This document shows, in pieces, positions 1-23,847 of a DNA stretch of 23,847 nt (its first letter is position 1; every line of letters begins with the position of its first letter). Where the stretch lies: contig JAHEQA010000017.1 in the NCBI GenBank assembly GCA_019561615.1, positions 1 to 23,847 of the forward strand, read 5' to 3'. Both the position numbers and the translations under genes were made by a program. The notes beneath the pieces were generated by a model. It was not told the DNA's origin, made no database searches, and saw only the letters and a program-made list of their open reading frames with translations. The DNA is from Methanothermococcus sp. SCGC AD-155-E23 (lineage in GTDB: Archaea > AGJL01 > Methanococci > Methanococcales > Methanococcaceae).

Positions 1-11
1 AAGGTGATATC

Positions 12-329
12 TTAAACTTTTAACCTCTCCCTTAATCTATTGTTTTCCTCCTTTAATTTCTCATATATCTCTGTCTCTGTAATAACCCTTGCAGAGTAGT
101 CTAAATCTAGGTACTCCAGGACCTTCTTTACACATAGCTCTATAAGGGTTGTATCTACCTTAGGGTTATCCTTTACTATCCCCTTTACCTCCCCTCTACC
201 ATCCTCTATGAATTCAACTGTAGCCTTTACCTTTAAGTTAATTGCAAATGCAGCTCCCTTACCTGTGGCAATACCGTTGATAATAGTTCCAGATGCTGGA
301 GCTACTGCAGAGGATATCATCTTATCCAT
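12..329 (-). pseudogene. aroK: Truncated archaeal (GHMP-type) shikimate kinase: about 88 N-terminal residues plus a 17-aa unrelated tail
   Basis: N-terminus ASGTIINGIATGKGAAFAI matches archaeal shikimate kinases. The sequence breaks at ..TETEI, where PxxxGLxSSxA should follow. GGTGG RBS lies upstream of ATG 329. Confidence 0.75.
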
Positions 330-384
330 AATTCCACCTAGATTGTTTTAAAAATATTTATAATTTTAAAAAGAGGTGATCTCT

Positions 385-2171
<1,787 letters not shown>

Positions 2172-2993
2172 TTAGTCACCTTTTATAACCTTTAGAGCCT
2201 CCTCAACATCTGCATTCTCATGGACAACCATGGATATTGCCCTTGTAATACCTGTGATATCCCTGTGTTGGAATACATTTCTTCCAGTTGCCACCCCAAC
2301 TGCTCCAGCCTCTATGGCATCCTTAACCATCTGTAGGAACTCCCTGTCACTTTCTGTCTTTGGACCCCCTGCAATTACAATAGGTGCTGGGCATCCCTTT
2401 ACAACCTCCCTGAAGGAGTCTATATCTCCAGTGTAGTTGGTCTTTATTATATCTGCCCCTAATTCAGCACCTAATCTTGCAGCATGGGCCACAACCTCAG
2501 GATCCTTCTCATCCTTTATCTTCTTACCCCTTGGATACATCATGGCTATTAGGGGCATGCCCCAGTACTCACATACCTCTGCTATCCTACCTAGATCCCT
2601 GTACATCTCGTAGTCTGAATCTGCTCCAACGTTTACATGGATGGAGACAGCATCTGCCCCCATCCTTATAGCCTCTTCAACTGAGGTAACTATAACTTTC
2701 TTATTTGGATCTGGAGATAGGTTTGTCCCTGCAGAGAGGTGGATAATTAAACCTATGTCCTTTCCATAACCCCTGTGGCCATGTCTCACTATACCCTTGT
2801 GTACCAGGACTGCATTTGCCCCTCCCTCAGCTACTTTGTTTATAGTCTCCTTCATATTCTCCAGCCCCTTTACAGGTCCTATGGTGACACCGTGGTCCAT
2901 AGGAATTATTACCGTTCTCTCTGAGTCCTTGTTAAATATCCTCTCCAGCCTTATAGCCTTCCCTATATTCTCTATATTCTCAAATATCTTCAT
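2172..2993 (-). CDS. aroA': 2-amino-3,7-dideoxy-D-threo-hept-6-ulosonate (ADH) synthase, DhnA/class I aldolase family
   Basis: [29 protein letters not shown] (Schiff-base Lys) and GRNVFQ. ATG 2993 follows a GGTGG RBS and gives 273 aa. Confidence 0.88.
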
Positions 2994-3050
2994 CCATACC
3001 ACCTTAAAAACAGCTCTAAGAAAAATATTAAATCCATTATTTTTTATTCT

Positions 3051-4283
3051 TTACTGTATTATACCGTAACCAATCAACCTCCATCTTCCATTTATCCTCC
3101 TACTTAGGGCCACCCTTGCACCTCTCTCTGCACATACTGGCAGCTTCAACTTAATATCTGCTATGTTGTCCCTTGCCGAGAGGATAACACCTACAGTTGT
3201 AGCGGTACCAACGTTTATCATAAGTATTTCATTGGTCCTTAGAGGTTCTATCTTCCTCTCCTCCTTGGTACCTACCACCCTGTCTAGGAGGTGGACATCT
3301 ATTGTAATCCTGTCAAGGGTTTCAGGGAGGGTTCCTGGTTCCCCTGCAACACTACCACTTAGGGCATCTGCCTTTGTAAGGGCAGGGTCCAAGGTTGTAC
3401 CAACCCCTACCAGTCCACCTGGATAGGCCTTTTTCACAGGGAGGTTACCTGCCTTAAGGGAGGTGATCTCAGTTATTATAGGTTCCCAGTAGGTCTTATT
3501 CCCCTCGGTAACCTTCAACCCCGGTCTTATCTCTATCTCCTTCCCAACCTCTAAAACACCCTGGATAATACTACCTCCAATAACCCCTCCCTTGAGATCA
3601 TCTATCTTGCAACCTGGTTTATTAACGTCAAAACTCCTTGCAACGTACATCCTGGCAGGGAGACTTAGATCCCTTTCAGGAGTTGGGATGAGATCCTGGA
3701 TGGCATTTAGGAGTACATCTACATTTGCCCCATGGTGGGCAGATAGGGGTATGATAGGGGCGTCCTCTGCAATGGTACCCTCTATAAACCTCTTTATCTG
3801 TTGGTAGTTTTCCTTAGCCTTCTCCTCAGTAACGAGATCTATCTTGTTCTGCACTATTACAATATTCTTTATTCCCAGTACATCTAGGGCCATGAGATGT
3901 TCCTTTGTCTGGGGCTGGGGACACTCCTCATTTGCCGCAATAACAAGTATGGCACCGTCCATAAGGGAGGCTCCAGATAACATAGTGGCCATAAGGGTCT
4001 CATGACCTGGGGCGTCTACAAAGGATACCTTCCTTAACAGTTGGGTCTTTGTACCACATATTGGACATACCTTCTCTACGGTGTAGGCCTCAGGCTCAGG
4101 ACACTTGGGACACTTCCTTATCTCACAGTCTGCATATCCCAACCTTATGGTAATACCTCTCTTTAACTCCTCACTGTGGGTATCTGTCCATACCCCTGTA
4201 AGTAATTTAGTTAAACTTGTTTTACCGTGATCAACATGTCCAACCATTCCAATGTTTAACTCCGACTGTTTACTTCTCGCCAT
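3051..4283 (-). CDS. eif2g: Translation initiation factor 2 gamma subunit (aIF2-gamma)
   Basis: [17 protein letters not shown], zinc-knuckle CxxC pairs, DAPGHE, QNKID and C-terminal RWRLIGYG. Confidence 0.97.
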
Positions 4284-4398
4284 ATAAATCCCTCTCTAGC
4301 ACTTTTAGAGGATTATACCTCATATAAACTATATATGGTATATAAAGTTAATTGGATTTAAAAGAGAAATGATTTTAAAACCTAATAGGAGGGTTGAG

Positions 4399-6015
4399 AT
4401 GTTCAACAGGAAGGAGATTCTGGAGATGGCAAGGAAGGACTTCGAAGGGACCTGGAGAGCCACAAAGGATTTACTACCTAAAAAACACATAGATAGAAGG
4501 TATCCAAGGGTGAGAATGGAGTATGGAAAGTCCCATCCTGTGATGGATACCATAGAGAGGTTGAGGGAGTGCTACTTAAGGATGGGATTCGAGGAGTATA
4601 TAAACCCCTTAATTGTAGAGGAGAGGGAGATATACAAACAATTTGGTCCAGAGGCTCCTGCCGTACTAGATAGATGCTTCTACCTTGCAGGACTCCCAAG
4701 ACCTGACGTAGGTCTAGGGAGGGAGAAGATAGAGGAGATAGAGAAATTAGGGGTGGAGATGACCCCGGAGAAGGTGGAGAATCTCAGGAAGACCCTCCAT
4801 AAGTATAAAAAGGGTGCTATCGATGGAGACGACTTAGTAATGGAGATAGGTAGGGCCCTTGGGGTATCCAGTGAGATGGGGTTGAAGGTGTTGGAGAAGG
4901 TATTCCCAGAATTTAAGGAGTTGACACCTGAACCTCTATCCCTAACCCTTCGTAGTCATATGACCTCAGGTTGGTTCATCACCCTCTCTCACCTTATTGG
5001 TAAAAAGCCCCTACCCCTAAAACTCTTCTCCATAGACAGGTGCTTCAGGAGGGAACAGAGGGAGGATAGAAGTCACCTTATGACCTATCACTCCGCCTCC
5101 TGTGTAGTAGTTGGGGAGGATATCTCCATAGACGAGGGTATGGCTGTTGCAGAGGGGTTACTCTCCCAACTGGGATTTACAAGGTTTAAATTTAAACCTG
5201 ATGAGAAGAGAAGTAAATACTACGCCCCAGATACCCAGACTGAGGTCTACGCCTATCACCCAAAGTTGAGGGAGTGGTTGGAGGTTGCCACCTTTGGTAT
5301 CTACTCCCCCATTGCACTAAGTGAGTATGGGATAGATGTGCCAGTTATGAACTTGGGCCTTGGAGTTGAGAGGCTGGCCATGATCCTCTACAACTACGAG
5401 GATGTTAGGAAGATGGTATATCCTCAACTCTACGATGTAACCCTAAGTGACAGGGAGATAGCCTCAATGATACATCTAGATAAAATCCCTGTAACTGATG
5501 AGCTCTACAATCTGGGGTTAGACCTTGTAGAGGTCTGTATAAGGAACAGGGATAAACCTGCACCCTGTGAAGTGGTAATTAAGAGGGAGATAGAGTTTTA
5601 CAATGTAAAGAAGGATATAGAGATTACCATCTACGAGGAGGAGGAGGGCAAGAAGTTGCTAGGACCCTCCATATTAAACGAGATCTACGTATATGATGGG
5701 AATATAATAGGGGTGCCAGAGTCCCAGGAGGGTATTAAGGAGGAGTATAAAAAACTTGTAGAGGATACTAGGAGATATGGAATCTCAACTGGAATAAGGT
5801 ATATAGATGCCCTCTCCTTCAAGGTTGCCTATAGGATAGAGGAGGCCCTTGTATCCAATGTAAATCAGTTTAAGATAAGGGTACCTATAGTTAGAAACCT
5901 TGGGGATGTGAATTTAAGGTTGGAGGATGTGGCACTGAGGTATATTGTAAGTAGGGGCAAGGTTATAGATGTTAGAGGCCCAGTCTTTTTAAATGTGAAG
6001 GTGGATATAGACTAA
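4399..6015 (+). CDS. sepS: O-phosphoseryl-tRNA(Cys) synthetase (SepRS)
   Basis: KQFGPEAPAVLDRCFYLAGLPRP, LRSHMTSGWF, CFRREQRED, NLGLGVERLAM and C-terminal IDVRGPVF. ATG 4399 follows a GGAGGG RBS (track start 4369). Confidence 0.96.
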   Translation: MFNRKEILEMARKDFEGTWRATKDLLPKKHIDRRYPRVRMEYGKSHPVMDTIERLRECYLRMGFEEYINPLIVEEREIYKQFGPEAPAVLDRCFYLAGLPRPDVGLGREKIEEIEKLGVEMTPEKVENLRKTLHKYKKGAIDGDDLVMEIGRALGVSSEMGLKVLEKVFPEFKELTPEPLSLTLRSHMTSGWFITLSHLIGKKPLPLKLFSIDRCFRREQREDRSHLMTYHSASCVVVGEDISIDEGMAVAEGLLSQLGFTRFKFKPDEKRSKYYAPDTQTEVYAYHPKLREWLEVATFGIYSPIALSEYGIDVPVMNLGLGVERLAMILYNYEDVRKMVYPQLYDVTLSDREIASMIHLDKIPVTDELYNLGLDLVEVCIRNRDKPAPCEVVIKREIEFYNVKKDIEITIYEEEEGKKLLGPSILNEIYVYDGNIIGVPESQEGIKEEYKKLVEDTRRYGISTGIRYIDALSFKVAYRIEEALVSNVNQFKIRVPIVRNLGDVNLRLEDVALRYIVSRGKVIDVRGPVFLNVKVDID

Positions 6016-6026
6016 GGGTTATACCT

Positions 6027-7496
6027 ATGAGGATAATAATTTTTATCACACTTTTATTACTGTTTTTAAGTACTACTGTTGCCCAGATATACAGGTACGA
6101 CGATGTTGTATTCTATCCCAATGGTAGTCAACATATCAATCTCTCCAAGCTATACGTAGCTAATCTAACGGAGATTCTTAAAGGGGAAGTACTTGAGGCC
6201 TATATAATCTATAAGAATCAGCGTTTTTTTATCATTTACTTTAACAGAAGTATAGCCTTTGACCTTCCCCCTGAACCTATAAATCTCTCTGTAAAGATAT
6301 CTGCCAGCAAGGTGGATTGGGATACCTGGAAAGTAACCTACACCCTGATAAATAACTACGACAGGGAGGTACCTGTCAATATCTCCTTTCCCCCAGGTTA
6401 TAACTTAAAGAACTTCTCTACCTCACTTCCCAGACACTCACATACCTCAATAACTCTCTATAGAAAGTCTTCGTCAAACATCCTACACTTTGAAGACAGC
6501 TATATAAGTTACAGGCTACCCTCCAAGGTAGAGATTGTATACACCCCAAGTATCCCCTTTTCCATAGAGAAGTCCAACAAAGTTGTGAACAACACCATCC
6601 TCTGGATAGGAAATTACTCCATCTACAACATCATCGATGTACCTCTAAAGGCCAACATCTATTTATGGGTGGAGATAGGTAATAGAAGTATAAACCTGGG
6701 AAATATATCAAACATTACCCTACCTCCAAATTCCACCTACTCTGTAGTTAGAAGTATCTACTCAGAGGAGGTACCTGTATTCTACCTTGATATGTACGTG
6801 TGGAATAGGACAGAGGGGGAGATGCTAATACTACCTGTATTGAGGGTAAATGATACCTACAAGATAGGGGTAGCCAGGGTTAAGGGGGAGGTGTTCCATT
6901 ACACTCCACCTATATTAATAGAGGGTGGAAGAAAGAGACCTAAAGAGGAGGAAAAACCCCAAGAGGACAGGAGAAAACCAGAAGAAGAGAAGGAAGAAAA
7001 ACCCCCAGAAAAAACTAAAGAGGAAAGGGAAGAAAGTAAAGAAGAAAAACCCAGGGAGAAACCGACATAAAGAGAAGAAAGGAAGAAAGAAAGAGAAAGA
7101 GTTTTTTTAATAGGAAAGGTGAAAAGCCCTAGGGATGCTGCAGTACTCTCCATCCCTATTTTTATTTTAAATATAGTGGCCATTATCCCGCTACCTCTCT
7201 ATCTCCCCCCCAGTATAGTAGACGATACCCGCGCCCTGGTATACGCCTACAGATCTATTAGGAGGATATACGTCCCAGAGGGTATAAGGTTGAAGGAACC
7301 TCTACCCCTAAATATCCATGTGGTACGTCCCAGGGATTCTCTGGTATCACTTATCAGTAGATCCTTCAAAATACCTTTAAATTCAGCTAAGGCCCTGGTT
7401 ATAGCCATTGAGCATGGAGGTGTTTTGAAAACTACCAACAGAAAAACGTACGAGATCGCCTTAAAGTTAGGTATGGATGCAGAGTTTGTTGAATAG
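6027..7496 (+). pseudogene. Signal peptide + sequon-rich beta ectodomain + charged linker + TM + PIN-like domain (489 codons if intact), interrupted by in-frame TAA at 7068-7070
   Basis: ORFs 6027..7070 and 7119..7496 are in the same frame. The 48 nt between them are open (REERKKERERVFLIGK) and continue the same charged linker. Could be a true nonsense allele or a base-call error. Confidence 0.75.
6925..7100 (+). repeat. Purine-rich low-complexity tract encoding a Glu/Lys/Arg/Pro linker with recurring EEKP-like units
   Basis: Recurrent GAAAAACCC and GAAACC motifs; translation KEEEKPQEDRRKPEEEKEEKPPEKTKEEREESKEEKPREKPT. Confidence 0.7.
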
Positions 7497-7513
7497 GATT
7501 TAGGTGTAGATAA

Positions 7514-7792
7514 ATGAAGGAGAAAAGTGAGAAATCAGAGGATGAGATGGAGGAGGATGTTGAACTGTTAAAAAAACTTAGTGAAACTTATAAAATTAGG
7601 AGGAGGAAAAATATACTTGCAGTAATTTTTTTATCCTCTTTTGTACTGTGTTTTAATATATCACTGTTTATAATCACTGACGTTATAGTGTTGGATTCCA
7701 TATATGCAATTGTATCCTCCCTACTTGGAGTGTTGTTTTTGGCACTGGGGATCTATCTTATTTTGGATAGCCCCCCTATTTATATAGAGTAA
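7514..7792 (+). CDS. Small hypothetical membrane protein: charged N-terminus plus two hydrophobic helices
   Basis: GGTGT RBS-like site. A basic patch RRRK precedes hydrophobic segments ILAVIFLSSFVLCFNISLFII and IYAIVSSLLGVLFLALGIYLIL. Confidence 0.75.
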   Translation: MKEKSEKSEDEMEEDVELLKKLSETYKIRRRKNILAVIFLSSFVLCFNISLFIITDVIVLDSIYAIVSSLLGVLFLALGIYLILDSPPIYIE

Positions 7793-7795
7793 TTT

Positions 7796-10700
7796 TTAAT
7801 TGACTCCAATGTTCAACCCCTCCACTGTAGAGATATTTGTACTTATGGAGATGTGTCTCTTGATATATGGCTCAACCTGGTAGTATCTAAACCAGTATAG
7901 GTTTCCACTACTTCCACTTTCATTGAAATCTCCCGAGATACTTAAAATCTCTATATCTTCTGGCTTATACCAGTATATATACACATCCTTTAAAGGCCTA
8001 TATGGGGTAAAGGAGATATTGCACCCCTCTGAAGTCATGGATATGGAGGTAGATATGTTGTGATAGTACCTTACTAGGAGGGGATAGTTCTGGGTGTATA
8101 CAACCCCATTTGATTCTCTGGCAGTAACTGTTATGTTGTATATTCCAGGATCTGGGAGGTAGAAGGAATATTTGTATAACTTCCAGAGTTGGGGATCGTT
8201 ACTGTCTATATCCTCTAACTCCATAGGACCACTGTACAGCAGGGTGCCATTGGGATGGTATATCTCTATCTCAGCTCCTGATATATCGTAGGCTCCAATA
8301 GGATCTGTAACATTAACATAGATTGTTGCCTTATCCCCCTGGTAGTATACATCTCTATCAAAATAGCACTCCTGGATTTTCACGTATGTCGTGGTACTTA
8401 CTCCTATATTTGAAGGATGATTAATATCGTGATATACTTTAATACGATTGTTCCTCCTGGAGTTGTCTATTTTTAATACCAAATAGTAATTCTTTGGAAT
8501 TGTTACTGGAGAGTCTAGGGAGATGTTAAGGACATAATGATTCTGAGATGATTGCTGAGTTATGGTACTGTGACCAATTTCTATAACATTATTTCCATCT
8601 GTAGCATAAAGAATTACTATTAGAGGCTGTTCTGGAGATATGGATCCCTCTATATAGAGATCTACAGAGATGTTTCCATATAGGGTGAAATCATCTGCAA
8701 ATCTTGGATACTGGGCCCAGGTTAGGAAGGTGTGACTCTCTATCTGGGTATAGTTATAATCCTCTGTAGGGGAAGTGGTATTTAATATCCTTGTGCTACC
8801 TCCATGGAGATAGAATGTTTTTTTCACTGTTGGAGGGAGAGGGGTAGAGGTCTTAAAGGTTGTAGAGTCCCTTATAGAGGAGATGTTAGTATTCACAAAT
8901 TCCAGTGTTGTAGTATCTGTGGTCCCAAGGGATGCCATCTGAGGAATCTCCTTTACAACGGTAATATTTTTTGTCCCATTTACATAGATCTCAGGGAGAC
9001 CGTTAGAGTTACTGTCATTTGATACAAAATCCCAGATACCATCTCCCTCTTCATCCTTCCCTATCAGCACCTCTCCATCGTAGATATATGTTGGCCAGTT
9101 CTTTGTGGAGTTTGTAATATTTATATCGAAGTAGTGGAGATCCCCATAGTTATAGAGGGTGATGTTGTAATATACACTTTCTCCAATGTCAGATGTTTTA
9201 CCCTGGATATAGGGCTCTACAGAGAAGGGGTTTATGTATATTATAATACTTTTCTCATCGTTTGAGGTGTTCTGATCGTTAGGAAGGTTTGTTCTTACAC
9301 TTATATTGTAGATACCGTAGGGCATACCTGAGATATTTAGAGGGAAGACAACTGTCTCCTCTTCCTCGTAAGGTACAGAGAGACTGACAAAGGTATAATT
9401 GGTGTAGTTGTATCCCCCTCCAATCCTCCTTACCTCCATACTTACATTGAGATTCTCCACATCTACAATACCGTATAGGGCAACAGTAGAGGTAACGTTG
9501 ATTACAGGGTGAATATTGGGGTTAAATACTTCACCGTTGTAGGGGTAATCTATACTTTTTACCCCTGTATCGTAAAGTTGATTTAACCCCATCTCAATCT
9601 GATCTAACATATCTGAGAGGTTAAATCCTAGACCCCATATAATAGGGACTACCCATGTTTCATTGGGTTCTAGGGTATCCTTGTACCAGGCTAGAGCTGT
9701 TGCTGCATCCTCCGTATATTGTGAATTATTGTTTAGATAACCCCGTCTTATATGATTCCACATAGTCCCGTACTCATTTACCTCATGTTCATAACTGGGA
9801 AGTATGGATTTATATCCTCCATATTCAATTTTTTTAACAGGTTGATTGACTATATCATGACCATATACAACATCGTATGTACTGTTGTAATAACATTCAT
9901 CATCTCCATAATCTCCATTGAAGTTCCAATCCATACCTTGGAAAAACTTTAGATTTCTAAATGTTTTATTTGTAGGATTTTTTATATAATAGATTGTTGC
10001 AAACCATCTGTAGTTGTCCCTTATTATGATCTTTTGAGTTATATTTACTTCCCTATCAGGCCAGGGTGTGTGCATCTTAACAATAATGAGGCTTTCCAAT
10101 ATCTTATGTGGAGTTTCCTGGTCAAGTACGTATTCCCGATATGTTTCGTCGAGGTAGTCTTTTCCAAGAGGTCTATATCCACATCCATTTCCAAACTGAC
10201 TAGTAGTCCCATTATAGGTGTATCTAATAGCAATCTTTGAACCTGCATCCATATCAAGATCGTATCCAAAGTTATCTCCATTTCTTCCAGCATGGTCATG
10301 AGAGCTTATAGTACTCCTATCATCCCCCTCGTTGTAGGGGAAGACTATTGCAGAGATCTGCCCTCCTTCATTAAATATAGTATCGTTATTGGCAATCTCT
10401 ATGGCGATAGAGTTATGAGGGGCAGGAGGTATCAGAGAGATGTTGTATCCGTATATGGGATCGTCGTAAAAGTAGAGAGTATCATTCTCTATGTAGTACC
10501 TTATATCTCCATAAACCCTCCCTGTCCCCCTGTCTATAGAGATGTTATTTACTATAACCCTTCCGTCATCACCTACAATCTCCTTCACCCTATATCCCCT
10601 GGAAGTGTTGATCTTAGCGGAGAATCTATACCAGACATTATCCAACTTGTTCTCCACCTCCACCCTGATCTTTGTCTTATTTATCTTAAAAGTCTTTAGA

Positions 10701-11695
10701 GAGGTGTTCAAAACTTCCTCTGGAATGTTAAATCTCCTTAACAACATCTTTTGCATGGTACTGTTGTATTTGTCCAGGGGTATTGTAACCTCGTAGAGGG
10801 AGAGATTCCCACCTATCTCCCTCTGGGCTATCCTACATTCCTTCAACCTTATCTTACTAAACACTCTATTAATTAGGGGTTTTTTATCACATAGTATCTT
10901 TACTACAATGGCCCTTTTCCTAGGGTCGTAGGAGACTAAGACCTTTGCACTCTCTTTTTCTAACCCCTTTATAAGCGCCGTGATATCTAGGGTCCTGTTA
11001 ATACATCTTGAGGTGTTAAAGCTAAGGAATACCTCCCTCCTAAGGGTGAAATTCTTGTAATGTGAGGTTATAACTAGTGTGTTGTTCAATATTAGAGGAT
11101 AGATAACATACCTGTCTTTTCCTATCCTCTCATACTTTACCTCTAGAGATAGGTTTTTATAGGTGATGTTAAGCTTCCCGTCACTTTCAACTATGACCTT
11201 GTAGGATTTCTCAGACCTATTTAAATAGACCTTGAGGTAAGGTCTTTTTTCAGGTGAGTAATTTAGAAGTATACACCGGTGGAGTGTTTTATTTGGATAC
11301 AAAACATAGATATGGATAGTTTTATTCAGCACTACAGGTGAGAGAATATAGGTGTTGTTTTCCACCTCTACCACATCTAACGTAATATTATCTACATAGG
11401 CACTAACCTCTCCATCAGTCTTAATAACTACCTTGTACCCCTGGACAGTTATGTTGAAATTACTATCTGTAATGCTGTGGTTTTCATCTGAGATATTCTC
11501 AAGAGGGAAAATCTCCTTCTTGGAGGTATTTAAGGTACAGTTTAGGGAGAGGTTCTCTATTCCACTGATGTTACTAGTATTCACTATACTGTTGTTGCTT
11601 ACATTGTAAGTGTGATTAAGTACTACCCCAGTTGCCAGTGGACTTAAAAGAATTAATAGAATAAAGGTGTAGGAGGCCCTCATGGGTATTACCAT
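7796..11695 (-). CDS. Large secreted multidomain beta-rich surface protein (adhesin-like), no C-terminal TM
   Basis: 1299-aa ORF with signal peptide (FILLILLSPLATG); the start may be ATG 11683. Very many N-x-S/T sequons, a CARDB-like end motif DQNTSND, and an acidic Ca-loop-like DEEGDGIWD..DSNSNGLPE. Confidence 0.8.
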   Translation of the reverse strand: MVIPMRASYTFILLILLSPLATGVVLNHTYNVSNNSIVNTSNISGIENLSLNCTLNTSKKEIFPLENISDENHSITDSNFNITVQGYKVVIKTDGEVSAYVDNITLDVVEVENNTYILSPVVLNKTIHIYVLYPNKTLHRCILLNYSPEKRPYLKVYLNRSEKSYKVIVESDGKLNITYKNLSLEVKYERIGKDRYVIYPLILNNTLVITSHYKNFTLRREVFLSFNTSRCINRTLDITALIKGLEKESAKVLVSYDPRKRAIVVKILCDKKPLINRVFSKIRLKECRIAQREIGGNLSLYEVTIPLDKYNSTMQKMLLRRFNIPEEVLNTSLKTFKINKTKIRVEVENKLDNVWYRFSAKINTSRGYRVKEIVGDDGRVIVNNISIDRGTGRVYGDIRYYIENDTLYFYDDPIYGYNISLIPPAPHNSIAIEIANNDTIFNEGGQISAIVFPYNEGDDRSTISSHDHAGRNGDNFGYDLDMDAGSKIAIRYTYNGTTSQFGNGCGYRPLGKDYLDETYREYVLDQETPHKILESLIIVKMHTPWPDREVNITQKIIIRDNYRWFATIYYIKNPTNKTFRNLKFFQGMDWNFNGDYGDDECYYNSTYDVVYGHDIVNQPVKKIEYGGYKSILPSYEHEVNEYGTMWNHIRRGYLNNNSQYTEDAATALAWYKDTLEPNETWVVPIIWGLGFNLSDMLDQIEMGLNQLYDTGVKSIDYPYNGEVFNPNIHPVINVTSTVALYGIVDVENLNVSMEVRRIGGGYNYTNYTFVSLSVPYEEEETVVFPLNISGMPYGIYNISVRTNLPNDQNTSNDEKSIIIYINPFSVEPYIQGKTSDIGESVYYNITLYNYGDLHYFDINITNSTKNWPTYIYDGEVLIGKDEEGDGIWDFVSNDSNSNGLPEIYVNGTKNITVVKEIPQMASLGTTDTTTLEFVNTNISSIRDSTTFKTSTPLPPTVKKTFYLHGGSTRILNTTSPTEDYNYTQIESHTFLTWAQYPRFADDFTLYGNISVDLYIEGSISPEQPLIVILYATDGNNVIEIGHSTITQQSSQNHYVLNISLDSPVTIPKNYYLVLKIDNSRRNNRIKVYHDINHPSNIGVSTTTYVKIQECYFDRDVYYQGDKATIYVNVTDPIGAYDISGAEIEIYHPNGTLLYSGPMELEDIDSNDPQLWKLYKYSFYLPDPGIYNITVTARESNGVVYTQNYPLLVRYYHNISTSISMTSEGCNISFTPYRPLKDVYIYWYKPEDIEILSISGDFNESGSSGNLYWFRYYQVEPYIKRHISISTNISTVEGLNIGVN

Positions 11696-11717
11696 TGATT
11701 TTTATTAAAAGAGTTAT

Positions 11718-12455
11718 TTATTGGGACTCCCTATTCTCTCTCCCATAAGACCTTATAACTTCGTATACTAGCACTAGGAAGACCAGTGCAAATACACTTA
11801 GCCAGAATAATAGATAGCCGTAGGTAGGTAGTTTTGGGAGAGGTAGGATGGAAAACTCTGCATTGATCATAAGTAATGAATCCTTAGGTACTTTAAAGGT
11901 ATCTCCGGGAGGGTATTGATAGGTTTGACTGTATTTATTTGTTACAAATCTTACCTTTAGGTGTTCAATATCCATGTTACTTCCAAATGGAATAGAGAGG
12001 GTTTTGAAGAGGATACCATCCTCTAAAATATGGGCATCGTACTCTAAGGATACGGTGATATTACTCTTTTTCTCTATGGGCTCCCAGATCTCGTACTTTA
12101 TAACGGAGTAGTTGTTGTGATACTCCACGTAGGTTTTCATGGGTATCCAATTTACTCTATCAAAGGAGTAGTATCCCTTGAGGTTTTCCACCTTTATAGG
12201 TTTAACCTCTTTTTCAAAGGGTAGGGGTATTATCCACAACTTTTTTGGTTCCTGTTTCTGGAGTCTAAGTTCTACAATACCAGGTACAAGGGGGTAGTCT
12301 ACCAAATTTTGTAGAGTAATGTTATAGAAAATATGCTGGGGATCTCTATCCACATCTATAACTACTGTAAAATTGGATATCTTCATTACATTTCCGTGAA
12401 TCTGTGTGAAAGATACTATAAAAAAAATTAGTAAGAGTAACTTTTTTCTACACAT
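11718..12455 (-). CDS. Hypothetical secreted protein with C-terminal membrane anchor
   Basis: Signal peptide MCRKKLLLLIFFIVSFTQIHG, beta-rich body, TM YLLFWLSVFALVFLVLVY and a charged tail. GGGG RBS-like site upstream. Confidence 0.8.
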   Translation of the reverse strand: MCRKKLLLLIFFIVSFTQIHGNVMKISNFTVVIDVDRDPQHIFYNITLQNLVDYPLVPGIVELRLQKQEPKKLWIIPLPFEKEVKPIKVENLKGYYSFDRVNWIPMKTYVEYHNNYSVIKYEIWEPIEKKSNITVSLEYDAHILEDGILFKTLSIPFGSNMDIEHLKVRFVTNKYSQTYQYPPGDTFKVPKDSLLMINAEFSILPLPKLPTYGYLLFWLSVFALVFLVLVYEVIRSYGRENRESQ

Positions 12456-12479
12456 CCCCTTCCCCTTTGGATTTTATTT

Positions 12480-12493
12480 AAAAAATAAAAAAA
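12480..12493 (-). terminator. Oligo-T terminator candidate after the 604-aa gene
   Basis: T7-A-T6 on the minus strand, 13 nt after the stop codon. It overlaps a TTTAAATA that could be a TATA box for the next gene. Confidence 0.5.
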
Positions 12494-12506
12494 GATGGGA
12501 GATTAT

Positions 12507-14321
12507 TTATTTCTTAACTTTCCTCACTACAAGTGCCATTCCTACAACCCCTGTCATTAGTGCTAGAAGTATCTCGTAGTTGTTTCCACTACTTCCCCCT
12601 ATCATTATCATCTTTGGAGATGTAGTAGGTAGTAGGGAGTGTGTAGGGTCTATACCTACGATGAATAGATCTGATGGCATAAATGTCCCTGTTCCATTTA
12701 CAGTATAGATTATAAGTACAGTTTGGTTTTGGTCTAATTCTGTATCGTCGTACCATCCATCTCCATTTGCCCCTCCATTAAGTGGGTTCAAGCACCAGTA
12801 GAGACTTAGGTTATACCTATCGTTGTTAGTTAATGTCTGGTTCCCAGAGTGGTTTAACATATATGGTCTTTCTACTGTAAAATTACCAACTAAACTGAAA
12901 TTTTTTGGTATTAGATCGTATACATAGACAAATGGAGACTTTTCCCCACCTATGTTCTCAACTACGATATATATGGTGTAGGTTCCATCTTCATTACTCT
13001 TTATGGTCTTAGTTACCTTTATCAGATAGCTACCTACTACGTATATTTTCTCTATTACTATATAGGAGCTTCCATATTCGTCGTGGTACTGGTTAACTGT
13101 GTTATTAAGTAGTGTAATGTTACTCTCTGCTATACTGAAGGTACAGTTTGCCCATATTACAGGTGTGCCGTTGAATGTGAAACTATATGTGTCAGATTCC
13201 CACTTCCCTCCCGGTTCTAGTATTTCATTAAGACTTAGGGAGTGATTACTTCCAGGTATTACATTAAAGGGGTCGAGATTTGTTGGATTGCTACCATCTA
13301 CAGCCCATATGTTAACTTTAGTTAGATTGTAGTAGTATTCACTTCCGTTATTCTTAAAGGATACATTTTCATACCACAGGGTGTATTTACCAGTAGTTTC
13401 ATCATAATCAGGTCCTTTTTTGCCTATACTTATACTTCTGTCTCCCACTGCATAGACACCCTCTACCTTGGTACCACTAAGTGTACCATTGTATTTGAAG
13501 AATATAACTGCAAACCCATAGGGCACCTCAGTAGCCTCTCTTCCAGTGAAATTATTCTCTGCCTCTACTGTGAAGGTAATGATTTCTGCCCCTCTTCTTA
13601 ATACTATATCTGTACAGTTAAGGGAGTCGTTTGTACTACCTGAAAAGTAAGGTCCATCCCACAACTTTATCTTACCTATACCCATATAATAGCACTTAGT
13701 AATGTTCAGGAAAGTCCAGTAGGAACTTCCGTAGTGATTTGGGTCATTGGAGAGATACTTTGTTACATTAACTAATACGAGGGTATATTCGTTAGGTAGT
13801 GCTGAAATATTTTTTCCTATAGTCAAGGTTACATTCCACTTAACCCTTTTATTGGCGGGAACCTTTGTAATACTATAGATCTCATTTACAATTACGGGAA
13901 CCCCTGCTTTTGGAATACTGGCTATATCCAGTGGAATGGTAACTACAACATAAGAGTTGGCAGGTAATACTGGAATGTGTATGTAGGTTAAACCAGAGGG
14001 TAATCCTGTATAATTAGGGGCTGTATAAGTTATATCTACTTTCTTTGGAGTACCGTTATAGGATACGTAGGGAGCGGATTTATTATTTTTAATATCTACT
14101 GCTACCCAGACATCACTGAGAATATCCTTTGAGGCGGTGTTGTTTATTATGATATATCCTGTGAGGTTATGAATGGTATAAGATGTTGTACCATTTCCAT
14201 TTACCTCGGCGGTAATGTTGTACCTCTCCTGGTATGTTACTAGTAAAGGGTTGGCAGAGACTACAGACAACACTCCAAGTAGTAGCAACATACCTAGAAG
14301 AAATTTCCAACTATTTTTCAT
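12507..14321 (-). CDS. Cell-surface glycoprotein, multi-Ig-like with a DUF11-like last domain and C-terminal TM anchor
   Basis: Class I signal peptide (..VLSVVSA|NP). I count 30 N-x-S/T sequons. C-terminus is a Ser/Gly linker, TM and RKVKK. GGTGG RBS. Confidence 0.85.
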   Translation of the reverse strand: MKNSWKFLLGMLLLLGVLSVVSANPLLVTYQERYNITAEVNGNGTTSYTIHNLTGYIIINNTASKDILSDVWVAVDIKNNKSAPYVSYNGTPKKVDITYTAPNYTGLPSGLTYIHIPVLPANSYVVVTIPLDIASIPKAGVPVIVNEIYSITKVPANKRVKWNVTLTIGKNISALPNEYTLVLVNVTKYLSNDPNHYGSSYWTFLNITKCYYMGIGKIKLWDGPYFSGSTNDSLNCTDIVLRRGAEIITFTVEAENNFTGREATEVPYGFAVIFFKYNGTLSGTKVEGVYAVGDRSISIGKKGPDYDETTGKYTLWYENVSFKNNGSEYYYNLTKVNIWAVDGSNPTNLDPFNVIPGSNHSLSLNEILEPGGKWESDTYSFTFNGTPVIWANCTFSIAESNITLLNNTVNQYHDEYGSSYIVIEKIYVVGSYLIKVTKTIKSNEDGTYTIYIVVENIGGEKSPFVYVYDLIPKNFSLVGNFTVERPYMLNHSGNQTLTNNDRYNLSLYWCLNPLNGGANGDGWYDDTELDQNQTVLIIYTVNGTGTFMPSDLFIVGIDPTHSLLPTTSPKMIMIGGSSGNNYEILLALMTGVVGMALVVRKVKK

Positions 14322-14412
14322 ACTTTACCACCTGTTTAGATTTTTACAATAATTTTTAAAATTTAATCTCCATAAATAGTTAATCCTAAATAAACGTTAT
14401 GTAGTGAAAACC

Positions 14413-15762
14413 ATGAGAACGGTAGTGATAGGGAGTGGAGCGGGAGGGTTAACCACTGCATCCACCATAAGAAAGTACAATAAAAATATGGAGATAGTGG
14501 TAATTACAAAGGAGAAATATGTAGCCTACTCACCCTGTGCCATACCCTACGTTATATCTGGGGAGATACCCTCATTCCAGCATATAGTGATGCACACACC
14601 TGAGTACTACAGGAAAAACAGGAATATTGAGATAATTACAGAGTCTATCGTTGTAGATGTAGACTCTGAAAAGAGAGAGGTAGTATACTACGACAGGGAG
14701 GGGAACAAAAGAACTCTAAAATACGACTATCTCGTTATTGCAACAGGAGGAGAAACCTTCATCCCCCCTATAGAGGGGCGGGATTTAGAAGGTGTATTCA
14801 AGGTAAAGACTATCGAGGATGGAATGAAAATAAAAGATTACGCCCAGAAATCCACTAGTGCCACCGTTGTAGGTGCCGGTGCTATAGGTCTCGAGATGGC
14901 CTATGGGTTAAGAAAGTTAGGTCTCAAGGTTACCCTTGTGGAGATGGCTCCCCAGGTACTACCTAGGGCCCTTGATATAGATATGGCAGAGGTTGTCTTG
15001 AAGTATCTTAAGGATCTAGGTATAGAGGTAATCCTGGGAAAACCTCTCAGTAAAATACTTGGAGATAAGGATGGCAGGGTAAAGGAGGTTGTAGTGGGAA
15101 ATAAGTCCCACAGTTGTGACATGGTGGTAATGGCTACAGGGGTAAGACCAAATATTGAGTTGGCTAAGAGGGCTGGATGTGAGATAGGTAGACTTGCCAT
15201 AAAGGTAAATAGTAGGATGGAGACCTCTGTTCTAAATATCTATGCAGTTGGGGACTGTGTGGAAACTGTGGACTTCATAACAGGGCAACCTACCCTCTCA
15301 CCCTTTGGATCCACTGCAGTGAGACAGGGTAAGGTGGCAGGGAAAAATATTGCAGGTATTTCAGCAGAATTTAAACCTGTTTTAAACGCCATGGTATCCA
15401 AGATAGGGGATATGGAGATTGGAAGTACCGGTATAAGTGAACTTAGGGCTCACCAGAGTAGAATGGAGGTAGTGGTAGGTAAGGCAAAGGCTCTCACAAG
15501 GGCTAGATACTACCCTGGAGGAAAACCCATATACGTCAAGCTAATCTTCGATATAGATGGAACCCTTATAGGCTGTCAGATAGTTGGAGGGGAGAGGGTA
15601 GCTGAGAGGATAGATGCCATGTCCCTGGGGATATTGAAGGGTGTCACCTGTGAGGAGTTAGTTAATATGGAGTTCTCCTACGCCCCACCAGTTTCCATGG
15701 TTGTAGATCCTATAGCCCTTGCTGCAGAGGATGCCTGGGATAAGTTTCGAAAGTTGAAATGA
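14413..15762 (+). CDS. NADH oxidase / CoA-disulfide reductase family flavoprotein
   Basis: FAD motif GSGAGG, single redox Cys in YSPCAIPY, NADH motif GAGAIGLE, YAVGD and C-terminal FSYAPP. ATG 14413 (track GTG 14404). Confidence 0.9.
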   Translation: MRTVVIGSGAGGLTTASTIRKYNKNMEIVVITKEKYVAYSPCAIPYVISGEIPSFQHIVMHTPEYYRKNRNIEIITESIVVDVDSEKREVVYYDREGNKRTLKYDYLVIATGGETFIPPIEGRDLEGVFKVKTIEDGMKIKDYAQKSTSATVVGAGAIGLEMAYGLRKLGLKVTLVEMAPQVLPRALDIDMAEVVLKYLKDLGIEVILGKPLSKILGDKDGRVKEVVVGNKSHSCDMVVMATGVRPNIELAKRAGCEIGRLAIKVNSRMETSVLNIYAVGDCVETVDFITGQPTLSPFGSTAVRQGKVAGKNIAGISAEFKPVLNAMVSKIGDMEIGSTGISELRAHQSRMEVVVGKAKALTRARYYPGGKPIYVKLIFDIDGTLIGCQIVGGERVAERIDAMSLGILKGVTCEELVNMEFSYAPPVSMVVDPIALAAEDAWDKFRKLK

Positions 15763-16121
15763 TTTTCTTATAATGAAAAATTGAACCCCCGGTGCGAAAT
15801 CCGCACCCCCTCAAAGATTTTCCCCGGGCTTTTTCCTACCCACCTTCCCAAAATCCCAATTTCATATATATACCTGCGTCCCAGGGTATATATACCCCAG
15901 GACGCATTCCGCACCCCCTATCCCATTTTCTTATAGTGAATACCTGAACCCCGGTGCGAAATCCGTCACAAAATCCCTCTTAAGGTGCGGATTTCGTCCA
16001 CTTCTAAAGGTCAACCTCGAGATTTTCCCGGGACTCTTCCTTGACAACTGCCGCATTTCGCACCCCCCTCCAAGACCCCACAATTTTTTCTTATAATATA
16101 AACCTCATTTCTTATAGTGAA
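15763..16121. repeat. Modular intergenic repeat element: two ~160-bp units with direct repeats, inverted repeats and a palindrome
   Basis: TTTCTTATA(A/G)TGAA boxes at 15763, 15926 and 16108, with a variant at 16086. About 41-bp direct repeat at 15762-15803 and 15925-15965. GGTGCGAAAT/ATT(T/C)CGCACC inverted pairs. 32-bp palindrome at 15875-15906. Confidence 0.85.
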
Positions 16122-16143
16122 ACCTTGGGCCCTGGCTCCAAAG

Positions 16144-17865
16144 TCACTTCCCCAACTTCTTCAACTTACTGTAGAACTTTCTACCCTTGACAAAGTAGGT
16201 GTAGGCCTCTGACTTTCTAACTACAACCTCATCCCCTTTTTTCAAGGTCTCCTCAACATTCCCATCTATAACTACAAGTACAGGTTTTCTCAATACCCTT
16301 ATTCTGATCTCAGAGTTTCCATCCACTACAAGGGGACGGGAGAAGAGTTTAAAGGGACATATAGGGACTACCACAAAGGCATCCATGGAGGGCTCCAGTA
16401 TTGGTCCCCCGGCACTTAGGGAGTAGGCGGTAGAACCTGTTGGAGTTGACACTATAATCCCATCAGCCCTAACCTCCTCTACAAACTCCCCATTTATATA
16501 AACCTCAAAGTGTACCATCTTTGCAGGGCTTTTAGTTATTAATACCACCTCATTTAAGGCATCTGGAAGTACCTTCTGGCGACCCTTCTCCCTGAATCTA
16601 ACTACAGAGCTACATTTAGTCCTCCTCTCAATCTCGTATTTCCCCCTTATAACCATCTCTATGGCCTTAAATATCTCCTCCTTACTGAACTCCGTGAGAA
16701 AACCAACGGTACCCATATCTATACTGATTATAGGTATTTCATTTCCCCCTATTAACCTGGCAGCCCTCAGTACGGTGCCATCCCCCCCTATAACCAACAT
16801 GTGGGAGATCTCCCCTAAATCCCTCATAACCCTACATCTATACCTCCCCATATTCACCCTATTCTTTAAAGTATTGTAGAGCTCCTCCTCCAGGAGATAA
16901 CCTATACCCTTAGATTCCAGATAGTCCATAACCTGGACAACAAGATCTAATGCATCCTCTCTATCCAACCTAGATACTATACCAAATTTTGTAGGCTTCA
17001 ATACCCATCTGTTCCCAAATATACCTACCAGCTTCCTGTGGAGTGCCCTGTTTGAGCATATCAGGGAGGTCCTCTCCTGAATGTCTAACCTCATACTCAA
17101 GGGCCTTCCATCTCTATCTGTTATAACCCCTCCAGATTCCCTAAGGATAACGTACCCCCCTGCAATATCATAGAGCCTGGTGGTTTCATTTACATTTATA
17201 AATGCATCTAGCGCCCCTCTAGCCACATAGCACATCTCCAAGGCCACAGAGCCAAATATCCTTATCCTTTTCACCTTCCTCTCCTTTATGAAATCTAAGG
17301 TGTTAGTGGTTAGACCGTAGGCAAAAACCCCCACTGTGGCATCCTTGAGATTTTTGATATCAGATACCCCTATTCTCCTCCACTCCCTCTCCTTCTCCTC
17401 CAGCATATAAGCTCCCCTATTAACCCTTCCATAGTATATCTCCCCTGTAGCTATATTCTTCACCATCCCCAACTCCAGATCCTGTATACTCATGGTTCTC
17501 ACTGCATCTATCTCCTCCTTCCCTCCCCTTATCCTTCCCATGGCTATAGAGACAGAGTAGATAGGAAGGTTTTTCAATGCGTTATAGGTACCATCTATGG
17601 GATCTAGTACAACGATATACTCAGGTGGACCCTCCCCCACCTTTTTAATCCCTACCTCCTCACTTATAAGCACTGCACTACAACACCTCTCTATGGCGTT
17701 TATGGCAATGTTCTCTGCAATAACATCTATTCTCTTAGTTGGAGTACCATCTGCCCCAATTTTTACAACTTCCTCAGATCCCTCCCATCCAATTAAGGGT
17801 TTTACCCCCTTTTCAATACTGTCAACCACCTTTCTGGCAATATGAAACATCTCCTCTTCATCCAT
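16144..17865 (-). CDS. Bifunctional NADP phosphatase (IMPase/FBPase fold) / NAD kinase
   Basis: N-domain GADGTPT, SEE, LDPIDGTYN, RIFGSVALE. C-domain GGDGT, LNE, ADGIIVSTPTGSTAYSLSAGGP. This fusion is known from Methanococcales (MJ0917 type). ATG 17865 follows GGTGG (track GTG 17874). Confidence 0.93.
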   Translation of the reverse strand: MDEEEMFHIARKVVDSIEKGVKPLIGWEGSEEVVKIGADGTPTKRIDVIAENIAINAIERCCSAVLISEEVGIKKVGEGPPEYIVVLDPIDGTYNALKNLPIYSVSIAMGRIRGGKEEIDAVRTMSIQDLELGMVKNIATGEIYYGRVNRGAYMLEEKEREWRRIGVSDIKNLKDATVGVFAYGLTTNTLDFIKERKVKRIRIFGSVALEMCYVARGALDAFINVNETTRLYDIAGGYVILRESGGVITDRDGRPLSMRLDIQERTSLICSNRALHRKLVGIFGNRWVLKPTKFGIVSRLDREDALDLVVQVMDYLESKGIGYLLEEELYNTLKNRVNMGRYRCRVMRDLGEISHMLVIGGDGTVLRAARLIGGNEIPIISIDMGTVGFLTEFSKEEIFKAIEMVIRGKYEIERRTKCSSVVRFREKGRQKVLPDALNEVVLITKSPAKMVHFEVYINGEFVEEVRADGIIVSTPTGSTAYSLSAGGPILEPSMDAFVVVPICPFKLFSRPLVVDGNSEIRIRVLRKPVLVVIDGNVEETLKKGDEVVVRKSEAYTYFVKGRKFYSKLKKLGK

Positions 17866-17951
17866 AGTTTCCACCGTAAGTATAATAAAAAAGAAACCTC
17901 AAATTCCAGTTATTTTTATAACAATAACCTTTATTAAAAGGGGTAGATAGG

Positions 17952-19787
17952 ATGAAAAGGTACTCCATCCCTCTCTTGTTACTCCTTTCTCTAAATGGAG
18001 TATTTGGAGATGTAACTATTGCAGTGCCAGCAGTTTCAACAACAGATTATGGATACGTAGGAACCATCATAAACATCGATGTTAGGGTGTCCAATGGAAG
18101 TGGTCATGTCTTTATAGATACCCTACCAGTAACTGAGATGGATATGCAGAGTTCAGCGAGGATTGCTGCAAAGGTAGCCTTTGATGTATGTAACAAGAAT
18201 CAGAGGGATTACGATGTCTACTACATAATAAGGTCGAAAGTCCCTATAATTGGAGGCCCTTCAGCAGGAGGTGCCCTATGTGTAGCTACTGTTGCCCAGT
18301 TAAATAACTGGAGCATAAACAGGGACGTTATGATGACAGGTATGATATACCCAGATGGTGGCATTGGACCTGTAGGGGGAATACTGGAGAAGTTAAAAGC
18401 TGCAAAGATGTCAGGTGCCAGGCGCTTCTTAATACCTTACGGGGAGCGTTACATAACTGTAGAGGATCCCTACATAGAGGGTGGCAACATCACCGTAGAT
18501 GTGGTAGAGTACGGGAGGAAGTTGGGAATAGAGGTTGTAGAGGTTAAAAGCATATACGACGCCATCTACTACTTCACGAATTATACCCTCGTGGAGGAGA
18601 ACTACACCCCCAATCCAGTGCTGGAGGCCCTATACAGGAGAAAGATGAAGGGACTTGCAGACAGGATATTGAAACTTGCCAGGAATAACTACCACTATGT
18701 AAAGGATAAATTGGAGAGGGATCCCAGTACCAAGTTAAGCTATCTACTGGAGAGGAACCTTAAGAGAAGGTTGGAGGGAGCTGGGGAAAATCTGGAGGTG
18801 GCGGAGAAACTGTACTCCCAGGGTAATTACTACTCTGCCACCTCAAAGGCCTTTGGAGCCATAATAGACCTGGAATTTATAAACTCTACACTAAATTACA
18901 TGGAGAGCAGGGATAAGAGGGGCTATCTAAAGGACTATCTCGTGAATATCCAGGAGGATATTAAAAATAAAAAAGAGGTTATTAAAAATAAAAAACTTAA
19001 AAAGGATAACTTTGAGTATATCCTGGCCTCTAAGAGTAGGATCTACGAGGGGGAAGACCTCCTAGACAGGGCCTGGAGGGAGTACTACAACAACAACCCT
19101 TTATCTGCTATAGAATACGCCTCCTATGGTAAATGGAGAGGGGAGAGTGCCCTCTGGTGGCTGGGACTTTCCAATGGAAAGGGAGAGGTTGTGGAAGAGT
19201 GTCAACTGATGCCCCTTGCCCAGAAGTACCTGGATAACGCGGAAGTTGTAGTTCTCTACTCCTCCATGGTACTACCTGAGGTAGGGCCGATAGAGGATGC
19301 AGAGGAGAAGTTGGAGAAGGCTAGAGAGTATTACGAGAAGGGGGAGTATCTACTCTCTATTGGAGAGAGTATAGATGCCTACGTATACGCCACAACCCCT
19401 CTTAACTTCAATACAGATATAGAGTATCTAAGGGAGAGGGCGGAAAAGAGGATAAACAAGGTAATGGGTAGGTATGGGTATCTACCTATAAGTGCCATGG
19501 GATACTACGAGTACGCAAACTCCTTCAACGATTCCTTCTACAGGGCCTTATACTACAAGTACAGTACAGCCTACGCCCAGATGGATATGGATATACTCCA
19601 GGAGATAGACCATAGCTGTAGAGAGCAGGGGAGTACTTTCATACCTGGAAATGTAAGTGTCTCCCCAGGGACAAAACCTGTGGAGAGGGAGGTATCTCAT
19701 CCTACCCTTTATCCTGTTGTCTATCTCCTTGTAGGTTTGCTCTCAGGAGTTCTCATAGGGTACTTTATCAGGAGGGATAACAGTTAA
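17952..19787 (+). CDS. Extracytoplasmic Lon-like (peptidase S16) serine protease without an ATPase domain
   Basis: Signal peptide, GGPSAG catalytic Ser and PVGGILEK Lys of the dyad, a helical C-terminal region, and C-terminal TM plus RR. Confidence 0.85.
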   Translation: MKRYSIPLLLLLSLNGVFGDVTIAVPAVSTTDYGYVGTIINIDVRVSNGSGHVFIDTLPVTEMDMQSSARIAAKVAFDVCNKNQRDYDVYYIIRSKVPIIGGPSAGGALCVATVAQLNNWSINRDVMMTGMIYPDGGIGPVGGILEKLKAAKMSGARRFLIPYGERYITVEDPYIEGGNITVDVVEYGRKLGIEVVEVKSIYDAIYYFTNYTLVEENYTPNPVLEALYRRKMKGLADRILKLARNNYHYVKDKLERDPSTKLSYLLERNLKRRLEGAGENLEVAEKLYSQGNYYSATSKAFGAIIDLEFINSTLNYMESRDKRGYLKDYLVNIQEDIKNKKEVIKNKKLKKDNFEYILASKSRIYEGEDLLDRAWREYYNNNPLSAIEYASYGKWRGESALWWLGLSNGKGEVVEECQLMPLAQKYLDNAEVVVLYSSMVLPEVGPIEDAEEKLEKAREYYEKGEYLLSIGESIDAYVYATTPLNFNTDIEYLRERAEKRINKVMGRYGYLPISAMGYYEYANSFNDSFYRALYYKYSTAYAQMDMDILQEIDHSCREQGSTFIPGNVSVSPGTKPVEREVSHPTLYPVVYLLVGLLSGVLIGYFIRRDNS

Positions 19788-19798
19788 GGGTGTGAAAC

Positions 19799-20734
19799 AT
19801 GTTCTGTGATATCCAGGCTACAGAACCTGAGATCAAGGTATCCCTAACAAGGGTAGGAATCATCAACCTAAAGAAACTTGTAAAGATACATAGGAAAAAC
19901 AAGAGACCTATAATACTCCTTCCAACATTTGAAGTCTTTGTAGATCTACCAAGCTCCCAGAAGGGCATACACATGTCCAGGAGTCCAGAGGTTATCGAGG
20001 AGGTCATAGAGAAGTTAGTAGTTAAGGAGACCTATGGAATAGAGGAGTTATCTGTAAATATAGTTAAGAAGCTCTTTGAAAGGCATGACTATGCAACAAG
20101 GGCAGAGGTCCTCATGTACGGAGACTATATCCTGGAGGAGAGATCCCCCATAACAGGTAAACCCTCTCAAGGGGTTTGTAAGATTATAGGTAGGGCCTAC
20201 GGGGTAAAGGATAAGGAGGGTAATATCCATATCAAGAAGATGGTTGGTGCAGAGGTTGTAGGTATTACAGCCTGTCCCTGTGCCCAGAACCTCCTAAAGG
20301 AGAAGACTATTCAGAATTTAAAAGAGAAGGGATTTTCAGAGGAGGAGATAGAGAAGATACTAGATGCTGTTGTTGTTGCAACCCATAACCAGAGGGGTAT
20401 AGGGACTGTAATGATAGAGGTTCCTGAAGGTTACAACGTAAGTATTGGGAAAATCATAGAGATTATAAGAAAGTCCATGAGTGGGGAGGTGTACGAATTA
20501 CTAAAAAGGGTAGACGAGGCATACGTAGTGGAGAAGGCCCACAGGAATCCAAAGTTCGTCGAAGACTGTGCAAGGGAGATGATAAAGAGAATAGTGGAGG
20601 AATTTAAGTATCTACCTGACGATACCCAGGTGCTAGTTAGACAGGTAAATAAGGAGAGTATCCATAGGCATGACGCCTTTGCAGAGAGGCGCTCCACTAT
20701 GGGAGAGTTGAGAAGAGAGTTAAATTGTGAATAA
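19799..20734 (+). CDS. mptA: GTP cyclohydrolase MptA (FolE2 family; methanopterin biosynthesis)
   Basis: KGIHMSR, TACPCA, THNQRG, NPKFVED and ESIHRHDA motifs. Confidence 0.93.
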   Translation: MFCDIQATEPEIKVSLTRVGIINLKKLVKIHRKNKRPIILLPTFEVFVDLPSSQKGIHMSRSPEVIEEVIEKLVVKETYGIEELSVNIVKKLFERHDYATRAEVLMYGDYILEERSPITGKPSQGVCKIIGRAYGVKDKEGNIHIKKMVGAEVVGITACPCAQNLLKEKTIQNLKEKGFSEEEIEKILDAVVVATHNQRGIGTVMIEVPEGYNVSIGKIIEIIRKSMSGEVYELLKRVDEAYVVEKAHRNPKFVEDCAREMIKRIVEEFKYLPDDTQVLVRQVNKESIHRHDAFAERRSTMGELRRELNCE

Positions 20735-20815
20735 ATTTGTATATTTCTTTTTTTGAATTTATAGGTAGTAAGGGATAAATATTAACGTTACTATATCTTA
20801 CTAGCGTCACAGAGA

Positions 20816-20855
20816 TATTTAAATAGTATCCCTTTTTGTCCAGTATTTAAATACT
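20816..20855 (+). promoter_or_regulatory. Two palindromic TATTTAAATA boxes upstream of the Hmd-like gene
   Basis: TATTTAAATA at 20816 and 20844. The second lies within the perfect 14-bp palindrome AGTATTTAAATACT (20842-20855). Both match the archaeal TATA consensus. Confidence 0.55.
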
Positions 20856-20888
20856 CTAGTACTGAAATCGTACATTCATGGTGATTCT

Positions 20889-21926
20889 ATGAAGGTTTCC
20901 ATATATGGTGCTGGTAACCAGGACTTTTATCTCAATGAACTCAGGGTTCTAGAGCTCTTCGGAGGAGAACCACCATACGGTGGAAGTAGGATGGCTATAG
21001 AGTTTGCGGAAGCAGGTCACGATGTAGTACTCTCAGAACCTCATAGAGAGGTACTAAGTGAAGAGATGTGGGATAAAGTTGAGGAGGCTGGGGTTAAGAT
21101 TACTACCGACGATCTAGAGGCTGCAAGACATGGAGAGATACATATCCTCTACACACCTACAATTAAAACCCTAGAGGTAGCTAAGAAGATAGTGAGACAC
21201 CTACCTAAGGATGCAGTGCTCCTAACTACCTGTACCATATGTCCAGTGGTGCCTTACCATCATCTCAAGTACGAGTTAAGGGAGAGGAAGGATATTGGTA
21301 TTTCTGCATTTCACCCTGCAGCAGTTCCAGGTACACCTCAACATGATAGTTATATCATAGGGGGGAAATCCCTTGACGGAAAGGACTACTTAACAGAGGA
21401 ACAGTTGAAGAAGTGTATTGAATTGGCAGAGAGTGTTAATAAAAAGGTTTACATAATACCTATAGGGGCTATATGTCCTACAGCAAATAGAGGAGCTGCT
21501 CTAATAGCTGCTATAGTACTTGCAGGGATCTTAGAGTACTATATACTTGGTAACACCGTTGTAAAGATTCCAAAGGAAATGATGGAAAAGGATGTATTCA
21601 TGGCACTTCAGACCTTGGCCTCCATAGTGGAGAGTTCAGGTATTGAGGGCCTCTTTAAGGTTCTCAACGTAGAGTTGGTCACAAAGAGTGCCTCCTCCCT
21701 ATATCTAACAGAGGATCAGAAAGTCTTAAGGGCTGCATTGGAGAGGCTCAAAAATGTGGATGAGGAGTTACTAGAAAAATTCAAGAAGGCCAAGATAAAT
21801 CCAACGACACTGGTAGCTGCTCAGGAACTTGTAAAGGAGCTTAAAACTATTATTGGAGGAAAGGCAGTAGAGGGAAGTATAGAAAGAAGTATGAAAAAAC
21901 TCTTTATGAAGCACTCCTCCTGCTAA
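20889..21926 (+). CDS. H2-forming methylene-H4MPT dehydrogenase-related protein (HmdII/HmdIII-type paralog)
   Basis: N-terminus MKVSIYGAGNQ..GGEPPYGGSRMAIEFAEAGHDV plus TCT and FHPAAVPGTP are typical of Hmd paralogs rather than Hmd itself. GGTGA RBS. Confidence 0.88.
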   Translation: MKVSIYGAGNQDFYLNELRVLELFGGEPPYGGSRMAIEFAEAGHDVVLSEPHREVLSEEMWDKVEEAGVKITTDDLEAARHGEIHILYTPTIKTLEVAKKIVRHLPKDAVLLTTCTICPVVPYHHLKYELRERKDIGISAFHPAAVPGTPQHDSYIIGGKSLDGKDYLTEEQLKKCIELAESVNKKVYIIPIGAICPTANRGAALIAAIVLAGILEYYILGNTVVKIPKEMMEKDVFMALQTLASIVESSGIEGLFKVLNVELVTKSASSLYLTEDQKVLRAALERLKNVDEELLEKFKKAKINPTTLVAAQELVKELKTIIGGKAVEGSIERSMKKLFMKHSSC

Positions 21927-22324
21927 ACTCTTTTTTCTTTCAACTCCTCTAACACCTTATCAAGATCCACCTCTATAGGAGGTGCCAGTTTAATTACCTC
22001 CTCCTTCTCCCCACTATACCTTGGTATAATATGGAAGTGTAGATGAGGTACCTCCTGGCCAGCGGCAGGTTTGTTGTTACTTAGTATGTTGTAGCCGTCG
22101 AAATTTAGGGGCTTTAATATTTCCAACACCTTCTTAATAGTCCTAATTAGGTGAAGGGCAACATCCTCTGGTACCTCTTCAAAGGTCTCATAGTGCTCCT
22201 TGGGTATAACCAGGGTATGACCCTTACTTCTAGGATTTATATCCAGAAATGCCATGGTCTTTTCATCCTCGTATACTATCTTTGCAGGTATCTCCTTCTT
22301 GACGATCTTACAGAAGATGCACAT
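21923..22324 (-). CDS. HIT (histidine triad) family hydrolase
   Basis: MCIFCKI, FLDINP..GHTLVIPK and AGQEVPHLHFHIIPR. Confidence 0.95.
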   Translation of the reverse strand: MCIFCKIVKKEIPAKIVYEDEKTMAFLDINPRSKGHTLVIPKEHYETFEEVPEDVALHLIRTIKKVLEILKPLNFDGYNILSNNKPAAGQEVPHLHFHIIPRYSGEKEEVIKLAPPIEVDLDKVLEELKEKRV

Positions 22325-22328
22325 GTTA

Positions 22329-23087
22329 TCACCTCAACTTCTCCCTTCCTCCTCTTTTTACAGCATCCCTTATATCCTCCATAATAGTGGGATCACCCTC
22401 TACAACAGTACCTGTTACAATAGCATCTGCTCCACTTACTACCTTCCTGTAGGCAACCTCTGGAGTTCTTATACCCCCTCCCACTATAATGTTGATACCA
22501 CTTATCTCCTTGGAAATCCTTATCATCTCGTCACTTACAGGGTACTCTGCACCACTGCCAGCCTCCAGGTAGGCCCATCTCATTCCAAAGTATCTTGCAG
22601 AGAGGCAGTACATGGCAGCTATCTCAGGTTTTCTCTGAGGTATCTCCTTTACCTCTCCAACAAAACCCACTGCAGTCCTCCCAACAGGTTCAACACCTAG
22701 GTAGGCCATAGGTATAGGCTCTAGGGAGTACCTCTTAATGGTGAGGGAACCTAAGGTAGGTGCCAAGGTTGTCCAGTAGGTGTTACTGGAGTTCATAAGG
22801 GACATAAAGAATACAGCGTCTGCATAGGGTGTCAACCCATCTACATTTCCTGGAAAGAGTATAACAGGAATGTCCTTGACTATCTTTTTAATCTCCCTTG
22901 TAACCTGGTCTAAGTTGGAGACGCCGATACTCCCCCCAACTATTACAGCATCTGCATAGTCCCCTACCCTCTCTACCACCTGGGAGATATCCCTATCTCC
23001 AGGGTCTACAAGTACAAAGTAGAGGGCACCTTCACTTTCCAGGATACTGTAAAGTCTCCTCTCCACCTTCCCAATGGAGATCTCCAT
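22329..23087 (-). CDS. Geranylgeranylglyceryl phosphate synthase
   Basis: LVDP, VGGS, ILFPG, FMSLMNS, YLEAGSGA and IVGGGIR motifs. Confidence 0.92.
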   Translation of the reverse strand: MEISIGKVERRLYSILESEGALYFVLVDPGDRDISQVVERVGDYADAVIVGGSIGVSNLDQVTREIKKIVKDIPVILFPGNVDGLTPYADAVFFMSLMNSSNTYWTTLAPTLGSLTIKRYSLEPIPMAYLGVEPVGRTAVGFVGEVKEIPQRKPEIAAMYCLSARYFGMRWAYLEAGSGAEYPVSDEMIRISKEISGINIIVGGGIRTPEVAYRKVVSGADAIVTGTVVEGDPTIMEDIRDAVKRGGREKLR

Positions 23088-23096
23088 TATAACACC

Positions 23097-23846
23097 TTAC
23101 TTCTCTATTATAGTCTCCTCTATAGCCATTCCAAAGTGTCTTGCATTCTCATCGAATTTTACAAGTACCTTATCCCCCTCCTTGAGATCCACCACAGAGA
23201 TAGGTTTCCCATCCTCTCCAACTAACCTTATAGTCTCTGCATTCTGGAGGATAGTCCTGAGGATATCTCCCTTATACTCCGCCTCAACAAGTATCAGGGG
23301 CCTCCTCTCTATCTTCACCCTGCCAACTACAGCCTCTCTAGCCCTTCCATCTTTATTCACTATTAAGACCTTATCTCCAGCCTTCAACTCACTGAGGTAC
23401 TTTGTCTTATTACCTGGACAGAGGATATAGGCATGAACAGGACCTGCATTTACCCTGAAAGGTCTTGTGGCAACGTAGGGATTCTCTACAGTCTCCCCGT
23501 GCACTAGGAATAAACCCCTGGAGTAGGATCCAACTAACATCCCCTCTCCCTCCTCCATCATACTGCAGGTATCTACACATACCCTATCTCCACTACCAAC
23601 AGGCTCCACCTTCCTTACAGTGGCGTAGTCTAACTTTATCTTCTGGGCATTCATCTCCTCTATTAACTTTGAAAACCTCTTAATCTCGTTGGTATCCCTG
23701 GGACGTAGTAGGGTACCATCTACCCCCTTCTCCAGTATCTCGTATGCAGTTCTTCCCTCCTCCACATCATCTATAACAGCTACTATCTTTACATTACTAT
23801 CTGCAAGTGCTGCTATAAGGTTTTCCAGTGGAATGACAGTCCAATC
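23097..23846 (-). CDS. aroB': 3-dehydroquinate synthase II (5' end beyond the window)
   Basis: Frame is open to the window edge with DWTVIPLENLIA; also GDRVCVDTCS, RPFRVNAG, LQNAETIRL and RHFG. Confidence 0.94.
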   Translation of the reverse strand, partial: DWTVIPLENLIAALADSNVKIVAVIDDVEEGRTAYEILEKGVDGTLLRPRDTNEIKRFSKLIEEMNAQKIKLDYATVRKVEPVGSGDRVCVDTCSMMEEGEGMLVGSYSRGLFLVHGETVENPYVATRPFRVNAGPVHAYILCPGNKTKYLSELKAGDKVLIVNKDGRAREAVVGRVKIERRPLILVEAEYKGDILRTILQNAETIRLVGEDGKPISVVDLKEGDKVLVKFDENARHFGMAIEETIIEK

Positions 23847-23847
23847 C

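Follow-up and report, generated by a model that had tools for sequence, protein, structure and literature searches.

A minimal PIN-like domain as the putative cytoplasmic tail of archaeal surface glycoproteins and its neighbouring two-helix membrane protein

Introduction

PIN domains are known as soluble nucleases, represented by the toxins of toxin-antitoxin (TA) systems, by rRNA and NMD factors and by RNase P. In the portions of PMC5499597 drawn on here, three acidic residues of these domains are described as nearly invariant (an Asp after strand S1, an Asp or Glu starting helix H4, and an Asp or Glu after strand S4), and nuclease activity is said to require at least four acids. The same portions list PF11848/COG2405 as a PIN family of the VapC group with a solved structure, 2mdt, which is called a minimal PIN domain of 103 aa; the group is credited with '2-5' active-site residues, 2mdt being the example of a predicted inactive member (PMC5499597).

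The locus described here carries a domain that compares most closely with this group and stands in a different setting. It lies in a stretch of 23,847 nt (the window, meaning the whole piece of DNA that was analysed) from a Methanococcales genome (86% complete, 51 contigs) whose named relatives are Methanothermococcus and Methanocaldococcus. We propose, with a probability of roughly 0.6, that a minimal, most likely catalytically dead PIN-like domain of COG2405/DUF3368 descent serves as a cytoplasmic tail and works together with a 92-aa partner bearing two transmembrane (TM) helices.

Results

Just downstream of the SepRS gene (4369-6015), a surface-protein gene on the forward strand is divided in two by an in-frame TAA codon (7068-7070). 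The upstream half (6027..7070, forward strand) encodes 347 aa and is terminated by this codon. The downstream half, the open reading frame (ORF) under study (7119-7496, forward strand, stop included), starts with GTG and encodes 125 aa that comprise a single TM helix (7137..7202, forward strand, about residues 7-28) and the minimal PIN-like domain (7206..7493, forward strand, 96 aa, residues 30-125). ORF 7119-7496 shares its frame with ORF 6027-7070, one TAA stands between them, and read-through would give 489 residues. The partner gene (7514-7792, forward strand, 92 aa, two TM helices) starts 17 nt past the stop of the PIN-like ORF. The strings from which the sequence-only reading had deduced a degenerate PIN-like domain, AAVLSIPIFILNIVAIIPLPLYL and then SIVDDTRAL..IYVP..LNSAKALVIAIEHGGVLKTTNRKTYEIALKLGM, are present in ORF 7119-7496. 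That reading had also assumed a 489-aa protein; the read-through length is right, but the TAA at 7068-7070 prevents a single chain in the window genome.

The fold was assessed on an AlphaFold2 (AF2) model of ORF 7119-7496 built from a 17-sequence alignment, which reached a pLDDT of 84.5 overall and of more than 90 for residues 70-125 and showed a helix at residues 4-22 followed by a beta-alpha-beta-beta-alpha-alpha-beta-alpha-beta order. Among 48,161 chains compared with VIA-align, the top match was 2mdt, the PIN domain of SSO1118 (Z 10.6, rmsd 2.2 A, 92 of the 96 domain residues aligned), and the next were Nob1 (Z 9.1 and 9.0), PAE0151 (Z 8.7), a chain of a Klebsiella TA complex (Z 8.4) and the AF0591 PIN domain (Z 8.2). 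Several VapC toxins scored between 6.4 and 8.0 (VapC rows overall up to 8.4), and PIN, Nob1 and VapC titles dominated the matches to rank 23, the first other named fold being a universal stress protein at rank 24 (Z 6.6). Foldseek against the PDB gave no match at E <= 1e-3, the best being 1v96 (E 2.1e-3) and then VapC4 (4.2e-3).

Neither Pfam nor NCBIfam gave a match above noise for the domain, the partner or the full-length proteins, and in a check for the Pfam DUF3368 model none of the 17 members matched a Pfam family at E <= 10. Searched with a profile of the 96-aa domain, a set of 1.84 billion representatives yielded 27 proteins at E <= 1e-3, of which 24 carry the domain, two are repeat proteins and one, P0039, is a 151-aa DUF3368 protein (Pfam 1e-12) found at E 4.8e-4. 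The repeat proteins P0016 and P0038 were rejected as chance matches aligned via 14 and 6 short stretches, and designed toroid repeats retrieved by a PDB sequence search with the family profile were likewise spurious, resting on one 15-residue string. The family set was enlarged to 40 sequences (39 distinct) and compared by hhalign with 114 homologues of P0039, all annotated PF11848 (DUF3368/COG2405), which gave a probability of 98.0% (E 2.7e-13, 73 columns) with query positions 19-93 on template positions 27-103 of 151. The 17-sequence profile compared with local VapC-like and PIN-ATPase sets reached a probability of about 2.4%, though in the expected register; a combined MAFFT alignment of these two sets was discarded, its C-terminal halves being misaligned. 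DUF3368 proteins occur at five places in four of 40 genomes of the phylum, none of them in the window genome (G000), and were left out of the profile. In the ESM Atlas the domain led to PIN clusters, one of them 98% DUF3368, with all scores below 0.9 and thus as a lead only. Since the structural and sequence searches agree, we place the domain in the same PIN branch, COG2405/DUF3368, and the PIN-like fold first read from the letters holds.

The upstream half starts with a typical signal peptide (residues 1-20), continues as an all-beta ectodomain (about 20-295) with 15 N-X-S/T sequons and then passes into a K/E/P-rich low-complexity linker. An AF2 model of the 310-residue N-terminal part is all-beta (pLDDT 89.2), and its structural matches are beta-sandwiches, namely mu-homology domains (Z 9.7), complement MG domains and transglutaminase barrels. 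The hydropathy peak of the TM helix falls at residues 371-389 of the read-through protein. Across 17 proteins, 255 sequons fall within 5,886 ectodomain residues (4.33 per 100 aa) and 7 within 1,736 residues of the C-terminal domain (0.40 per 100 aa). The K/R residues near the TM helix of the window's subgroup, five before and one after, do not by themselves follow the positive-inside rule and are not decisive. In relatives where domain and partner are fused, the domain lies between the first TM helix and the partner's TM hairpin, which is preceded by K/R residues. Taken together, the signal peptide, the sequon-rich beta-sandwich ectodomain and the fused relatives indicate that the PIN-like domain is cytoplasmic; the same signal peptide, sequon contrast and fused-form topology agree with the earlier proposal of a cytoplasmic domain on a single-pass surface protein.

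The 125-aa protein was matched in 17 of 41 related genomes, the window genome included. In all 16 relatives the match lies inside a stop-free open frame of 480-532 aa (470-527 aa when the proteins are counted from the first Met), as against a frame of 141 aa in G000, and in G009 the frame is uninterrupted at the position of the window's TAA. P0002, which comes from a metagenome contig and is 96% identical to the window copy, has Glu at that codon. Its 187-aa call opens in the alternative reading frame within the K/E-rich linker, upstream of the TAA-equivalent codon, which implies that this contig bears another, separate lesion in that low-complexity stretch. Read-through or recoding of the TAA as a regular feature was rejected, this being a single codon that is a sense codon in the relatives.

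Four sequencing runs were checked as Logan contigs. A contig of run X1 (depth 1489) spans 6700-7068 with T at 7068 and no alternative letters; run X2, from another study, reported no alternative letters either, and runs X3 and X6 had zero cover over 6970-7239. No contig bridges 7069-7103, a stretch passed over as a repeat, so that the TAA is partly verified, with only its T at 7068 directly covered, and rare variants are possible. Relative to G009, the ectodomain has a dN/dS of 0.18 and the PIN-like part a similar one of 0.23 (dS 0.49; dS overall about 0.5-0.6); these values register past constraint and are silent on the age of the stop codon.

A nonsense codon in the linker means that the window copy has either been inactivated recently or is expressed in two parts. 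The first of these, in which the window copy would be a recent pseudogene, the TAA ending the product short of the anchor while ORF 7119-7496 persists as an untranslated, still-intact remnant, is a tentative reading to which we nevertheless give some weight. The stop-free frames of all 16 relatives, the Glu codon of P0002 and the separate frame break further upstream in the linker of that contig are what it would lead one to expect, and GTG is the sole possible start for the second half. A run of seven T at 7101-7107 lies downstream of the stop, and oligo-T is an archaeal terminator signal. Set against these points, neither half contains an additional stop or frameshift, the downstream partner gene is intact, the dN/dS of 0.23 cannot date the lesion, and the contigs break at the very repeat that holds two of the three letters of the TAA. 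Moreover, a purine-rich AGGAAAG stands immediately 5' of the GTG, which makes re-initiation conceivable, and the two halves might in that case be made as separate pieces.

The partner has a charged N-terminal helix, acidic and then basic (..LLKKLSETYKIRRRKN), followed by the two TM helices, and its C-terminal end is conserved as G-[IL]-Y-L..PP-I. Profiles of the domain and of the partner pick out one identical set of 17 among the 41 genomes, with a single hit of each per genome, and the two genes always lie side by side on one strand, with gaps of -41 to +69 nt between them; as the 41 genomes are kin, these co-occurrences do not count as independent events. With both profiles, neither domain nor partner was found in the remaining 24 of the 41 genomes, which include all seven of genus g3, and, counted by genus, the pair is present in 7 of 12, 1 of 2 and 8 of 17 genomes. 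This patchy pattern implies that domain and partner were gained or lost jointly. The two are also fused into one protein in P0036 (hhalign 94%, E 1.4e-7) and P0037 (97%, E 8.6e-11). A search of the two-TM neighbour for the UPF0175 (PF03683) antitoxin gave no match at E <= 1, and the same two-TM neighbour is present in 17 of 17 genomes.

Complex prediction of the TM helix and domain with the partner scored 0.41 (runs 0.48, 0.41 and 0.01), classed as 'weak support', with 0.01 for the best control, and returned no interface. Of 157 solved complexes 116 reached this mark, as did 2 of 215 mismatches, but only 18 of the 157 scored 0.60 or less. Judging from adjacency, joint occurrence and fusion, we infer that the tail binds the two-TM partner.

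The domain closes other proteins too, always behind a TM helix. In P0026 (928 aa) it is preceded by four DUF11 repeats and in P0030 (949 aa) by Big_1/Invasin_D3, and it likewise forms the end of P0025 (702 aa), P0033 (574 aa) and P0028 (398 aa). A scan of genome contigs with one pattern returned eight loci in the same genera. A metagenome scan with P0024 gave seven true loci, and 62 further matches of 19-26 residues were rejected as chance. On the metagenome contigs with DUF11-type relatives, whose GC content is 46-52% versus 42% in the window, the partner lies downstream in all six loci that have downstream sequence, the seventh being cut at the domain; at locus L058 the partner follows the domain as well. 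The recurrence of the same tail and partner behind unrelated adhesin-like ectodomains (DUF11, Big_1) favours an anchoring or docking cassette over a dedicated sensor.

A third gene is found beside the pair in part of the set. It encodes a protein of 388-395 aa with a signal peptide, an ectodomain, a TM helix and two winged helix-turn-helix (wHTH) domains, matching HTH_24 (1.6e-18), HTH_5 and HVO_0163-type regulators. This wHTH regulator is present in 11 of the 17 genomes: it follows the partner directly and intact in eight, adjoins it but is broken in G035, lies about 1 kb off in G006, and lies about 6.4 kb off with a TAG in G017. No such gene was found in G000, G007, G008 and G009 (the window's subgroup), G025 and G033.

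Such an arrangement brings to mind a signalling module, in which the ectodomain would sense the state of the surface or envelope and the PIN-like tail with its two-TM partner would relay it to the membrane-tethered double-wHTH regulator. That would make a membrane-bound three-component regulator derived from a toxin-antitoxin system, and it is the version nearest to the 'receptor' of the sequence-only reading. The intact regulator immediately 3' of the partner in eight genomes and its nearby position in three more speak for it, as does the recurrence of the whole triad of domain, partner and wHTH regulator at L058; COG2405 PINs, too, are described in the cited portions of PMC5499597 as typically lying beside transcription-factor-like genes. 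We nonetheless regard this module as unlikely: the regulator was not found in six of the 17 genomes and is therefore not obligatory, it is unseen in the short flanks after the DUF11-type relatives, and instead of known sensor folds the ectodomains show a variety of adhesin-like repeats. As for the protein in the window, the chain of ectodomain, TM helix and PIN-like domain on which the receptor idea was built is intact in the relatives and split by the TAA here, and its ectodomain is a generic beta-sandwich in which no sensor fold was recognised.

Active-site positions were assigned by the hhalign register and counted over 39 distinct domains, a set that includes near-duplicate rows (locus-derived and database-derived). 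After S1 the window has D35, and Asp occupies this position in 32 of 39 domains, so the first Asp is kept as the sequence-only reading had stated. The position after S2 (E54 in the window) is Glu or Asp in 19 of 39. At the start of H4 the window has S89; the family has Ser in 32 of 39 and an acid, in each case Asp, in 4 of 39, and S89 aligns with the first Glu of GEaEAI and with the Asp of N-D-A-L-I-L-A. After S4 the window has N107, where the family has Asp in 28, Glu in 1 and Asn in 9 of the 39; N107 is found in the window copy and in P0002. All three near-invariant acids occur together in none of the 39 domains, and the most conserved elements are instead P53, the string I-P-x-N-S-A-K-A and G118.

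The further claim that the later acids are replaced is right for S89 and N107 in the window and too broad for the family, where Asp is kept at the last position in 28 of 39 members; on the aligned residues, the family-wide loss is that of the H4 acid and the loss at N107 is lineage-specific. With D35, S89 and N107 in the window copy, nuclease activity is unlikely, and the domain is most likely catalytically dead. D35 and the post-S4 Asp are still well conserved across the family, and a metal site or an atypical activity is possible on that account. In a further reading the domain is a membrane-tethered nuclease: RNA would still be cut there, or at the minimum bound, through D35/D36, E54 and the Asp that most members have after S4, and the Ser or Lys of N-S-A-K-A would stand in for the lost acid. 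This reading could draw on the S1 Asp in 32 and the post-S4 Asp/Glu in 29 of 39 members and on the RNA-binding role kept by inactive PINs such as Utp23 (PMC5499597, in the portions cited, and likewise PMC3860261), but is very improbable given that no member has the three near-invariant acids, that H4 starts with Ser in 32 of 39 and the post-S2 acid is kept in only 19, that the window copy itself lacks two of the three, that at least four are required for activity (PMC5499597) and that the domain begins about five residues past the TM helix, which leaves little space for substrate.

Discussion

In the reading that we prefer, the protein is a type I membrane glycoprotein whose signal peptide and beta-sandwich ectodomain would be joined by a charged linker to one TM helix and, behind it, the PIN-like domain, the last being drawn from the COG2405/DUF3368 branch of VapC-type toxin PINs. 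The tail would bind the two-TM partner much as VapC binds its antitoxin, and the two would form a three-helix membrane anchor with a cytoplasmic knob. This knob may hold or dock the surface ectodomains, which vary, and perhaps also other factors, cytoplasmic or bound to the membrane.

A bolder and rather speculative extension, which we think improbable as a whole, is that an addiction-module toxin has been domesticated as envelope hardware, with a dead COG2405-type PIN as a 'plug' within a swappable cassette that reports to transcription where the wHTH regulator is present. The cassette, made up of the TM helix, the pseudo-PIN and the two-TM partner, would serve C-terminal anchoring or signalling in archaea, and together with the wHTH regulator it would be a membrane-bound, three-component descendant of a toxin-antitoxin system that reports the state of a surface protein.

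Under the preferred reading of an anchoring tail with its partner, what is new is a toxin-type PIN branch that appears to have become the tail of exported glycoproteins, fixed to the inner membrane face, with an incomplete catalytic triad in every family member seen and an apparently obligate membrane partner acquired. In at least two archaeal lineages, tail and partner would travel together as a cassette that stands behind different ectodomains. An archaeal protein family that has no Pfam or NCBIfam model, and whose proteins are annotated 'hypothetical' in their sources, thereby gains a testable structural and functional hypothesis, and the family may provide an additional example of toxin exaptation and possibly a new principle for anchoring or docking archaeal surface proteins. 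Full-text literature searches returned no description of a family with a TM-PIN-like tail; one may stand in the supplement of PMC5499597 as a 'PIN_n' cluster.

Several described systems share parts of this arrangement. Utp23 and SMG5 also have a PIN fold without the catalytic acids that is retained for binding (PMC5499597, Table 1 among the portions cited), but they are eukaryotic, soluble factors of RNA processing and NMD, have no membrane anchor, and are related to the window family at the superfamily level only. PIN.COG4956 (YacL-like) PIN-TRAM proteins resemble it in joining a PIN domain to TM helices (PMC5499597, in the portions cited), and one of them, 3ix7, matches the window model with Z 7.8; they differ in having four N-terminal TM helices, a TRAM domain and no ectodomain, in keeping three to four active-site residues, and in being mainly bacterial. 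With VapBC systems the window family shares the PIN fold and a small, tightly linked partner gene, and many genomes also have a gene for a DNA-binding protein beside the pair. In contrast to VapBC, its partner lies downstream and is a membrane hairpin without a DNA-binding domain, none of the 39 members has a complete active site, and the 'toxin' is the tail of an exported protein of about 500-1100 aa.

The closest likeness is to COG2405/DUF3368. The two have in common a PIN core with the strings V-P, G..LP, A.AI.iA and L.D.KA...A..LGL, a minimal size (103 aa in 2mdt, about 96 aa in the window domain) and the presence of members predicted to be inactive, which that group already contains (both points on its side from the portions of PMC5499597 cited). 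COG2405/DUF3368 proteins are soluble and stand-alone, of about 150 aa, with an extra C-terminal DUF3368 helical part that the window domain does not have. They carry the acids of GEaEAI and LDD and are paired with a UPF0175 antitoxin, whereas the window family has Ser at H4 and a two-TM partner, and a two-residue gap leaves it without the S2 Glu. Finally, and unlike these stand-alone proteins, the domain of the window family is fused behind the TM helix of a surface glycoprotein.

Gene neighbourhood of the pair

The partner gene (7514-7792, +), which forms a pair with the gene for the PIN-like domain, converges with a 1299-aa ORF on the opposite strand (7796-11695, -), the gap between the two being only 3 nt. 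This ORF has no match in Pfam; it carries a signal peptide and very abundant N-X-S/T sequons, and its homologues hold the same position in the three closest relatives (loci L002-L004). Its product is probably a large surface glycoprotein. Two adjoining ORFs, of 245 aa (11718-12455, -) and 604 aa (12507-14321, -), likewise lack a Pfam match and may be members of the same surface gene cluster.

In locus L012, the pair is directly followed by a gene for a membrane-tethered regulator (2108-3292), whose two winged-helix domains (HTH_24, HTH_5, HVO_0163-type) are accompanied by a signal peptide, an ectodomain of ~200 aa and a TM helix. Equivalents were found in the related genomes G003, G010, G012, G023, G029, G031, G032 and G036, and at L058:4271-5557; none was found in the window's genome. 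In G006 only (L014), a 202-aa ORF, which may be an inserted element, separates the partner gene from the regulator gene.

Sequence features of the split gene

The purine-rich K/E linker is the source of long overlapping ORFs on both strands (6899-7183). The two ORFs read there in other frames, of 61 aa (6925-7110, +) and 94 aa (6899-7183, -), are low-complexity artefacts; the gene call of P0002, the 96%-identical relative from a metagenome contig, extended into one of these frames.

A T7 run (7101-7107, codons V-F-L) lies 30 nt past the TAA that splits the gene and 11 nt ahead of the GTG of the PIN-like ORF (7119-7496, +); in place of this run, G009 has ACTTATTTA. Because oligo-T is a termination signal in archaea, this run might affect transcription of the second half of the split gene. 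The GC content is 42.0% for the whole window, 37.2% for the corresponding locus in G009 and 27.6% for that in G031.

A canonical PIN domain elsewhere in the genome

A PF01850 search of the window's genome found a single canonical PIN domain (L018, G000:C40:1652-1999), which forms the N-terminus of a 642-aa ORF kept across the order (relatives of 631-678 aa) and has its acids intact (VDT..., SELE, GEIDA and TSD).
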